From the NCBI GenBank assembly GCA_035248005.1, contig DATFHU010000006.1, positions 17,546-81,545 of the forward strand: 64,000 nucleotides of DNA, given 5' to 3'. The DNA is from Candidatus Saccharimonadales bacterium (GTDB lineage: Bacteria > Patescibacteriota > Saccharimonadia > Saccharimonadales > UBA4665). This document shows, piece by piece, positions 1 through 64,000 of the stretch. The notes below the pieces were generated by a model. The model was given only the letters and a program-made list of their open reading frames with translations, was not told the DNA's origin and did not search any database. The position numbers were made by a program, and so were the translations under genes. How positions within the stretch are numbered: position 1 is the stretch's first letter; each line of letters starts with the position of its first letter.

Positions 1-175
1 AGCCGATGAGTTGTGGTTAAAGATATTCCCTGTGACGCTCGGTAAAGGCAAACGATTATTTGGCGAAGGAACCATACCCGCCGCTTTTAAGCTTATAGAA
101 TCAAAAGTGTCACCAAGTGGCGTAATCATTGCTTCTTACAAGCGAGACGGTGACGTTAAGCTTGGCTCTTTTTAG
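1..175 (+). CDS. Partial (C-terminal) dihydrofolate reductase / RibD C-terminal family protein
   Basis: Frame 2 reads [23 protein letters not shown]...SF*, with the DEL...P...G.G.RLF motif of RibD_C/DHFR-like proteins; truncated by the window edge. Confidence 0.75.
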
Positions 176-215
176 AGCTGGCCACACCTACTATAAGCGT
201 TAGCGCAACCAAAGC

Positions 216-821
216 TTATGCGGGCGTAATTTCTGTATTTTTTTCTTTGGAAATTCCAAGCTGTTTCCTACGGAGCATTAACATGGCTACAAATAACCCG
301 TTCATAACAACGAGGGAGGCAGGGTAGAGTACTGTGACAATTGTGTAGTTGGTAAGCGCGGCAATAGCAATGACGAATTTTATAGCTGAAAGGGCGAAGG
401 TAATGGCCGTTTCTTCTTGTGGTTTATAAAAGGCCTTGCGAAATGTGGGCGCAAATCCCAATGCGTCAATGATGGTAATAAGAATGACCGCCGTAAACGG
501 AGAATTCGTAATCGTCCAAAGCCCCATGGACAAAAAAGCGCCGACAAGGCACAGCCAATCTGAACGGGTAATATTTTTTTCTCCTCGCGTAATCGCTGCC
601 ATAAAGATGAAAAGAGCAATCAGAGCAGTAAATCCGGTTACCCATGCGCCAGCCCCGGCATTGTCGTTTACCTGGGCTACAAACGCAATGGCAGTGAGTA
701 AAAACCAAACCAGCCAGCTGAATGCGTGGGGTTTTGTCTTTCCGGCAAATATATCACGGAAATAGGGGATGTAACTATATAGAGCAAGGAGGGTGGCTGC
801 GATTCCCAGCAACGGCTTCAT
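216..821 (-). CDS. Multi-pass membrane protein (PQ-loop-like, CPR-common)
   Basis: 201 aa, about 6 hydrophobic segments; YIPY...GKTKPHAFSW and FAPTFRKAF..P.EE repeat-like halves. Confidence 0.6.
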   Translation of the reverse strand: MKPLLGIAATLLALYSYIPYFRDIFAGKTKPHAFSWLVWFLLTAIAFVAQVNDNAGAGAWVTGFTALIALFIFMAAITRGEKNITRSDWLCLVGAFLSMGLWTITNSPFTAVILITIIDALGFAPTFRKAFYKPQEETAITFALSAIKFVIAIAALTNYTIVTVLYPASLVVMNGLFVAMLMLRRKQLGISKEKNTEITPA

Positions 822-823
822 GT

Positions 824-1234
824 TTATTGCTCCTCGTCAGGAGGGGCAATACCTCGCCGGCGTAGTTCTTCTTCGGATTCAAACTCTAGATAGTTCTGGG
901 TAAGTTCCTCGCCTGCATGGATATCTTGAGCGGCAATCAGGTGCGCTTCGTCATGGTCCGCGTCTTGAGTGACAGAAGGGTGGTATGAATGATTAATGAA
1001 CTTTGAAACATCAAAGTCAACATGCCACATTTGGGTTTGACCGTCAAAAAATCCCCACCAGAGTATTTCATCCTTTTCTCTTTGATCTAACGAATCGAAT
1101 TGTTCCTGGGTGATGTTAAGGTCAAGCAAGGAGCTTGCAGTGTACACTACTTGCCCCTTTTTTATTGGTTCGCCGGCAAAGAGGCCAATGCCATGCAGAT
1201 TGGAAACTTTCAGCCTGTATTTTATGTGAATCAT
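824..1234 (-). CDS. SET domain protein (lysine methyltransferase-like)
   Basis: G.GLFA.E.IKKG, FINHS..P and A.DI.AGEELT.NY motifs. Confidence 0.9.
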   Translation of the reverse strand: MIHIKYRLKVSNLHGIGLFAGEPIKKGQVVYTASSLLDLNITQEQFDSLDQREKDEILWWGFFDGQTQMWHVDFDVSKFINHSYHPSVTQDADHDEAHLIAAQDIHAGEELTQNYLEFESEEELRRRGIAPPDEEQ

Positions 1235-1350
1235 GTGGCTAGTATATCAAAACACTTCGCCTAGCCCTTCTTAGTTACGACATTTGTCGCCTCCCATCAA
1301 GCAAGACGGACTGCTCGCCTTGGCTGAAGCCGTTTTATGTATGGGTCAGT

Positions 1351-2328
1351 CTATGGCTGGCCGCCGATAAACTGCCGCGGGTCTGCCGCCTGGCCGTCTA
1401 CTCGGATTTCGAAATGCAGGTGCGTGCCGGTAGAAGCACCGGTTGACCCTTCGAAGCCGAGGGTGGTATCTATAGTAACCTCCTGTTCTACCTGCACGGA
1501 TATAGAAGCAAGGTGGGCGTATACCGATGTCACTCCATTTCCGTGGTCTACAATTATGTGATTGCCAAGTCCGCGATTTGAGTATATCGTGTCTACGACT
1601 CGCCCTGGCCTGAAGGGTTTGATGGGGGTGACACCCGAGGGTTGTCCGTCGCTAATGTCTATGCCGGTGTGGGTGTGTTGGAAAGGCCAGTGCGCTACGC
1701 CGAAGTGTGTAGTGATTTCGCCGTGCATCGGCCACGCCGGGCCCGAACTGCCTTGGGGTGTTGCCTGCTGCGTCTCTTTTGCAGGAGGCAGAGCGGTAAG
1801 AGCCGCATGCAAGGCGGGAGAATCAGGGTCGATTATAGGTATTTCCTCGTGGTCGGACGGCCTTATGACGGCGCGCACGACAGAGGTATTGGAAGCAGAG
1901 GTTAAGATATCGCCAGGAATACCAAGAATAAATGTAATGCCACCGCCAATGGCGTGGCCCACCGATACGATCCCTTTGCCCGCAGTGCGGACGACAGTAA
2001 TTACGCCAGCCTGTGTACTGCGAGCGATAGACCTGCCACTTTGGGCAACAACCGACGCGGCTGCGTGCATACCGCTGCTAATTGCATACTCAGCCGAATT
2101 CATGGTGCCCCCCAGCTTATACACTGCCTCGGCAATACTTCCGGCAATGACGTTTGGGTTGTCGGATACGTTCAGGGCTAGGGCAGAAGAATCCTTATCC
2201 TTGGCCTGCACGCTATTTTTTTCTGTAGTAGACAGTAAAAACGATATCAGAAAGAGGTTGACGATAATTAGTATGCCGGCAAGCATAAACCGCAATTTGT
2301 ATAAAAGTGTATATAGTTGAAAAGTCAT
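1351..2328 (-). CDS. M23 family metallopeptidase with N-terminal membrane anchor
   Basis: HTGID, YAHL and HLHFE motifs; N-terminal TM. Confidence 0.92.
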   Translation of the reverse strand: MTFQLYTLLYKLRFMLAGILIIVNLFLISFLLSTTEKNSVQAKDKDSSALALNVSDNPNVIAGSIAEAVYKLGGTMNSAEYAISSGMHAAASVVAQSGRSIARSTQAGVITVVRTAGKGIVSVGHAIGGGITFILGIPGDILTSASNTSVVRAVIRPSDHEEIPIIDPDSPALHAALTALPPAKETQQATPQGSSGPAWPMHGEITTHFGVAHWPFQHTHTGIDISDGQPSGVTPIKPFRPGRVVDTIYSNRGLGNHIIVDHGNGVTSVYAHLASISVQVEQEVTIDTTLGFEGSTGASTGTHLHFEIRVDGQAADPRQFIGGQP

Positions 2329-2447
2329 ACAACCTCACACCAAAACCACACAGGATTTGAAAACATTAATTATACACTAAACTTGCAGATAACGCTTGCA
2401 TAAGCAACAACAGCCGCATCGGTTATACCTAAACTGCTCTTGATGAA

Positions 2448-2467
2448 GCGTTGTGCGTAGAGGGCCA
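2448..2467 (-). repeat. tRNA-Lys 3'-end-like cassette junction (K7)
   Basis: Minus strand TGGCCCTCTACGCACAACGC vs tRNA end TGGCCCTCCA and arm AGCATAAGC of K1/K2; 36 nt after the stop of 2503..3033. Confidence 0.65.
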
Positions 2468-2502
2468 TTACGGCCGTTATTGCAATAAATCCAGTCCGCA
2501 GG

Positions 2503-3033
2503 CTAAGGGCCCGAAGCACTGCCCCGTATCACTCTTAAATCTGAATAATCGTAAGGTACAAAGGAGTCTACCGTCTTATGCCATGTTTCCGATGAAAGGT
2601 TTTTCTGAAGGCCGGGTATTGTTATCCAAACTTCTGTGCCGTGTTTTATGAACCGAACATCGTACGAATAATATCCTTCTTTACTAGTACTGTGTGTGGT
2701 TAATTGGTAGCTTTGTCCCTTGGGGCTTGTAAGAGTTTGGCAGACGGTATGTGAACAGGAGTTGGTTATTGCACCGTCACCTTTCCATTGTGCTATCCAC
2801 GAATTAGGGTGATTAAGGTAAACATTTATATGTTTTTTGAACGATGGCAATAATCCCTTGTCCCGCAAGGTATAAAAGTTGCCATCTGTAGTTTTTAGTT
2901 GTGCGGGCAGTGTAGTTGGTTTAAGAGCTTGGAAGTCGGGAGTTTGACCATAACCAGTCCACACAAGATAGTATAGGGCTGCGATTATAAGCAAGACTGC
3001 TCCAGTAATAGCGACTCGTTTTAAGTTATTCAT
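2503..3033 (-). CDS. Hypothetical membrane-anchored protein
   Basis: ORF with N-terminal TM; ATG at 3033 chosen as the likely start. Confidence 0.7.
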   Translation of the reverse strand: MNNLKRVAITGAVLLIIAALYYLVWTGYGQTPDFQALKPTTLPAQLKTTDGNFYTLRDKGLLPSFKKHINVYLNHPNSWIAQWKGDGAITNSCSHTVCQTLTSPKGQSYQLTTHSTSKEGYYSYDVRFIKHGTEVWITIPGLQKNLSSETWHKTVDSFVPYDYSDLRVIRGSASGP

Positions 3034-3079
3034 CAATTTAATCCTATCAAATAAAAGGACTCTCAAGAATTTTTATGGC

Positions 3080-3097
3080 GCTTGTGCCTGGAGAGCA
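3080..3097 (-). repeat. tRNA-Lys 3'-end-like cassette junction (K6)
   Basis: Plus strand GCTTGTGCCTGGAGAGCA vs GCTTATGCTTGGAGGGTCA at 6930 and 7474; intergenic. Confidence 0.6.
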
Positions 3098-3164
3098 GGT
3101 GTGGGTGACGGTAGAAGACAGAGGTTATTTAGACGTAGTATCGTGATTTTGGTTGCAAGGGTTT

Positions 3165-4187
3165 TTAAGCGGACTGCTTAAAGTACTTTTTGTTGATACT
3201 AGAAGCTATTGCAGCAGAACCAAGCAGCCCAATAGCTGCTAAGACTAAGCTGGTGGTAATGCCGTACCCAGAGAAGTATTTAAACGAGATTGTAATAACG
3301 GTTAATACCAGGAAGAACGAAGCATTACCTAGCAAGTGCTTGTTCTGAGAAATAATACTAAGGTAAAAAATTCCAAACACGCCTGCAATTAGGATGCCCA
3401 ACCATAACACGCCGTAGTTGCCAAAACTTGATACATACATAGATAGCAGTGCCACAAATGCTGAAAAAGAATCGAATGAGCTACGGATTTTCTGCCTATC
3501 AGGGTTAATTTTAGCAACGACTCGAGCAGCGTACACCAGCAGTCCTGCAGAGAGGATGAATATCACAGACCATACATCCACTGAAACTTCGGTACCTTGT
3601 AAAAATCCGAAAAGTAATGCCGGAAAAGATGCTACGCATAGCAATATGCCCATAAGAAGCGTTAAGTCCCTCTTGATTAACCTATCGAAGCCAAGATGCA
3701 CTCCGCCAATAACTGCTAGCATAACTGCGCCAGGGATAAAATTAACTTCTTCGAAGCCACCGATAATTTCGTTCGTAATTATGTAGCCTCCTGCCACGAC
3801 TGACAACGATCCAGTCAATAGCAGGGAATTTATCAAGCCTTTTCTAACGTCGTTCTGTAAGGGTTTTTTGATTAGATAATAAGCTAAAGACCATAGGCCC
3901 ACGCCAACCCCTGCGCTTAAAAGAATATGTACCAGTGCATTGCCGTCATGCCACGACTGGACAATTACGGACATTATTGCCGAAAACAGTACAATCCCGG
4001 CAATGTAGAACATAACGTCAACTGCCGATAATTTGTCCGGCTTATTACCTTGCCCTGCTGTATGGGCAATGGCAGGTTCTGGCTGGTTTTGTTGATAGGC
4101 GACAAAGGGTTCGATATCGGCTTCCGTAATTACGCCGGCACGTAGACCTTCTTGTATGTCTCCTAAAATTTCCTGCTTACTTTTCAT
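3165..4187 (-). CDS. Polytopic membrane protein (DUF2157-like)
   Basis: 340 aa; N-terminal 'GLRAGVITEA' segment followed by about 10 TMs. Confidence 0.6.
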   Translation of the reverse strand: MKSKQEILGDIQEGLRAGVITEADIEPFVAYQQNQPEPAIAHTAGQGNKPDKLSAVDVMFYIAGIVLFSAIMSVIVQSWHDGNALVHILLSAGVGVGLWSLAYYLIKKPLQNDVRKGLINSLLLTGSLSVVAGGYIITNEIIGGFEEVNFIPGAVMLAVIGGVHLGFDRLIKRDLTLLMGILLCVASFPALLFGFLQGTEVSVDVWSVIFILSAGLLVYAARVVAKINPDRQKIRSSFDSFSAFVALLSMYVSSFGNYGVLWLGILIAGVFGIFYLSIISQNKHLLGNASFFLVLTVITISFKYFSGYGITTSLVLAAIGLLGSAAIASSINKKYFKQSA

Positions 4188-4714
4188 TTATTGACCCATC
4201 CTAAAAACGTAACCTCGTGTGTATGGTATGAACCGTTGTTTGTGAGCGCTACCTTTTTCTTTTTTGCCCCGTTTTTTAAGTACCAGCTTTCATCATAGTT
4301 GTCCCAAAACAGAAAACCACTGCCCGAGCTTCCTTTGTCTAACGTGTAGCCATCCGGTGATTTCGAAGAAGTATTAAGCGTATATCGCCTAGCTTCTTCC
4401 AGTGTCAGGCTTTTTGTTGCCTCGTTTGCGGAGTCATAGTACCGAAGACTTGCTGTGCGATCATAGTAGTCCTGGTCCGGGGCATTAGAAACGCCCCATG
4501 TGACATAGCCGTTAGTATCAACCGAATAACTGTCTCTGCATCGGTAGTCGTCGCAAACCGAGTAGATAAAGTCGTACTTTGGATTTGCCAAAAAACGTGG
4601 AACATAAATAACAAGCGCGGCAAAAACTGCTATTGCTGCCGGTATTGCAAAAAGTAAAAACAAGTCCTTAAAATAGCTATTACTTTTTGTTTTTTTGACA
4701 CTATTGTCTGCCAT
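4184..4714 (-). CDS. Hypothetical membrane-anchored protein
   Basis: Likely start ATG 4714 (MADNSVKK); one TM, then a soluble domain; 4-nt overlap with the next gene. Confidence 0.7.
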   Translation of the reverse strand: MADNSVKKTKSNSYFKDLFLLFAIPAAIAVFAALVIYVPRFLANPKYDFIYSVCDDYRCRDSYSVDTNGYVTWGVSNAPDQDYYDRTASLRYYDSANEATKSLTLEEARRYTLNTSSKSPDGYTLDKGSSGSGFLFWDNYDESWYLKNGAKKKKVALTNNGSYHTHEVTFLGWVNK

Positions 4715-4838
4715 GTATATATCTCTGGAAGAATTGTAGCATAGAAAACAGCCAAAATTGTTCATTGCGGAGCAACAATAACGTCGCAATCTTCGGGTTT
4801 GAAAGGTGTGCTTGTCTTCCTCTAGAGTTGATACCTGA

Positions 4839-4850
4839 TTTGTAGGGCTA
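4839..4850 (-). repeat. Degenerate tRNA-Lys 3'-end-like junction (K5, weak)
   Basis: Minus strand TAGCCCTACAAA, 9/11 match to TGGCCCTCCAA, 12 nt after the NUDIX stop. Confidence 0.4.
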
Positions 4851-4862
4851 ATCGTTTGCTGT

Positions 4863-5273
4863 TTAGATGTGAAGGCTAGGGTCAAAAACATCTAAAAATT
4901 TTTCGACATTCGGGAATAAGCTTTCATGGCGGGCTTCTTCGGCACTAAAATAGCGAAGCTCTTGGCATTCATCCGAAGGCTTGAAGTCCAGGTCTTTTAG
5001 TTTGATTTCGTAAATGACGTTAGCAATGAACGTGTCGCTGTTATGACGGCGGGTGGTAACAAAATACTTGGGTGATGAAGATACATAGGTGACTTCGAGT
5101 CCGGTTTCTTCGTTGATTTCGCGCTTTAGGCAAGCAATAGGGTCTTCGCCATGATCGAGCCCTCCACCAAGAAGCTCCCATTTATCGTTATCTTCTTTGG
5201 TCAACAAAAATCTGCCGGTTTCATCAATAACAAGGCCTTTCACGCTGACCCGGTAATAACAAGCGTTATTCAT
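4863..5273 (-). CDS. NUDIX hydrolase
   Basis: GGGLDHGEDPIACLKREINEETGL Nudix box. Confidence 0.93.
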   Translation of the reverse strand: MNNACYYRVSVKGLVIDETGRFLLTKEDNDKWELLGGGLDHGEDPIACLKREINEETGLEVTYVSSSPKYFVTTRRHNSDTFIANVIYEIKLKDLDFKPSDECQELRYFSAEEARHESLFPNVEKFLDVFDPSLHI

Positions 5274-5385
5274 CGAGCTAAGTGTAGCAAAAACTCTGGG
5301 AATCCACGAATTAAACCCTTAACAGAGTAATAAAATGTGGATTGAGTCAGAAGGATCGCTCATCCTTGCGGACGAGGCTTTTATT

Positions 5386-5396
5386 TTGGAGGGGCA
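5386..5396 (-). repeat. tRNA-Lys 3'-end-like cassette junction (K4)
   Basis: Minus strand TGCCCCTCCAA, 10/11 match to the tRNA end; followed by hairpins and a TTTGCTACACT -10-like box before the NUDIX ATG. Confidence 0.65.
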
Positions 5397-5465
5397 TAGT
5401 TGATGCGTTGCAACTGAAATTACCCTGTCGCACTCATCTATTTTTTTGCCCGAACGAGGCTGCCG

Positions 5466-5885
5466 CTATTGTTGTTCGCGCCAGCGAAGATGGGCTTGCA
5501 GTAGCTGGCTGGCATGGTCTTCGCTCGTTGCCGGCTGCCGTAAGGGTATGTCGTACACGAACAGCGTTGCACTTATTCGGCCCTCACTGTCTTTAGCGTA
5601 TGAAAAACCAAGAGTATACCTATCGGTAGCGGTACGGCGCTTACCCAGTGTATATTTTGCGGTGCGTGTGTGATAAAGTACCAGGCAGCCTGCATAGTGG
5701 TACTGTGGCGCAATAAGTTCGTCCCAACCCTGCAGTTTTAGCGATCTTGACCATTCCTCTGTGCCGGTGCCAAGTAATTTGAAACCGGTGTTGCGTGACG
5801 TAATTGTGTCCGGATCACTAAAGACCATGTTGACAAGCTGGTCCATAGTTTGCATAGGTTCTGATTCAGGGGTAGCCTCTGACAT
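5466..5885 (-). CDS. Hypothetical protein
   Basis: 139-aa ATG-initiated ORF, co-oriented with its neighbours; no recognised motif. Confidence 0.6.
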   Translation of the reverse strand: MSEATPESEPMQTMDQLVNMVFSDPDTITSRNTGFKLLGTGTEEWSRSLKLQGWDELIAPQYHYAGCLVLYHTRTAKYTLGKRRTATDRYTLGFSYAKDSEGRISATLFVYDIPLRQPATSEDHASQLLQAHLRWREQQ

Positions 5886-6214
5886 AAAAACTAGGGTCTG
5901 ACTCTATTCCTATAATGCATAAATCATATCATTTTATTGTGAAACTTCAAGTTACCTACAGGCCTGGCCTCTAACAGATAAGGAAAATGTGAATTGGGTT
6001 AGGAAGGATAGCCTAATTGTATAGGCTACCGGTCCGTACATGCCCTCGTTATAGCTTCACGCCGAATCGCCTTTATTATAGCCCTTACGGGTATATCGCT
6101 CGCTTACAGCTAAAGCCTACCGCTCGGCCAAGCGCAGAAAACGTAACTGTCCACTGGACAATTACGTCCGTCGACATTATGAATATCGACGGTTCGAGTC
6201 CTTTAACCTTGCCA

Positions 6215-6260
6215 TACAAAAAGCCCTACCTTGCAGTAGGACTATTTGTATGGAGGGCCA
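6215..6260 (-). repeat. tRNA-Lys 3'-end cassette junction (K3) plus terminator hairpin
   Basis: 6251-6260 TGGAGGGCCA is identical to tRNA 8825-8834; adjacent hairpin TACAAAAAGCCCTAC/GTAGGACTATTTGTA. Confidence 0.75.
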
Positions 6261-6322
6261 TCATACATACTAGCGCATCTCAACTACAAGCCTCGGCGAT
6301 GCATAGTCAGCCAGAGGTGATC

Positions 6323-6877
6323 TTACGTCTTGGCTTTTCTGAACCCCAGGATAAAAGAGCCGATGACGACCACCTCGTTTATAAATAACATAGCGTAATA
6401 GGTTGCAGAGCTGTCTGTTGAATCGGCAAATAGTCTTTGATCGATAAGAAATTTATTAAAGCTCGGCATAGACATAAGCGTACATAAAGTAAAACTGTTA
6501 TTGCTGTAAGCGCCGCTTATAAAAGGTTCGTCCCATATCAGACAATTCATATCAGGGCCTGCTGGCCCTCCCTCGCTAGTTATATATAGCCTGCTGCTGT
6601 AAACATATTGTGCCGAAAGAAGTACAGCAGCTAAGGAGAAGATAATGGGCACTACGACCCCCCTAAGCTGGGGTTTCTTCTTTACGATAGATATGACTAA
6701 CACGACAATGCTGGCTGTGGCCAAGTAGAACCACTGCCAACCAAATAGAATACTCCAGACATTTGTACTTTCCTCACCGACGATCAGGTGATAGAAGAGC
6801 AGCCCGCTTATAAGGACGGCTGTCAAAAAAGTCAATAATATAATCGCCCACATCAAGTGGGCCTTAGAACGTTTCAT
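6323..6877 (-). CDS. Hypothetical membrane protein
   Basis: About 4 TMs; likely start ATG 6877, just after the TTTGGTATACT -10-like box. Confidence 0.7.
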   Translation of the reverse strand: MKRSKAHLMWAIILLTFLTAVLISGLLFYHLIVGEESTNVWSILFGWQWFYLATASIVVLVISIVKKKPQLRGVVVPIIFSLAAVLLSAQYVYSSRLYITSEGGPAGPDMNCLIWDEPFISGAYSNNSFTLCTLMSMPSFNKFLIDQRLFADSTDSSATYYAMLFINEVVVIGSFILGFRKAKT

Positions 6878-6892
6878 AACCTTGAGTATACC

Positions 6893-6948
6893 AAACAAAA
6901 AGACTCCTCCAATGAGAAGTCTCTCAAGTGCTTATGCTTGGAGGGTCA
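6893..6948 (-). repeat. tRNA-Lys 3'-end-like cassette junction (K2) plus terminator
   Basis: Minus strand TGACCCTCCAAGCATAAGC (19 bp identical to K1), then hairpin AGACT..AGTCT and TTTTTGTTTG. Confidence 0.85.
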
Positions 6949-6972
6949 TCGCAGAACTTATTAGGGCTGAGC

Positions 6973-7421
6973 TTATAAAAAGCCGAGCTTTTGTAGTGTC
7001 AATTTAGTGTTTGGACCGATTTGTGCGTTTTCCAGTTCATCGGCTACATACCATTGAGCATCACCAAAGTCATCATTGAATCTTAGGCTCACTGCGCTTG
7101 CTTCCTCATGGAGCCTGACTGTAAAGTCATAAAACTCCATTTTCATAAGGACGACTTCATTTGCATCTTTGAGCGTTTTCTTACTTTCGCCAGTTGCAAC
7201 ATTGTCTAGTCGCGTGATGGTGGCGCCAGTGATATCTATGCCTGTTTCTTCAAATATTTCACGCATAACTGCCTGAAGCTTGCTTTCGCCTGCTTCAATT
7301 CCACCGCCTGGGATAACGAGCATCCCCTGATATGTACCGCCTTTTTGTTATGACCGAGTAGTACTTTTCCGTCACTCGAAAAAATAAAGGCACCTACGAT
7401 CTTGCGGCTTGCTGTTCTCAT
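6973..7421 (-). pseudogene. NUDIX hydrolase split by a 1-nt frameshift
   Basis: MRTASRKIVGAFIFSSDGKVLLGHNK then GGTYQGMLVIPGGGIEAGES...REIFEETG; adding one A to the A5 run (T5 at 7342-7346) restores a single ORF. Confidence 0.85.
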
Positions 7422-7435
7422 TTAGTAATGATAGC

Positions 7436-7492
7436 AAACAAAAAGACCTCAGATGAACTGCGGTCTTCATAACGCTTATGCTTGGAGGGTCA
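7436..7492 (-). repeat. tRNA-Lys 3'-end-like cassette junction (K1) plus terminator
   Basis: Minus strand TGACCCTCCAAGCATAAGC, hairpin AAGACC..GGTCTT, TTTTTGTTTG, then TATCAT and ATG. Confidence 0.85.
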
Positions 7493-7606
7493 CCGTGTGC
7501 ACTATCGCAGCCGAAGTCCAGCAGGGGTAAAGCATGTCTATTTCCTTATTAAGCTAAACTCTCACTTTACATATCGAAAAAGATTGTGGTAAGGGGGGTA
7601 TCTTAA

Positions 7607-8719
7607 TCATGCGTTAAAACGGGCCTCCGCCTTCCGCGCCAGATACTCCGCTTCCACGATAATCGTCGCAATAGCCAAACGCCCAGCCTCGGTCCTTAGC
7701 CCCTCTTCATTGGGCACATTGGGTGTCAGCGCACGCAGCAAGGCGTTCCCTAGTCCTACCGAACCATCCCCTCGGATTATGTAATCGAAAGCAAAGTAGT
7801 TATCTTCGCCATAGCGTGCCGCAAAAGCATTGCGGATGAGAGTGTGGGCTGCTGCAAATGCCGGTAATCTACCGAATGCCTGTTCGGGCGGCAGCAAATG
7901 CAGTTCGGTAGCGAACAGCTTGCCGATGTCACCCCGCGGATTATCTGCATCACCCTTCGGGTTGGTCAGCCTTAACTCAATAGCCGGAGTCGCCCCCGCC
8001 AGACTAAAGACACGGATAGCGTGGAGGTAGCCTGCCTTGGAGTTATCCGTTTCAATGCCGAGTTGAGCCATTAAATCAGTGGCCACCAACAGCGGTTCGG
8101 GCTGCTGTAAAACCGCGCCGCCAGCGAATGTTATCTCTGCAAGCTTTGCTTCAAGATCACGACCAGTAACAAGATGTGCGCGAGTGCCGGGGTGTTTGTT
8201 GATGTCGCTAATATCGGAAATGGTATCTGGTTTAAGGAATACCGCTTGCTCGGCAGCCCAGTCGCGCGCATGCAGTTCGGTAATAGTTTCTATGCCGTAA
8301 GATTCAAGGCCCATTCCTTGCAGGGCATGCCAAACATCCATGCGAGTTCTTAACGCGTAACGGGCTGAGTTGTAGCCGTCGCCATTGCGGTAAGCTGCCG
8401 GATCACCGCTCGGCCAGGTAATATCACGTAGACGCCAAGCGTAGCTACCGCACTCAAGAATACCGTTTACGGGCTCGGTGGCTCTGTATGGTGTGTATTT
8501 CTTGATTCGACCCGCAGGGCCGTCGGGCTGTCCGGACTCTTCGTAGGTAGCTGGGTCTTGCGCGTCGACAAAGAGAGTGTCTACACTCAACCTGGCTAGA
8601 ATTATGGGCAGCTCGGTCTGGCGGGTTCTAACTTGCTCCAGTCCATCTGGCATTAGATGAGCAGGTAACGGTGTGCGGCCTTCAATAACTGCGGCGGGTT
8701 GGGTTAGTCTTCCTGACAT
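7607..8719 (-). CDS. Hypothetical protein, possibly a divergent ATP-grasp fold
   Basis: Start ATG 8719 (MSGRLTQ); motifs FLKPD, VLQQP, AIRVF, FAFDYII..DG occur in ATP-grasp-like order. Confidence 0.5.
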   Translation of the reverse strand: MSGRLTQPAAVIEGRTPLPAHLMPDGLEQVRTRQTELPIILARLSVDTLFVDAQDPATYEESGQPDGPAGRIKKYTPYRATEPVNGILECGSYAWRLRDITWPSGDPAAYRNGDGYNSARYALRTRMDVWHALQGMGLESYGIETITELHARDWAAEQAVFLKPDTISDISDINKHPGTRAHLVTGRDLEAKLAEITFAGGAVLQQPEPLLVATDLMAQLGIETDNSKAGYLHAIRVFSLAGATPAIELRLTNPKGDADNPRGDIGKLFATELHLLPPEQAFGRLPAFAAAHTLIRNAFAARYGEDNYFAFDYIIRGDGSVGLGNALLRALTPNVPNEEGLRTEAGRLAIATIIVEAEYLARKAEARFNA

Positions 8720-8762
8720 ATAGTCATCATAGCAAACGAGACTAGAACTTTTTAACAGATAC

Positions 8763-8789
8763 AAAAAACACCTCCAAAACAGGGAGGTG
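8763..8789 (-). terminator. Intrinsic terminator downstream of tRNA-Lys
   Basis: CACCTCC/GGAGGTG stem with a T6 tail on the minus strand. Confidence 0.8.
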
Positions 8790-8824
8790 AAATCAGAACC
8801 TAAATTACATCTGTTAAAAATCCT

Positions 8825-8901
8825 TGGAGGGCCAGGAGGGACTCGAACCCTCGACATTCTGCTTAAGAGGCAGACGCTCTAACCAGCTGAGCTACTGGCC
8901 C
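8825..8901 (-). tRNA. tRNA-Lys(CTT)
   Basis: GGGCCAG..CTGGCCC acceptor stem, D-arm TAGCTCAGCTGGTTAGAGC, anticodon loop CTCTTAA, T-loop TTCGAGT, encoded CCA. Confidence 0.97.
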
Positions 8902-9159
8902 GTTTATATAAAACTAGGTGGTGAGTTAAAGTACTATTTGGCTATTAGTATGAAGTTTTTGCCGCCGAGAACAAAGCGTTTTGCATAAAACAAGATAAGC
9001 TTTATGTGCACCAGCTATACCACTAAAAATTTTTTAAGAACCATGCTATTCTAGCAAAATACCTCTGTTTTTGCAAATCAGGCGTGCTGTTTGATAAGCC
9101 GTTTTGTATGCTTCGCTGGCGTGGTACAATCAACTTCTATTATACTCTTAGAAATAGTT

Positions 9160-10011
9160 ATGGCAGAATTACAAGAACCCTTGGTGTTGGATTATGACTT
9201 GGAAGTAGGAGCACATACTCAGTGGTTGTTCAATAGGCTTGACGTTGTGCGTAATGTGCAAAGCGATTACTTTTACGGCTTAGCGGCCCGAGCAGGGGGC
9301 TTGGCGCGCGAACTTGGTGGACCTTGTGCGGTAGACGCCGTTGCCAATCAAGGGGTAATATATATAGAAAGCGGCCTATATCACTTCCGGCCTTCTAGCC
9401 GCCCGCAGGCAGCGAGAGTGCTGGGCGTACAGGGCATGGCATACTTGAAATCTGCGCTTACGCACCGGCCTGGCAGTGTCCTTGGTGGCGAGGGTTTAGA
9501 CAAGGCAAGACGTACGTTAGAAGCGGCCCGGCGGCTTGTTGCTCCGTTTGTAGTGAGCGAGCCTGGGTACCAGTTAAGTACTGTAAAGCGGCGAGAAGCA
9601 GAGGACACAAACGGCAATCCTGTACGGCGCCACATGACCGTAGGGCGCCATCAGCGCCACGAACTTATTAAAGGGTCCTTTGCACATGCCTTGAGCAGTT
9701 TGGGCCGGATCGCGTTAGCCGAAGGTAACGAAGCTGGTATTGCGCGGCTTGGTGAAGCACATGATGTGTATCTGGCAAGCAGCGACAAAGTAGGCCAGAC
9801 GCGCAATATTATGTATATGCTGATGAATGAGCGTGCTCGGGACAGCCGCGTTGGGCAATTAGGATATAATGGCCTTCGATTAACTTGGGCGTTGACGGCT
9901 GCGGCCGTCAGAGGCCAATTCCATGCATGGAAAGTAGCCGCCAGAATGGCGCCCCATGTATTGACCCAAAGCAGGGCACAGCGCGCCCGCACCGACTGGC
10001 GGGCTGTGTAA
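9160..10011 (+). CDS. Hypothetical helical protein
   Basis: Likely start ATG 9160 (MAELQEP); Ala/Arg-rich helical orphan. Confidence 0.65.
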   Translation: MAELQEPLVLDYDLEVGAHTQWLFNRLDVVRNVQSDYFYGLAARAGGLARELGGPCAVDAVANQGVIYIESGLYHFRPSSRPQAARVLGVQGMAYLKSALTHRPGSVLGGEGLDKARRTLEAARRLVAPFVVSEPGYQLSTVKRREAEDTNGNPVRRHMTVGRHQRHELIKGSFAHALSSLGRIALAEGNEAGIARLGEAHDVYLASSDKVGQTRNIMYMLMNERARDSRVGQLGYNGLRLTWALTAAAVRGQFHAWKVAARMAPHVLTQSRAQRARTDWRAV

Positions 10012-10020
10012 TCTGTTATA

Positions 10021-10839
10021 ATGCCCCTGATGAAACTGCTGAATGGCAAAGAGCTAGCCGATTATATTAAAGAACGCCAAGCACACGAGGTCCGGGCGCT
10101 TAAGCAGGCGTGGCACGTACAGCCAAAGTTGGCTATTATACTTACTATTGACCATCCCGTCATTAGTGTTTACGTGCGTATGAAAAAAAAGTATGGTGCT
10201 GACCTTTTGATTGACGTTGATATTCATACTGTAGAACAAGATGACACCCCAGCACTTATAGACCGACTAAATAAAGATGATACCGTTCACGGTATCATTG
10301 TGCAGCTCCCGCTTGAACGTCCAGAAGAAACCGACTCACTGGTTAATCTGGTCACTCCCGAAAAAGATGTAGACGCTTTGGGACGAGACGCGCAGTTCGA
10401 TCCAGCAACGCCCATGGCTATCCTTTGGCTGCTCGCCGGGTATAATATTGAGCTCGCCGGAAAGAAAGTACTGCTGATTGGCCGCGGCAAATTGGTAGGT
10501 ACGCCACTGGAGAGAATGCTAAAAGGCTCCGGCATAGATGTTTGGAGCGTTGACCGCGAAACCAAAGACCTAAAAGCCGAAACCCTGAAAGCAGATGTTA
10601 TTATTACTGCCACTGGCAGTCCGGCTATTTTATACTCCAATATGATAAAGCAAGGTGCTGTAGTGGTAGACGCCGGCGTTGCAGGCGAAGAGGGCAAAAC
10701 AGTCGGCGACCTTGCATCAGAAGTATATGAGCGCGATGACCTAACCCTTACTCCGGCCAAAGGCGGTGTCGGTCCCCTGACTGTATGCGCCCTCTTCGAA
10801 AACGTCATCCGCGCCGCCCGCCGCACAGTAAAGCAATAG
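10021..10839 (+). CDS. folD: Bifunctional methylenetetrahydrofolate dehydrogenase/cyclohydrolase
   Basis: LLNGKELA, YVRMK, IIVQLPL, KDVD, VVDAG and TPAKGGVGPLT motifs. Confidence 0.95.
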   Translation: MPLMKLLNGKELADYIKERQAHEVRALKQAWHVQPKLAIILTIDHPVISVYVRMKKKYGADLLIDVDIHTVEQDDTPALIDRLNKDDTVHGIIVQLPLERPEETDSLVNLVTPEKDVDALGRDAQFDPATPMAILWLLAGYNIELAGKKVLLIGRGKLVGTPLERMLKGSGIDVWSVDRETKDLKAETLKADVIITATGSPAILYSNMIKQGAVVVDAGVAGEEGKTVGDLASEVYERDDLTLTPAKGGVGPLTVCALFENVIRAARRTVKQ

Positions 10840-10879
10840 CTTCTTTGTCTTGGCTTGAAAGTGTATTATAAAAGCGTAT

Positions 10880-11737
10880 ATGATAATGCCTCTAGAAAGT
10901 GGTACTATTGCCGGGGCTATGACTTTGGATCTCATTGACCGAACCGATAGGTTGGGCGAACAGGAAGTATTGCCCCATTTGGCCATTATAGAAGGCATTG
11001 GACACACTAGTCTTTCCGGAGAAGTAAACGCCTACGTGCAAGGGAAGCAGAAGGTGGCTATGGGGGTAGGTGTAGAAACCGGCCATGTACGAGTGCCTAC
11101 GGTGGAATTAGAGGAATGGATTGCAATGATGAACGACCAGCCATATACTGACGCCATCATTGTTGAGGAGCCCTTGCCTGGTTGTAGTCGGGCGGAAACG
11201 GCAGTAATACTAGGTATGCTGGATGATAACAAGGCCGTTGACAACCAAGGCCCGAACAGGTTGTGGGGTATGGGCGCGACATCAGAAGCTACGGTAACGC
11301 TTCTTGATTGGCATGGACATACCGGCGAAGGCCGGCATGTTTTAATTGTCGGCGACGGCAAGGTGGGCGGGCCACTGGCTAACGTATATAACAGCCCCGA
11401 ACGCAAGGTTAAGGATTTATCAGTCGTAAACATACATAACAGAGAAAAACTACCCGCTCTGGCGCTCGCAGCTGACATGGTAATTGTAGCCACGGGTTCG
11501 CCTAATACGCTAACGCCCGATATGGTGCGTAAAGAGCACGTTATCGTCGGCGTGGGCGCACGGGACATACATCCAGATGTCCGCGCGCTAACCCATACTC
11601 CTTTCTGGGTCACCCCCGCCAAAGGCGGTGTCGGTCCCTTAACGATCCGCACGTTGCTTGGCAGGGTTGTCGACCTAGCGGAAGGCAAACCGCCCCGTCA
11701 TCCTTTCGCTACCCAGCTCGCCGAATCCATGCAGTAG
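10880..11737 (+). CDS. Divergent FolD-like paralog
   Basis: YVQGK, IIVEEPLP, KAVD, ATGSP and TPAKGGVGPLT; start uncertain. Confidence 0.85.
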   Translation: MIMPLESGTIAGAMTLDLIDRTDRLGEQEVLPHLAIIEGIGHTSLSGEVNAYVQGKQKVAMGVGVETGHVRVPTVELEEWIAMMNDQPYTDAIIVEEPLPGCSRAETAVILGMLDDNKAVDNQGPNRLWGMGATSEATVTLLDWHGHTGEGRHVLIVGDGKVGGPLANVYNSPERKVKDLSVVNIHNREKLPALALAADMVIVATGSPNTLTPDMVRKEHVIVGVGARDIHPDVRALTHTPFWVTPAKGGVGPLTIRTLLGRVVDLAEGKPPRHPFATQLAESMQ

Positions 11738-11763
11738 TGTACACCTGTTATTATAAGTGGAGT

Positions 11764-12414
11764 ATGGCAATAATAGGCGTTTTTGATTCGGGTATTGGCG
11801 GGCTTTCGGTTGCCAAGGCCATAGAACAGGCTCTGCCAGATGATACAGTGGTGTGGCGTAGTGACCACAAACATATACCCTATGGCGATAAATTACCCCA
11901 AGAGGTGTTAGGTTTTGTTATGCCCATTTTTGAGGACATGATTGCCGAGGGCTGCGACGTTATTGTCGCAGCCTGTAATACCGTTACAACAACCCTTATT
12001 GGCGAACTGCGCGCGTGTTTTCCTGATACCCCTTTGATCGGCATTGAGCCAATGGTCAAACCCGCTGCCCTGCATACCAAAAACGGTGTTATTGCGGTAT
12101 GTGCCACGCCCGCAACACTAGCCAGCAAACGGTACGCTTGGCTTAAAGAGACATATGCTCAAGGAGTTACGGTGTTAGAGCCGGATTGCAGCCAGTGGGC
12201 ATACATGATCGAACATAACCGCGTGAACGAACAACAATTACAGCGGCAAATAGATGACCTTTGCAATAAAAGAGCCGATGTTATTGTGCTGGGCTGCACG
12301 CATTACCACTGGATCGAAGAGGTAATTCAAAAGCTTGCCAAAAAACGGGCGGTTGTTATCCAGCCCGAGCAGCCCGTTATTAAACGTCTTTTGTTTGTGC
12401 TTGGCCGATCCTAA
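11764..12414 (+). CDS. murI: Glutamate racemase
   Basis: GVFDSGIGG, PYG, ACNT and LGCTHY motifs. Confidence 0.95.
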   Translation: MAIIGVFDSGIGGLSVAKAIEQALPDDTVVWRSDHKHIPYGDKLPQEVLGFVMPIFEDMIAEGCDVIVAACNTVTTTLIGELRACFPDTPLIGIEPMVKPAALHTKNGVIAVCATPATLASKRYAWLKETYAQGVTVLEPDCSQWAYMIEHNRVNEQQLQRQIDDLCNKRADVIVLGCTHYHWIEEVIQKLAKKRAVVIQPEQPVIKRLLFVLGRS

Positions 12415-13703
12415 AGCGCTTGCACCGCAGCTTTAAATTGGATGCCCCGATCCTTGTAGTTCTTAAACATATCAAAACTGGCGCATGCTGTAGAAAGCAA
12501 CACTACATCGCCTTTTTTGGCAAGCGAATGGGCGGTGGCGACAATTTCCAGCATGGTTTGTCCGCCTGGCGTAATGGCCATAAAGCCGGCTTCATGCAAG
12601 GCGGTGGTGATTTTGGCTGCCATATCACCAATAACTACCACGGCCCGTACATTGCTTTTGGCAACGGTCGCGGCAAGTTTGTCATAACTGGAGCCTTTAT
12701 CCGAGCCGCCCAAAATAATTACTTTCGGCTTATGAAAGGCAGCAATAGCTACTTGGGCGGTTTCCGGTGTGGTGCCAAACGAGTCGTCATAGTATTTAAC
12801 GCCATCTACTTCGCGCACGAATTCAAGGCGGTGCTCCAGGCCATTAAAGGTAGTCAGCACGGTGCGGATAGCGCCCGGGACTTGCATGACTTGCCAAACC
12901 GCAGTCGCGGCAGCACAGGCATTTTGCCAATTGTGCTTGCCAAGCAGCTTTAGTTCGTTTGTTTTACAAAGCACAGTTTGGTCAATCATGATTTGGTTAT
13001 TGTGTATATATGCACCCGGCTCGTCATAGTAAGCGATTTTGTCGCCCGGGCTGGCACTGGCAATGCGATGTGATACGTCATCGTCGGCAAAGTAAATAGC
13101 TACATCTTTGTCGGTTTGATGCGCAAAAAGCTGCGATTTGGCGCGTATGTAGTCGTTCATGTCCGTATGCCAATCCATATGCTCCTGGGCTATCATCAGA
13201 CATACGGCAATATGCGGGCTGTGTTTTACGTCGAACAACTGGAAGCTGGAAAGCTCCAGCACGACCCAGCTGTCAGCTGTTAATTCAGGCAGAAAGTCGA
13301 GGGGGGAAATACCGTAGTTGCCACCCAAAAAAGCCTGTTTGCCAGCCGCTTCCAGCATTTTGGCAATCAGCATAGACGTGGTACCTTTACCCTTGGTACC
13401 GGTAACGCCAATAATATTCCGGGTTGGGCTGACTTTAATAAATTCGTCTACTACGGTGGTAATTTTGGCTTCTATACCAGGGTTTTTAGCCGTAATTAGG
13501 CTGGGCGGCACACCCGCGGTGCGCATAATAACATCAAACCCTCCTAGATCTTCCAGATGGTGGTCGCCGAACCGCGCGTTAACGCCTTTTGGTAGCTGTA
13601 CATTATTGCTGCGTTTACAGACCGTTATCTCCGCTCCTTTATCTTGCCAATAGTGTAGCGCGCTGCGCCCCTCTATGCCGTAGCCAATAATCGCGACTTT
13701 CAT
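12411..13703 (-). CDS. murD: UDP-N-acetylmuramoyl-L-alanine--D-glutamate ligase
   Basis: GVTGTKGKGTT, ELSSFQL, LEHRLE, DSFGT and SFDMFKNYKDRG; start MKVAIIG at 13703. Confidence 0.95.
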   Translation of the reverse strand: MKVAIIGYGIEGRSALHYWQDKGAEITVCKRSNNVQLPKGVNARFGDHHLEDLGGFDVIMRTAGVPPSLITAKNPGIEAKITTVVDEFIKVSPTRNIIGVTGTKGKGTTSMLIAKMLEAAGKQAFLGGNYGISPLDFLPELTADSWVVLELSSFQLFDVKHSPHIAVCLMIAQEHMDWHTDMNDYIRAKSQLFAHQTDKDVAIYFADDDVSHRIASASPGDKIAYYDEPGAYIHNNQIMIDQTVLCKTNELKLLGKHNWQNACAAATAVWQVMQVPGAIRTVLTTFNGLEHRLEFVREVDGVKYYDDSFGTTPETAQVAIAAFHKPKVIILGGSDKGSSYDKLAATVAKSNVRAVVVIGDMAAKITTALHEAGFMAITPGGQTMLEIVATAHSLAKKGDVVLLSTACASFDMFKNYKDRGIQFKAAVQAL

Positions 13704-13739
13704 AGTTCTACTATACCTGGCTGCACTCCGGTACCTCAA

Positions 13740-14123
13740 CTATTCGTGTTTTTCGGCAAGTTTGGCTTTTACTAGTTCGGCTACTTGGCGCGGGGTCATG
13801 GCGGCTTTTAAAATAATGGCGTCCACGCCTAGCTGTTTTATGCTCGGTGGGATTTCTTGCTCACCGCGGTTGGTAAGAATGATCACCTTCGTGTGTTTGC
13901 CCCACTCGGTTTTACGCAAACGCGCCAGCATTTCTTCGCCGCTCATAACCGGCATCATCAGGTCAAGCAAAACGATGTCCGGACGCATTTCTTCGGCTAG
14001 CTCCAAGCCTAATTGGCCATTTTCTGCCGTTTCGACCGTGTAGCCCTCGGCCTCGAATTTAATGCGATACATCTGCGAGATGGCTGCATCATCTTCGATA
14101 ATCGCTACTTTGATAGAACTCAT
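13740..14123 (-). CDS. Stand-alone response regulator receiver
   Basis: IIEDD, LLDLMMP, ILTN and ILK motifs; no output domain. Confidence 0.92.
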   Translation of the reverse strand: MSSIKVAIIEDDAAISQMYRIKFEAEGYTVETAENGQLGLELAEEMRPDIVLLDLMMPVMSGEEMLARLRKTEWGKHTKVIILTNRGEQEIPPSIKQLGVDAIILKAAMTPRQVAELVKAKLAEKHE

Positions 14124-14179
14124 GGCTACTCTCTTTCTCTATTTAGTGTACCACCCTTGGCTATGGTTATGTTGTCTCG

Positions 14180-14566
14180 CTACATTGCTTTTTTGCCAAG
14201 CACATCGTCAATAATATGTATTACCTGGGCTGGTGTGTGATGCGCTTTTACCACGTACCGGTCGACATGTAAAAAACGAAGCGCCGGGGGCGCTTCATCT
14301 TTGCTGATGTTGGTGAGCACTACAACGCGGACGTCGCTGCCCCACCGCGTTGCACGCAGGTGGGCCAGCATTTCGGACCCACCCATGACTGGCATAAGTA
14401 AATCGAGCAGCACAATATCCGGCCGCAGCCGCTCAATAACTTCCAGTCCTTCCACTCCATTGCAGGCAGTCGCCACCTCAAACCCCTCACGCTGTAGTTT
14501 AAGTTTGTACATAAACTGCAGATCGGTATCATCCTCGACCACGACTACTTTACGAATTGACGGCAT
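14180..14566 (-). CDS. Stand-alone response regulator receiver
   Basis: VVEDD, LLDLLMP, VLTN and YVVK motifs; no output domain. Confidence 0.92.
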   Translation of the reverse strand: MPSIRKVVVVEDDTDLQFMYKLKLQREGFEVATACNGVEGLEVIERLRPDIVLLDLLMPVMGGSEMLAHLRATRWGSDVRVVVLTNISKDEAPPALRFLHVDRYVVKAHHTPAQVIHIIDDVLGKKAM

Positions 14567-14680
14567 AGATAAAATATAAAAATTATTTGTTTCAGTTGTA
14601 GTTTTATATGTTAGCTACAGTAGTAGCATATAATACCTATCTCCTGCAATATATGCAGAGGAGTTTTTAAGCATAAGTTA

Positions 14681-14709
14681 TTGACTTTTTTGCTGTTTAA
14701 TAGTATTAT
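14681..14709 (+). promoter_or_regulatory. Sigma70-type promoter
   Basis: TTGACT-17 nt-TATTAT. Confidence 0.65.
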
Positions 14710-14745
14710 TTGATTGTATCTTTTAAGATTGTTTTTACTTAGATT

Positions 14746-14785
14746 AAAACGACGCCCTTCCTTGTAAAAGGCTGGCGTCGTTTTT
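14746..14785 (+). terminator. Terminator-like hairpin in the leader of the ABC permease gene
   Basis: AAAACGACGCC / GGCGTCGTTTT stem with T tail. Confidence 0.75.
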
Positions 14786-14817
14786 GTATCTATATAAGGA
14801 TAAGGAGCGACCATAGC

Positions 14818-16320
14818 ATGACCGACGCACTGGGCACAGAACGGCTAAATCTGCCCCCAAATGGGCATACTGAAGCATTACAAGCATCTGTTTTACAGGA
14901 GTTGGAGCGGGAATATGCCCAAGAAGGGCGTCGGCAAGCGATGGTAGGAACTGGCATGGTGGCCGGAGCTGTAGGGGCATCGTTGGCTATTTGGGAGCTT
15001 TCGCGTCAAGGTGCGGGCCGTATAACCGCAAGCCTGCCATTTAACGAAAACATACAGCAAATAGTAAACGGTGTGGATGACGCCTTGGCTCCTGCAGGAG
15101 CTGTCGTATTACCTACGGCTATAGCTATTGTGGGGGGAGTAAAGTTGGCGGGCGCATGGAATTCTCGCGCACGTTTTATAGATCGCTATTCGTCACGTGA
15201 ACCCAATGACGAAGGCGCAGGTCTGCGCGGCCGAGTGGCCAATTTTCTAAGACGAATTCCAGTGGTGGCAACCGCCGGTGTGGCACTTGGCGCATTTACT
15301 GCTGGCATCGGCACTGAAGTGAGCGAGGGACCGCAGCGACCCATCGGCGAGCTGAACAAACTCGTCCCAGGTCATAGCATGGTTGTTCAATATAAAGATG
15401 TTATGCCTATGGTGCAGAGCAATGTAAATCATCATTTGGTGGAACGTGTGCGCTCCAAAGCCGCTGAGCGTGGTGTTCGGACTCATATATTTGACTTCAA
15501 TCTCGGTGCATATGAGTACAAGGGCCATGGACGGACCGACCTTATAGCCGGGATCGAAACAGATAGCTCCTCGCCAATTCACTGGACATTGGAACAAGGA
15601 TGTACAGACATACCAATTATTATGGATACTTCCAGTGGTATTAAGGTTAATTCTCGATTCAGTATGAATGGGGTTTCCGTGCAGGCAGTCGGCGAAATGA
15701 ACGACGGATCGGCGATAAACCGTATTGGCGGAATTATGGACGTACACGCTCTACAGTCCTGTCTAGAGCAACAGTCAGACGGTCAAGGCGCTGTTCATGC
15801 CGTTGTATTAGAGACCGACACGACAACAACACAAGAAATTGTGCACGAGGCCAATCAAGGCATTAATGCCCCGCAGGCCGTTATAACTAAAGAGCAGTAC
15901 CGGGAAAATAACCGGAAGTTTTGGGAGGCGAACGTACAGCCGATTACCAACGTTTTGTCTTTGGCGTCTGGGGCGGTCGCACTGATTGCTATGAGTGGAA
16001 CAATGCTGTCTCGTTTGTTGCGTAACCGCCGGGAACTTGCGGCCAAAATGGCGGCTGGCTTTTCGACTACGCAGCTGCGGGCAACCGAATTAGTGAGGAG
16101 TGCAAAGGATGGTATTGCGGCTGCACTGCTAGGTACGGCTATAGCAACCGGAATAACGCCGGCGGCTAATACGCTGGAATCCGGCTTTAAGGCCGGCATT
16201 GGCCTTCGTGAGGCATGTATAGCCTTCGCATTAGGTATTGGGGGGACGGTTATCGGCGGCGCGGGCCGGTTATTACGGCTGAGGAAAACAATTAACCCAA
16301 GCGAGAATACAAGAGTATAG
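14818..16320 (+). CDS. ABC transporter permease, MacB/FtsX-like
   Basis: N-terminal TMs, a large extracytoplasmic domain and 3 C-terminal TMs with 'RNRRELAAKMAAGF'; next to an ATPase gene. Confidence 0.65.
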   Translation: MTDALGTERLNLPPNGHTEALQASVLQELEREYAQEGRRQAMVGTGMVAGAVGASLAIWELSRQGAGRITASLPFNENIQQIVNGVDDALAPAGAVVLPTAIAIVGGVKLAGAWNSRARFIDRYSSREPNDEGAGLRGRVANFLRRIPVVATAGVALGAFTAGIGTEVSEGPQRPIGELNKLVPGHSMVVQYKDVMPMVQSNVNHHLVERVRSKAAERGVRTHIFDFNLGAYEYKGHGRTDLIAGIETDSSSPIHWTLEQGCTDIPIIMDTSSGIKVNSRFSMNGVSVQAVGEMNDGSAINRIGGIMDVHALQSCLEQQSDGQGAVHAVVLETDTTTTQEIVHEANQGINAPQAVITKEQYRENNRKFWEANVQPITNVLSLASGAVALIAMSGTMLSRLLRNRRELAAKMAAGFSTTQLRATELVRSAKDGIAAALLGTAIATGITPAANTLESGFKAGIGLREACIAFALGIGGTVIGGAGRLLRLRKTINPSENTRV

Positions 16321-16322
16321 CC

Positions 16323-17048
16323 ATGGGAGAATACATAGCATTACTAGGTAATGTGCATGTCGCCGCCAAAGATGGTGCGCAAATTTTAGGGGGCATTTCG
16401 CTACAGGTATATCGAGGCGACCGCGTTCTGGTTACGGGGCCTAGCGGCTCGGGCAAATCGACCGTTCTACGTACGTTATTTGGCGTAGAAACGCTTCGGA
16501 GCGGGGAAGTCCGTCTACTTGAAAAAGACATTCACTCTTTTGCCTCATCCCAAAGAACAAAACTCATTGCCGAGCATGTAGGCGTAGGTTTTCAGGCGCC
16601 CAATTTAGATCCCGGCTTTAACGTCTGGCAAAACATAGTCAGTTTATATGAAGGAATAAGGAGGGGTAGGCCGCCTCTAGATCGTTTGGCGGCTTTAGCG
16701 GTCGCTTTTGGTCTGCAAAATAAACTAAAGAGGCCTGTAGCGCAACTTTCTGGTGGCGAAAAGCAACGTACAGCTCTTGCACGCTTATTGCTGCCTCAAC
16801 CAGACCTGTTATTGCTGGACGAGCCGACCAGCATGATCGACTCCGGTGTTGCCGGCAAGGCGGCGGTGTATGATGTATTAGATAACATGGCCGGTCCGGA
16901 TGCTGCCTTGGTTATTGTGAGCCATGACCGCGAAGCCGAGCGTATTGCAACCCGGCGCATAGTAATGGCTGACGGACTTGCGGCAGAAGTAATGCCAGGT
17001 CAGACAGGTCAAGAGTTTCCGGCACACATACAGGGGTACGCTGCCTAA
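16323..17048 (+). CDS. ABC transporter ATP-binding protein (LolD/MacB-type)
   Basis: GPSGSGKST, LSGGEKQ, LLLDEP and SHD motifs. Confidence 0.95.
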   Translation: MGEYIALLGNVHVAAKDGAQILGGISLQVYRGDRVLVTGPSGSGKSTVLRTLFGVETLRSGEVRLLEKDIHSFASSQRTKLIAEHVGVGFQAPNLDPGFNVWQNIVSLYEGIRRGRPPLDRLAALAVAFGLQNKLKRPVAQLSGGEKQRTALARLLLPQPDLLLLDEPTSMIDSGVAGKAAVYDVLDNMAGPDAALVIVSHDREAERIATRRIVMADGLAAEVMPGQTGQEFPAHIQGYAA

Positions 17049-17066
17049 CTAACTCTGTAATTTGTG

Positions 17067-17095
17067 TTGACATTTTTACACGTTATGCGTATAAT
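17067..17095 (+). promoter_or_regulatory. Consensus sigma70 promoter
   Basis: TTGACA-17 nt-TATAAT, perfect consensus. Confidence 0.85.
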
Positions 17096-17136
17096 ATAAA
17101 CAGTAAGTCTGCAAAGGCTTGCAACTTAGAAGACTA

Positions 17137-17179
17137 AATAGGCAGCAGCCATTTTCTAAAATGGCGCTGCCTATTTTTT
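17137..17179 (+). terminator. Terminator hairpin in the leader of the methyltransferase gene
   Basis: AATAGGCAGC-A-GCCATTTT-CT-AAAATGGC-GCTGCCTATT followed by T run. Confidence 0.8.
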
Positions 17180-17221
17180 GTACCGCGGACTGTACTGAAT
17201 TAGTGGCTACGCACAAATGCT

Positions 17222-18580
17222 ATGCGGACACATATGACACAGTTAATTATGCCGGCAACATATTACGAAAGACATCCGGACGATCCGGAGCGATTCCAAC
17301 TGCCCGAAATTGTTCGTACTTATAGCGTAAGTCCTTCCCAGTTTGGCATTGGCGCAGACCTTGCTCCTAATTCCATTACTGCCTACGAAGTAAGTGACCC
17401 GTATCTAGAGCAGATTCCGGAGGGCAGACTTGATGAAATACGCGCCCAAGAAACACTAGCTAATAGTTATGCGCGTTTGCGTCGTGTACGTGGGTTGTGG
17501 GACCGCAATCCTGGTACTGCTTATCAAGATAGTAATGGTGATGTTCGGCAGAAAAGCAGACTCGAATGGGGTGATCCGGAGAGTCGTAATCGTTTCTTTG
17601 GAGACGGCGCTGATGGCCTGGGTGATGAAGCGCTTCGAGCATGGCTCACACTTGTACCGAGTGCTGCAGCACTAGCTTACTTGAGTGACCCTTTTAATAC
17701 GACCGCTATTCGAAACAGGCGTGGGAATTCTTACGCGGCGACCGAGGCGACTTGCGAGTGGTTGGCGGCCTGTACCGATGCTGCCGATATTCGTGGCCGC
17801 GCAGCAGGATTGGCAGAAGAGGTGCGCGAGTACGTTACGTGGCGTACCTTTCAGTATCCCGGTGAGCCTCTTACTATGATGAGTGTGGCTTGTGGCACGG
17901 CATTGCCGACGATGCAAGCAGTTATGCGCGCGAACGCGCCGAATGCGACTCTGCTATTGGTAGATAAAGATAAGCGTTCAATGAGTTTGACGAGTCAGCT
18001 TGCGCAAGAGATTGGCTTTTCAGGCACGCTTCAGTCAAAGAATCACGATATTTTCGATCGTGACGTTATGCGTAAGCTCCGTCAAGAGTTGACTAATGAC
18101 GCAGACCGTCGTCCTCATCTTGTGGATGCTATGGGTATTTTCGAATATACCGGTGAAGAGTTACGCCCGCCTGGCGATACGAGCGATTCGCTTTTGTACG
18201 ATCCTGCCGGTTTCTTACGCGCCTGCTACGACTTAGTGCGTCCCGGCGGTCGCCTTATATTCGGCCAAATGCGTGACGACCGGCCTAATGCCGACTTCAC
18301 TATGGGTGTGGTCTGCTGGCCCTATGTATGTATGCGCAATCCTAAACGACTGATGGAGATTATCCAAAAAGCCGGTATTAACCCGCGGTGGGTAAATTTA
18401 TCTTTAACACCGCATGGGGTCTATACTATCGCTTCGATCGATAAGCCTGCCAGGGGCTTGCCGGAACAAGCGCCGTTCGCGGAACACGATGCCCACTCTC
18501 CAGCTCCGGATCGCCGTTCGCCCGTACCTGCCGCCCTTCAGATGGCGCGTCGTGCCCTAAGGGTTGCCCTAAGCGTGTAG
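17222..18580 (+). CDS. Class I SAM-dependent methyltransferase-like protein
   Basis: SVACGTA (motif I), LLVDKD, DAMGIFEY, LVRPGGRLIFG and CWPYVCMR; long N-terminal extension. Confidence 0.75.
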   Translation: MRTHMTQLIMPATYYERHPDDPERFQLPEIVRTYSVSPSQFGIGADLAPNSITAYEVSDPYLEQIPEGRLDEIRAQETLANSYARLRRVRGLWDRNPGTAYQDSNGDVRQKSRLEWGDPESRNRFFGDGADGLGDEALRAWLTLVPSAAALAYLSDPFNTTAIRNRRGNSYAATEATCEWLAACTDAADIRGRAAGLAEEVREYVTWRTFQYPGEPLTMMSVACGTALPTMQAVMRANAPNATLLLVDKDKRSMSLTSQLAQEIGFSGTLQSKNHDIFDRDVMRKLRQELTNDADRRPHLVDAMGIFEYTGEELRPPGDTSDSLLYDPAGFLRACYDLVRPGGRLIFGQMRDDRPNADFTMGVVCWPYVCMRNPKRLMEIIQKAGINPRWVNLSLTPHGVYTIASIDKPARGLPEQAPFAEHDAHSPAPDRRSPVPAALQMARRALRVALSV

Positions 18581-18626
18581 GCGGCTCGATCACACTCTCT
18601 ATTATTTTGATACAATAAGCGTAATC

Positions 18627-20852
18627 GTGTTATTTATTATTGGATTACTCTTATCGGTCGGGCTGCTTAATACTGTTGTCGCACTAGCGGTATTAAGCCG
18701 TAACGTTCGCCGTCCGCTCAATATATGGTTTTTTGCACTTGCCGCCTCCTGCGCAGCCTGGGTATTCGGTATCGCAGCGTTTTTGGGCGTAGAATCTTGG
18801 AGCGCAGCCTATAAATGGGCGCAGTTTTTTTATATAGCACCTCTATTTACCGTAGCTTCTTCGGTAGTTTTCGCACAAGCCTTCCCTTCCGGGGGCAAAA
18901 CAAATACCAAGGGCTCCTATGCAGCTGTGGGCGGAGCTGTCGCATTAGCTGCCTGCATTATAGCTTCTCCTCAACTCCTGCTGACTGAGTTGGCATATCA
19001 ACCTTGGGGTAAGGAAATCGTACTCGGCAAGCCCTTCTATTTGTTGTACTCGGCGTACTTGATCGGTATGTTTGCTTTGACTGTGCGGTTAATTTACCGT
19101 AAGGCGCAGACCGAAAAAGGGCTGTACCGGTCGCAGGCGCTTATTTTTTTGAACGGCTTCCTTGTTTCATGCATCTTAGGGGTATTTTTTAACCTGATCC
19201 TACCATGGTTTGGCAATTATCAACTTGTGTGGCTCGGCCCCCTTGCTTCCAGCTTTTACCTGGTGGCGACTGCTTACGGCATAGTGCGTCACCGGTTGTT
19301 TGACGTGCGCATTGTGGCGGCACGCGCAGTGGGTTATGTCCTCTCGTTGCTTGCCCTGGGTGCGATTTATGGTGTTATGGCTTTTGTAGTCTTAGGGTCT
19401 TTATTGGGCGGGAGCGGTGCTAGTACATCGGAGCGGGCCATATCGGCGGCGCTAGCAGTGTCGTTGGCGCTTATTTTTCATCCTATTAAACGTTTTTTCG
19501 ATCGTATTACGAACCGCCTCTTTTATAGGGATGCATATAATGCACAGGCGTTCATTGACAACTTAAATCACGTACTGGTATCTACTTTGGAACTAGATAA
19601 ATTGCTTAAAGATGTGGCGCAATTAGTACAGGATACTTTGAAAGCGGAAAGCTGCTTTTTCGTTATCTCACCTACCTCTAGGGGTCAAAAGGTAATCGGT
19701 GTCGGCGGTAAGGACCTTGTCCCGCAACTTTTTTCCTTACTCCGCACCGTAGAGGGACATAAAGAGGTGAAGAATATAACAGTGGTTGACTATTTGGATC
19801 CATCTATGCGGCGCCAACAGATGGCGCTGCAAAGCGCTGATATAAGTATTGTGGGCTATATTCGTTCTGGGAGTGGCGAAAATGGTATACTGGGCTACTT
19901 TATGCTCGGTCCTAAAAAGAGCGGGAATCCCTATAGTCGTCAAGATATAAAAATGTGCGAGGTAGTGGTAAACGAGCTGATTATTGCCATTCAAAATGCT
20001 ATGCGTTTCCGTGAAATAGAGAACTTCACCCTTACCTTACAGCAAAGAATCGACGAAGCCACGCGCAAACTCAGGCGCACGAATGATAAGCTGCGTAAAC
20101 TGGACGAGACCAAAGACGACTTTATTAGCATGGCCAGCCATCAGCTGCGCACGCCGCTTACCTCTGTTAAGGGATATGTCAGTATGGTGCTTGACGGTGA
20201 CGCTGGCAAAATTACCGGTTTGCAGCGCAAATTGCTAACCCAGTCGTTTATAAGCTCTCAGCGCATGGTATACCTTATTTCCGACCTTTTGAATGTATCG
20301 CGGCTTAGAACGGGCAAATTTATTATAGAGCCAGTGCCTACGAACCTTGCCAAAGTAGTGGAAGAAGAGGTAGAACAGTTGGTCGAGACCGCCAAAGGCC
20401 GCAATTTGGAACTGGTGTACCATAAGCCCGAACACTTCCCGGTACTTATGATGGACGAGACCAAAATGCGCCAGGTTATCATGAACTTTATAGATAACGC
20501 CGTGCATTATACGCCAAGCGGCGGACATATTGAGGTCGGCTTGGTTGAAAAGCCGCTCAGCATTGAATTTACGGTAGTAGATGATGGTATCGGCGTGCCG
20601 AAGCACGAGCAACACCACTTGTTTACCAAATTTTTCCGTGCCCACAACGCCAAGCGCGCCCGGCCGGATGGTACGGGCTTGGGGCTATTTATGGCCAAGA
20701 AGGTAATAATCGCCCAAGGCGGCGCTACCATTTTTAGAAGTCAAGAAAATAGGGGGAGCACCTTTGGATTTACGTTCGCCAAAGCACCTCTGTTACCAGG
20801 GACAGTTAAAGCACCTCCCACCCCACCGATTATCCCTACTAAATCATCTTGA
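18627..20852 (+). CDS. Sensor histidine kinase (7TM N-terminus, GAF-like domain, HisKA, HATPase)
   Basis: H-box ASHQLRTPLT, N-box NFIDNAVHY, G-boxes DDGIG and GTGLGL. Confidence 0.95.
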   Translation: MLFIIGLLLSVGLLNTVVALAVLSRNVRRPLNIWFFALAASCAAWVFGIAAFLGVESWSAAYKWAQFFYIAPLFTVASSVVFAQAFPSGGKTNTKGSYAAVGGAVALAACIIASPQLLLTELAYQPWGKEIVLGKPFYLLYSAYLIGMFALTVRLIYRKAQTEKGLYRSQALIFLNGFLVSCILGVFFNLILPWFGNYQLVWLGPLASSFYLVATAYGIVRHRLFDVRIVAARAVGYVLSLLALGAIYGVMAFVVLGSLLGGSGASTSERAISAALAVSLALIFHPIKRFFDRITNRLFYRDAYNAQAFIDNLNHVLVSTLELDKLLKDVAQLVQDTLKAESCFFVISPTSRGQKVIGVGGKDLVPQLFSLLRTVEGHKEVKNITVVDYLDPSMRRQQMALQSADISIVGYIRSGSGENGILGYFMLGPKKSGNPYSRQDIKMCEVVVNELIIAIQNAMRFREIENFTLTLQQRIDEATRKLRRTNDKLRKLDETKDDFISMASHQLRTPLTSVKGYVSMVLDGDAGKITGLQRKLLTQSFISSQRMVYLISDLLNVSRLRTGKFIIEPVPTNLAKVVEEEVEQLVETAKGRNLELVYHKPEHFPVLMMDETKMRQVIMNFIDNAVHYTPSGGHIEVGLVEKPLSIEFTVVDDGIGVPKHEQHHLFTKFFRAHNAKRARPDGTGLGLFMAKKVIIAQGGATIFRSQENRGSTFGFTFAKAPLLPGTVKAPPTPPIIPTKSS

Positions 20853-20883
20853 TTTTATGGCTCGTCTATGTTATGATTTTATC

Positions 20884-21294
20884 ATGCAAACAGAAGTTGT
20901 ACACCAACAAGATCCTATCATTACCCCTTATGGTGTTACTGACGTTGACCGCGAATTCTCTGCCCTTACCAGTCCGTTAGGTTCTCCTGAGTCTCCAGCT
21001 CCTGGGCTGGAAGACCCAATGGCCGGCTTCATGGAAAGTCAGTTGGCTTTTGCTGACCTGTCGCTTGACCAGACAGATGTAACGGGCCAGGTAACTGGTA
21101 CACGCGAAATTACTGCGCAACAGATGAACTCCCTTATGACTCCCCAGTTTGCTTTTGAGTCGTTAGTAGCTGCGCACGCTGCAATGAGGGCTCAGTATGA
21201 CGCTCAATATCGCCACGATCTTCAGATGAATATCCTAGACGAAGAGGACAGGGGCAAGAACAAAAACAAGAAGCCGGCCGTAAGCATTAAATAG
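20884..21294 (+). CDS. Hypothetical acidic protein
   Basis: MQTEVVH... ORF followed by a terminator; start uncertain (20857 or 20884). Confidence 0.6.
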   Translation: MQTEVVHQQDPIITPYGVTDVDREFSALTSPLGSPESPAPGLEDPMAGFMESQLAFADLSLDQTDVTGQVTGTREITAQQMNSLMTPQFAFESLVAAHAAMRAQYDAQYRHDLQMNILDEEDRGKNKNKKPAVSIK

Positions 21295-21310
21295 ATAGAT
21301 ACTATATGAC

Positions 21311-21339
21311 AAAGAGCCCAGAAATCTGGGTTCTTTTTT
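21311..21339 (+). terminator. Intrinsic terminator
   Basis: AAAGAGCCCAGA/TCTGGGTTCTTT followed by T run. Confidence 0.8.
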
Positions 21340-21460
21340 ATTGCCCGTTCAGCATATATTTGCTAAGATGGCAAAAACAAAACACTTCAGAGAGACGGGT
21401 TATTGACAAATATTCGCTGTTATGTTAATATAGCAGTTGAAACACGAGGAGGTGGTTCAC

Positions 21461-22906
21461 ATGAAGTTTATTACTACTATTATGAAGCGCGTAGATCGTA
21501 TTACATCCAAGCAATTTATTGTTGCCGGTGTATTTTCGCTCGCGCTTGCCAGTTCTATTGGTCTTGGTTTAACGACCAAGCAGCACATTGGTGCCGCAAT
21601 CGTACGCGATGGCAGCCGCAACTCTATTGACTACGTTGATATGAACGGTGGTCCTGGCGCGGCTAACTGTAACGAGATGATCCAAGATATCCGTGACAAC
21701 CGGCCGAGCGACCTGCAGGCTATCTACCGCCATTTTGGTTTGAGTAGTGCCGACTACAGTCGTTTTGCCAAAGATTGTGAGCAAGGTACTTTATTCCTCG
21801 ATGGCCGTATTGAAGTAAAGGGTCACACTGTTATGACCAACGCCTGGACTATGGGCCGCCACACATTTGCCGGCCAGCGTGAGTCTATTAAAGTTCCTGG
21901 TAGCAGCACTACCTACTACCACAGCGCGCCTGCGGGTTCGTTCGCGGATGGCGTTAAATCGCTACCGGTTATGGTTATGTTCAACGAGAACGGTGTTGTA
22001 GAGGCCGCCATCCTGAACGCCTGTGGTAATCCCGTTACTCGCGGCAATAAGGTAACGCCGAGCGCCGTCTGTACCGCGCTTAAGTCAGCCCAGCCAGACA
22101 AGGTTAAAAAGCCAAACACTTACACCTTTACCGCCACTGCTTCTTTTAACGGCAACGCAACCTTTAGTCGCGTGGTATACCACTTTAGCGACGACAACAC
22201 CAGTGTCACTAAGACCAGTCTGACAGCTCCTGTAGAGCACACTTTCAAGAAGTCGGGTAAGGTTACGGTAAAAGTGTATGCCAAGGTTCCTGGCGGCAAA
22301 GAAATCGAAGCCCGCGTTGTAAACTGTGAAAAGCAAATTACCTTTACTCCTCCGTTCTACCTATGTACTGCTTTGGTTGCTTCTGCCTTGGACGACCAAA
22401 AGCGCAAGTTCCGCTTTACCGTTAAGGTAAGTATGGACGCTACCACTACCCTTAAACACGCTGACTTTACGTTAGATGGTACCAACACCACAACCGGCGT
22501 GACCACTAAGGACGCAAGCGGTAACATCTACAAAGACTACGCATTTACCGATGAAAAGACCCACAAGGTTGTTGCCACTGTTCACTTTAACACTTCGCAG
22601 GGTGTGCAAAGCAAAACCTGCCAGGCTAGCGTAACACCTGCCAAGCTGCCTAAGTGTGAAGTACCTGGCTTTGAGCACCTGCCTCCGAACGACGAACGTT
22701 GTGGTTACTGCTTGCCGGGTATTCCAAAGGGTGATGTACGCTGCACCCCTCCGCCTCCGGCACCCCCAGAAACCCCACCCGTAATGCCTGAAACTGGCGC
22801 TGCCGGTGCAGTAGGTTTGTTCACTGGCGTATCTGCCCTAGGGTTCTTTGGTCACAAGGTGTTTGTAAAGCGCCGTGCCCGCAAGAGCGAAAACGCCGTT
22901 TTATAA
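21461..22906 (+). CDS. Surface protein with PKD/Ig-like repeats and LPXTG-like sorting signal
   Basis: GAGGAGG RBS, N-terminal signal/TM, two beta-rich repeats, Cys/Pro-rich linker, MPETG + TM + KRRARK tail. Confidence 0.8.
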   Translation: MKFITTIMKRVDRITSKQFIVAGVFSLALASSIGLGLTTKQHIGAAIVRDGSRNSIDYVDMNGGPGAANCNEMIQDIRDNRPSDLQAIYRHFGLSSADYSRFAKDCEQGTLFLDGRIEVKGHTVMTNAWTMGRHTFAGQRESIKVPGSSTTYYHSAPAGSFADGVKSLPVMVMFNENGVVEAAILNACGNPVTRGNKVTPSAVCTALKSAQPDKVKKPNTYTFTATASFNGNATFSRVVYHFSDDNTSVTKTSLTAPVEHTFKKSGKVTVKVYAKVPGGKEIEARVVNCEKQITFTPPFYLCTALVASALDDQKRKFRFTVKVSMDATTTLKHADFTLDGTNTTTGVTTKDASGNIYKDYAFTDEKTHKVVATVHFNTSQGVQSKTCQASVTPAKLPKCEVPGFEHLPPNDERCGYCLPGIPKGDVRCTPPPPAPPETPPVMPETGAAGAVGLFTGVSALGFFGHKVFVKRRARKSENAVL

Positions 22907-23000
22907 GAGTCTGTGGATAAGCGGCTAGCAATACCTAGTAAATTGTGCTACAGTAGCCATTAACGAGCATTGACTGATCGCTCTACAAGAACTCTTGAGT

Positions 23001-23035
23001 AATCCCCTGGCCTCCGAGCCAGGGGATTTATTTTT
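23001..23035 (+). terminator. Intrinsic terminator
   Basis: AATCCCCTGGC/GCCAGGGGATT followed by T run. Confidence 0.8.
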
Positions 23036-23193
23036 CGTCCCTGTTATGTTAAAATAATCAAGTTCCAACAAAACCAAAATTTCAAACTATGTTTGGAATT
23101 TTGAGAAGAAGCATGGCAGGTTGCTAAACAAAGCCGGCCAAGCAAACTTGTTTTGTCGGACTGTCTTGTTGGCAAGTAAACCGATGCTGGCAA

Positions 23194-23268
23194 GGCCCCA
23201 TCGTCTAATGGTTAGGACACCGGGTTTTCATCCCGGCAACCGGGGTTCGAATCCCCGTGGGGTCACCA
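23194..23268 (+). tRNA. tRNA-Glu(TTC)
   Basis: GGCCCCA..TGGGGTC acceptor stem, CCGGG-TTTTCAT-CCCGG anticodon arm, TTCGAAT T-loop, encoded CCA. Confidence 0.97.
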
Positions 23269-23307
23269 ATTAATAATTTATATTTTGTCGAACTCTCGCC
23301 TGATGTA

Positions 23308-23336
23308 AAAAGCTCCTGGTCTATCCCGGAGCTTTT
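23308..23336 (+). terminator. Terminator after tRNA-Glu
   Basis: AAAAGCTCC/GGAGCTTTT inverted repeat. Confidence 0.7.
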
Positions 23337-23395
23337 GTCTTAACATCATTACGATCTGGTGATGAGTTTGACCCCCCTTGGGGTACAATAATTAT

Positions 23396-23746
23396 ATGAA
23401 GATCAAGAGGCCATTCAGTTGTGGGCTTGGTCCCGCGTTCGATCTGGTGGGCGGTCGCTGGAAAGCCATAATTCTATGGGAGCTAAGCCAGCAGGAACTT
23501 CGCTTTAGCGAACTCAGGGAACGGGCCGAAGGCATTACCGAAAAAATGCTACTGCAACAATTACGTGAGATGGAGCGGCATGGATTAATCGAGCGACACG
23601 ACTATAACGAAAAGCCCTTGCGTGTTGGCTACCGCCTGACCAATGAAGGGCGCATCGTCAATGAATTACTAATCCCGCTTGCCGAATGGGGCAAAGAGTA
23701 TGCCTACAGAATAGACATTACTGGCAATTACGTGCATGCCGACTAG
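23396..23746 (+). CDS. HxlR-family winged-helix transcriptional regulator
   Basis: VGGRWKAIILWEL, RFSELR, ITEKMLLQQLREME and Y.LT..G motifs. Confidence 0.92.
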   Translation: MKIKRPFSCGLGPAFDLVGGRWKAIILWELSQQELRFSELRERAEGITEKMLLQQLREMERHGLIERHDYNEKPLRVGYRLTNEGRIVNELLIPLAEWGKEYAYRIDITGNYVHAD

Positions 23747-24135
23747 TTATTTTTAAATATTTCGATCATATTGCCGTCAACATCGGTTGCCAGGAAAAAT
23801 TTGCCATTGAGGGAATCCATCGGGATTACTTCTGACACAATTTTACCTCCTGCAGCTTCGATTTTCCGGCCCGCAGCCTCCAAACTATCGACCTCGACCA
23901 GCACAACTGGGTGTTTTATGCCGGTAGCCCTTTTAATAATACAGCCGTTTACGCGTCCGCGCTCCTTGGCCACATAGTCGTCATTACTTGGGGAATTGAG
24001 GGCAATCTTAAAATCGTAATCTGGGTTCTTTTCTCTAATATCAGGCAGCATGTCCCATCCGAAGGCCTGATTGTAAAATGCAGCGGCCTTTTCTACGTCG
24101 TCGCTTGGGATGCTAAACCATGTTACTGGATTCAT
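23743..24135 (-). CDS. VOC/glyoxalase family protein
   Basis: PVTWFSIPSDD..KAAAFY..AFGW; D.DGN.IEI. Confidence 0.9.
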   Translation of the reverse strand: MNPVTWFSIPSDDVEKAAAFYNQAFGWDMLPDIREKNPDYDFKIALNSPSNDDYVAKERGRVNGCIIKRATGIKHPVVLVEVDSLEAAGRKIEAAGGKIVSEVIPMDSLNGKFFLATDVDGNMIEIFKNN

Positions 24136-24307
24136 ACTTGCTCTCCTGTACTATTAATTCAGACTGTATTCTCATTGTAGATAAGTTTTGACAGTGGTCA
24201 CAGTACTGTAAGGCTCCGTAGCGTTCATGTAACATATGTTATTACTCCGTCGATATTGACTATGCCCAAAGCCTTTACCTTACGCTCAAGTTCTTCTAAA
24301 CCTCAAA

Positions 24308-24371
24308 CAAGGTTTCGACCTGACTCGCTCTGTGATTCACCATTTCGTACCACAAATATTTTTTCGAACTC
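24308..24371 (+). repeat. tRNA-Glu array junction G1
   Basis: CAAGGTTTCGACCTGACTCGCTCTGTGATTCACCA, 33/35 identical to G5; TCGAACTC motif downstream, as after the tRNA. Confidence 0.85.
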
Positions 24372-24458
24372 CGGCATAATTCGGAGTTTTTATGTTGCTC
24401 CTTAGGTAGATTGGTCTACTTGACTCGTAATGAGCTAATAGTTATACTAGTAGATACT

Positions 24459-24725
24459 ATGAGTAATTACACAGCAACTATTATCAAGACAGGAAATTCG
24501 TATGCGCTTCGCGTTCCTAAGTCGTATGTGGAGAACGCTAAGTTAGAATTAGGCCAAAAGGTACAGATTGGCGCACCTGTGGCGCTCCCAAAAGATTACG
24601 ACCCTGAGGCTGTCAAAAAGGCAGTAAGAAACCTTCAGGCCGTAGGTGCGTTCCGTTCAATCAAAGACCCTGTAGCCTGGCAACGCGAAATACGCAAAGA
24701 CCGCCCTCTGCCTGGAAGAAGCTAG
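24459..24725 (+). CDS. AbrB/MazE-type antitoxin (VapB-like)
   Basis: IIKTGNSYALRVPK AbrB motif; DPVAWQREIRKDR C-terminus; upstream of a PIN toxin. Confidence 0.85.
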   Translation: MSNYTATIIKTGNSYALRVPKSYVENAKLELGQKVQIGAPVALPKDYDPEAVKKAVRNLQAVGAFRSIKDPVAWQREIRKDRPLPGRS

Positions 24726-24733
24726 GATAAATC

Positions 24734-25096
24734 ATGTTGTGTTTTGACACGAACGTTATCATTTACCTTGGTAATCAGATGCTTGACGAAAGTATTATCG
24801 GCAAAGAACCTATTTGTTATGCCTCGGCTAGTCTCATAGAGGCGCTTGGTTACCCCGACATCTTAGCAGCAGAAGAGCAGCGTATTAAAGAGCTCTTCGA
24901 TACGATGATCGAGATACCTCTTAATGCATCTATAATCCAGGCAGCAGTGCGGCTGAGGCAGCTTAAAAGAATGAGTCTGGGTGATGCTATTGTTGCAGCA
25001 ACAGCATTGGAAAATGACTGTGTGCTCTGGACGGCAAATATTGAGGATTTTGCACATATTGACGGATTACGTCTGTATAACCCTCTAAAGACCTAA
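24734..25096 (+). CDS. vapC: PIN-domain toxin
   Basis: FDTNVIIY, E, LGDAIVAATA and T.N..DF PIN residues. Confidence 0.9.
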   Translation: MLCFDTNVIIYLGNQMLDESIIGKEPICYASASLIEALGYPDILAAEEQRIKELFDTMIEIPLNASIIQAAVRLRQLKRMSLGDAIVAATALENDCVLWTANIEDFAHIDGLRLYNPLKT

Positions 25097-25105
25097 TCAC
25101 TCTCT

Positions 25106-25181
25106 AGTGCCTTCAACTGTAGCTCAATATATTCCAACTCACCGAAGAAGGTTTCGGCCTGTTTCGCTGTTAGGTTCACCA
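25106..25181 (+). repeat. tRNA-Glu array junction G2
   Basis: 76 bp, 65/76 identical to G6 (36230-36305), ends in GGTTCACCA. Confidence 0.85.
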
Positions 25182-25267
25182 TTGCAATTATTACATTACC
25201 AACAGATGGGAAAGTTTCAGATTTTATTTTCTGGAACTTTTTGTTTTGACCTCTACCCCTGTTATTT

Positions 25268-25294
25268 CGGGGTTCGATCTCCCGTAGGCAGCCA
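25268..25294 (+). other. Isolated tRNA 3' fragment (T-arm + acceptor strand + CCA)
   Basis: CGGGG-TTCGATC-TCCCG-TAGGCAG-CCA; no D or anticodon arm upstream. Confidence 0.6.
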
Positions 25295-25496
25295 ACAATA
25301 GTTTGTCGAACACCTTGACCACGGTAAAATTGTTCTATGCATATACTCATAACCGGTGGCAGCAAGGGCATTGGCCTTGAGGCGACTAAACTCGGGATGG
25401 CAATAAACTTTGTAGGCTAGGCGTAGCTTTGACTTACCCTACAATTAATTAGCACAATTGCTCGCCATACGTTCATATGGGCAGCTCCAGACTACC

Positions 25497-25754
25497 CTAC
25501 CCGTACAACTGACTGCGTGTACCGAGCGTATCAAAAATCGCTTCGTTTTCTTTTTGTAAATATAGTGCTCGGATATCGCCTGTAACATCAATGCTACGAT
25601 ATTCTTTATATTTTCCTTTGAGCTGATGATTACGCAAAAGGGGATGGAGGGGATTATTACTAAAAATGGTGAGCCGTTCCAATAGTTTCTTGCGAGCTTC
25701 CGGGTCTAATTTTTTTGCCTGTTTGACGAAGTTTTTCGAATACGAGATTGTCAT
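25497..25754 (-). CDS. RelE/YafQ-family mRNA interferase toxin
   Basis: I.YSK.F.KQ.KKL, L..H.L.G.Y..YRSI.V.GD.R. Confidence 0.9.
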   Translation of the reverse strand: MTISYSKNFVKQAKKLDPEARKKLLERLTIFSNNPLHPLLRNHQLKGKYKEYRSIDVTGDIRALYLQKENEAIFDTLGTRSQLYG

Positions 25755-26032
25755 TACAGCTCTTTAGCTAGGAAATCGAGTGCTTTTTTGTTGGATTCAA
25801 ATGAATGGTAGTCGCCAGCTTCTATCTCTTTTCTAGAGGCTGTTAGCTGTTTGGCTGTCCTATCGTTTGGCACTTCAGGAACATCAAAAACAACACTTTG
25901 CTCGGCCGTAAAACGCCGTAGTTCATTGTTAAGAATTGCGCTGATGCTAATACCCAACTTATCGGCAGTTTCTTGCGCCAACTTTTTGAGTTTAGGATCA
26001 GTTTTGAGGTTTATGACTGCATAGTTACTCAT
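25754..26032 (-). CDS. RelB/DinJ-type antitoxin
   Basis: INLKTDPKLK..A...ADKLGISIS ribbon-helix-helix; PN motif; upstream of the toxin. Confidence 0.85.
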   Translation of the reverse strand: MSNYAVINLKTDPKLKKLAQETADKLGISISAILNNELRRFTAEQSVVFDVPEVPNDRTAKQLTASRKEIEAGDYHSFESNKKALDFLAKEL

Positions 26033-26154
26033 ACCAAAAGTATATACCTTTGGTATAGTAGTTGTCAATAATCGTAAGCAACATAAATCATATTGCCATT
26101 AATTTCAACGACACCCAAAGCCTTAAGTTTAGGATCGATATCTAAAGCATCAAG

Positions 26155-26189
26155 CAAGGTTTCGACCCGACTCGTCCTATAGTTAAACA
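26155..26189 (+). repeat. tRNA-Glu array junction G3 (degenerate core)
   Basis: CAAGGTTTCGACCCGACTCGTCCTATAGTTAAACA, 27/35 identical to G1. Confidence 0.75.
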
Positions 26190-26371
26190 TTGCAATTATT
26201 GCATCATTACAGATTAAGAAGAGTTCCATGATTTATTTTGGACTTTTTGTTTAATTCTTATCTATTATTTGAGTTCGATTCCCGGGAGGGTGATAGCGCA
26301 TGCCTATAGGGTTTCCATTACTATGAAATTATGATTGAGTTAGTATCAAATAGTTATTATGATGATTAATC

Positions 26372-27076
26372 ATGGCTAAACTTATTCTTATTCGTCATGG
26401 CCGCTCACGTGGCAATGCTAATAAAGGAATTATCCAAGGCAGTGGTCCTGACCCTGCCAATACCTTAGACGATCTTGGTGAGCGTCAAGCGCACCGGCTT
26501 GGTCAAACTTTTGCGGATCGGGAGATATCTCCTGCGGTCGTCTGGTCGTCTCCGCTGGCGCGCGCCCGGCAAACCTGTGATACTGCACTGGAAGTAATGG
26601 GTTGTAAACTACCCGTAACTGAAGACGATCGGTTGCGCGAAATGTGTAAGGGTCTGGCGGGTTTACCGGGCGGCATGGAGGGGCGGCCTCGTGGCGACGT
26701 TGAAACGCCGCAGTACTGGCTAGAGTACAAAAAGCAGGGATGGCAATTCCGTCATGGCTCACTACAAAGCGGAGGTGAAACTGCTGAAGAAGTCGGCATC
26801 CGCACTCTGTCCGCCATGAACGATATTGCCGATCACGTGGGCAGTAACGCAACCGCGTTAGTTTTTACTCATGGTCAAGCCATACGTTTCGGCATAGGTG
26901 CAGCGTTGGATTGGCCGGATATACAACAGGTAAATACTGAGTATATGTTGGGAAACTGTGAAGGTATTGTTATGGGCCGCGGTACCCGCAATCTGTCGTG
27001 GCATGTTGCCAGCCGCATTGCGTGCGCAGGCAGCCTAAACGAAACTATTATACCAGGCAGCACTGACCGGCATTAA
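26372..27076 (+). CDS. Histidine phosphatase family protein
   Basis: LIRHG, WSSPLARARQT, LREM and FTHG motifs. Confidence 0.92.
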   Translation: MAKLILIRHGRSRGNANKGIIQGSGPDPANTLDDLGERQAHRLGQTFADREISPAVVWSSPLARARQTCDTALEVMGCKLPVTEDDRLREMCKGLAGLPGGMEGRPRGDVETPQYWLEYKKQGWQFRHGSLQSGGETAEEVGIRTLSAMNDIADHVGSNATALVFTHGQAIRFGIGAALDWPDIQQVNTEYMLGNCEGIVMGRGTRNLSWHVASRIACAGSLNETIIPGSTDRH

Positions 27077-27335
27077 TTTTCCAACATTCTTACAATATTT
27101 TCCAGCCGTTTAACCGCTGTATAGCTTGTCAACTCGTTCACTCATTTGCAAACTAGGCCACATACAAAGTGTCCATAATTCCAGGAATTTATTTGCGAAA
27201 TTATATACTGGCTAGCAACCGATGCGCCAAAACAAATTATTGGCCCCATAATAGATATTATGGGGGAGCCTACCTTCATTCTCGGACAAGTGGTGATGCA
27301 ATTTTGCTGCTCCATATGTGGTGTAAAATTTTTGT

Positions 27336-28184
27336 ATGAGCTATGAAAATTTAACACCTCTTACTCAAGAGGAAATAGAGCGTATAGGGGTAAAGGAGTC
27401 CGAGCCTGGCTATCCGCCCCTGTCGAATAGACTGATTGTTCCTCGTGACCAATGGGATCAAATGGTAGCGGAGAATAGTATAATTATTCCGGATGATCCG
27501 GCTTATCACATCACTGATCATCCTAATCGTCGTAATGTTGCAGAAGATCAGCGGGATGATATCGCTACCGTTGGTCGGCCTATGTCTGCAGGGCTGGTAG
27601 CCTACTGGAAATCACTCGGTCTGCATGTAGATACTGCGGGCCGGCCGCTGCATCCGCGTGCAGCTGAGGTCTTGCCAGTGACAGGCATGTATACCGGCCC
27701 GGGCTGGAGTTATAGGTATGGCCCACAACGAATCGGCAATCTAGGCTTGCGTCGCACACGAAACAGTAGGGTGGAGTATGCGGTTGTTGCCGTACAGCGC
27801 AGAACTGTGATGTGGGGTTTGCCTGGCGGTTATGCCGAAATGGGCGAAACTCCAAGGCAAGCTGCTTTTCGGGAGGGCAGTGAGGAAGCAGGTGTTGACT
27901 TGCGCAAACAGGAACTTCAACGTCTTGTCGGACGGCTGGTGTTAAGAGACGTGCTTGCAAGGTTAAAGTGTTCTCCTAAAGACACATTACATGCTTGGCT
28001 GGAGGAGTGGTTTACAATCGTGCATAGCCCGGAAAACCCAGCCCTGGAAGGAGTTGAACTGAGGAACGGCGACACGGAAGTGCTTGAGATGGGCTGGATG
28101 GAGGCTGCGGAGATTGTAAGCCGTAAAGATTTTCTTGGCACTCACAAGAGAGTAGTCAGAGCACATGAGGGCATGGGCCAATGA
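27336..28184 (+). CDS. NUDIX hydrolase, ADP-ribose pyrophosphatase (NUDT9)-like
   Basis: GRPLHP...TG..G.G..YRYGP N-terminal motif and W.LPGG...GE....AAFRE.SEE box. Confidence 0.8.
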   Translation: MSYENLTPLTQEEIERIGVKESEPGYPPLSNRLIVPRDQWDQMVAENSIIIPDDPAYHITDHPNRRNVAEDQRDDIATVGRPMSAGLVAYWKSLGLHVDTAGRPLHPRAAEVLPVTGMYTGPGWSYRYGPQRIGNLGLRRTRNSRVEYAVVAVQRRTVMWGLPGGYAEMGETPRQAAFREGSEEAGVDLRKQELQRLVGRLVLRDVLARLKCSPKDTLHAWLEEWFTIVHSPENPALEGVELRNGDTEVLEMGWMEAAEIVSRKDFLGTHKRVVRAHEGMGQ

Positions 28185-28285
28185 GTGAATTTCAGCTTGG
28201 GAATGAACCGGTACAAAGTGTCATCATATGGCGTCATACACTTTTTAATAGATAAGCAGGCTTAACCGGGGAGGCGGCAAAAGAA

Positions 28286-28963
28286 GTGGTGAAAAGAGGT
28301 TTGAAACGTGATGATTATGACCCATGGCCTTTATTGGCGGAAGGTGTACAGCAGGCGGAATTGCTGCGCCGGGAGGTAGGACAGTTTGCCATTGATGCTT
28401 GCCTCTGCTCGCCCACTTTGCGCACCAGACAGACGGCGGATATTGTGCTTGGCGAGAGACAGATCGAGGTTGAGTATATGGAAGAGCTGCGGGAACGTGA
28501 CCGGGGAATATTTGCATATATGCCTGATGAATGGTCGGATAATCATCCCCTGTATAGAATCGGCAAGGAGTCGTTTCGGAAATGGCACCCCGGAGGTGAG
28601 GGCATGCAACCCCGAGCCGAAACAATTGAAGAAGTCATAGCTCGTATTGATTCTGCAGTGCTACGTCGGGCCGATGCCCTTGCGCCCGGAGGTTGTGTTG
28701 CCATTAGTACGCATGGCGAAACTATGGCAGCATTTCGTGGTGTACGGCGACTGGGTGCACGTGATGATGCCCGCTACGCCATGCCTGTTATTCCAAATCA
28801 TAAAGATATTAAACCCCACAAAAAGGCGAGTTGGATTGGACAGGTACAGATTGATATATATGAGCGGCGAGCAGATGGCCCTGAGATGACGCATTTCAGA
28901 ACACTCGGCTACCATAAAGGCGAGCGCTTTGGCACTGACTGGATAGAAATTGTGAGAGACTAA
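28286..28963 (+). CDS. Histidine phosphatase family protein (N-terminal RHG not visible)
   Basis: CSPTLRTRQTA, LRERDRG and ISTHGE; no RHG in the called ORF, which may be truncated or divergent. Confidence 0.75.
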   Translation: MVKRGLKRDDYDPWPLLAEGVQQAELLRREVGQFAIDACLCSPTLRTRQTADIVLGERQIEVEYMEELRERDRGIFAYMPDEWSDNHPLYRIGKESFRKWHPGGEGMQPRAETIEEVIARIDSAVLRRADALAPGGCVAISTHGETMAAFRGVRRLGARDDARYAMPVIPNHKDIKPHKKASWIGQVQIDIYERRADGPEMTHFRTLGYHKGERFGTDWIEIVRD

Positions 28964-29040
28964 TTTTCTGCCAGTGCTATTGCTCGGACGATATATTCAA
29001 TTCTCGCAAGCCTTTGTTCATTTGTTCTAGACCCGCCCAT

Positions 29041-29110
29041 AAGGTGTTCCAATTCAGACTCCACAGGGTCACCAAGTTGAAACCATATATTTTATCTTAT
29101 CGAACTCTCG
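29041..29110 (+). repeat. tRNA-Glu array junction G4
   Basis: GGGTCACCA (29066-29074) is identical to the tRNA end; TCGAACTCTCG (29100-29110) is identical to 23288-23298. Confidence 0.8.
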
Positions 29111-29310
29111 ACAGAGACGAAGAAATAGCTTCAAGTACTTGGAATTATTTCTTTAGCTCACTATTACACCTTTAGCAAGTTTTGATTCTCTTAGGGTTGT
29201 ACAGCGCAATACCCTGAATAGCTATCTGTTATATTGATGTTCGATTCCACCGGAGGCTGTCGTTTATCTTTCTGGCGTATGATTCTAAAGGTATACACTA
29301 CAATAAAGAC

Positions 29311-30126
29311 ATGAAGATAACTGTTCTAGGCTCCGGCGCGTGGGAAGGAATACCCGCTCCCTTCTGTCATTGTGGAGTATGTGTTGAAGCCACTAAGAAC
29401 CCGCATTCAATAAATAGCCGGACGCGACCTCAGTTGCTTGTGGAGAATGAAGAACAAAATTTTTTAGTAGAAGCCAGCCCTGATATTAGAATACAATCAG
29501 CCAGGTTTTCATTACCGCCAATACGAGACTTCATAATAAGTCATTGGCATTTTGACCATATGTATGGCTTACATGAACTTTTTGCATATAGCAAATATAA
29601 GGCTCATGGTTTGAATTTTTATTGCTCGAGAGATACCAAAAAAGTGCTCGATGACGAAGAATTTAACTATGTCCCAGCCGAAGTTATTGAGGTAAAGGCA
29701 TTCAAACCATTTGAACTGGCAGGAATTAAGGTCACACCCTTGCCGACATATCATATGCGTGATAGAGACGACCAAGTGGGCGAGGACCAGCTTGCGAATA
29801 CCTTTGGCTACCTGCTCGAGCATGATGGAAAGCGTGTGGCATATCTGGCGGATTATTACCGAGTTCCGCAGGCGGTTAAGGCACTACTGCGTGGAATAGA
29901 TGCTGTGATATGCGATGGTACCTACCTACTAACTGACGATTATAAAAGTTACAAGCCAAACCATATGCACGGTAAAGAAGGCATGGAACTTGCCGAAAAT
30001 TTAGGGGCAAGGCAGGTATATTACCATAGTGTGTCGCACCTCACCGGCAAAGATCACGATGCGCTTCAAGCGGCACTTCCGGCCGGTCATTCACTTACAT
30101 ACGATGGCATGAAGTTGGAATTCTAA
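29311..30126 (+). CDS. MBL-fold metallohydrolase, PhnP-like
   Basis: LGSG..GIP..FC.C..C, SHWHFDH, YH, D and H motifs. Confidence 0.92.
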   Translation: MKITVLGSGAWEGIPAPFCHCGVCVEATKNPHSINSRTRPQLLVENEEQNFLVEASPDIRIQSARFSLPPIRDFIISHWHFDHMYGLHELFAYSKYKAHGLNFYCSRDTKKVLDDEEFNYVPAEVIEVKAFKPFELAGIKVTPLPTYHMRDRDDQVGEDQLANTFGYLLEHDGKRVAYLADYYRVPQAVKALLRGIDAVICDGTYLLTDDYKSYKPNHMHGKEGMELAENLGARQVYYHSVSHLTGKDHDALQAALPAGHSLTYDGMKLEF

Positions 30127-30299
30127 GATAATTGGATCGCCGTAGGTTCACCATAAGAGATTATTGCCCATATCTGGAGCAACAAACAGGGCGCAAAAAC
30201 TTCCCCTTACAACATCCCGACAGCAATGCCTTGTGGCTCTGCCAATGTGGACTTAGCCCAATGTTGACACGGTGGTATAACAAAAGTTATACTTTAATC

Positions 30300-30536
30300 A
30301 TGAAGACAGCAATCTCTATACCAGACAATACATTCCAGTCAGCTGAGAAGCTCGCCAAGCGTCTGGGCAAATCTCGTAGTCAGTTGTATACCCAGGCCCT
30401 AAATAGTTATTTAGAGCAGAACGGTGAGAAGGGTGTGCAAGAATTGCTTGATAAAGTGTACGCTACCGAAGAATCTCAACTGCCCCCCTCGATGAGGCGA
30501 TTACAGTCCAAGGTTGTTAGTAAGGAACAATGGTAG
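30300..30536 (+). CDS. Ribbon-helix-helix antitoxin (MazF partner)
   Basis: MKTAISIPD..F..AE.LA..LG.SRSQLY..AL. Confidence 0.85.
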   Translation: MKTAISIPDNTFQSAEKLAKRLGKSRSQLYTQALNSYLEQNGEKGVQELLDKVYATEESQLPPSMRRLQSKVVSKEQW

Positions 30537-30871
30537 GCCGTGGTCAGATTTGGTGGGTGGATTTGTCTGAGCCACTGGGTTCTGAGCCGGGCTATACTAG
30601 GCCGGTCGTTATTGTGCAAGCAGATGTCTTTAACCGGAGCCGGATAAGCACGGTTATGGCGATTGTCATCACCTCCAATGTTCGCCTTGCCGAGGCCCCT
30701 GGAAACGTTCTATTGCTTGCTGATAAAACCGGGCTTAAGAAAGATTCCGTGGCGAACGTTTCTCAGACCGTAACTATTGATAAACGGGCATTGCGCGAAC
30801 AAGTTGGAGAACTCGACAACGAAACTATGCGGTTAATTGATGAGGGCATGCGTTTGGCGCTTGGTCTTTAG
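30530..30871 (+). CDS. mazF: PemK/MazF family toxin
   Basis: RGQIWWVDL..P.GSEPG..RP.VIVQ.D.FN; DS.ANVSQ..TIDK. Confidence 0.93.
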   Translation: MVGRGQIWWVDLSEPLGSEPGYTRPVVIVQADVFNRSRISTVMAIVITSNVRLAEAPGNVLLLADKTGLKKDSVANVSQTVTIDKRALREQVGELDNETMRLIDEGMRLALGL

Positions 30872-30912
30872 GGCGCTATATAATTTTGGGTCAAGTTCCT
30901 CTAAAGCTTCAG

Positions 30913-30947
30913 CAAGGTTTCGACCTGACTCGCCCTGTGGTTCACCA
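30913..30947 (+). repeat. tRNA-Glu array junction G5
   Basis: CAAGGTTTCGACCTGACTCGCCCTGTGGTTCACCA, 33/35 identical to G1. Confidence 0.85.
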
Positions 30948-31331
30948 AAAGAGAAGATGATATGATTTATATCCTCTTCTCTTTTGTAGGGCCATAGGGC
31001 CGGGTATACTCTTCTCGGCAGTGGAAAGCGGCGTATACTGAGTGGGAGGTAAGGGAATGTGCAGTGTCTATTATCAGTCAGTACGTGTTGCTCGATGGTC
31101 CCTGGCATAATGCGCATTGTGCAGTGGCGGCATAGGTTTTTAAGCTGGCAGTTGACGGCTATCTTACAGTTAGTTTCAGCAAGACTACTCAATCCGTTAT
31201 TGAAAATCCTCCATTTTGCACTTGTTGTATAGATAACAGAGACAGAGGAGCGATGAGCAGTTGCCACGCTGCGGCTTGTAATTAATGCAAGGTTCTGATA
31301 TCGTTAGCGACAACTAACGGAGTAAGAGGAT

Positions 31332-32528
31332 ATGTCCGAGTTTCGTGCTGATGTTACTGTTGTGGGCGGAGGCATCGCCGGGCTATGGTCTGCGAAAGAG
31401 CTGATCGATCAAGGGCTTACGGTTGATGTTGTCGAACGTACCGAGAGCCTTGCGAATGGCCCCACTACCAGAAACGAGGGCTGGCTGCATGCGGGCACAT
31501 ACCACTCGGTGGCCGTGTATGACGAAGAGGGCGCCAGGCAGGTAACTGAACGTACTGTATATGGTCATGACGCTATCCTTGGCTTCGTACCTGAAAGTGT
31601 CGAACACAGCCCAAGCTTCGCGATCTTCGCCGAGGAGGACCTAGTGCAAATTGCGCTTCGAAAATGGGATCAATTTAATATTCCGCACCAGGAGGTATCA
31701 AAAGGCAAGTTTGCAGCCGATGGGCTGGACACTGATAGGATAAAAGGGGCGTTTGCGGTCCGCGACCGCAGTGTAAACTCACGTGTAATCGTTGGCAGGC
31801 TGGCAGACTATATACTGGATAATGGCGGCCGAATATTCACGGGCGCAGCTCTTACCCCTACAGGCGGCACAACCGCAGACGTTGAGATTGACGGGGAGCG
31901 GCACAAATTCTCGTCCGACGCATTTTTGGTAACGGCAGGTGTTGGTACGAAAAAAGTCTTTGAGGAGATCACCGACACGCCATTCCCGATGCGTTACTTT
32001 AAGTCGCACTTATCTGTCGTGCCACGTATCAGCCAGGATAACATTTTCTACATGGACCCGCTCGAAGCCGGTTTGATGAGCCACGGCGGAGCTACCATCG
32101 TGGGCATTAACCGTGAAGCAGTAGAGGTTGAAACGCCTGAATACGGGGTATTGTTTGATAAGGTACGGCTCGTGCATGACGCCCTTCATCGTATGATGCC
32201 TGAGGTGGGTCGGTCGGCGCTTGCAAACGCTCTTGATGTCGCTTGTGTGAAAGCGGACGTAGCTGATGATGTTTCCAGACGGCGATCCGTTGATACAACG
32301 CAAGTCCTACAGGACTTAAACATTAAAGTATTTGAGCCGGTAGAGGGCTGGGTCTGTGCCATTCCTGGCAAAATGACCGAAGCACCGGCACTCGCGCGTG
32401 TGGCGGCCAACCGGATTATGAGCAGAGAATTTAGTGATTCGGAGCATGACGGTGGTACTAACCACGGGCACGCCCGGCCGCAAGTGACTTTACGACCAGC
32501 CGACCGCTGGCTGACAAGGCAGCCGTAG
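31332..32528 (+). CDS. FAD-dependent oxidoreductase (DAO/GlpA-like)
   Basis: VVGGGIAG Rossmann motif, VVER, T.RNEGWLHAG, PGKMT. Confidence 0.85.
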   Translation: MSEFRADVTVVGGGIAGLWSAKELIDQGLTVDVVERTESLANGPTTRNEGWLHAGTYHSVAVYDEEGARQVTERTVYGHDAILGFVPESVEHSPSFAIFAEEDLVQIALRKWDQFNIPHQEVSKGKFAADGLDTDRIKGAFAVRDRSVNSRVIVGRLADYILDNGGRIFTGAALTPTGGTTADVEIDGERHKFSSDAFLVTAGVGTKKVFEEITDTPFPMRYFKSHLSVVPRISQDNIFYMDPLEAGLMSHGGATIVGINREAVEVETPEYGVLFDKVRLVHDALHRMMPEVGRSALANALDVACVKADVADDVSRRRSVDTTQVLQDLNIKVFEPVEGWVCAIPGKMTEAPALARVAANRIMSREFSDSEHDGGTNHGHARPQVTLRPADRWLTRQP

Positions 32529-32565
32529 GCGTACTCACCCTATTATGTTATAGTGGCGCTTATTA

Positions 32566-33198
32566 ATGGCTACGGGAGAAAACATGGACGACTATCTAAA
32601 GAAAACACGGCAAATCAAAGGGTTCTTGGACGCAAATGAAGCTGTTGCAACTTTAGGGGCCGACAATGCCGTTCTTGACCCGTACTCGGTACTCATCAGC
32701 AAAGAGGTTAAAGTCGGCAAAGGTAATGTTTTTTACCCAAACGTCATCATTGAAGTTCAGGGCGGCGGTACAATAGCTATTGGTGACAACAACGTGTTCT
32801 ATCCCGGCACCTACCTCCTAAGTTCCGCAGGTTCCATAACTGTAGGTAATGACAATGAGTTCGGCACTAATGGTTGTACTATCAAGGCTAATATGCCGGA
32901 CGCACAAATTACCATTGGCGACAATGGCCGCTACTGTGACGGCGCCAATATTATGGGTAAGACTAGCCTCGGCAGCGGCAGTCAGGTACTCGGTGCCATT
33001 ACCGTACAGGGTTGCATATTGGCCGCTGGTGGCACATTTCAGACGCCTGATCCTGACAAACGGGCGGCTGTCCTGAAGGGTTTTGGCCTAGCGCGGGGCA
33101 TTACTCTCGAAAAAGGCCAGGTTGTTAACGGTTCGGGCAATTTTGCCGACCGACCGGTAGAATGGCAACATGACTATCACCCAAAGGTTAAGGCATAA
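32566..33198 (+). CDS. Left-handed beta-helix (hexapeptide) acyltransferase-like protein
   Basis: Repeats VKVGKGN, IAIGDNN, ITVGNDN, ITIGDNG. Confidence 0.85.
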   Translation: MATGENMDDYLKKTRQIKGFLDANEAVATLGADNAVLDPYSVLISKEVKVGKGNVFYPNVIIEVQGGGTIAIGDNNVFYPGTYLLSSAGSITVGNDNEFGTNGCTIKANMPDAQITIGDNGRYCDGANIMGKTSLGSGSQVLGAITVQGCILAAGGTFQTPDPDKRAAVLKGFGLARGITLEKGQVVNGSGNFADRPVEWQHDYHPKVKA

Positions 33199-33200
33199 GG

Positions 33201-33962
33201 ATGGTGGAACTTGGCTGTGGCCTTATTGCTATCGGGCGGCAATGGGGTACAACACCTGAAGTGCCGAGCGAAGCAGGTGCCATCACCTTCTTGCAAGGGG
33301 CATATGATGCTGGTGTGCGGTTCTTCGATACTGCACCGTCCTACGGTTTGAGCGAGGAGCGATTAGGTATTTTCTTGCGTTCATTGACACCTGAACAGCG
33401 CAGGGGGGTCCGCGTTGCTACAAAGTTCGGGGAACACTGGGACTCCCAGGAACGGACAGTATACGCTGACCACTCGCTAGATGCGCTCAAGCGTAGTTTC
33501 GATCAAAGCCGCAGCCGCTTGGGCGAGATCGTTATCCTACAGCTACACAAGACAACGCCTGCGCTGCTCAAAAGTCCAGTGATCGCTGAAGCTTTTAATT
33601 ATGCACTGGCGAACGGTGCTAAACAGATCGGAGTAAGCGTAAGCGACTCGGTTTCTGCCGAGATTGCACTGACAGATGACCGTTTTAGTGTCGTACAGCT
33701 GCCATACAACCCTGCAAGCCCGCAATTTCATGATGCAGTTGCTTCCGCCTGTGAACATGGTAAAGAGCTGCTGATTAACCGACCGTTGCAAATGGGCAAT
33801 ATTACCGCCGCAACGCAAGACAGCGAATCGAAACAGGCTGCCGTAGTGTCGGCGTTCCGCTTTATATTGCAAGAGGAGTTTGACGGGGTTATATTGACCG
33901 GCACCGCAAATCTCGGACACCTACAGGAGAACATGGCGGCATTTACTGCCGCTCAGCAGTAA
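33201..33962 (+). CDS. Aldo/keto reductase
   Basis: LGCG, FFDTAPSYG.SEERLG, ATKFG, LQLH and QLPYN motifs. Confidence 0.92.
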   Translation: MVELGCGLIAIGRQWGTTPEVPSEAGAITFLQGAYDAGVRFFDTAPSYGLSEERLGIFLRSLTPEQRRGVRVATKFGEHWDSQERTVYADHSLDALKRSFDQSRSRLGEIVILQLHKTTPALLKSPVIAEAFNYALANGAKQIGVSVSDSVSAEIALTDDRFSVVQLPYNPASPQFHDAVASACEHGKELLINRPLQMGNITAATQDSESKQAAVVSAFRFILQEEFDGVILTGTANLGHLQENMAAFTAAQQ

Positions 33963-33969
33963 ATTTGGC

Positions 33970-34578
33970 ATGAAAACAATCGTCAACGAAGACATCAACA
34001 GGCACGTCAATGGCTATATGGTTAACACCGTGCCGAGTTTGGCAAACCGCCAAAAAGTAGCCGACTTTCAAGCCAAACTCGCAGACCAATTTGGTAAGAG
34101 CCTGTGGTTGACACCGTCAGGTACGCTGCATATCACTCTCATGGACTGGATTGCGCCGCTGGTGGACTACGGAGAAGCTAAAGACAAGTTATTCAAAAAA
34201 TACTTTGCCGAATACGATGAAGCCCTCACTGATCTCACCGCACATGAGAAGCCTATTACCGTGCATTTCGATATGGTAAAGGCAACACCCGGCGCTATCA
34301 TTCTGACCGGAGAAGATGATGGAAGCTTTCAACGTATTCGCGATGGCTTTCTTGGCAAGGCCGCGCTCCTGCCAGGCACCAAGCAGCCGCCAACCATTAT
34401 TCACTCGAGTCTTGCCCGCTATACTGCCGAGCAGGACTTGGGACCGATTGCCGAATTTGTGGCCAATAATAACATTGTGTCATTCGACCACACCGTAACG
34501 CATTTCCGGCTCGTCCAGGAACACATAGCACCGCAGCTTAATTATACCCTTATTAAGGAGTACTCACTTGGGGGATAG
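33970..34578 (+). CDS. 2H phosphoesterase (2'-5' RNA ligase-like) family protein
   Basis: Two Hx[T/S] motifs: LHITL and IHSSL. Confidence 0.8.
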   Translation: MKTIVNEDINRHVNGYMVNTVPSLANRQKVADFQAKLADQFGKSLWLTPSGTLHITLMDWIAPLVDYGEAKDKLFKKYFAEYDEALTDLTAHEKPITVHFDMVKATPGAIILTGEDDGSFQRIRDGFLGKAALLPGTKQPPTIIHSSLARYTAEQDLGPIAEFVANNNIVSFDHTVTHFRLVQEHIAPQLNYTLIKEYSLGG

Positions 34579-34585
34579 GAAACAT

Positions 34586-35026
34586 ATGAAAGTACTTGTT
34601 ACCCGTGGTGCAGGTTATATAGGGGCACATACGGTCGTTGAGCTATGTACGCGTGGATATGAGGTTGTCATTTTGATAATCTCTTTAACAGTACCTCCGA
34701 AGTCATTGCGCGGGTGCAAAGTATAATCGGCTTCAAACTGCCGTACTACGAGGATGATGTACGGGATAAGGCGTTGCTTGTCCGCTTAAGTACTGGCAAA
34801 GGCGTGTCGGTACTTGAGATGATTCATGCGTTCGAGAAAGCAGCGGGCAAAGTATACCATATGAGATTGTCGGCCGACGCTCAAGTGATCTACCAAGCTA
34901 TTACGCAGATGCCCCTGAAAGGCTCAAACTGAACTTGGGCTGCACGCTGAAAAAGCCATTGAAGATGCTTGCGCCGACAGTTGGCGCTGGCAGTCATGTA
35001 ATCCGGATAGATATCCATTGCGATAG
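34586..35026 (+). pseudogene. galE: UDP-glucose 4-epimerase remnant
   Basis: MKVLVT.GAGYIG.HT start, frameshifts, a large internal deletion joining to TGKGVSVLEM..AFEKA, and a C-terminal DSWRWQ..NP. Confidence 0.85.
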
Positions 35027-35119
35027 ACGCTCTTGTAGTATAATGGCATGGCTACACTCATTGACAAAACAGCACTGGCAAGATTACGACAACGAGATGC
35101 AGCAAGTTAGGAGTATACA

Positions 35120-36085
35120 TTGCGTAAAGACAAACAGATTCTGATTGCTGGCGGAGCTGGCTTTATTGGCTCTCATTTATGTGAAGCATATCTTGCGGAG
35201 GGCGCTCATGTGACATGCATAGACAATACCTCTACCGGGAGAAAACAGAACATCCGTCAGTTTATTAAGGAGCCTAACTTCTCTTTTCATCAAGTTGATA
35301 TCTGCGAATCCTTGCCTGCAGAAGTTACGAAGCAGAAGTACGATTTCATCCTGAACTTGGCTTCTCCGGCGAGTCCGCCAAAGTATCAGGAACTAGCCAT
35401 TGAGACACTTCTTGTAGGCGCGATTGGAACAAAAAATTTACTAGATCTAGCCAGAAGGGATAACGCTCGATTTTTCCACGCGTCTACCAGTGAAGTATAC
35501 GGTGATCCGACCGTTCATCCTCAGCTTGAATCCTACTATGGCAACGTGAATTCCTATGGCCCGCGTGCCATGTATGATGAGGCGAAGCGCTTTAGTGAAG
35601 CATTGATCTATGTTTACAGAAACAAGTATGGGCTTTCGACTGGTACCGCCCGCATTTTCAATACATATGGTCCCGGAATGGATCCTGAAGATGGCCGTGT
35701 TGTTTCAAACTTCATAACCCAGGCGCTTGCAGGCAAGCCACTGACAATTTATGGTGATGGTAGTCAGACACGAAGCTTTTGCTACGTTGATGACCTCGTC
35801 AAAGGAATCATGAAGTTGGCTGCATCGGACGAAGAGGGGCCAATCAACCTGGGGAATCCGAGTGAGTTCACTGTGTTAGAGTTAGCCGACCAGATTATCG
35901 AGTTAGCTGGAACGCAATCGAAACTAGAGCATCACCCCCTTCCTGTTAATGACCCGACACAAAGACAACCAAATATTTCTAAGGCGAAGGCTAAACTGGC
36001 ATGGGAGCCACGAGTATCCCTTCATGACGGTTTAGGCAAGACTATTACGTATTTTAGAGAAACTCTGGGTATCTCTAGTTATTGA
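35120..36085 (+). CDS. UDP-glucuronate decarboxylase (UDP-xylose synthase) family SDR
   Basis: GGAGFIGSHL, NLASPASP, STSEVYGDP..HPQ.E.Y.GNVN..GPR..YDEAKR, DGRVVSNF and GDGSQTRSFCYV motifs. Confidence 0.92.
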   Translation: MRKDKQILIAGGAGFIGSHLCEAYLAEGAHVTCIDNTSTGRKQNIRQFIKEPNFSFHQVDICESLPAEVTKQKYDFILNLASPASPPKYQELAIETLLVGAIGTKNLLDLARRDNARFFHASTSEVYGDPTVHPQLESYYGNVNSYGPRAMYDEAKRFSEALIYVYRNKYGLSTGTARIFNTYGPGMDPEDGRVVSNFITQALAGKPLTIYGDGSQTRSFCYVDDLVKGIMKLAASDEEGPINLGNPSEFTVLELADQIIELAGTQSKLEHHPLPVNDPTQRQPNISKAKAKLAWEPRVSLHDGLGKTITYFRETLGISSY

Positions 36086-36229
36086 GTGACTTGAGTTGCG
36101 CCCATCGTTCTAGATAATGCTAGTTCGAAAACTCACTCTAAGATCAGAGGCACCTTCAAAGCTGCCATTATGAGTTTTTAAACATTCGCAAATATCTAAG
36201 CCCTAGAGCCATTTCTGTTCTACATGCCC

Positions 36230-36305
36230 AGTGCTTTCAGCTGTGCCTCAATATATTCCAACTCACCGAAGAGAGGTTCGACCTGTTTCGTCGTTAGGCT
36301 CACCA
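36230..36305 (+). repeat. tRNA-Glu array junction G6
   Basis: 76 bp, 65/76 identical to G2, ends in GGCTCACCA. Confidence 0.85.
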
Positions 36306-36411
36306 GTACGAAAATTATTCTACAGGATATCTCTGTTATTTTGGTATTCGACCCGCCATAATCGAATCGCATACAAAGTTTCACTAAGGAATATTAAACG
36401 GGTTGTGAATT

Positions 36412-36990
36412 TTATAAAGCCAGGTATTTTATGAGTTTTTGAGTAAAGCGATGCATGTTGGGGTCGAAAATAACTGGGCTCGATTCTAGTACTTCTTGAA
36501 ATGAGAACCACGCTACATTACTAAACTCGCGACGGTCAAAGTTTAGGTGGTCATGAAGCTGCCCTCTTAGCAGGTACCAAAGGCTGACATCGGTATGGCC
36601 TGCGGTTAGGCCGACTGTTTGGGTAACCGTAACAAAAAACGGCTTGTCATTGCTGCGCAGAAAGACTGCTTTTTGGCCCAACTCTTCCTGAGCTTCGCGC
36701 ACAACGGTACCTCTGGGGTCTTCGCCAAGTTCGACATGCCCGCCAGACGGGAGCCATAACTGTGCTTTTATATGATCGGCCAAGAGCAGACTTTTATGGT
36801 CTGGATCAATCAGCACGAAGTACGATACTAAATGTTTGGGTGGTTTATCTGGGCTTTCAATTCTATAGATATTCAGGCCGCTTTCTATCCAGGCAAGCGT
36901 ATCAGCAATATGTTCGCGCTCGACATCGTCATAAGGTTCGATATGTTGCACAAGGCGATACACATTCGATTCGGCTGCCCGTAACTCCAT
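36412..36990 (-). CDS. NUDIX hydrolase
   Basis: PPKHLVSYF, LWLPSGGHVELGEDP..TV.REAQEELG. Confidence 0.92.
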   Translation of the reverse strand: MELRAAESNVYRLVQHIEPYDDVEREHIADTLAWIESGLNIYRIESPDKPPKHLVSYFVLIDPDHKSLLLADHIKAQLWLPSGGHVELGEDPRGTVVREAQEELGQKAVFLRSNDKPFFVTVTQTVGLTAGHTDVSLWYLLRGQLHDHLNFDRREFSNVAWFSFQEVLESSPVIFDPNMHRFTQKLIKYLAL

Positions 36991-37247
36991 ACGCTAATAT
37001 CTCCGTTTATTACGAGTGTAGGTTTCCGGGACACTAAAGCAAGAGCATTATTAACAACAGTCGATGTTCTCCTCTGCTAATTTGCCATTAGTTTTTATTT
37101 CGCCTTGCATTTTTCGTAGGCTCGCCTATTCTCTTAACTCGCAGTTAAGTCGTTGATGTTATCTAATATACGAAAGCTGCGCCCATGCACGCATTTCTTT
37201 GGTGATTTGCCCGCGTTGTCTATATAATTAAGCATAAGCTAAGACTT

Positions 37248-39866
37248 ATGCGGGGTGGTATGCAACAAGTGTTGGAGAGGTTCAAGTATGGTGCTATTAT
37301 TGTGGCATTTATATGTTCTATAGTGGCGGTTTCGATGCCGCCGTTACCAGCTTATGCGGCTGGCGAAACAATTACAGCCCCTGCCAGTGCGGGTGTTACG
37401 TATGCGGCTGCAACGCCGCTGAGCGTGCAAATAGCGGGCACGGGCAATGTTGCAGTATCAATCCGCTTGTATGTAACGCATGGTACGTTGGCTATTACTA
37501 ATACCGGCGGCCTGACGCTCCCGAACGGTACCTCGGGTAGTCCGCTATATATAAGCGGTAATCGTAACGATGTGAACACCGCGCTTGCCACCCTTACCAT
37601 GACTAGTACCACAATCGGCAATGACGAACTGGAGATGTCTTTGACAGCACCGGGCGAGATTTATTTCCCGGATACCGGGCACATGTACGAGGTAGTTTCG
37701 AGTACCGGCACCTGGACTGCCGCCAATACTGCAGCAAGCGGCCTGAGCAAATATGGCGCAACCGGCTACCTGGCTACCATGACGTCAGACGAAGAAAATA
37801 CGTTTGTCGCCGACCGCTTAACTACTGCCGGATGGATGGGGGCCAGCGATAGCGCCATTGAAGGCGATTGGAAATGGGTTAACGGACCAGAGAGTGGTAC
37901 GTCGTTTTGGTCTGGCACGTCTACCGGCTCACCCGTGGGCGGACAGTACGAAAATTGGGGCAGCGGCGAGCCAAACAACGCGGGCAACGAAGATTGCGCC
38001 CAGTTTTTAAGCGGTGGCAGTGGTGAGTGGAATGACCTGCCTTGTACGGTCACTACCTTGCCCGCATATGTGGTAGAGTACGGCGCACCTGGCGCATTAC
38101 CCGCTGTCGAAAGTGACACCATGGCTATTACAGTAGCTGGCGCCACGCGCCACCTTACTACTTGTGCCGACTTGCAAGTCATCGACGACATAGCAAACTC
38201 CATGTTCGACACGTTTATTCTGGATAACGATATCGATTGCAGCGGCATTAGCAACTTTGCACCGCTTGGCTCGGGCGGCACGGCCTGGAATGATTTTATG
38301 GGTACGTTTGACGGCAATGGGCATACTATTAGCAACCTTACCGTCAATAATCCCAATAACGATGCCGGTTTATTCCAGCGCCTGGATGGCGCCATCGTTA
38401 AGGACCTGACGCTGCACTCCGGGTCGGTAACGGCCGCAGTCAGCCGCGCTGGAGCGGTAGCAGGTGATGCCGAGGGATCATTTGCACTTCAAAATATTAC
38501 AAGTGACGTATATGTTACAGCCAATAGTATGGCGGGCGGTTTAGTTGGCAGGGCATTCTTTAACCAGGGAATGGATTCGACCATAACCAACGTACATGTA
38601 TCCGGCGATATTTCGACCACGAGTAATGGCGGCGGCCTAATCGGCCAATTAGCCTTATATGATTCATCCGAGCTAACAGTAACTATCGCCTCGTCTACCG
38701 GGACGGTCGAATCAACGGCGCGTGCTGGCGGTTTGTTTGGGCATGTATATATTGAAGAAGATGTTGGCGACACCGGGCTTACCGTCCGGGACGTATATAG
38801 CTCAGCAACGGTAGAAGCCGTCAATGCAGCGGGCGGTATTGCTGGCTTGGCTGAGCCGTTCGTAAGCGGTGGCGTGGGCAATGCGTATATAAAACTGGAG
38901 CGAGTGTATACGAGCGGGTCTATTACGGCCACTACGGCATATGCCGGCGGTTTGTTCGCGTACCTAAATACCCTTGATAGCGCGGGCGAGATAGTGACTA
39001 TTAACGATTCTTTTGTCGCGGGTGCCATTACGAGTCCGAGTGATGACTATGCCTTGTTTTATTCGAGCGGGGTGAGCGCGCCGGGCGTCGTCAACAGTAA
39101 CGACGTATACGTAGATCGTACTCGTACTAGCCAAAACACTAACTCCAACGTGACGCTGACCGGTGTAACCGGAGTAAATGTCATGAACGCCCAACCCAAC
39201 TATTTTTTTAATACGACAACCAGCGAACCGCTTGATGAGTGGAACTTTAGCAGCGGTACAGTGTGGTATAAGCATCTGCAAACATTCCCAACCTTTGTGG
39301 CAATAACCGATGAAGACGCTGACGGCGCACCCAGCAGCTCAGAAGACGCCGGTCCGAATGGCGGCGACGGTAATAACGACGGCATTTTAGACAGCGTCCA
39401 AAGCAATGTGGTGTCGTTTGTAAGCGGTCTTTCTAGCAAACCGGTAGCCATCGAGGCATCAAGCGGCTGCAGTTTTAGCAGCATGGCAATGCGCAGCGAA
39501 AGCCAATTTGCTGCAAAAGATGGTGGCTATGACTACCCGCAGGGCTTTGTAAAGTTCACGGCAGGTTGCGGCACGCCGGGCTTTACCGCTAACATCAAAC
39601 TATTCTTTTATGACGTCAATAAGGGTGGTCTTGACTTAGTCCGTAAGTACAATAGCGTGCGTGATGCCTACTTTGTTTTACCCGGCTCGACTGTCAGCGG
39701 ACAAACTATCGGCGGCCGTACTGTTACGATTGCCACCTACCACGTAACCGACGGTAGCGAACTAGACGAAGACGCAGCGGCAAATGGTACGATCCTTGAC
39801 CCCGCCGGCTTGGCCCAAAACGTGGTAGGCGTACCAAACACTGGCCTTGGCGGTAGTGTACGATAA
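37248..39866 (+). CDS. Large surface adhesin-like protein: C-type lectin-like domain, GLUG-like repeats, choice-of-anchor-U-like domain, VPNTG motif
   Basis: WMGASD...EGDWKW...WGSGEPNN...EDC...WNDLPC; AGGLVG/GGLIG/AGGLFG repeats; DGNNDGILDS.QSNV...DG..D.D..ANG.I.DP; ends VPNTGLGGSVR*. Confidence 0.8.
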   Translation: MRGGMQQVLERFKYGAIIVAFICSIVAVSMPPLPAYAAGETITAPASAGVTYAAATPLSVQIAGTGNVAVSIRLYVTHGTLAITNTGGLTLPNGTSGSPLYISGNRNDVNTALATLTMTSTTIGNDELEMSLTAPGEIYFPDTGHMYEVVSSTGTWTAANTAASGLSKYGATGYLATMTSDEENTFVADRLTTAGWMGASDSAIEGDWKWVNGPESGTSFWSGTSTGSPVGGQYENWGSGEPNNAGNEDCAQFLSGGSGEWNDLPCTVTTLPAYVVEYGAPGALPAVESDTMAITVAGATRHLTTCADLQVIDDIANSMFDTFILDNDIDCSGISNFAPLGSGGTAWNDFMGTFDGNGHTISNLTVNNPNNDAGLFQRLDGAIVKDLTLHSGSVTAAVSRAGAVAGDAEGSFALQNITSDVYVTANSMAGGLVGRAFFNQGMDSTITNVHVSGDISTTSNGGGLIGQLALYDSSELTVTIASSTGTVESTARAGGLFGHVYIEEDVGDTGLTVRDVYSSATVEAVNAAGGIAGLAEPFVSGGVGNAYIKLERVYTSGSITATTAYAGGLFAYLNTLDSAGEIVTINDSFVAGAITSPSDDYALFYSSGVSAPGVVNSNDVYVDRTRTSQNTNSNVTLTGVTGVNVMNAQPNYFFNTTTSEPLDEWNFSSGTVWYKHLQTFPTFVAITDEDADGAPSSSEDAGPNGGDGNNDGILDSVQSNVVSFVSGLSSKPVAIEASSGCSFSSMAMRSESQFAAKDGGYDYPQGFVKFTAGCGTPGFTANIKLFFYDVNKGGLDLVRKYNSVRDAYFVLPGSTVSGQTIGGRTVTIATYHVTDGSELDEDAAANGTILDPAGLAQNVVGVPNTGLGGSVR

Positions 39867-39870
39867 ATAC

Positions 39871-40500
39871 GTGCCCACAACTCTTAAGCCAGTGGCGCTG
39901 TACGGGATAATGCTGTTGCTTATAGCAGGAGCAGCTATTTGGCTATGGCGGCCTTCGCCTCTGCCAATAGCCAAGACGCCGCCGGTTGTTACTCATTCTG
40001 CTGATAGGCCTAGCGAGACAAAGCCCGATCCGGCTACGCAACAGTGGCGCGGTACGGCTACTCAGCCCAAATACATCAGCCTGCCCAGCATTCAAGCGGA
40101 AGGTTTTTTACAGTGGGTGGGTGTTGACCAGCACAAAACTATTGCCGTACCCAGCAATATCCATATGGCCGGCTGGTATGTAGATAGCCGTTCTCCCGGC
40201 GAAAGGGGTTTAAGTATCATTGACGGACATGTAGATGGGCGCACTGAGGGGGGTATTTTTAAAGATTTGGCAAAGCTTCGTCCGCAGGATCGGTTTAGTA
40301 TTACCTTTGGAGACGATTCCGAAAAGACCTTTGTAGTCCGCAAAGTACACCGCAAGCCGGCCGCAGAAGCGGCTGTCGTTCTATTCTCGCAGGATCCGGC
40401 AATTACTGCGCAACTAAACCTTATTACCTGCGGCGGCCGGTTCGACCGGAAGACAGGCGTTTATGAAGAACGGATAATTGTTGTTGCTTCGCGGTTATAG
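39871..40500 (+). CDS. Class F sortase
   Basis: AGWY..S..PG..G..II.GHVD, GIF..L..L, LITC.G and R motifs; N-terminal TM; GTG 39871 is the likely start (ORF open from 39847). Confidence 0.92.
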   Translation: MPTTLKPVALYGIMLLLIAGAAIWLWRPSPLPIAKTPPVVTHSADRPSETKPDPATQQWRGTATQPKYISLPSIQAEGFLQWVGVDQHKTIAVPSNIHMAGWYVDSRSPGERGLSIIDGHVDGRTEGGIFKDLAKLRPQDRFSITFGDDSEKTFVVRKVHRKPAAEAAVVLFSQDPAITAQLNLITCGGRFDRKTGVYEERIIVVASRL

Positions 40501-40552
40501 CAGTTTTTAGCGAGTTTGTATTAAAAGCTCGCTAAAGCTATCGTCAAACTGC

Positions 40553-41194
40553 CTAAAACAGCAAGTCGTTGCCAAGGCGTGTCCGGAAAAGGTAGAGCCG
40601 TATAAGTACTAACGCCACATGCGCGCAAAAAGACCATATAAGTATTGCTCCCCCAATTTGGAGAATAATGTGCATAGTAGGTTCGCTTACAAACAGCTGG
40701 TAATCTACCGCGAGCAGTTTTTTAAACAGAGGTTGTGCCAGGACAAGCAAGGCAATAAAAATCATAGCGATCACCATCCGCCACAGCATACGGAGCAGGA
40801 CTCCTTGGCGCATAGGATGAGTAATAACTGCCTGTTCGACAACCCGTATGTTATGTTCGCTATCGCGAACGTCACGAACCAGCTCCACGATATATTCAAG
40901 AAGACTAAAGACTGCGAACCCTAGCAGACCCCACATAACAATAAGCACTATACGGCTCATTGTCTGGTTATGAAGGAATGCCTCGATAGGCTGTACAATC
41001 TGGTTGGTATAGGCAGCCGCCCATTCTCCATCTAGTAGGCTTGGCAAAAAGGTGCCAAAGTCTAAGCTCAGTGAAAGAATGTGCAGGCCTGTAATACTGC
41101 ATCCGAATATAAAGCAGTACACTATGCTGCTGCTGGATGGTTCCAGGCTGCGCAGTAGAAGGCGCCAGGTTGAGTACGTTGTATGTGCAGGCAT
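40553..41194 (-). CDS. Hypothetical membrane protein
   Basis: 213 aa with about 4 TMs. Confidence 0.65.
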   Translation of the reverse strand: MPAHTTYSTWRLLLRSLEPSSSSIVYCFIFGCSITGLHILSLSLDFGTFLPSLLDGEWAAAYTNQIVQPIEAFLHNQTMSRIVLIVMWGLLGFAVFSLLEYIVELVRDVRDSEHNIRVVEQAVITHPMRQGVLLRMLWRMVIAMIFIALLVLAQPLFKKLLAVDYQLFVSEPTMHIILQIGGAILIWSFCAHVALVLIRLYLFRTRLGNDLLF

Positions 41195-41288
41195 TGCTAT
41201 TAGTATAGCGCGGTATTATTTGAAAAAAGCCAACCCAGCGTGCTTTAATAATACTTAAGCAATATAAACTAAATATAGGAAACCAAAA

Positions 41289-43064
41289 ATGGACAAGCAA
41301 ACCGAGGTTGTTGTGAGCGAACACAGCGGGCAAACGTCGAAAGGACGTTTTAGCAGATTATTTACCCGCCGTTCCGCTCTTATTAGCACCTTTGTATTAT
41401 TTTTTGCCGCTATCGGCAGCACTACTGTATGGTGGGCAAGCGCCGCTACCACTACTTATAGTTTATGGAGCCAAAAGGCTGTGCCTAAAACTATAACTGT
41501 TTCTACGGATCGTAGTACGGAACTGGGCATGAAGTTCAAAGCGCGGGTTGCCGGGCAAGTAACCGGTATTGCTTTTTACAAAGGCCCGCAAAATACGGGC
41601 ACTCATGTCGGGACGTTGTGGGATATTCGAGGTAATAAACTAGCTACGGTAACGTTTAGGAATGAAACCAAGTATGGCTGGCAAACAGCCACCTTTACGA
41701 AGCCGGTAGATGTAGCCGCTAATGTGCCGTACGTTATCAGCTACAGCGCGCCGAATGGGCATTATTCTCGAAACACAAATTATTTTAAACAGTCATTTAC
41801 TAATAACAATTTAAGTGGCTTGCGGGATGACGGTCCGAACGGCGCCAATGGCGTATATGGCCGGAAAGGCCGGTTCCCTCGGGCTGATGGCAATGGCAGT
41901 AACTACTGGGTTGACATATTGTTTACGAGCAAGCGGGTAGCACCAAAGCCTGCGCCTGCGCCTCCTACGGGGCTAACGGCTACTCAAAGCGGCAGCTCGG
42001 TTATTGTATCCTGGATACCGGCTTCTAGTGAAAACCGGATTGCCAGTTATAAGCTCTTCCGCAACGGCAATCAGGTCGCGACAGTAGGCGGTTCGGCAAC
42101 AACTTGGACGGACAAGAACGTTAATGCCGGCCAACAATATACCTACTATGCTCAATCGGTTGACGATACTGGCACTATATCAGCAAATTCGGTGCCGGTA
42201 AGTATTACCCTCAGCTCCGTACCTACGCCGACCCCAACTTGCCCGCCAGGATACACCGGTACGCCGCCAAACTGTACGCCACCTCCTCCACCGCCGAGTC
42301 CCACCCCTACTCCTACCCCCACTCCTTCTCCTTCGGCTATATGGAAACCGACTTCCGCAGCTCCTATATCTTGGTATTGGCAACTGCAGGGTACTATTAG
42401 TACGTCACCGCTCAAGGCTAGCGTATATGACATTGACGGCTTTGATAACACTGCTGCAACCGTGAAAGCATTACAAGGTAATGGGGCTCGAGTAATCTGT
42501 TACCTCAGTCTTGGCACCTACGAAGATTTCCGGCCGGATAAAGACCAATTCCCCAAGGCTGCTATCGGCGCTTCTGTAGATGGCTGGCCGGGCGAAAACT
42601 GGTTGGATGTTACCAATCCAACGGTCAAAACGATCATGAAGGCACGTATGCAGATGTGCAAAGACAAGGGTTTCGATGCTATTGAACCGGATAATATCGA
42701 TAGTTATCAGAACAAGCCAGGATTCCCCACGACTGCTGCACAGCAAGCTGCGTATAATCAATGGATCGCGGAAACAGCCCATAGCCTTGGGTTGTCAATC
42801 GGCCTTAAGAATGACCTGGATCAGGTTCCACAACTTGTATCGTACTTCGACTGGGCGCTCAATGAAGAATGCAATCAATATGATGAATGCGAAACCTTAG
42901 AGCCATTTGTAAAAGCTAACAAGGCCGTATTTAATGCAGAGTACAAAGGGGGAACTACCTTCTGTAATGCAGATAATGCTAAGCGCATTAATGGCGCGCT
43001 CTTTGACCTAGACCTTACCGGCAAGTACACTCCCTGTAAGAGCATGTCAAGCACTACCTGGTAG
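41289..43064 (+). CDS. Membrane-anchored DUF4082-like + FN3 + Pro linker + GH114 endo-alpha-1,4-polygalactosaminidase
   Basis: ELGMKF...G.VTGI.FYK domain, PTGLTA..Y..YRNG FN3, WQLQG, YDIDGF, ICY.S.G..E..RPD, GFDAIEPDN.D, KND..Q and NEEC..Y.EC motifs. Confidence 0.85.
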   Translation: MDKQTEVVVSEHSGQTSKGRFSRLFTRRSALISTFVLFFAAIGSTTVWWASAATTTYSLWSQKAVPKTITVSTDRSTELGMKFKARVAGQVTGIAFYKGPQNTGTHVGTLWDIRGNKLATVTFRNETKYGWQTATFTKPVDVAANVPYVISYSAPNGHYSRNTNYFKQSFTNNNLSGLRDDGPNGANGVYGRKGRFPRADGNGSNYWVDILFTSKRVAPKPAPAPPTGLTATQSGSSVIVSWIPASSENRIASYKLFRNGNQVATVGGSATTWTDKNVNAGQQYTYYAQSVDDTGTISANSVPVSITLSSVPTPTPTCPPGYTGTPPNCTPPPPPPSPTPTPTPTPSPSAIWKPTSAAPISWYWQLQGTISTSPLKASVYDIDGFDNTAATVKALQGNGARVICYLSLGTYEDFRPDKDQFPKAAIGASVDGWPGENWLDVTNPTVKTIMKARMQMCKDKGFDAIEPDNIDSYQNKPGFPTTAAQQAAYNQWIAETAHSLGLSIGLKNDLDQVPQLVSYFDWALNEECNQYDECETLEPFVKANKAVFNAEYKGGTTFCNADNAKRINGALFDLDLTGKYTPCKSMSSTTW

Positions 43065-43082
43065 TAGTGATACAATGAGCGC

Positions 43083-43937
43083 ATGGAATCTTTTAAAACC
43101 ATGCCGGGACAGCTAACACCCGATGAAGTTGATGCTTCGCTTTTGGTTGTGCAGGATGCTTTTAGGGCGGTTAGACCGCTCATAGTGGAGCGGGCAGGGA
43201 AAGCCCGGTTTGTAAACAAGCACGACGGCTCGCCGCTTACGGATGATGATGTAGCCGTTGAAAAGAGAGTTATAGCAGCGCTTAGGAGCCATTCGCCTGG
43301 GGTGCCGGTTTTTGGGGAAGAGTCTGGGTATGACGAAAATGTAACGGGCACTTTCTGGCTTATTGATCCTATTGACGGTACCAAGAGTTTTGTTGAGAAT
43401 GTACCGGCCTATACAAGTATGGCAGTGCTTATACAGGGCGGCGAGGCGGTTGCGAGTGTTATTTATAACCAATCCCGAGGCGATATGTATGTCGCCCAAA
43501 AGGGTAGGGGGGCGTACAAAAACGAGGTTCGTCTGGACTTGCGCACAAAGCCGCTGCCGAAGGTGGCATACTGCAAGGAGCAGTTTATTGGGGTGCTGAA
43601 TCGTTTATTGGAGTCAAAAGGGGTGGTGTGCGAATCCGGGCCCGCAGGTGGTGGGTATGGATTTACTATGGTGGCTGGCGGCCGCGCGGCCGCGCGGTTT
43701 AATTTGCTAGGCCGTGGGCATATACACGACTATGCGCCGGGCGCCCTGCTGGTGCGCGAAGCGGGCGGAATTATACTGCCGGTTCAGGACGGGGCGTACA
43801 CCTACAAAACGCGAAGCTTTATTGCTTGTCATCCTGATTTGGAAGCAACCCTACGCCCGCACGTGCAAAAACTCCGTGCCTTGGAATTAGAGTTGGCTGG
43901 AAAAAGTAGCCGTATTACCTTTTCCACAGCTCCTTGA
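43083..43937 (+). CDS. Inositol monophosphatase family protein
   Basis: GEE, W.IDPIDGT..F and HDYAPG.LLV.EAGG motifs. Confidence 0.9.
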   Translation: MESFKTMPGQLTPDEVDASLLVVQDAFRAVRPLIVERAGKARFVNKHDGSPLTDDDVAVEKRVIAALRSHSPGVPVFGEESGYDENVTGTFWLIDPIDGTKSFVENVPAYTSMAVLIQGGEAVASVIYNQSRGDMYVAQKGRGAYKNEVRLDLRTKPLPKVAYCKEQFIGVLNRLLESKGVVCESGPAGGGYGFTMVAGGRAAARFNLLGRGHIHDYAPGALLVREAGGIILPVQDGAYTYKTRSFIACHPDLEATLRPHVQKLRALELELAGKSSRITFSTAP

Positions 43938-44544
43938 GTGCCTTTATAACAGATGCTACCGATGCAGAGATATCGTCTTCGCCGTGTACGACTATAGTAT
44001 TAAACCCTTTATCGGCAAAGCTGGCGTAGTCGTTTATAAAGCGGACGAACGCCCCCTCCGGAACGCTGTGACCGCCTTGCTTTTCCCGTTTGGCAATCCG
44101 GGCTTTGGCAGTGTCGTGGCTGATTTCGACTTCTACGACAAGGAGGGGCAGGTGGGTGTCATGTTCTAGTGCATACGTCTGCAGGTAGGCGACTGTGCGG
44201 TTAAAACCGCCCAGGTTGGTAAAAGCCTGATTCCAGATAATGATTTTATTGGAGGTGATTGCCGTGTGCGCCTTTGTTCTTAAAAACCGGTGAGGATGGA
44301 ATTTTTTTTCAACGCCTTCTGAAGTCAAGTCTTTGGAAAGATCGGTGTACTCTTTGCTTAAGTAGTCTATTGTGTCGGGGTCAAGTGTAAGCACCCTCTC
44401 TTTGCCGAGTGCTTTTTGCAGTGCGGACGCTAGGTAAGATTTACCGCTGCCAGGTAGGCCTCGAATCAAAATAAGAGTTGGATGGCTGACGTTTTGCAAG
44501 TTACTTATTGTTGGGTCTGTCTTGGCTGTTGTGCCCATAGGCAT
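43915..44544 (-). CDS. P-loop nucleotide kinase-like (AAA_33/zeta-toxin-like) protein
   Basis: IRGLPGSGKS Walker A; R...R...GGH.VP lid. Confidence 0.8.
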   Translation of the reverse strand: MPMGTTAKTDPTISNLQNVSHPTLILIRGLPGSGKSYLASALQKALGKERVLTLDPDTIDYLSKEYTDLSKDLTSEGVEKKFHPHRFLRTKAHTAITSNKIIIWNQAFTNLGGFNRTVAYLQTYALEHDTHLPLLVVEVEISHDTAKARIAKREKQGGHSVPEGAFVRFINDYASFADKGFNTIVVHGEDDISASVASVIKALKELWKR

Positions 44545-44653
44545 TATCGTAGTATATTTTTGGGCGAAAAACTACAGCGCGTCTTTTACGCACGCTCGGT
44601 GTGGTAAAGTTAATGTAGATATTTGGCCTTAACAAAGGCAAAGGAACTACTAC

Positions 44654-45682
44654 ATGCTCACGCTTGGACAGGTTACGCAAGAATTAACAGTAATTTTTAC
44701 GTTGAGTTTTCTAACCTTCTGCATAGCTATGCTGCTTACACCGATTTACACATCCTTTGCCTACAGGTATAAGTTTTGGAAGCAGCGGCGTACGCATTCG
44801 ACTACAGGCGAGGCACTTGAAGTTATTAAAAAACTGAGTACACGTAAGCGCAATGTACCCACTATGGCGGGTTTGATTGTCGTGGTGGCTGTTACTGTTG
44901 TAACAGTATTATTTAACCTTGATCGCCAACAGACCTGGTTGCCTTTGGCTGCCCTGTTTGGGGGAGGGGTCGTCGGGCTGCTTGACGATATAATTAACGT
45001 TAGGGGCAGAGGTGGCGGCGTAGCGGGCTTGCGCGCTCCAATAAAGTTCGCCATGATTACAGCGGTTGCTGCGATTGGAGCTTGGTTCTTCTATTTTAAA
45101 CTCGATTATACTACGCTGCATGTTCCGTTTGCAGGAGATGTGGCGCTTGGTTGGCTGCTGATTCCGTTGTTTATTTTGGTGGTTGTTAGTACCAGCAACG
45201 CCGTTAATATTAGTGACGGATTGGATGGATTGGCAGGCGGTCTTTTGATGAGCGCTTATGGCGCATTCGGCGTTATTGCGGCCTTGCAGGGCAACTTTGG
45301 TATTGCTGCGTTTTGCATGACGATCGTTGGTGCGCTACTTGCCTATGTTTGGTTTAATATTGCCCCGGCGCGCTTTTTTATGGGGGACGTGGGTTCATTT
45401 GCATTGGGAACCGGCTTGGGTGTGGTGGCAATGTTGACTGATACGCTGCTTTTACTGCCGCTTATTGGTCTGCTGTTTGTTGCAGAAGCCGGCTCAAGTT
45501 TAGTGCAGATACTCTCTAAAAAGCTGTTTCACCGCAAAATTTTTATCGCAGCACCAATGCACCACCATTTTGAAGCCATAGGTTGGCCCAAAACCAAGGT
45601 AACGATGCGCTTTTGGATTATTGGCCAAGTGTGTGCGGCATTGGGTGTTATCTTGGCACTTATAGGCGGCTATATTTATTGA
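44654..45682 (+). CDS. mraY: Phospho-N-acetylmuramoyl-pentapeptide transferase
   Basis: PTMAG, GLLDD, NAVNISDGLDGL, PARFFMGDVGS and APMHHHFE motifs. Confidence 0.95.
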   Translation: MLTLGQVTQELTVIFTLSFLTFCIAMLLTPIYTSFAYRYKFWKQRRTHSTTGEALEVIKKLSTRKRNVPTMAGLIVVVAVTVVTVLFNLDRQQTWLPLAALFGGGVVGLLDDIINVRGRGGGVAGLRAPIKFAMITAVAAIGAWFFYFKLDYTTLHVPFAGDVALGWLLIPLFILVVVSTSNAVNISDGLDGLAGGLLMSAYGAFGVIAALQGNFGIAAFCMTIVGALLAYVWFNIAPARFFMGDVGSFALGTGLGVVAMLTDTLLLLPLIGLLFVAEAGSSLVQILSKKLFHRKIFIAAPMHHHFEAIGWPKTKVTMRFWIIGQVCAALGVILALIGGYIY

Positions 45683-45689
45683 CTCAAAG

Positions 45690-46131
45690 CATCCACCGTT
45701 CAAAAGCAACAGATTCGGTTGAGCTGCAAGGGCGGCTCAATAATGAAGCCAGTGAAACCCCTGCTCTGTATGTCCATGGCATGTCCGGCAATGGCTACGA
45801 AAACTATTTTCTGGACAATTTAAGAGAGATGTATGCTCAACAGGACATCTCCTTTTTACTGTTGATACGCGGGCGGGCGGTATTGTTAGCTCATTTTGGC
45901 AAGGCGGCCAAGGTAGCAAGCTTGGCTGCAGTTATTTCGAGATTTTTTGAAGAAAAGTTGCCCACGATATCCAAGAGCGTCATGCAATACCTTAAGTCGC
46001 TTGATAAGAGGGTGATTACCGACATGGTTGGTTGGGCTAACACTGATCCGCAGCACGAGCAATACTTGGCCAAGGCAAAGCAGCTGCTTGCAGAGGGCAA
46101 GAGCGAGGAGCTGGTGGGCGCGCAGTGCTAA
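45690..46131 (+). pseudogene. Degraded alpha/beta hydrolase-like fragment
   Basis: LYVHGMSGNGYEN.FLD.L motif without a plausible start, with frame-scrambled middle; resembles DUF1749-type hydrolases (inference). Confidence 0.45.
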
Positions 46132-46176
46132 ATGATCTGATTGCCTGAATAAGTTTCCCCTTGTTATCATTAAGGT

Positions 46177-47475
46177 ATGAAGCAAAAGCTGGGTGGTCTT
46201 CTGCTCAAAATCCGGCAAAACCGGAAACTGGCGATCATTTTAATTGGCGTGGCGGGGGTGGTGGTTATTGGGATAGTCTATGGTCTATTACTGGCAAGAC
46301 CGCCCTCTTCTGCTAACGTCCAGACACAGAAGGGCACGGCTACGCAGCCCACGCAAGCTGCAAACAAAAAGCAAGCATTTAGGCAAAGCCGCGGGCCGGC
46401 CAATGCAGGACCTTGCTCTGACGGACCGCTGTTTAACCACCTCCCTATGGCTTTAGCCGATTTTCGCTCCTTCAGGCCTTTGGGCTTCGTAACTCAGCCG
46501 ACGCACATTTTTGGTGCCAAGCACTCAAGCTTTACGATTAATTTGCCGCACGAGTCTAAAAAAGGATTAAAGGTAGTGTTTCCATCAGACGCCTTGGTAA
46601 CGGCAATTATTAGTACTGAAAGCAAGCGCAGCGCGGGATACCAGATGACTTTTTATCCATGCAGTGATTTTAAATCGTACTTTTTCCACCTGGGCACTAT
46701 TTCTGAAAGGTTGCAGCGGGAAATTAAGGGTGGCAAAGCCACTTGTCAAAATGTTGGTACCGGCGAAAATCTTATCAAAAAATGTCAGGTCGATATAGAA
46801 GTAAAAGTAGAGTCGGGCGAGCTGGCAGGTACAAATGATGGCTTCGCCGGTGTTGATTTTGGAGCGGTCGATTACCGACTGCCGCCCGCCCAGTATGCTA
46901 ACCTGAAACGCTACGACGGCGACTACCCACACTACACATCCCCCATTCTATACTTTACGCCGACACTGAAGTCGCAATTAGAGAGTAAGTTGCGCAGCAT
47001 TGACGGCGCAGTGCTACGCACGGCTGAACCCAAAGTAGGTACCCTGTTGCAAGATATAAAGGGAACGGCTCAAGGAAATTGGTTTATTGGTGATAAATCG
47101 TTTAATAATAGCCAAGACTTTAGCCCGTTCCTGGCTTTGTTGCACGATTATATTGATCCATTGCAGCCTCTTTTTTCTATGGGGACTTCGGTGAAGGGCC
47201 TGAATATGGGGCTATACGGCTTTAAGCCGAGAGGCAGCGGTGTAATAAATCGTGATTTCAAAGATATTAAGCCTGACGGTTCTACCTACTGCTTCGATTC
47301 TTTTTTGACCGGTAAAACAGTTGGCGGCCTTAACCTTTCCGCAGTCAGTGGTGCCATTATTATGGCCATGCCAGACGAATCAAAGCTCAAGGTTGAAAAA
47401 ATTGGTCAAGCCGGCAGCAGTTGCGTTAATACTACTTTGGCCTTCAGCTCGGCTGCTACTATATTTGACAGGTAA
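46177..47475 (+). CDS. Hypothetical membrane-anchored secreted protein
   Basis: N-terminal TM, low-complexity linker, Cys-containing beta-rich domain. Confidence 0.75.
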   Translation: MKQKLGGLLLKIRQNRKLAIILIGVAGVVVIGIVYGLLLARPPSSANVQTQKGTATQPTQAANKKQAFRQSRGPANAGPCSDGPLFNHLPMALADFRSFRPLGFVTQPTHIFGAKHSSFTINLPHESKKGLKVVFPSDALVTAIISTESKRSAGYQMTFYPCSDFKSYFFHLGTISERLQREIKGGKATCQNVGTGENLIKKCQVDIEVKVESGELAGTNDGFAGVDFGAVDYRLPPAQYANLKRYDGDYPHYTSPILYFTPTLKSQLESKLRSIDGAVLRTAEPKVGTLLQDIKGTAQGNWFIGDKSFNNSQDFSPFLALLHDYIDPLQPLFSMGTSVKGLNMGLYGFKPRGSGVINRDFKDIKPDGSTYCFDSFLTGKTVGGLNLSAVSGAIIMAMPDESKLKVEKIGQAGSSCVNTTLAFSSAATIFDR

Positions 47476-47804
47476 CATTTTTTAAATATTTTTATATATG
47501 CAAAAGTTTTTGACAACGATTTACAATGCCGCGATATTTGCTTGAACGCGCGCATCCATAAGGACGAGCGGCCTTGTATCATGCTCCAGTTGCGAATGGT
47601 CGTATGTTGGTATAGCGGCAGCACAGTGTGATACGAGTCAAATAGCTTTGTGAGGCTGTGCTTATAAGCCGGCAGCAGCAGAAAACATCCGGTCCGGCAC
47701 TAACCGTATCGATACCTGCTTGCAAGGCTTTGGATAACTACCATAATCGGAATATGGCAAAACAATTAACGTGTTTTGAACGGCCTAAAGTACATTAAAA
47801 ACTT

Positions 47805-48209
47805 ATGCTTTGCAGCTGCCCATGGTTTAATGAAACTATGCAGGATAAAAAATTGTTTAGGGTGAGTGCGCAAGATGGGTATATTTTATCAAGGTTATGG
47901 GGGGATGCAGGCTCCGAAGAGTTCGAGGAATCTGCAGATGAAGTCCTTGCCCTGCGGAAGCAGAAGCATATTGATAGGCTGTTGTGCGATATCAGGGAAC
48001 TGAATCCGGTGGAAGAAGGTATTAAAGAACAAGCACGGTCAATAGGCACGTTATGGAAAATGCGTGATTTTAAGAAGATTGCTTTTTTGTTGGAGCCGCA
48101 TTTAACAGAGTCAATGGCAGCTGCTTTGGCCGTCTCCCATTTGACTAATCGATGCCAAGTCTTTGAAGATGAAGCCGAAGCGGCTGCGTGGCTCAAGACC
48201 GACGAGTAG
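47805..48209 (+). CDS. STAS/SpoIIAA-like small protein
   Basis: LLCDIREL, KIAFL and FEDEAEA.AWL pattern; likely start near 47837. Confidence 0.6.
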   Translation: MLCSCPWFNETMQDKKLFRVSAQDGYILSRLWGDAGSEEFEESADEVLALRKQKHIDRLLCDIRELNPVEEGIKEQARSIGTLWKMRDFKKIAFLLEPHLTESMAAALAVSHLTNRCQVFEDEAEAAAWLKTDE

Positions 48210-48226
48210 GGCGACTTGCCTAAGTG

Positions 48227-50164
48227 CTATTTTCGGCGATAATTCGTCCGCTGCGCCCTGGCGATTGCCTGCTCGCGGCGGCTTGTAAGGCCAAGGACAT
48301 ACGATCTACCGAACCACAATGCGAAGACCAGGAACACGATAACCATCACTACGACGTAGTCAGTAGCATTGAAGCGTACATGATTAAGGGCGGCAATCGG
48401 CAACGGATTTTTAACGCTTATCAGCTTGGTAGAGACTTCGCCATTTTCGGAGATGGTTAGCGTATGAGTACCGTTGGGTAGATTGATGGTTTCGATGACG
48501 TTATTGGGCAGTAGTTTTTGGTTTATCCATACTTGAATAGAGCTGCCGTTTATGGTCGGGCTGACAATAACTAAACTGCCAACGTTGATGGGATACTGAG
48601 GGGCGGAGAAGGTGTTGGCGTTAACGACAGTCGTTCTGTTGGTGGGTGGTGGCGCAGCTTGTTCGTTGGGCTTGTCAGTACTTAAGTTGTCTATAAGGAT
48701 GACAACGGTTTTGGACTGGCCCATGTTGTCGGTGGGGTCCCAGGCTCTGAGCACTACGGAGTGTTTACCCTCTTTGTATTTGCGCGTATCGATTTTAAAT
48801 TCGTAAGGCGCGGATTCGTCGGTTGAGACATATTTATCATCTATGCGCAGGGTAACGGCTTTTACTTTTACATTATCAGAGGCATTGCCTTTTACGGTTA
48901 TGACGCCTGCCTGTCTTGATCCTTCAGTTGGTGAAGATAAAGTGATGGTTGGCGGCACTGTGTCTTTGCTTGGCGTTGGAGTAGGGGTTGGAGTAGGCAG
49001 GGGCTGGGGTGTGCCTAGGCCTTCGCCAACGATGCGGCGGTGGTTTGCAAAGGCGTTGTAGGCGTTTTGCATGCTGCTGCTGGTACCGTTTCCGTCATAG
49101 CCGACACGGTAGTTTTCGCCGTCTGCCGCACCTTTGTGCCGGGCATCGAAAATCATGTAGGCCTTTAGGCGGGGAAAGGTGTTTTTTTCGAGTGCTTCTT
49201 TGGCTTGAGTGAAGTAACTGACGCCCTGGGCGGCTGAAGGGTCTTTAATGCCCCACTCGACAATTCCCCATGGTTTGGACAGGTAATTTTGGTTAGCATT
49301 GCTGGTACGCGTCAGCAGGTCGTAAAATCGGCCAACTTCGGTTACGAACTTATCGTTGCCTACCCCGTAACCATTAAACATTACCCAGTCCACAAGGTCG
49401 TTGCCAGGGTAAAGGTCGTCGACCATACAGTCCCAGCGCTCATAATTCATGTAATCCATGACCCACACCACATTCGTCGCGCCGGCAGCCTTAAAGCGAT
49501 TCTGAACATTGCGCCACATTGCGCGGTATTCGGTGGGTGTGCCGGCCGAGCCGCGGTAGGTGCTGCAACCCGATGCGCCTCCGGCAACATCGTTTTCCGG
49601 CTCGTGGTGAAGTGTCATAAAGATCTTTTTAGAACCGAGCGCCTTGACGCTGCGGGCCATTTTGTCGATGTTGGCATTGGCTGTGCCGTTGCTGCCATCG
49701 CCATCGCGCCATTTCTGTACCGGTTTCCAGTTAGCAAACAGGTAGGTGCCGTCCCGTTTGGCAAAGAAGGCATCGGTTTCGTTAAGGTCGTTATCCCCAA
49801 CCGGATGATAGGTGTGGGCGATATCGAGCTTGCGGCCGATCCGCTGTTCGTGGTACAGCAGTTGGCTTTTAGTGTTGTCGGCCGCTGCGGGGTAATTATT
49901 AACTGCCGCACCTAACCATGGACGGCAAGAATTAACCAATGTGCTCGAAACGCCACACCCTTCGGCGCTCCCGGTTTGAGGCGGTGAACTGACAAGCACA
50001 ATCGTACCCCAAGCCAAACCGATAACAAATAACGCCATGCCGCCGACATGATGCCATCTAAGACGTTTAGTCCAGGATTGTTTATGTGCCGTCTTTTTAT
50101 GTGCGCTACTGCGCGTTACCTTCGAGCTTCTCGAAGAAACTGGTTTTTTTGTTTTGGCTTTCAC
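48227..50164 (-). CDS. Surface glycoside hydrolase (GH26-like) + Pro linker + Ig-like domain, TM at both ends
   Basis: HHEPEN, W...Q..F...GATNVVWV, YPG.D.VDW...GY, KP..I.EWG; PTPTPTP linker; D.VPPTITLSSP Ig domain. Confidence 0.8.
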   Translation of the reverse strand: MKAKTKKPVSSRSSKVTRSSAHKKTAHKQSWTKRLRWHHVGGMALFVIGLAWGTIVLVSSPPQTGSAEGCGVSSTLVNSCRPWLGAAVNNYPAAADNTKSQLLYHEQRIGRKLDIAHTYHPVGDNDLNETDAFFAKRDGTYLFANWKPVQKWRDGDGSNGTANANIDKMARSVKALGSKKIFMTLHHEPENDVAGGASGCSTYRGSAGTPTEYRAMWRNVQNRFKAAGATNVVWVMDYMNYERWDCMVDDLYPGNDLVDWVMFNGYGVGNDKFVTEVGRFYDLLTRTSNANQNYLSKPWGIVEWGIKDPSAAQGVSYFTQAKEALEKNTFPRLKAYMIFDARHKGAADGENYRVGYDGNGTSSSMQNAYNAFANHRRIVGEGLGTPQPLPTPTPTPTPSKDTVPPTITLSSPTEGSRQAGVITVKGNASDNVKVKAVTLRIDDKYVSTDESAPYEFKIDTRKYKEGKHSVVLRAWDPTDNMGQSKTVVILIDNLSTDKPNEQAAPPPTNRTTVVNANTFSAPQYPINVGSLVIVSPTINGSSIQVWINQKLLPNNVIETINLPNGTHTLTISENGEVSTKLISVKNPLPIAALNHVRFNATDYVVVMVIVFLVFALWFGRSYVLGLTSRREQAIARAQRTNYRRK

Positions 50165-50382
50165 AATGCTTCCTAAAGGTTTTTTATTTTTAGTTTAAAT
50201 ATTCTATAGCTTAGAATACGCTCTCATATTGCAAATGTCTACAATATGGCATGTCTGTGTAAAAAACATATGGTTGCTATGTTAGCCTGGCAATATAAGT
50301 CAGGACGCTCACATCGGACTACTTGGCCACTTACGGAATGGCTGTGCATGGTACAATACGAACAAGAATTAGAGGGAAATGC

Positions 50383-50748
50383 GTGACCAATAGCCACAAA
50401 AGCGTTTTGATTGTTGAGGACGAAAAGCCGCTTGCCGGTGCGCTGAAACTCAAGCTGGAGCACGAGGGCTTTTTGGTAACACTTGCTGTCACGGGACAGG
50501 AGTGCGTGGACTTGTGTAGTACCCGGCATTTCGATGTAATTTTACTCGACCTTATTATGCCTGCCATGGACGGATTTCAGGTACTGGAGTGGTTGCAAGA
50601 GCAGCCCAATCCGCCAACAGTGTTTGTTATTTCCAACCTTAGCCAGCCCGAAGATGAAGAGCGGGTACGCAAACTAGGCGCGCAAAAGTTTTTCGTTAAG
50701 TCCGATACTCCTTTGACTAAGATTGTTGACGAGGTTCAGAAAGTATAG
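50383..50748 (+). CDS. Stand-alone response regulator receiver
   Basis: IVEDE, LLDLIMP, ISN and FVK motifs. Confidence 0.92.
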   Translation: MTNSHKSVLIVEDEKPLAGALKLKLEHEGFLVTLAVTGQECVDLCSTRHFDVILLDLIMPAMDGFQVLEWLQEQPNPPTVFVISNLSQPEDEERVRKLGAQKFFVKSDTPLTKIVDEVQKV

Positions 50749-50764
50749 GCCGGCCGAGGTGGGT

Positions 50765-52417
50765 ATGTATCCGAGCATAGACGAAATCAAAAAGATACTG
50801 CTGCAAGAAAATTATATTTCCGAAGCAGACAGCCAGGCTGCCGAAGCTGCTTCGCACGACAGCGCGGGATATGTCGATTATCTTATCCGTGCCGATTTGC
50901 TCAGTAAGGCTTTGCTTGGTCAGGCGTTGGCCGAGGGATATCGTTTGCCATTTGCCGATCTTAGTGCACACCCGGTCGGCAAAGAAGAAGTACATAAAAT
51001 TCCAGAGCGTATCGCCCGTGCGCAGCGCGCGGTATTTATAAAGGCTTCTGATAAAGTAGCAGTCATTGCAACTGGCTCCCCGGAAAGTGCTGATGCTAAG
51101 GCATTGCAGCAGCTTTTCCCGCATCTAAAGATAAGCTTTGCTTATACCCTGCCGGAATATATCGAAGCCGCTTTTAATTTGTACGAACAACCGCTTGAAA
51201 CGCGATTTTCTAAGATTTTGAAGACAAGCCAGCGGGTAGCGCCGGAAGTTGTTGACGAAATTATAAAAGACGCGCTTAACTTCCAGGCTTCGGATATTCA
51301 TTTCGAGCCTCGCGGCAAGCAAGTAAGCGTCCGTTTCCGAGTGGACGGCGCGCTGCGCGAAGCCGGTAATGTACCCAAGGAGTATTACGACAATATTCTA
51401 AATCGCATAAAAGTCGAAAGCGGCATGCGTATCGACGAGCACCTGGCAGCCCAAGATGGCGCCATGCAGCGGGTGGTGGATGGGCGGAACGTCGATTTGC
51501 GTGTTTCGCTGGTGCCAACGGTCGAGGGGGAAAAAGTGACGATGCGGGTGCTTGGCTCGTATGTTGCAGGGTTTAGTTTTGCCGATGTCGGCTTGAGCGA
51601 TCAGCACCGCGAGATGGTCGAGCGCAGTATTATGAAGCCTTTCGGCATGATTTTAACGGTCGGCCCGACCGGTTCCGGCAAGACGACCACGCTCTATTCC
51701 CTGCTTAAGATGCTGAACAAATCGGACGTCAATATTACGACCATTGAAGACCCGGTAGAGTACAAAATGAGCGGCACCAACCAAATACAAGTGCGCGAAG
51801 CCGGTAATCTGACTTTTGCTAAGGGTTTACGGGCGATTGTTCGCCAAGACCCGGATGTTATTTTGGTGGGAGAAATCCGCGACCAAGAAACAGCCGAGAT
51901 ATCAGTAAACGCCGCCTTGACCGGCCACCTGCTGCTTTCGACGTTCCATGCCAACGACGCCGCAACAGCCATGCCTCGCCTGGTGGATATGGGCATCGAG
52001 CCGTTTTTATTGGCTTCTACGCTAGACATTATTATCGCGCAGCGCTTGGTACGCAAAATCTGCAGCCGCTGCCGGTACGGGCTGAGTATTGGCGAAGCCA
52101 CAGCTCATTTGCCAGTACAGAATTTGAATTGGTGGCACTATTTTAACGAAGGCGACACGGTGTACGCCGGTAAGGGCTGCGACACCTGCAGCGGCAGTGG
52201 CTACCACGGCCGGTCGGCTTTGTTCGAGATTGTTGAGGTAACGCCCCAGATGCAGGAGCTTATGCTGCGTTCCCCGTCGACGCGGGAAATCGAACAATTG
52301 GCTCGTACACAAGGGTGTCGCCCTATGTTTGAAGATGGTATTGAAAAGGTAAGGCGCGGCGTAACTACGCTTGCCGAGGTGGTGCGCGTAGTGCCGCCCA
52401 CGCCTGCGGAGAAGTAA
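50765..52417 (+). CDS. pilB: Type IV pilus/T2SS assembly ATPase (PilB/GspE)
   Basis: SDIHFEP, GPTGSGKTTT, TIEDPVE, RQDPDVILVGEIRD, TGHL.LST.H and the C..C/C..C zinc motif. Confidence 0.95.
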   Translation: MYPSIDEIKKILLQENYISEADSQAAEAASHDSAGYVDYLIRADLLSKALLGQALAEGYRLPFADLSAHPVGKEEVHKIPERIARAQRAVFIKASDKVAVIATGSPESADAKALQQLFPHLKISFAYTLPEYIEAAFNLYEQPLETRFSKILKTSQRVAPEVVDEIIKDALNFQASDIHFEPRGKQVSVRFRVDGALREAGNVPKEYYDNILNRIKVESGMRIDEHLAAQDGAMQRVVDGRNVDLRVSLVPTVEGEKVTMRVLGSYVAGFSFADVGLSDQHREMVERSIMKPFGMILTVGPTGSGKTTTLYSLLKMLNKSDVNITTIEDPVEYKMSGTNQIQVREAGNLTFAKGLRAIVRQDPDVILVGEIRDQETAEISVNAALTGHLLLSTFHANDAATAMPRLVDMGIEPFLLASTLDIIIAQRLVRKICSRCRYGLSIGEATAHLPVQNLNWWHYFNEGDTVYAGKGCDTCSGSGYHGRSALFEIVEVTPQMQELMLRSPSTREIEQLARTQGCRPMFEDGIEKVRRGVTTLAEVVRVVPPTPAEK

Positions 52418-53514
52418 TGGCAACTAAGGAGCGAAAAAATTGGTTAAGCGGGCTGCGCAAGATCCACTTTACGTACAAAGAACGTGAATATTTTAGCGCG
52501 AATTTAGCCATGATGTTACGGTCGGCGGTGCCAATCGGGCAAGCGCTTGATTCGTTGCGTAACACTACCAACAATCAGGCACTTAAAAAAACACTGGCTC
52601 AAATGCAAACCGATATCGAAGCCGGCCTTGGTTTGGCTGACGCCTTGCAGCGTTCGGGCCTGGTAAGTCCTCAAACGCTGGTGCTCGTCCGCCTGGGCGA
52701 AAAATCCGGGCATCTTATCGATAATTTAGAGTTGGCGGCCCAGCAGGAAGAAAAGCGGCACATGTTTGCGGCCCGGGTACGCTCGGCGCTTATTTATCCT
52801 TCGTTCGTATTGGGATTGACTGTGCTTGTGGGACTGGGTGTAGCGTGGTTTTTGTTGCCCCGGCTTGCCGTGACATTTTCGGAATTAAAAGTTGCTTTGC
52901 CGTTTATTACCAAAATGATGATCGGTTGCGGAGTGTTCTTAAGAGACTATGGCTACATAGCCGTGCCGCTAGGGTTGTTGGCGCTTGTTGCAAGCGGATA
53001 TGTATTATTCGTTGCGCCGCGTACCAGGGCAATCGGCATGCGCCTGCTATTCCGCTTGCCTGGCATAGGCCGTCTGATGAGCGAGGTAGAGATTGCACAG
53101 TTCGGTTATCTGCTGGGCACACTGCTCAATGCCGGTCTGCCAGTAACGCAGGCAGTTCGATTACTGGCCGGCGCTAGCACGGCCCCCCATTACAAACGTT
53201 TTTACACCTATTTGGCAGATTCGATTGGCGACGGGTACAGTTTTAAAGACAGTCTGCACCACTACACGGGCAGCTTGCAGCTTATACCGCCTGCCATACA
53301 ACAAATGATGATTGCCGGCGAGTCCTCTGGTTCGCTGCCCGAAGTGTTAGCTACTATAGGCCGGACCTACGAGCAAAAGTCGGACATTACCACGCAAAAT
53401 CTGCAGTCCATTCTTGAGCCTATTCTGCTGGTTATCGTGTGGATCGGCGTCATGTTGGTAGCAGTGGCGGTTATTGTACCGATTTACAGTTTGGTCGGGG
53501 GTTTGCGCCAGTAA
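52417..53514 (+). CDS. pilC: Type IV pilus/T2SS inner-membrane platform protein (PilC/GspF)
   Basis: GEKSG, ALIYP, GESSGSL and LEP motifs. Confidence 0.93.
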   Translation: MATKERKNWLSGLRKIHFTYKEREYFSANLAMMLRSAVPIGQALDSLRNTTNNQALKKTLAQMQTDIEAGLGLADALQRSGLVSPQTLVLVRLGEKSGHLIDNLELAAQQEEKRHMFAARVRSALIYPSFVLGLTVLVGLGVAWFLLPRLAVTFSELKVALPFITKMMIGCGVFLRDYGYIAVPLGLLALVASGYVLFVAPRTRAIGMRLLFRLPGIGRLMSEVEIAQFGYLLGTLLNAGLPVTQAVRLLAGASTAPHYKRFYTYLADSIGDGYSFKDSLHHYTGSLQLIPPAIQQMMIAGESSGSLPEVLATIGRTYEQKSDITTQNLQSILEPILLVIVWIGVMLVAVAVIVPIYSLVGGLRQ

Positions 53515-53948
53515 TGAAGCAACGAGGATTTACGCTCCTTGAGGTGTTGTTGTCGGTGACGATAATCACTGTGTTGGTTGGCGCGTCGTTGCCAGTGTAC
53601 GAATCATTTGTGCGCCGTAATGACCTGGACCTTACCACGCAAAGGGTCGCAGAGGCATTACGCCGGGCTCAAACCTATGCCCGGGCAGCCAAAGGGGATG
53701 TTGACTGGAGCGTAGCAGTACAAACTTCGGCTGTTACCTTATTTGAGGGTACGAATTTTGCCGGGCGTGATACCGGCATGGACGAAGTCATCACCCTTCC
53801 TGCTACGGTTACACCCGGCGGATTAAGTGAAGTGCGGTTTGCTAAATTCAGTGCCACCCCCAACACAACCGGTACGATTACGTTTAGTAGTACTATTAAC
53901 GATACGAGGATTATAACAATCAATGCCAAGGGTATGGTCGATTACTAA
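53514..53948 (+). CDS. Minor pilin / pseudopilin
   Basis: RGFTLLEVL class III signal. Confidence 0.9.
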   Translation: MKQRGFTLLEVLLSVTIITVLVGASLPVYESFVRRNDLDLTTQRVAEALRRAQTYARAAKGDVDWSVAVQTSAVTLFEGTNFAGRDTGMDEVITLPATVTPGGLSEVRFAKFSATPNTTGTITFSSTINDTRIITINAKGMVDY

Positions 53949-55389
53949 AACTGCGATCCAGGGCACGCTCCGGCGCGGCGCGTCAGACGCCATTCGCCAC
54001 GCCGGTTTCTCGGTGGTCGAGGTTATATTGGCCGCCACTGTTTTAGGCTTTTTGGCAACGGCACTTGTTGGCGCATTAGTGTATGGCAGATCATCGACAG
54101 CAGGTGCTGGCGACCGGACACGGGCGATTTTTTTGGCAGACGAGGGTTTTGAAGCAACACGCAATATTACTAATGCAGCCTACGCCAACCTTGTAGACGG
54201 CACGCGCGGCCTGACGCAAAGCGGCGGCCCGCTCGTATGGGCGTTTTTGGGTACAACCGATACCACGGGCATCTACACGCGCCAAATCACTATTGCCAGC
54301 GCCGGTACCGACCGCAAAAGCATTACTAGTACCGTAACCTGGCCGCAAGCCGGCGGCACAACAGGCAGTGCAGTCATAACGAGCCGTTTAACGAACTGGC
54401 GGGCGGCAATAGACTTATGGAGTAATGGCATTATAGCTGGCTCTGCGGATGCTACCGGAACCACCGATGCCATTAAAACCGATACCGTCGGTATATACGC
54501 CTATACGGTGCGCAATACCACCTCAAGCAATTTTGTCGTTACTGACATTTCTAACCCGGCAGCACCCGTCATTATTCGTACCGTAACTATTGCGGGAACA
54601 CCTACTAACATTACGGTGAGCGGTAACTACGCGTATGTTACTAATACAAGTGATACTGCCGAACTACAGGTGGTAGACGTTACTAATCCCGTAATAACAG
54701 CCCCTTCGGTTGTTCACAGCGTGAACATGACTGGCGCCGGTAATGGCCAAAGCGTGGCCGTGAGCGGTAACTACGCTTTTGTGGCGCGTGCCGCCGACAC
54801 GACCGCGGGCGCAAATGAATTCACGGTAGTTAACATTTCTAACCCTCTAACCGCCAGTGTGACAGGAGGTTACAATAATAATATATCGATGAATGGCATG
54901 ACTGTTTTGGGCAATTTTGCGTATGTTCCTACCAGTTCGACCACGCAGGAAATGTTGGTTATTAATATTACTACGCCGACTGCTCCTGCATTAACGATTG
55001 CCTATAACGCGCCCACTGCAGTTGCCGCTCAAACTATAAGCGGTTTCGGCAGCACAGTGTTTTTAGCTGCCGGCACCACGCTTCGTTCAATTAATGTAGC
55101 CACCCCTTCTGCACCCGTATCGTTAGGCACCTTTACGGCGGCGGGTACAATTAACGACATTGAAATAGATATTACGGATCAGTTCGCATTTTTAGGCACT
55201 TCCAGCACAACGGCCGAGTTCCAGGTAGTAAATATCGCAAATCCTGCGTCTATGTCCCTTACAAGGTCGGTTGATGCATCTGGAACTGCCACCACAATAA
55301 GCGGGGTGAGTTACAATAGCTCGTATGATATAGTGGTGGGCGCCAGCGCCTCTAATACCCAGGAAATCCTGGTGTTTAGGAGAAATTAG
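53923..55389 (+). CDS. Pilin fused to LVIVD-type beta-propeller repeats
   Basis: AGFSVVEVIL signal; repeats V.DISNP, VSGNYAYV, V.D.TNP, VVNI.NP; start uncertain. Confidence 0.8.
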   Translation: MPRVWSITKTAIQGTLRRGASDAIRHAGFSVVEVILAATVLGFLATALVGALVYGRSSTAGAGDRTRAIFLADEGFEATRNITNAAYANLVDGTRGLTQSGGPLVWAFLGTTDTTGIYTRQITIASAGTDRKSITSTVTWPQAGGTTGSAVITSRLTNWRAAIDLWSNGIIAGSADATGTTDAIKTDTVGIYAYTVRNTTSSNFVVTDISNPAAPVIIRTVTIAGTPTNITVSGNYAYVTNTSDTAELQVVDVTNPVITAPSVVHSVNMTGAGNGQSVAVSGNYAFVARAADTTAGANEFTVVNISNPLTASVTGGYNNNISMNGMTVLGNFAYVPTSSTTQEMLVINITTPTAPALTIAYNAPTAVAAQTISGFGSTVFLAAGTTLRSINVATPSAPVSLGTFTAAGTINDIEIDITDQFAFLGTSSTTAEFQVVNIANPASMSLTRSVDASGTATTISGVSYNSSYDIVVGASASNTQEILVFRRN

Positions 55390-55394
55390 GCGGT

Positions 55395-55919
55395 ATGCGA
55401 TGTATGCGGCGACATATAGAACGGCAGGCGGGTTACACACTCATCGAGCTGCTTTTGTATGTGTCGATTATTGGCGGCTTGTTGCTGTCGGTAACGTATT
55501 TTTTTGGCACGACCGCTGAAACGCGCGTTAAAAATCAAAGTATCAGCGAGGTGAACGACCAAGCCGCAGCCGTAATGGACACGATTACGCAGACGGTTCG
55601 TAATGCGGTATCCATTACCTCGCCCGCAGCTGGTGCGAGCGGTGCTTCCTTGACGCTAGTAGTACCTACTGGCAGTCTAAGTCCCACGGTGTTTGACTTA
55701 AGCGGCACGACTTTGCGAATAAAGGAGGGGACTGCTCCTACCATTAACCTTACGAATACCAAGGTACAGGTGACCAGTCTGACTTTTAGAAATTTGACCC
55801 GCACCGGCACTAACGGCATTGTGCAGATCAGTTTTACCATGAGCCGGGTTAATGCTAATAATCGCAACGAATACGATTTTCAGAAAACATTTACTTCTTC
55901 GGCGGAGGTAAGATGGTAA
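55395..55919 (+). CDS. Minor pilin (PilW-like)
   Basis: AGYTLIELL signal. Confidence 0.88.
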   Translation: MRCMRRHIERQAGYTLIELLLYVSIIGGLLLSVTYFFGTTAETRVKNQSISEVNDQAAAVMDTITQTVRNAVSITSPAAGASGASLTLVVPTGSLSPTVFDLSGTTLRIKEGTAPTINLTNTKVQVTSLTFRNLTRTGTNGIVQISFTMSRVNANNRNEYDFQKTFTSSAEVRW

Positions 55920-56311
55920 AGCTTCGGTCGGCTGCAAACGGGTACGTGGCTTTTATCGCCGTGCTTATTGTAGGCGCTGCGGCATTGGCTATCTCCTTGG
56001 CGGTACTATTAACCGGCGCCGACAGTCAGCGCGCTACCCTGGCCGAACAACAGTCAAAACAGGCCCGGGCATTAGCGGTGGGATGCGCACAGGAAGCTTT
56101 GCAGCAAATACACGACAACATTGCGTTTAGCGGCACAAATAATCTGTCGCTCGGCCAAGGAAATTGTACGTACACGGTTGCCGTTACCACTCCTACTACG
56201 CGCAGCGTTGCTGTTACCGGCACGGCCGGCACGGCAGTTAGAAAAATACAGGCGAACGTTACTGTCGGCTCAACAACCATAAGCGTTACTTCTTGGCAGG
56301 AAGTGTTGTGA
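55913..56311 (+). CDS. Minor pilin (PilX-like)
   Basis: NGYVAFIAVLI signal lacking E5; ARALAVGC..EAL. Confidence 0.75.
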   Translation: MVKLRSAANGYVAFIAVLIVGAAALAISLAVLLTGADSQRATLAEQQSKQARALAVGCAQEALQQIHDNIAFSGTNNLSLGQGNCTYTVAVTTPTTRSVAVTGTAGTAVRKIQANVTVGSTTISVTSWQEVL

Positions 56312-56394
56312 TGTGTGTTACAATTGCCGTATAAAGCATTAACGCTAACTAAACATAAGCTAATGATAGAATGCATAGCAAAAAGGGTGGACAG

Positions 56395-56871
56395 ATGAAA
56401 CTACTTAAGGTCATTAAAAGTCAAAAAGGCTTTACATTGCTTGAAGTACTGTTAGTCGTGGCTGTTATCGCGTTGCTTGCAGGCATTGTTATCATAGCTA
56501 TCAACCCCAACAAAAATCTAGGCGACACGCGTAACTCGCAGCGGTCGTCGGACGTGACCACTATACTCAACGCCGTATATCAGTATTCGCTCGACAACAA
56601 CGGCGGCGCTCCGCCTACTGGTACAGGCGCTGCCATTTCCGCCACGCCGACCGAGATTTGTAAAACCGGCGCTACCTGCACGGGTCTAATTGACCTTGGA
56701 GTGCTGGCCACTAATGGCAAGTATCTGGTATCTTTGCCGCTTGATCCGCAGTGTCCCACTCTTTGCGACGCAAATGGTAATGGTTACGAAATATCAAAAG
56801 ACACCAATAATCGTTATACCGTGAGCGCGCCCAATGCAGAGCAGGATAAAACTATATCGGCAACACGTTAG
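56395..56871 (+). CDS. Type IV major pilin-like 1
   Basis: KGFTLLEVLLVVAVIALLAGIVIIAINP; C-terminal Cys pairs. Confidence 0.92.
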   Translation: MKLLKVIKSQKGFTLLEVLLVVAVIALLAGIVIIAINPNKNLGDTRNSQRSSDVTTILNAVYQYSLDNNGGAPPTGTGAAISATPTEICKTGATCTGLIDLGVLATNGKYLVSLPLDPQCPTLCDANGNGYEISKDTNNRYTVSAPNAEQDKTISATR

Positions 56872-57143
56872 TGGCCGCCGGATAACTGCTATCGTTCGCT
56901 TGCAGTATGCTACAATGACCTTAGTAAGCATTAACATTATATAGATATGAAGAAGCGGATAGCTTTTATAAAAGAAGAGTTTTTGGATATGTTGCACGTT
57001 AAAGGAGCTATCAAGCGCCTGCAGCGTGGGTTTACGCTGCTCGAGGTTTTGCTGGTAGTAGCGGTTATCGCAATTTTAGCAGGCATTGTTATCATAGCTA
57101 TCAACCCCAACAAAAATCTAGGCGACACGCGTAACTCGCAGCG
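56479..57143 (+). repeat. 65-bp perfect direct repeat in the two pilin genes (56479-56543 and 57079-57143)
   Basis: GCAGGCATTGTTATCATAGCTATCAACCCCAACAAAAATCTAGGCGACACGCGTAACTCGCAGCG is identical in both copies, 600 bp apart. Confidence 0.95.
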
Positions 57144-57459
57144 TCAAACCGATGTAACAACTATTCTGAATGCAGTCTACCAATATAGCTTGGATAATAA
57201 TGGGGCGTTGCCAAGCGGTATTACCCTGACCGCCACCGAAGTCTGTAGAACAGGCGCTGGTTCATGTGCCGGTCTGGTGGATCTGAGCGTATTAACTGCG
57301 GCCGGCAAATACTTAGTGGCAATTCCGGCCGATCCGCAATGCCCCACCGTGTGTAACGCCAATGGCGTGGGGTATGAAATTAGGAGAGACGCTAATAGCC
57401 GGTTGATCGTTAATGCGCCGGACGCCGAACAGGGTAAGACTATTTCTGTGAACCGCTAG
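56947..57459 (+). CDS. Type IV major pilin-like 2
   Basis: RGFTLLEVLLVVAVIAILAGIVIIAINP; paralog of pilin 1. Confidence 0.92.
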   Translation: MKKRIAFIKEEFLDMLHVKGAIKRLQRGFTLLEVLLVVAVIAILAGIVIIAINPNKNLGDTRNSQRQTDVTTILNAVYQYSLDNNGALPSGITLTATEVCRTGAGSCAGLVDLSVLTAAGKYLVAIPADPQCPTVCNANGVGYEIRRDANSRLIVNAPDAEQGKTISVNR

Positions 57460-57597
57460 TATGCCCAAGCCAAAAGATGAGCGGCAGTTTAAGGTGTTTT
57501 TGGGCAACCCGTCAATCAAAATCTGTAAAAAAAATTACAGACATATAATACTGCTCGGTTATCATGATGAGCGATATTAACAAAAGGACAAACAAAC

Positions 57598-58308
57598 ATG
57601 ATGGTTCTGTACAATACGCTCATGGGCGTAGCCGCTGGCTTGGCCCTGATTCTGGTACCATTGCTCGGCCGTAAACTCTACCGGCGCGAACGAATAGCGC
57701 CCGAAGGCTGGTCGCTCACCTTTGCTGTTCTGGGAATTATCCTAACTTTTTTGGGCGGACTGATGACAGTGACCTGGCCGCTCACGGCAAACCCGCCAAT
57801 TAATATTATTTTCGCCGAACCCACTTTGGTGCTTGGACTTTTGCTACTTGCAGGGGCATGGTACCTGTGGCGTCAGCGATTAGTGGTTATGGCACTCGCG
57901 ACCGGCACAAAACATGAGGCGGATGAGGCGCAGACTACTATTGCGCGCGTACTTTCCCCTGTGTCTTGGCTTGTCCTGGCGCTTGGACTCATGCTGTTGG
58001 CTTGCACGCTGGCGATTTTACGCTTCGGGTTTGTGGGTGGCGCACCGGCGGAGGAGCCGATTAGCGGCCTGTTGCACGATAAGCCATGGATAGAGAATAC
58101 ATTCTTTGGCGTTATATACGGCCTGAGCGCCCTTGGCGCCCTGACAATGCCTTTCGTAGTACGCCGCCCAGCAAGCAAGCTGGCGTGGCTTATAGGTATT
58201 AGCTGGACTGTGGCAGGTGTAGCCTTTTTGTTATTTAGTGCTATGAATTACTACACGCATGTCGGCCTGCTGGTCAACCTGCTGGAAGGCAAGAATTTCG
58301 AATTTTAA
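57598..58308 (+). CDS. DUF981-like membrane protein
   Basis: YN, G..MT.TWPL...NIIF.EP motif; multiple TMs. Confidence 0.7.
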   Translation: MMVLYNTLMGVAAGLALILVPLLGRKLYRRERIAPEGWSLTFAVLGIILTFLGGLMTVTWPLTANPPINIIFAEPTLVLGLLLLAGAWYLWRQRLVVMALATGTKHEADEAQTTIARVLSPVSWLVLALGLMLLACTLAILRFGFVGGAPAEEPISGLLHDKPWIENTFFGVIYGLSALGALTMPFVVRRPASKLAWLIGISWTVAGVAFLLFSAMNYYTHVGLLVNLLEGKNFEF

Positions 58309-58360
58309 TATCAGCTGCGGATATGGTGCGCTTGTTAGTGCTTGTGCTACAATAAAAATC

Positions 58361-59521
58361 ATGCAAACCGGGCAATCCCCCCGACGGTACTCACCGCTAC
58401 TTATTATATTTGTATCTCTAGCTCTCGCTCTCATTTCGTTTTTTATACCTGTAGCTCCAGGGGTCAATAGTCCGGCCGAGGCTCACTGGCGGACTGCCGT
58501 GGCCATAGTAGTGTCGACGCTGCTGTTTGGGGCGGCGCTCTCTTTCCTAAGGGGGCTTAAAGGTTTTAAGACTAATTTAAGGGTGGCGTATATCCTGTTG
58601 GCTGTCGGTATAATTACCATGAGCCTGGCATTTTTTCAGCTGCCTATATTCGGCATATTTAATTTATGGGAAACGGATTGGGTAGACGCCGGTGGAGCTA
58701 TTTTGCCTTTTGGGTTTGCGACCATACTAGTTTACCTGGGCGCACGTAAGTTTGCTAAAACATTACAAGTGCGCAGCAAGTTAAAATCGTTTTGGCTCGT
58801 TTTTGCCGTTACTACCGTCTTTACGGTATTGCTTGGTATAGCTGGAAGCCTGTGGGTACAGTACGAATTGGAGGGTGTCGAAATATATATTGCTGTCACC
58901 GGGTGGACGGCAATATATGCCTTGTTTGCAGGTTTTCTGCTACATAAAATTACGAATACCATCGGCGTGTATTACCATAAAGCAATACGGGCGCTTGAGG
59001 TAGCTATTTTTGCACTCGGTCTGGGTGCGTTGCATGAGTCGCTTTCTACTTTTTATTTTAACAATGGTCATGCCTACAACGACTGGGGTATATATTTGTG
59101 GCCACTCGTAATTACCGGTTTATTGTTTGTTAAGGCAGGTTACGAGTTTCGTTTGCTTGCCTTGCAGGCTGTAGACGATAAAAAAGAAGAACATACTAAA
59201 GATGCCACTGACAGGGATCATATCGACAGCATAGTAGCTGTAGCCAGCCTGGCTTCGCGGCCAGAAGAAATAGATGCTATTTTGGATGACTTGCGTATGA
59301 TGACCGCGCACCTGGGTTCCGGTACAACACTAACCGCAGAAGACAGGCGACGAGCCCTTAGTATATATCATCGGCTAGAGACCTATCTAACCACCAGTGA
59401 TCCGGTGCGTAATTTTACCAAAGAAGAGGTGCGCAGTCGCGCTACGCCTGCTTTCCGTACCATTATTGACAAACACGATAAACCATTTACCTCTGCGCCT
59501 ACGCCTACCCACTCTTCGTAG
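58361..59521 (+). CDS. Polytopic membrane protein with C-terminal helical cytoplasmic domain
   Basis: About 8 TMs, then LASRPEEID.ILDDLR...Y..LE.YL...DP.R.FT.EE.R. Confidence 0.7.
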   Translation: MQTGQSPRRYSPLLIIFVSLALALISFFIPVAPGVNSPAEAHWRTAVAIVVSTLLFGAALSFLRGLKGFKTNLRVAYILLAVGIITMSLAFFQLPIFGIFNLWETDWVDAGGAILPFGFATILVYLGARKFAKTLQVRSKLKSFWLVFAVTTVFTVLLGIAGSLWVQYELEGVEIYIAVTGWTAIYALFAGFLLHKITNTIGVYYHKAIRALEVAIFALGLGALHESLSTFYFNNGHAYNDWGIYLWPLVITGLLFVKAGYEFRLLALQAVDDKKEEHTKDATDRDHIDSIVAVASLASRPEEIDAILDDLRMMTAHLGSGTTLTAEDRRRALSIYHRLETYLTTSDPVRNFTKEEVRSRATPAFRTIIDKHDKPFTSAPTPTHSS

Positions 59522-59725
59522 AACTTTAGGGGCGCGTGCAAAAAGACAGGGTCTGTACGCGGGCAAGTGTTTGCTAGGGTGATGTATTAGGTACTAATAC
59601 GCGGCACGAGCTAGATAGCCACCGGCTTACCGCATAAGAAGGAGCTGCCGCTGACCCGTATCATAGAACTTAATACGACTAGGGCTGGTAACACGGATAT
59701 GAGCCTTTGTTCCACTGCTACCACT

Positions 59726-60118
59726 TTATCTTTTTATAGCCGCGATCGCATCGATTTCTATTAAATAGCGTGGGTCGGATAGGCCGGCAACAATAACCGT
59801 TGTAATTGCCGTAGGACGTGTACCCCAAATTTTCTGTGAAGCAGCAAGGGCTTCCCGGATGTCTTGATTCTGCACAATGTATATCTGTAATTTTATAACA
59901 TCGGCCGGGGTAGCATGAGCTGCCTCCAAGGCGGCAATGACGTTTTTTAAAGCTTGCTCTGTCTGAGTGGAAAGGGTGGCGCCGACAATTTCGCCTGCGG
60001 CGTCAATAGCATTTTGCCCGCCTACGTAGACCATTCTCCCTGGGTTTTCTACAGTTACGACTTGTGTAAAGGCTGGGTTTTTGTATAGCATATCTGGATT
60101 CAAATGTGTAATCTGCAT
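59726..60118 (-). CDS. RidA/YjgF family protein
   Basis: VYVGGQ, QALKNV..AL, RP..T...VAGL..P..LIEIDAIA. Confidence 0.9.
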   Translation of the reverse strand: MQITHLNPDMLYKNPAFTQVVTVENPGRMVYVGGQNAIDAAGEIVGATLSTQTEQALKNVIAALEAAHATPADVIKLQIYIVQNQDIREALAASQKIWGTRPTAITTVIVAGLSDPRYLIEIDAIAAIKR

Positions 60119-60401
60119 GGTGCCGTGCTCCTCGCACTGGAATTAGTTCGCGGCTACATGGTACTAAATATATGAATGATCAGGCTATAAGATATACCAC
60201 AGCCGCTTCTGCTTGGTTGGGGATAGATAAGGTTAGTATAAAGTGAGCGTAAGAGGTATAGAGCATATTATGCAAATTGTTTCAGGGGAGTCAGCACCTC
60301 CAGCATAATGGCAAGGAGGGGGCGTTTGTAGAAGGCGCTAAGGGATGGCGAGTTCAAGCTAGACTAGGGGTTTGCCCTTCCTTTTGCTCATGCACCAATA
60401 C

Positions 60402-61835
60402 TTAAGTTGCAAGCAGGCGCAATTGTCGAGGGGGAAGGGGCTGTATGATCAGCCGTTCCAATTTGGTTGTAAGGTACGACTTTAAAATGCTGTATGCATC
60501 CAGGTCAAACCTGCCGGGTAGCGTCTCTATGACCGGCTCGCAGTAAGCATCTTGGCGCACTTTAGCGATAACGCACCAACGGTCGACGATTAGACCTTGG
60601 CAGGTTGCGCTGCTGCTTTTGGTTTTTTCTTGTACTAACATAGGGCCTGGGTAGGGCCAGGGATCAACTTGGGAATGAGCAAAGGCGGTGAGCAAGCGGT
60701 TATTGTATTGGCCGGGTTGTTCGCGTTCCACGCACGCGCCTTGGCATTTGCCAAGTTGTGATAAAAAGCAGGCGCCCTTGCTTTTTTCAAGGCCTAATAG
60801 TTTTGGGCAGAGCTGCCAGTCTTTGGCTATACGATCCAATGACTCCCGGGCTTTACCGCGGTGGGAATATACGGCCAGAATGTTGTCGCTGCCTGGGATG
60901 TCAGACGGGTTGGCCTCTTCCAGATGCACCGCAATATAGCCTGCATCGGTATGTACCCGCTTAGCAAGCATGACTTTGCTCACTTTACGCAATTTTTTGT
61001 TATAGAGGGGAAGCATTTCTTTGACTAATCTCGATTCGAGTAGCAGTGCCTCTAACTCGCTGTCGGTCTGATGCACCGTGATATTTTTTACGTGCTGAGC
61101 GATATTAAATTCTTGGGTATTTTCGTGGTCGCGCGTAAAATGTGACGCGACACGTTTTTTAATGTTAATACTTTTACCGACGTAAATCGGCTGGCCAGCT
61201 TCGTCCTCCATAATGTATACGCCGGCTGCTTCAGGCAGGCTTGCTAATGCATCGGCAGGCAGGCCCTTAGGCAAAGAAGGTTTTTTCAATTGGCAGGCAA
61301 GTGCCTTGCGCAGTACCTCCGGGTCTACGGTGTGTTCGATGTGCCTAAGGAACTGCCAGAGTGCGTGCGCGTCGTCGTAAGCCCGATGTCGGCTGTCGAC
61401 TTTTAGATTGTGCCGGGCAATAAGGTCGTGCAATTTATGCGTGCGGTACTGGGGATAGAGTGCGCGGCTTAACCGTACGGTACATAGCTGCCTTGGAGAA
61501 AAACTTTTACCGATCCGTCTGAACTCTTGCTTTAAAAATGAGTAATCAAAACGCACGTTGTGGGCGACAAATATAGCGCCGTCCAGTATATCGAATAGTT
61601 TGTCGGCAATTGCCAAGAACAATGGCGCATTGCGCAAATCTTTGGGGGTAATGCCGGTGAGGTTGGTAATAAATTGCGGTAACTCAGAGCCTGGGTCGAT
61701 AAGTTTACGGAATTCGTGCACGATACGTCCTTGCTCCACCCTAATCGCGGCTACTTCTATAACGCGGCCGCGGATGTGGTTTAATCCATTCGTTTCGATA
61801 TCGACTAGTACCAGTGGCTCCCCGAATACGCTCAT
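60402..61835 (-). CDS. DnaQ-like 3'-5' exonuclease fused to GIY-YIG (UvrC/Cho-like) domain
   Basis: VDIETNG, VAHNVRFD, HRA.DDA; GVY...YVGKS..I..RV..H and E.EALLLE..L.K...P.YN motifs. Confidence 0.92.
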   Translation of the reverse strand: MSVFGEPLVLVDIETNGLNHIRGRVIEVAAIRVEQGRIVHEFRKLIDPGSELPQFITNLTGITPKDLRNAPLFLAIADKLFDILDGAIFVAHNVRFDYSFLKQEFRRIGKSFSPRQLCTVRLSRALYPQYRTHKLHDLIARHNLKVDSRHRAYDDAHALWQFLRHIEHTVDPEVLRKALACQLKKPSLPKGLPADALASLPEAAGVYIMEDEAGQPIYVGKSINIKKRVASHFTRDHENTQEFNIAQHVKNITVHQTDSELEALLLESRLVKEMLPLYNKKLRKVSKVMLAKRVHTDAGYIAVHLEEANPSDIPGSDNILAVYSHRGKARESLDRIAKDWQLCPKLLGLEKSKGACFLSQLGKCQGACVEREQPGQYNNRLLTAFAHSQVDPWPYPGPMLVQEKTKSSSATCQGLIVDRWCVIAKVRQDAYCEPVIETLPGRFDLDAYSILKSYLTTKLERLIIQPLPPRQLRLLAT

Positions 61836-61895
61836 CCTTAAATTTATTATACCTTTTCATTGAGAAGTCACGGTATCCGGCCTATACTGGTGTCT

Positions 61896-63329
61896 ATGCA
61901 TGCAACCAATATAGCACCCAAGGGGCCCCTCGCGTCTTTTAAAAGAACTAAAATTATCGCTACGGTCGGACCGGCAACCTATAGCCCGGATACTGTAAGC
62001 CGGCTTATCGCGGCTGGAGCAAACGGTATCCGGCTTAACTTTAGCCACGGTACGCACGAAGAGCACGAACGTGTTATTCCATGGGCGCGTGAAGCCAGCG
62101 AAAAGCAGGGCAAGCCAGTTGCAATTATTCAGGATTTGCAGGGTCCCAAGATACGTCTGGGTGATTTTGACGGCATTATACCGGTACAGGCCGGCCAGCA
62201 CCTTAGCTTCGCGTACCAGGCAGATTATGCGGCCAGCGGCCACATACCTACGCAGTACGATTTAAGTAAAAAGGTAGAGGCAGGCGAACGATTGTACTTA
62301 TACGATGGGAAGGTGCGCTGCAAAGTCTCATCGGTACGAGCGGGCGTGGTCTATGCCAAGGCCGACAATGAAGGCATTCTGATTAAGCGTAAAGGCATTA
62401 ACTTGCCGGATACCGACTTTGGTGGCGATATTCTAACCGAAAAAGATATGAAGGATATTGCGTTTGGGGCTAAAAGGGATTTCGACTATGTTGCGCTCAG
62501 CTTTGTACAAACGGCCAATGACGTACATAACTTGCGCAAGATTTTACAAGAGCATAACAGCCGGGCCAAGATTATTGTAAAAGTCGAAACCAAAGCAGCA
62601 GTGGATAATATTGAAGAAATCATTAAAGCGACTGATGTAGTCATGGTAGCCCGCGGCGATTTGGCAGTTGAAACGCCGGCCGAGAGCGTGCCGGTGGTCC
62701 AGCGGCAAATCATCGGCTTGGGCCAAAAGTATGCCAAACCTACCATTGTTGCTACGCAAATGCTGCTTAGCATGATGGACATGCCGGAGCCAACCCGCGC
62801 CGAAGTTTCGGACGTTGCCACGGCGGTATTTATCGGCGCCGATTGCGTTATGTTGAGCGACGAGACGGCCATGGGCAAGTATCCGGTAGATGCGGTAAAA
62901 ACCATGAAGCGCGTGATTTTGTACGCCGAACAACACCCGCCGCTTAAAACTATTTATCCATTTGAGCGCGAACATACCATTGAAAATGCAGTTTCGAGCA
63001 GCGTACTTAACCTGGCAAACAATATCGACGCCAAGGCAATCGTGGCCGAAACTAAGTCCGGCGCAACAGCCCGGCAAATCGCTGCCCACCGCGCGAATAT
63101 AGCATTGCTGGCTGTTACCGACGTCCCGCGGACCGCCCAGCAACTCGTGCTGGTATATGGTGTCATGAGCTATGTCCGTCCGGCCCACAAACAGGCGGCC
63201 AACAAATTGACCGACTGGCTGCGCGGCAAAAAACTATTGCAGGCGAAAGACGTGGTAGTCATGGTTTCCGGCCGCTACCCAGGTGTTGTCGGCACCACCG
63301 ATACCATTAAGGTTCGTGTGCTGGAATAG
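61896..63329 (+). CDS. pyk: Pyruvate kinase
   Basis: TKIIATVGP, RLNFSHG, DLQGPKIR, MVARGDL.VE, ATQML.SM, RAEVSDVA and MLS.ETA.G.YP motifs. Confidence 0.97.
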   Translation: MHATNIAPKGPLASFKRTKIIATVGPATYSPDTVSRLIAAGANGIRLNFSHGTHEEHERVIPWAREASEKQGKPVAIIQDLQGPKIRLGDFDGIIPVQAGQHLSFAYQADYAASGHIPTQYDLSKKVEAGERLYLYDGKVRCKVSSVRAGVVYAKADNEGILIKRKGINLPDTDFGGDILTEKDMKDIAFGAKRDFDYVALSFVQTANDVHNLRKILQEHNSRAKIIVKVETKAAVDNIEEIIKATDVVMVARGDLAVETPAESVPVVQRQIIGLGQKYAKPTIVATQMLLSMMDMPEPTRAEVSDVATAVFIGADCVMLSDETAMGKYPVDAVKTMKRVILYAEQHPPLKTIYPFEREHTIENAVSSSVLNLANNIDAKAIVAETKSGATARQIAAHRANIALLAVTDVPRTAQQLVLVYGVMSYVRPAHKQAANKLTDWLRGKKLLQAKDVVVMVSGRYPGVVGTTDTIKVRVLE

Positions 63330-63533
63330 GATACATGTCTGCAGGCGACTCCTCGTTATCGGCATTGCAAAACGAGCAGCCCACATAGCGCATTTGCCCT
63401 CTTCTGCGCAGGCGACGATAGAGCATTACTGTAACTTACAAATTATGGGGCACACACAGCCTATCCATATCATATATCATGCAATGCCGCTTATGGTACA
63501 CTAGAGTTGAAAGAAGTAAAAAGGCGGCGATGC

Positions 63534-64000
63534 ATGTTTACGAAAAAGACAATTTACGATGTCGATTTGCAAGGCAAGCACATCCTAATGCGCGCCGATT
63601 ACAATGTGCCAATAAACAAAGACGGCACAATCAGTAACGATTACCGCTTGACTCAGTCTGTTAAAACCATCCAAGCGCTTCTGGAAAAAGATGCGCGGTT
63701 AGTTATTTGTTCACATCTCGGCAGGCCTGATGGCAAGCCCGACCCTGCTGCCAGCCTCGCCCCGGTTGCTAAGCGTTTAAGTGAACTGCTAGAACAGGAC
63801 GTGCAATTTGTGCCGGACTGCATTGGTGAAGAAGTGGAAAAGGCCGCAGCGGCTCTAAGACCCCGGCAGATCTTGCTACTCGAAAATCTACGATTTTATA
63901 AGGAAGAAGAAGCGAACGATAACGGGTTTGCTGCCAGCCTCGCCAAATTGGGCGAGCTATTCGTGCAGGACGGCTTTGGGGTAGTGCACCGGGCGCATGC
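63534..64000 (+). CDS. pgk: Phosphoglycerate kinase (N-terminal part, runs off window)
   Basis: MRADYNVP, SHLGRP, LLENLRF..EE and DGFG..HRAH motifs. Confidence 0.96.
   Translation, partial: MFTKKTIYDVDLQGKHILMRADYNVPINKDGTISNDYRLTQSVKTIQALLEKDARLVICSHLGRPDGKPDPAASLAPVAKRLSELLEQDVQFVPDCIGEEVEKAAAALRPRQILLLENLRFYKEEEANDNGFAASLAKLGELFVQDGFGVVHRAH

What the first reader, a model, noticed from the sequence alone, without database searches (positions are those of the whole stretch)
56395..57459. 65-bp perfect identity tract between two synonymously diverged tandem pilins
Seen: 56479-56543 equals 57079-57143 exactly, including every wobble position. The immediately upstream codons for identical residues differ at most third positions (GGC TTT ACA TTG CTT GAA GTA vs GGG TTT ACG CTG CTC GAG GTT), and the downstream variable domains are diverged. 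Established: gene conversion and recombination among pilin copies drive antigenic variation in Neisseria, and type IV pili mediate host attachment in Saccharibacteria. Inference: recent gene conversion or a recombination hinge that can swap head domains, or collapse the pair by deleting 600 bp, to tune host range.
Basis: partly seen in the sequence, partly recalled or inferred. Interest (0 to 1): 0.62.

Follow-up and report, generated by a model that had tools for sequence, protein, structure and literature searches.

The report
Gene-conversion tract between tandem pilin genes
Two neighbouring pilus-subunit genes of a soil Saccharibacteria genome have diverged at nearly every silent site, except for one 65-base stretch that recombination recently copied from one gene into the other, which is a real but ordinary kind of event.

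Summary
56479-56543 equals 57079-57143 exactly. The match is exactly 65 nt long and occurs only twice in the 1.5-Mb genome.

Both genes are full-length type IV major-pilin paralogues. They sit at the end of a pilB-pilC-minor-pilin cluster and each has its own promoter-like upstream box.

Inside the tract, 21 of 21 codons for shared residues are identical. In the equally conserved flanks, only 5 of 35 are (Fisher 5e-11; 0 of 200,000 permutations). dS is 0 inside the tract and saturated outside it.

Across other genomes, silent sites within the tract are as randomised as in the flanks. Selection on the nucleotide sequence is therefore not the cause. No RNA family or RNA fold was found.

Tandem pairs of this pilin family in other Saccharibacteria and Patescibacteria carry their own exact tracts of 41-270 nt. 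Their boundaries differ, and nearly all lie in the segment coding the N-terminal helix.

The best explanation is a recent short RecA-type gene conversion, probably from gene A into gene B. It is one case of recurrent concerted evolution of the helix-coding segment.

The case does not fit the Neisseria pilE/pilS architecture.

The parts
56371..56871 (+). Pilin A, a type IV major-pilin paralogue. The ORF runs from ATG 56371. ATG 56395 is the alternative start, gives a 12-residue leader MKLLKVIKSQKG|FTLLE, and has GGGTGG 7 nt upstream.
   Evidence: PF07963 N_methyl hit of 31 bits against a cut-off of 21.2. G-1/F+1/E+5 motif. Called as a 166-aa gene in ENA contig k141_342672.
56947..57459 (+). Pilin B, the second type IV major-pilin paralogue. 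It is 73% identical in protein to A over the mature part. It has a long leader, and relatives align from residue ~9.
   Evidence: PF07963 hit of 32.9 bits. The AF2 model has pLDDT 90.1, with helix 4-25, a kink, helix 27-56, then a beta head. tblastn in relatives.
56479..56543 (+). The 65-nt identity tract in pilin A. It covers codons for mature residues A17-Q37 plus 2 nt of R38. This is the end of alpha1-N, the N25-P26 kink and the start of alpha1-C. A is the probable donor copy.
   Evidence: The tract's codon choice fits A's usage elsewhere better than B's (sum lnLR +9.2; TCG, ATA, CTA, CAG). This is a weak inference.
57079..57143 (+). The 65-nt identity tract in pilin B, the probable recipient copy.
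56313..56356 (+). Conserved upstream box of pilin A (GTGTGTTACAAT...AAGCATTAAC). It resembles an extended -10 promoter.
   Evidence: Direct-repeat family D2, 70% identical to 56905-56948. Alignment. The simple sigma-70 scan did not call it, so the promoter role is inferred.
56905..56948 (+). Conserved upstream box of pilin B (GTATGCTACAAT...AAGCATTAAC). The duplicated unit therefore includes its own promoter-like region.
50323..56311 (+). Genomic context, a type IV pilus cluster: response regulator (50323), PilB ATPase (50723-52417), PilC platform (52417-53514), minor pilin (53505-53948), pilin-like LVIVD beta-propeller protein (53923-55389), minor pilin (55395-55919) and a 132-aa ORF (55913-56311).
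   Evidence: Pfam: T2SSE 404 bits, T2SSF 159 bits, N_methyl, LVIVD 78 bits. The order minor pilin, 132-aa ORF, pilin(s) is conserved in the genus.

Best explanation
Pilin A and pilin B are two old, full-length, separately promoted tandem paralogues of the major type IV pilin of a soil Saccharibacteria (Saccharimonadales) genome. A recent, short, non-reciprocal homologous recombination event (gene conversion) overwrote about 65 nt of one copy with the sequence of the other, probably A into B. RecA is the presumed agent, acting on misaligned sister or intramolecular copies. The tract lies in the segment coding the second half of the N-terminal alpha1 helix (mature A17-R38). There the two proteins are identical anyway, so the event is selectively neutral at the protein level. 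The tract ends on the 3' side exactly where the paralogue-specific residues begin (QR|SS vs QR|QT). This is one snapshot of a recurrent process. In this pilin family across Patescibacteria, tandem copies repeatedly homogenise pieces of the alpha1-coding region while the head domains stay diverged. What is shown: the tract, its statistical excess, the saturated background, the absence of between-species nucleotide constraint, the recurrence in other genomes, and the presence of recA. What is inferred: the mechanism (RecA-dependent conversion), the direction (A to B), and neutrality.
For: The 65-nt match is exact and occurs only twice in the genome. In the tract 21/21 codons are identical against 5/35 in the flanks, with Fisher 4.9e-11 and 0/200,000 permutations. 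dS is 0 inside and saturated outside, while dN in the head is 0.29. Across 114 family members from other genomes, the fraction of same-residue codons that are identical in the tract is 0.19-0.52. That equals random codon choice and is the same as in the flanks, so the nucleotide sequence itself is not conserved. Relatives have their own tracts with different boundaries and sequences: G015 117 nt, L046 116 nt, L048 67 nt, L050 197 nt, L058 272 nt, L073 71 nt, L092 50 nt, L098 47 nt. Four of 10 further metagenomic pairs carry 41-68-nt tracts. The G016, G009 and G011 copies pair up as orthologues in the head-domain tree. Monophyly of the G016 pair is rejected (AU p=0.026), yet its tract region is partly homogenised, with 3/21 codons differing against 10/17 upstream. 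RecA is present at 476 bits. There is no Rfam hit and no stable fold, with z=+1.2. An ENA MEGAHIT contig of 260 kb (k=141, longer than the tract) is 100% identical over 7 kb.
Against: Assembly correctness at the two tracts therefore rests on indirect arguments. The ENA contig may derive from the same reads. No strain-level relative exists in the collections (best 75% protein identity), so no pre-conversion allele or donor could be observed. For the own pair, the head-domain tree cannot show that the duplication predates speciation (AU p=0.34). Its age rests on saturated dS only. The flanks are more different than random codon choice predicts (5 identical against 11.3 expected, P=0.011). Simple neutral divergence does not explain this.
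Confidence: 0.85

Rival explanations
1. Programmed recombination hinge. On this reading the identical tract is maintained because it serves as a crossover point. The crossover would let the cell delete 600 bp (giving a chimera of the A leader and N-terminus with the B head), amplify the array, or swap heads. That would give phase or antigenic-type variation of the pilus and so change host attachment.
For: A 65-nt perfect direct repeat is longer than the homology RecA is generally held to need (my own knowledge; the figure was not checked here). Any crossover between the tracts would be in frame. The copy number of this pilin at the syntenic site is 1 or 2 across the genus. Tracts recur in the same helix-coding region in many lineages. 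T4P pilins matter for host binding in cultured Saccharibacteria (PMC11623550, PMC9894109).
Against: No variant allele was observed. Tract positions and lengths differ between genomes, and many tandem pairs have none, for example G009 and G031 in the same codons. This fits sporadic neutral conversion better than a maintained site. There are no recombinase gene, inverted repeats or G4 motif nearby. The flanks of the tract are, if anything, more diverged than chance, the opposite of what a maintained homology region would show.
Confidence: 0.08
2. Assembly or consensus artefact. On this reading the two real genes differ in the tract and the assembler copied one version into both.
For: The genome is a short-read MAG. 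Reads could not be inspected. The only other record with these proteins may come from the same data.
Against: The contig name shows MEGAHIT with final k=141, which is longer than the 65-nt repeat. Every k-mer through a tract is therefore anchored in unique, highly diverged flanks. The same phenomenon occurs in at least 12 independent assemblies from different studies and assemblers. One of them (L050, 197-nt tract) has a contig name in the style of the Flye long-read assembler; that reading of the name is from my own knowledge and was not tested. The tract ends on codon-level boundaries consistent with biology.
Confidence: 0.04
3. A nucleotide-level functional element kept identical in both mRNAs or genes by selection. 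Candidates are an sRNA target, an RNA structure, a protein-binding site or a translational pause signal.
For: Perfect conservation of every wobble base is what such an element would produce. Both genes would be co-regulated.
Against: Between genomes, the silent sites of the same codons are fully randomised, just like the flanks. There is no Rfam match at E<=1. The folding energy is no better than shuffles, with z=+1.2. There is no third copy or complementary site in the genome. In relatives the homogenised piece shifts position.
Confidence: 0.03

Closest known systems
Concerted evolution by short-tract gene conversion between bacterial paralogues (for example tufA/tufB in Salmonella, rRNA operons; from my own knowledge)
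   Same: A non-reciprocal, homology-dependent copy of a short segment between two copies in one genome. It leaves a patch of zero divergence in an otherwise diverged pair. RecA is present.
   Different: Here only a 65-nt patch is homogenised in an otherwise saturated pair. The copies are tandem and 600 nt apart. The process is confined mostly to the helix-coding part while the heads stay different.
Neisseria gonorrhoeae/meningitidis pilE-pilS pilin antigenic variation (PMC13321361, PMC4023411, PMC4877100)
   Same: Gene conversion among pilin gene copies, with the pilus as the cell's contact organ.
   Different: pilS donors are promoterless and lack the 5' constant region. Conversion moves variable head segments into one expressed locus and depends on a G4 motif. 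Here both copies are complete, the constant N-terminal helix is what is converted, no G4 is present, and only two close copies exist.
Tandem major-pilin paralogues in other bacteria (Legionella PilA1/PilA2, PMC13170364; Pseudomonas stutzeri pilAI/pilAII and Kingella pilA1/pilA2 from my own knowledge)
   Same: Two adjacent, related, full-length major-pilin genes next to pilus machinery or minor pilins.
   Different: In those systems the interest is division of labour between the two pilins. A silent-site identity tract of this kind is not, to my knowledge, part of their description. It was not found in three literature searches.
Saccharibacteria T4P-1/T4P-2 major pilins PilA1 and PilA2 of Nanosynbacter lyticus TM7x (PMC11623550)
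   Same: Small lollipop-type major pilins of Saccharibacteria. They are encoded with minor pilins, including a beta-propeller-bearing one (PilX2-like; here the LVIVD protein at 53923-55389).
   Different: TM7x PilA1 and PilA2 lie in different loci and belong to two different filaments. Here the two copies are adjacent paralogues of one type. Orthology to PilA1 or PilA2 was not tested.

Membership tests
Type IV pilin (class III signal peptide protein) | N-terminal methylation / prepilin-peptidase motif (PF07963) with G-1, F+1, E+5 | tested here: met
   31.0 and 32.9 bits against a cut-off of 21.2. KG|FTLLE and RG|FTLLE are seen in the sequence.
Type IV pilin (class III signal peptide protein) | Lollipop fold: an N-terminal alpha helix of about 50 residues followed by a globular beta head | tested here: met
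   AF2 model with pLDDT 90.1, helices 4-25 and 27-56, then 4 strands. Foldseek found no solved structure like the head. phmmer to PDB matches pilins in the helix only.
Type IV pilin (class III signal peptide protein) | Encoded with or near pilus assembly genes (PilB ATPase, PilC platform), with a prepilin peptidase in the genome | tested here: met
   T2SSE, T2SSF and minor pilins lie directly upstream. Peptidase_A24 is at G000:C10, 45.6 bits against a cut-off of 26.5.
Type IV pilin (class III signal peptide protein) | Major (filament-forming) rather than minor pilin | not testable with these tools
   Inferred from small size, position at the end of the cluster and own promoter-like box. Expression or filament data are needed.
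Gene conversion / concerted evolution between paralogues | A tract whose divergence is significantly lower than the background of the same pair | tested here: met
   21/21 against 5/35 identical codons, P=4.9e-11, and 0/200,000 permutations. dS is 0 inside and saturated outside.
Gene conversion / concerted evolution between paralogues | Identity not explained by purifying selection on the nucleotide sequence | tested here: met
   Between-genome codon identity in the tract equals random expectation and equals the flanks. No RNA family or fold was found.
Gene conversion / concerted evolution between paralogues | Paralogues group by genome in the converted part but by orthologue elsewhere | tested here: inconclusive
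   The G016, G009 and G011 copies group by orthologue in the head tree, and G016-pair monophyly is rejected at p=0.026. For the own pair, monophyly is not rejected (p=0.34).
Gene conversion / concerted evolution between paralogues | Homologous recombination machinery present | tested here: met
   RecA at 475.9 bits at G000:C8.
Gene conversion / concerted evolution between paralogues | Pre-conversion allele or donor/recipient seen in a close strain or in reads | not testable with these tools
No relative is closer than 75% protein identity. The 65-mer is absent from metagenome contigs.
Neisseria-type pilE/pilS antigenic variation | Silent, promoterless, 5'-truncated donor cassettes feeding one expression locus | tested here: not met
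   Both copies have a start codon, leader, full helix and a conserved upstream box.
Neisseria-type pilE/pilS antigenic variation | Conversion transfers variable head segments | tested here: not met
   The tract lies in the invariant helix. The heads remain at dN 0.29 with saturated dS.
Neisseria-type pilE/pilS antigenic variation | G-quadruplex-forming motif upstream of the expressed gene | tested here: not met
   No G3+N1-7 x4 motif on either strand of 55000-58500.
Site-specific pilin switches (Moraxella Piv inversion, shufflon Rci) | Inverted repeats flanking the exchangeable segment and an adjacent recombinase gene | tested here: not met
   The repeats are direct. Neighbours are pil genes, DUF981, an unknown 420-aa protein, a RidA-like protein and a Cho/UvrC-like nuclease, with no recombinase.

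The most novel reading that the evidence does not exclude
The alpha1-coding segment of tandem pilin arrays in Saccharibacteria and other Patescibacteria may act as a used recombination hinge. Recurrent homogenisation would keep a crossover substrate. RecA could then generate, at appreciable frequency, single-copy chimeras (A leader plus B head), amplified arrays or head swaps. Because these pili are thought to take up DNA, swaps might also involve incoming DNA. The result would be population-level variation of the host-contact filament. The unusually strong silent divergence next to the tract (P about 0.01) would then mark selection that confines exchange to one short window.
Probability: 0.08. 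Interest if true: 0.7.

Novelty: new member of a known kind. Interest (0 to 1): 0.3.

Why it matters
The finding shows that homologous recombination is active on a very short scale in a reduced epibiont genome, and that pilin arrays of Patescibacteria evolve in concert in their helix-coding part. This matters in practice for anyone building pilin phylogenies, calling orthologues or assembling these loci. The N-terminal third of the gene carries the history of the genome, not of the gene copy, and exact repeats of 40-270 nt sit about 500-600 nt apart. It also creates a substrate for copy-number change of the main host-contact protein. That could be relevant to host range only if such variants are shown to occur. 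As it stands, this is an expected consequence of tandem duplication, not a new mechanism.

Tried and rejected
- **Exact 65-mer scan of metagenome contigs:** no match.
- **Exact-protein look-ups:** these returned only one other record, ENA k141_342672, which is identical in DNA. Both 90% clusters are singletons, so no allelic or chimeric variants are on record.
- **Protein-based scans of genome contigs and metagenome contigs:** these gave no relative closer than 75% identity, so no strain-level dating of the event was possible.
- **RNA element hypothesis:** no Rfam hit, folding no better than shuffles and no cross-species silent-site conservation. Rejected.
- **Neisseria-like and invertase-like systems:** defining features were tested and not met.
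- **Head-domain tree to prove that the own duplication predates speciation:** inconclusive (64/81 support, AU p=0.34).
- **Foldseek of the AF2 model against PDB:** no meaningful match.
- **Simple sigma-70 scan:** it did not call promoters upstream of either pilin. The promoter role of the shared TACAAT box remains an inference.
- **Whole-gene permutation p-values for other pairs:** these are liberal, because the N-terminus is more conserved at the protein level. For the own pair the test was restricted to the conserved 59 codons.

Full report
**Observation.** The two stretches 56479-56543 and 57079-57143 are identical. The match cannot be extended on either side, so it is exactly 65 nt. Allowing 3 mismatches, the window holds only these two copies against 0 expected. 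The whole 1.50-Mb, 22-contig genome holds no third copy on either strand. The copies are exactly 600 nt apart. They lie inside a 176-nt direct repeat that is only 77% identical overall.

**What the genes are.** Both ORFs (56371 or 56395 to 56871, and 56947 to 57459) hit the prepilin N-terminal methylation motif PF07963 above its cut-off. Both carry G|FTLLE. They close a cluster made of:
- a response regulator;
- the PilB ATPase (T2SSE, 404 bits);
- the PilC platform (T2SSF);
- a minor pilin;
- a pilin-like LVIVD beta-propeller protein;
- a further minor pilin;
- a 132-aa ORF.

A prepilin peptidase (Peptidase_A24) is encoded elsewhere in the genome. An AlphaFold2 model of pilin B, built on a 70-sequence alignment, has pLDDT 90.1. 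It shows the lollipop layout: helix 4-25, a break at N-P, helix 27-56, then a small beta head. No solved structure resembles the head.

The tract encodes mature residues A17-Q37 and two bases of R38. This is the end of alpha1-N, the N25-P26 kink and the first third of alpha1-C. Each gene is preceded by a related 44-nt box containing TG-n-TACAAT. The duplicated unit of about 600 nt therefore appears to include its own promoter. This is inferred, because the simple promoter scan did not call it. Record titles of the nearest relatives place the genome in Saccharibacteria/Saccharimonadales.

**Is it more than chance?** In the first 59 codons, counted from the G-1 codon, the two proteins align without gaps and are almost identical. 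There, 21 of 21 degenerate same-residue codons are identical inside the tract, against 5 of 35 outside. Fisher P is 4.9e-11. Shuffling codon columns within this conserved block never reached 65 nt in 200,000 trials, with a maximum of 44. Nei-Gojobori dS is 0 in the tract. It is too saturated to compute in both N-terminal flanks and in the head, where dN is 0.29. The pair is therefore old and the tract is young.

**Selection on the nucleotides, or recent copying?** I collected 114 distinct members of this pilin family from 41 related genomes and 80 GTDB-species loci. For every codon position I asked how often two genes from different genomes use the same codon when they share the residue. Within the tract the values are 0.19-0.52. 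That is about 0.25 for four-fold and about 0.5 for two-fold codons, and it cannot be told apart from the flanks. The sequence of the tract is thus free to drift between species, so its identity within this genome cannot be due to a conserved RNA or DNA signal. In agreement, Rfam finds nothing at E<=1, and the 65-mer folds no better than shuffles, with z=+1.2.

**Relatives.** They do, but irregularly.

Tandem pairs in the same genus:

| Genome | Result |
|---|---|
| G015 | Exact tract of 117 nt (plus 4 nt upstream) that ends at the same ...CAGCG as here |
| G016 | Partly homogenised tract: 3/21 codons differ against 10/17 upstream |
| G011 | Intermediate: 6/20 codons differ |
| G009 | No homogenisation in these codons: 11/20 differ |
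| G031 | No homogenisation in these codons: 15/20 differ |

Other Patescibacteria:

| Locus | Longest exact tract (nt) |
|---|---|
| L046 | 116 |
| L048 | 67 (almost the same coordinates as here) |
| L050 | 197 |
| L058 | 272 |
| L073 | 71 |
| L092 | 50 |
| L098 | 47 |

Four of ten further pairs from JGI metagenomes carry exact runs of 41-68 nt. Nearly all tracts lie in the first ~200 nt, which code the helix. G016 and G009 also have shorter runs in the head (47 and 33 nt).

In the head-domain tree, the G016, G009 and G011 copies group by orthologue. Monophyly of the G016 pair is rejected (AU p=0.026). This is the classical signature of concerted evolution after an old duplication. For the own pair the tree weakly puts A with the first and B with the second G015 copy. 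Monophyly of the own pair is not rejected (p=0.34), so this point is open.

**Mechanism.** The most economical reading is a recent short gene conversion between misaligned tandem copies.
- RecA is present.
- The 3' end of the tract coincides with the first paralogue-specific residues (QR|SS vs QR|QT). Four other long tracts end within 3 nt of the same point. The end may be set by heteroduplex rejection or by selection against changing the head; this is inference.
- The 5' end lies in the middle of identical protein sequence, so it is not set by protein constraint.
- Codon choice in the tract (TCG, ATA, CTA, CAG, GAC) matches what gene A uses elsewhere better than what gene B uses (sum lnLR +9.2). 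A is therefore the likelier donor, but the counts are small.

**The hinge idea.** A 65-nt perfect direct repeat 600 nt apart is a possible substrate for RecA-mediated deletion, giving an in-frame chimera of the A leader with the B head, or for amplification. The copy number at the syntenic site (minor pilin, 132-aa ORF, pilin) is 1 in nine and 2 in six of the genus genomes examined. That is compatible with birth and death by unequal exchange, but it does not show it.

I could not look for variant alleles:
- the 65-mer is absent from the metagenome collection;
- both proteins are singletons at 90% identity;
- no relative closer than 75% was found.

Several points argue against a maintained hinge. 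Tract positions and ages vary, many pairs have none, and there is no recombinase, inverted repeat or G4 motif. The flanks are also more different than random codon choice predicts, with 5 identical against 11.3 expected (P=0.011, post hoc).

**Artefact?** This could not be excluded by reads. The only other record, an ENA MEGAHIT contig of 260 kb against 96 kb for the MAG contig, is 100% identical over 7 kb. Its name shows a final k of 141, which is longer than the repeat. The flanks are far too diverged for a collapse. The same kind of tract is present in a dozen independent assemblies from different studies and assemblers. I put this rival at about 4%.

**Comparison with known systems.** This works like ordinary concerted evolution of bacterial paralogues by short-tract conversion. 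It is not a member of the Neisseria pilE/pilS system. There are no truncated silent cassettes, the constant part rather than the variable part is converted, and there is no G4 motif. It is also not an invertase-type pilin switch. Tandem major pilins are known elsewhere (Legionella PilA1/PilA2, PMC13170364). Saccharibacteria pilins are known to mediate host binding (PMC11623550, PMC9894109). Three full-text searches found no description of pilin gene conversion in Patescibacteria.

**Verdict.** The adaptive hinge and host-range half is unsupported and untested. The feature is real, is a new example of a well-known process, and is of modest interest.

Noticed in passing
window 56428-56478 and 56544-56604 vs 57028-57078 and 57144-57204: Next to the tract, the two copies are more different at silent sites than random codon choice predicts. 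Only 5 of 35 same-residue codons are identical, against 11.3 expected from the window's codon usage (P=0.011, post hoc). GC3 in codons 38-58 is 0.76 in A and 0.33 in B. This could be chance, a mosaic of older conversions or imports, or selection against homology between tandem copies.
   Followed up: partly
loci L047-L112: This small pilin, including its head with two conserved Cys, is 55-75% identical in protein across very distant Patescibacteria lineages (Saccharibacteria, Uhr-, Magasanik-, Moranii-, Doudna-, Daviesbacteria, WWE3, Berkelbacteria, Peribacteria). It is also found in MAGs labelled Gammaproteobacteria, Bdellovibrionales and Pirellulales. That is unusually conserved for a major pilin. 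It points to horizontal spread, strong constraint, or mis-binned or mislabelled contigs.
   Followed up: no
L060, L076, L078, L096: In some Magasanikbacteria-type loci and loci labelled 'Gammaproteobacteria', genes with the same pilin N-terminus but 530-556 residues long lie close to a small pilin of this family (directly beside it in L060, about 1.7 kb away in the others). These look like pilins with large added domains.
   Followed up: no
window 53923-55389 (+): A 488-aa protein has a pilin-like hydrophobic N-terminus and LVIVD beta-propeller repeats (78 bits) inside the minor-pilin block. It recalls the beta-propeller minor pilin PilX2, which is needed for host binding in TM7x (PMC11623550). 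It is a candidate tip adhesin.
   Followed up: no
G009, G016, G011, G021, G007, G002, G003, G017 loci: In these genus members about 750 nt separate the 132-aa ORF from the pilin(s). In the window's genome and in G001, G004, G005, G010 and G020 the pilin follows directly. The content of the extra segment was not examined.
   Followed up: no
window 57598-58308 (+) and 58259-59521 (+): A DUF981 membrane protein (84 bits) and a 420-aa multi-pass membrane-looking protein with no Pfam hit follow the pilins. DUF981 was not found beside the pilins within the flanks held for the genus loci.
   Followed up: no
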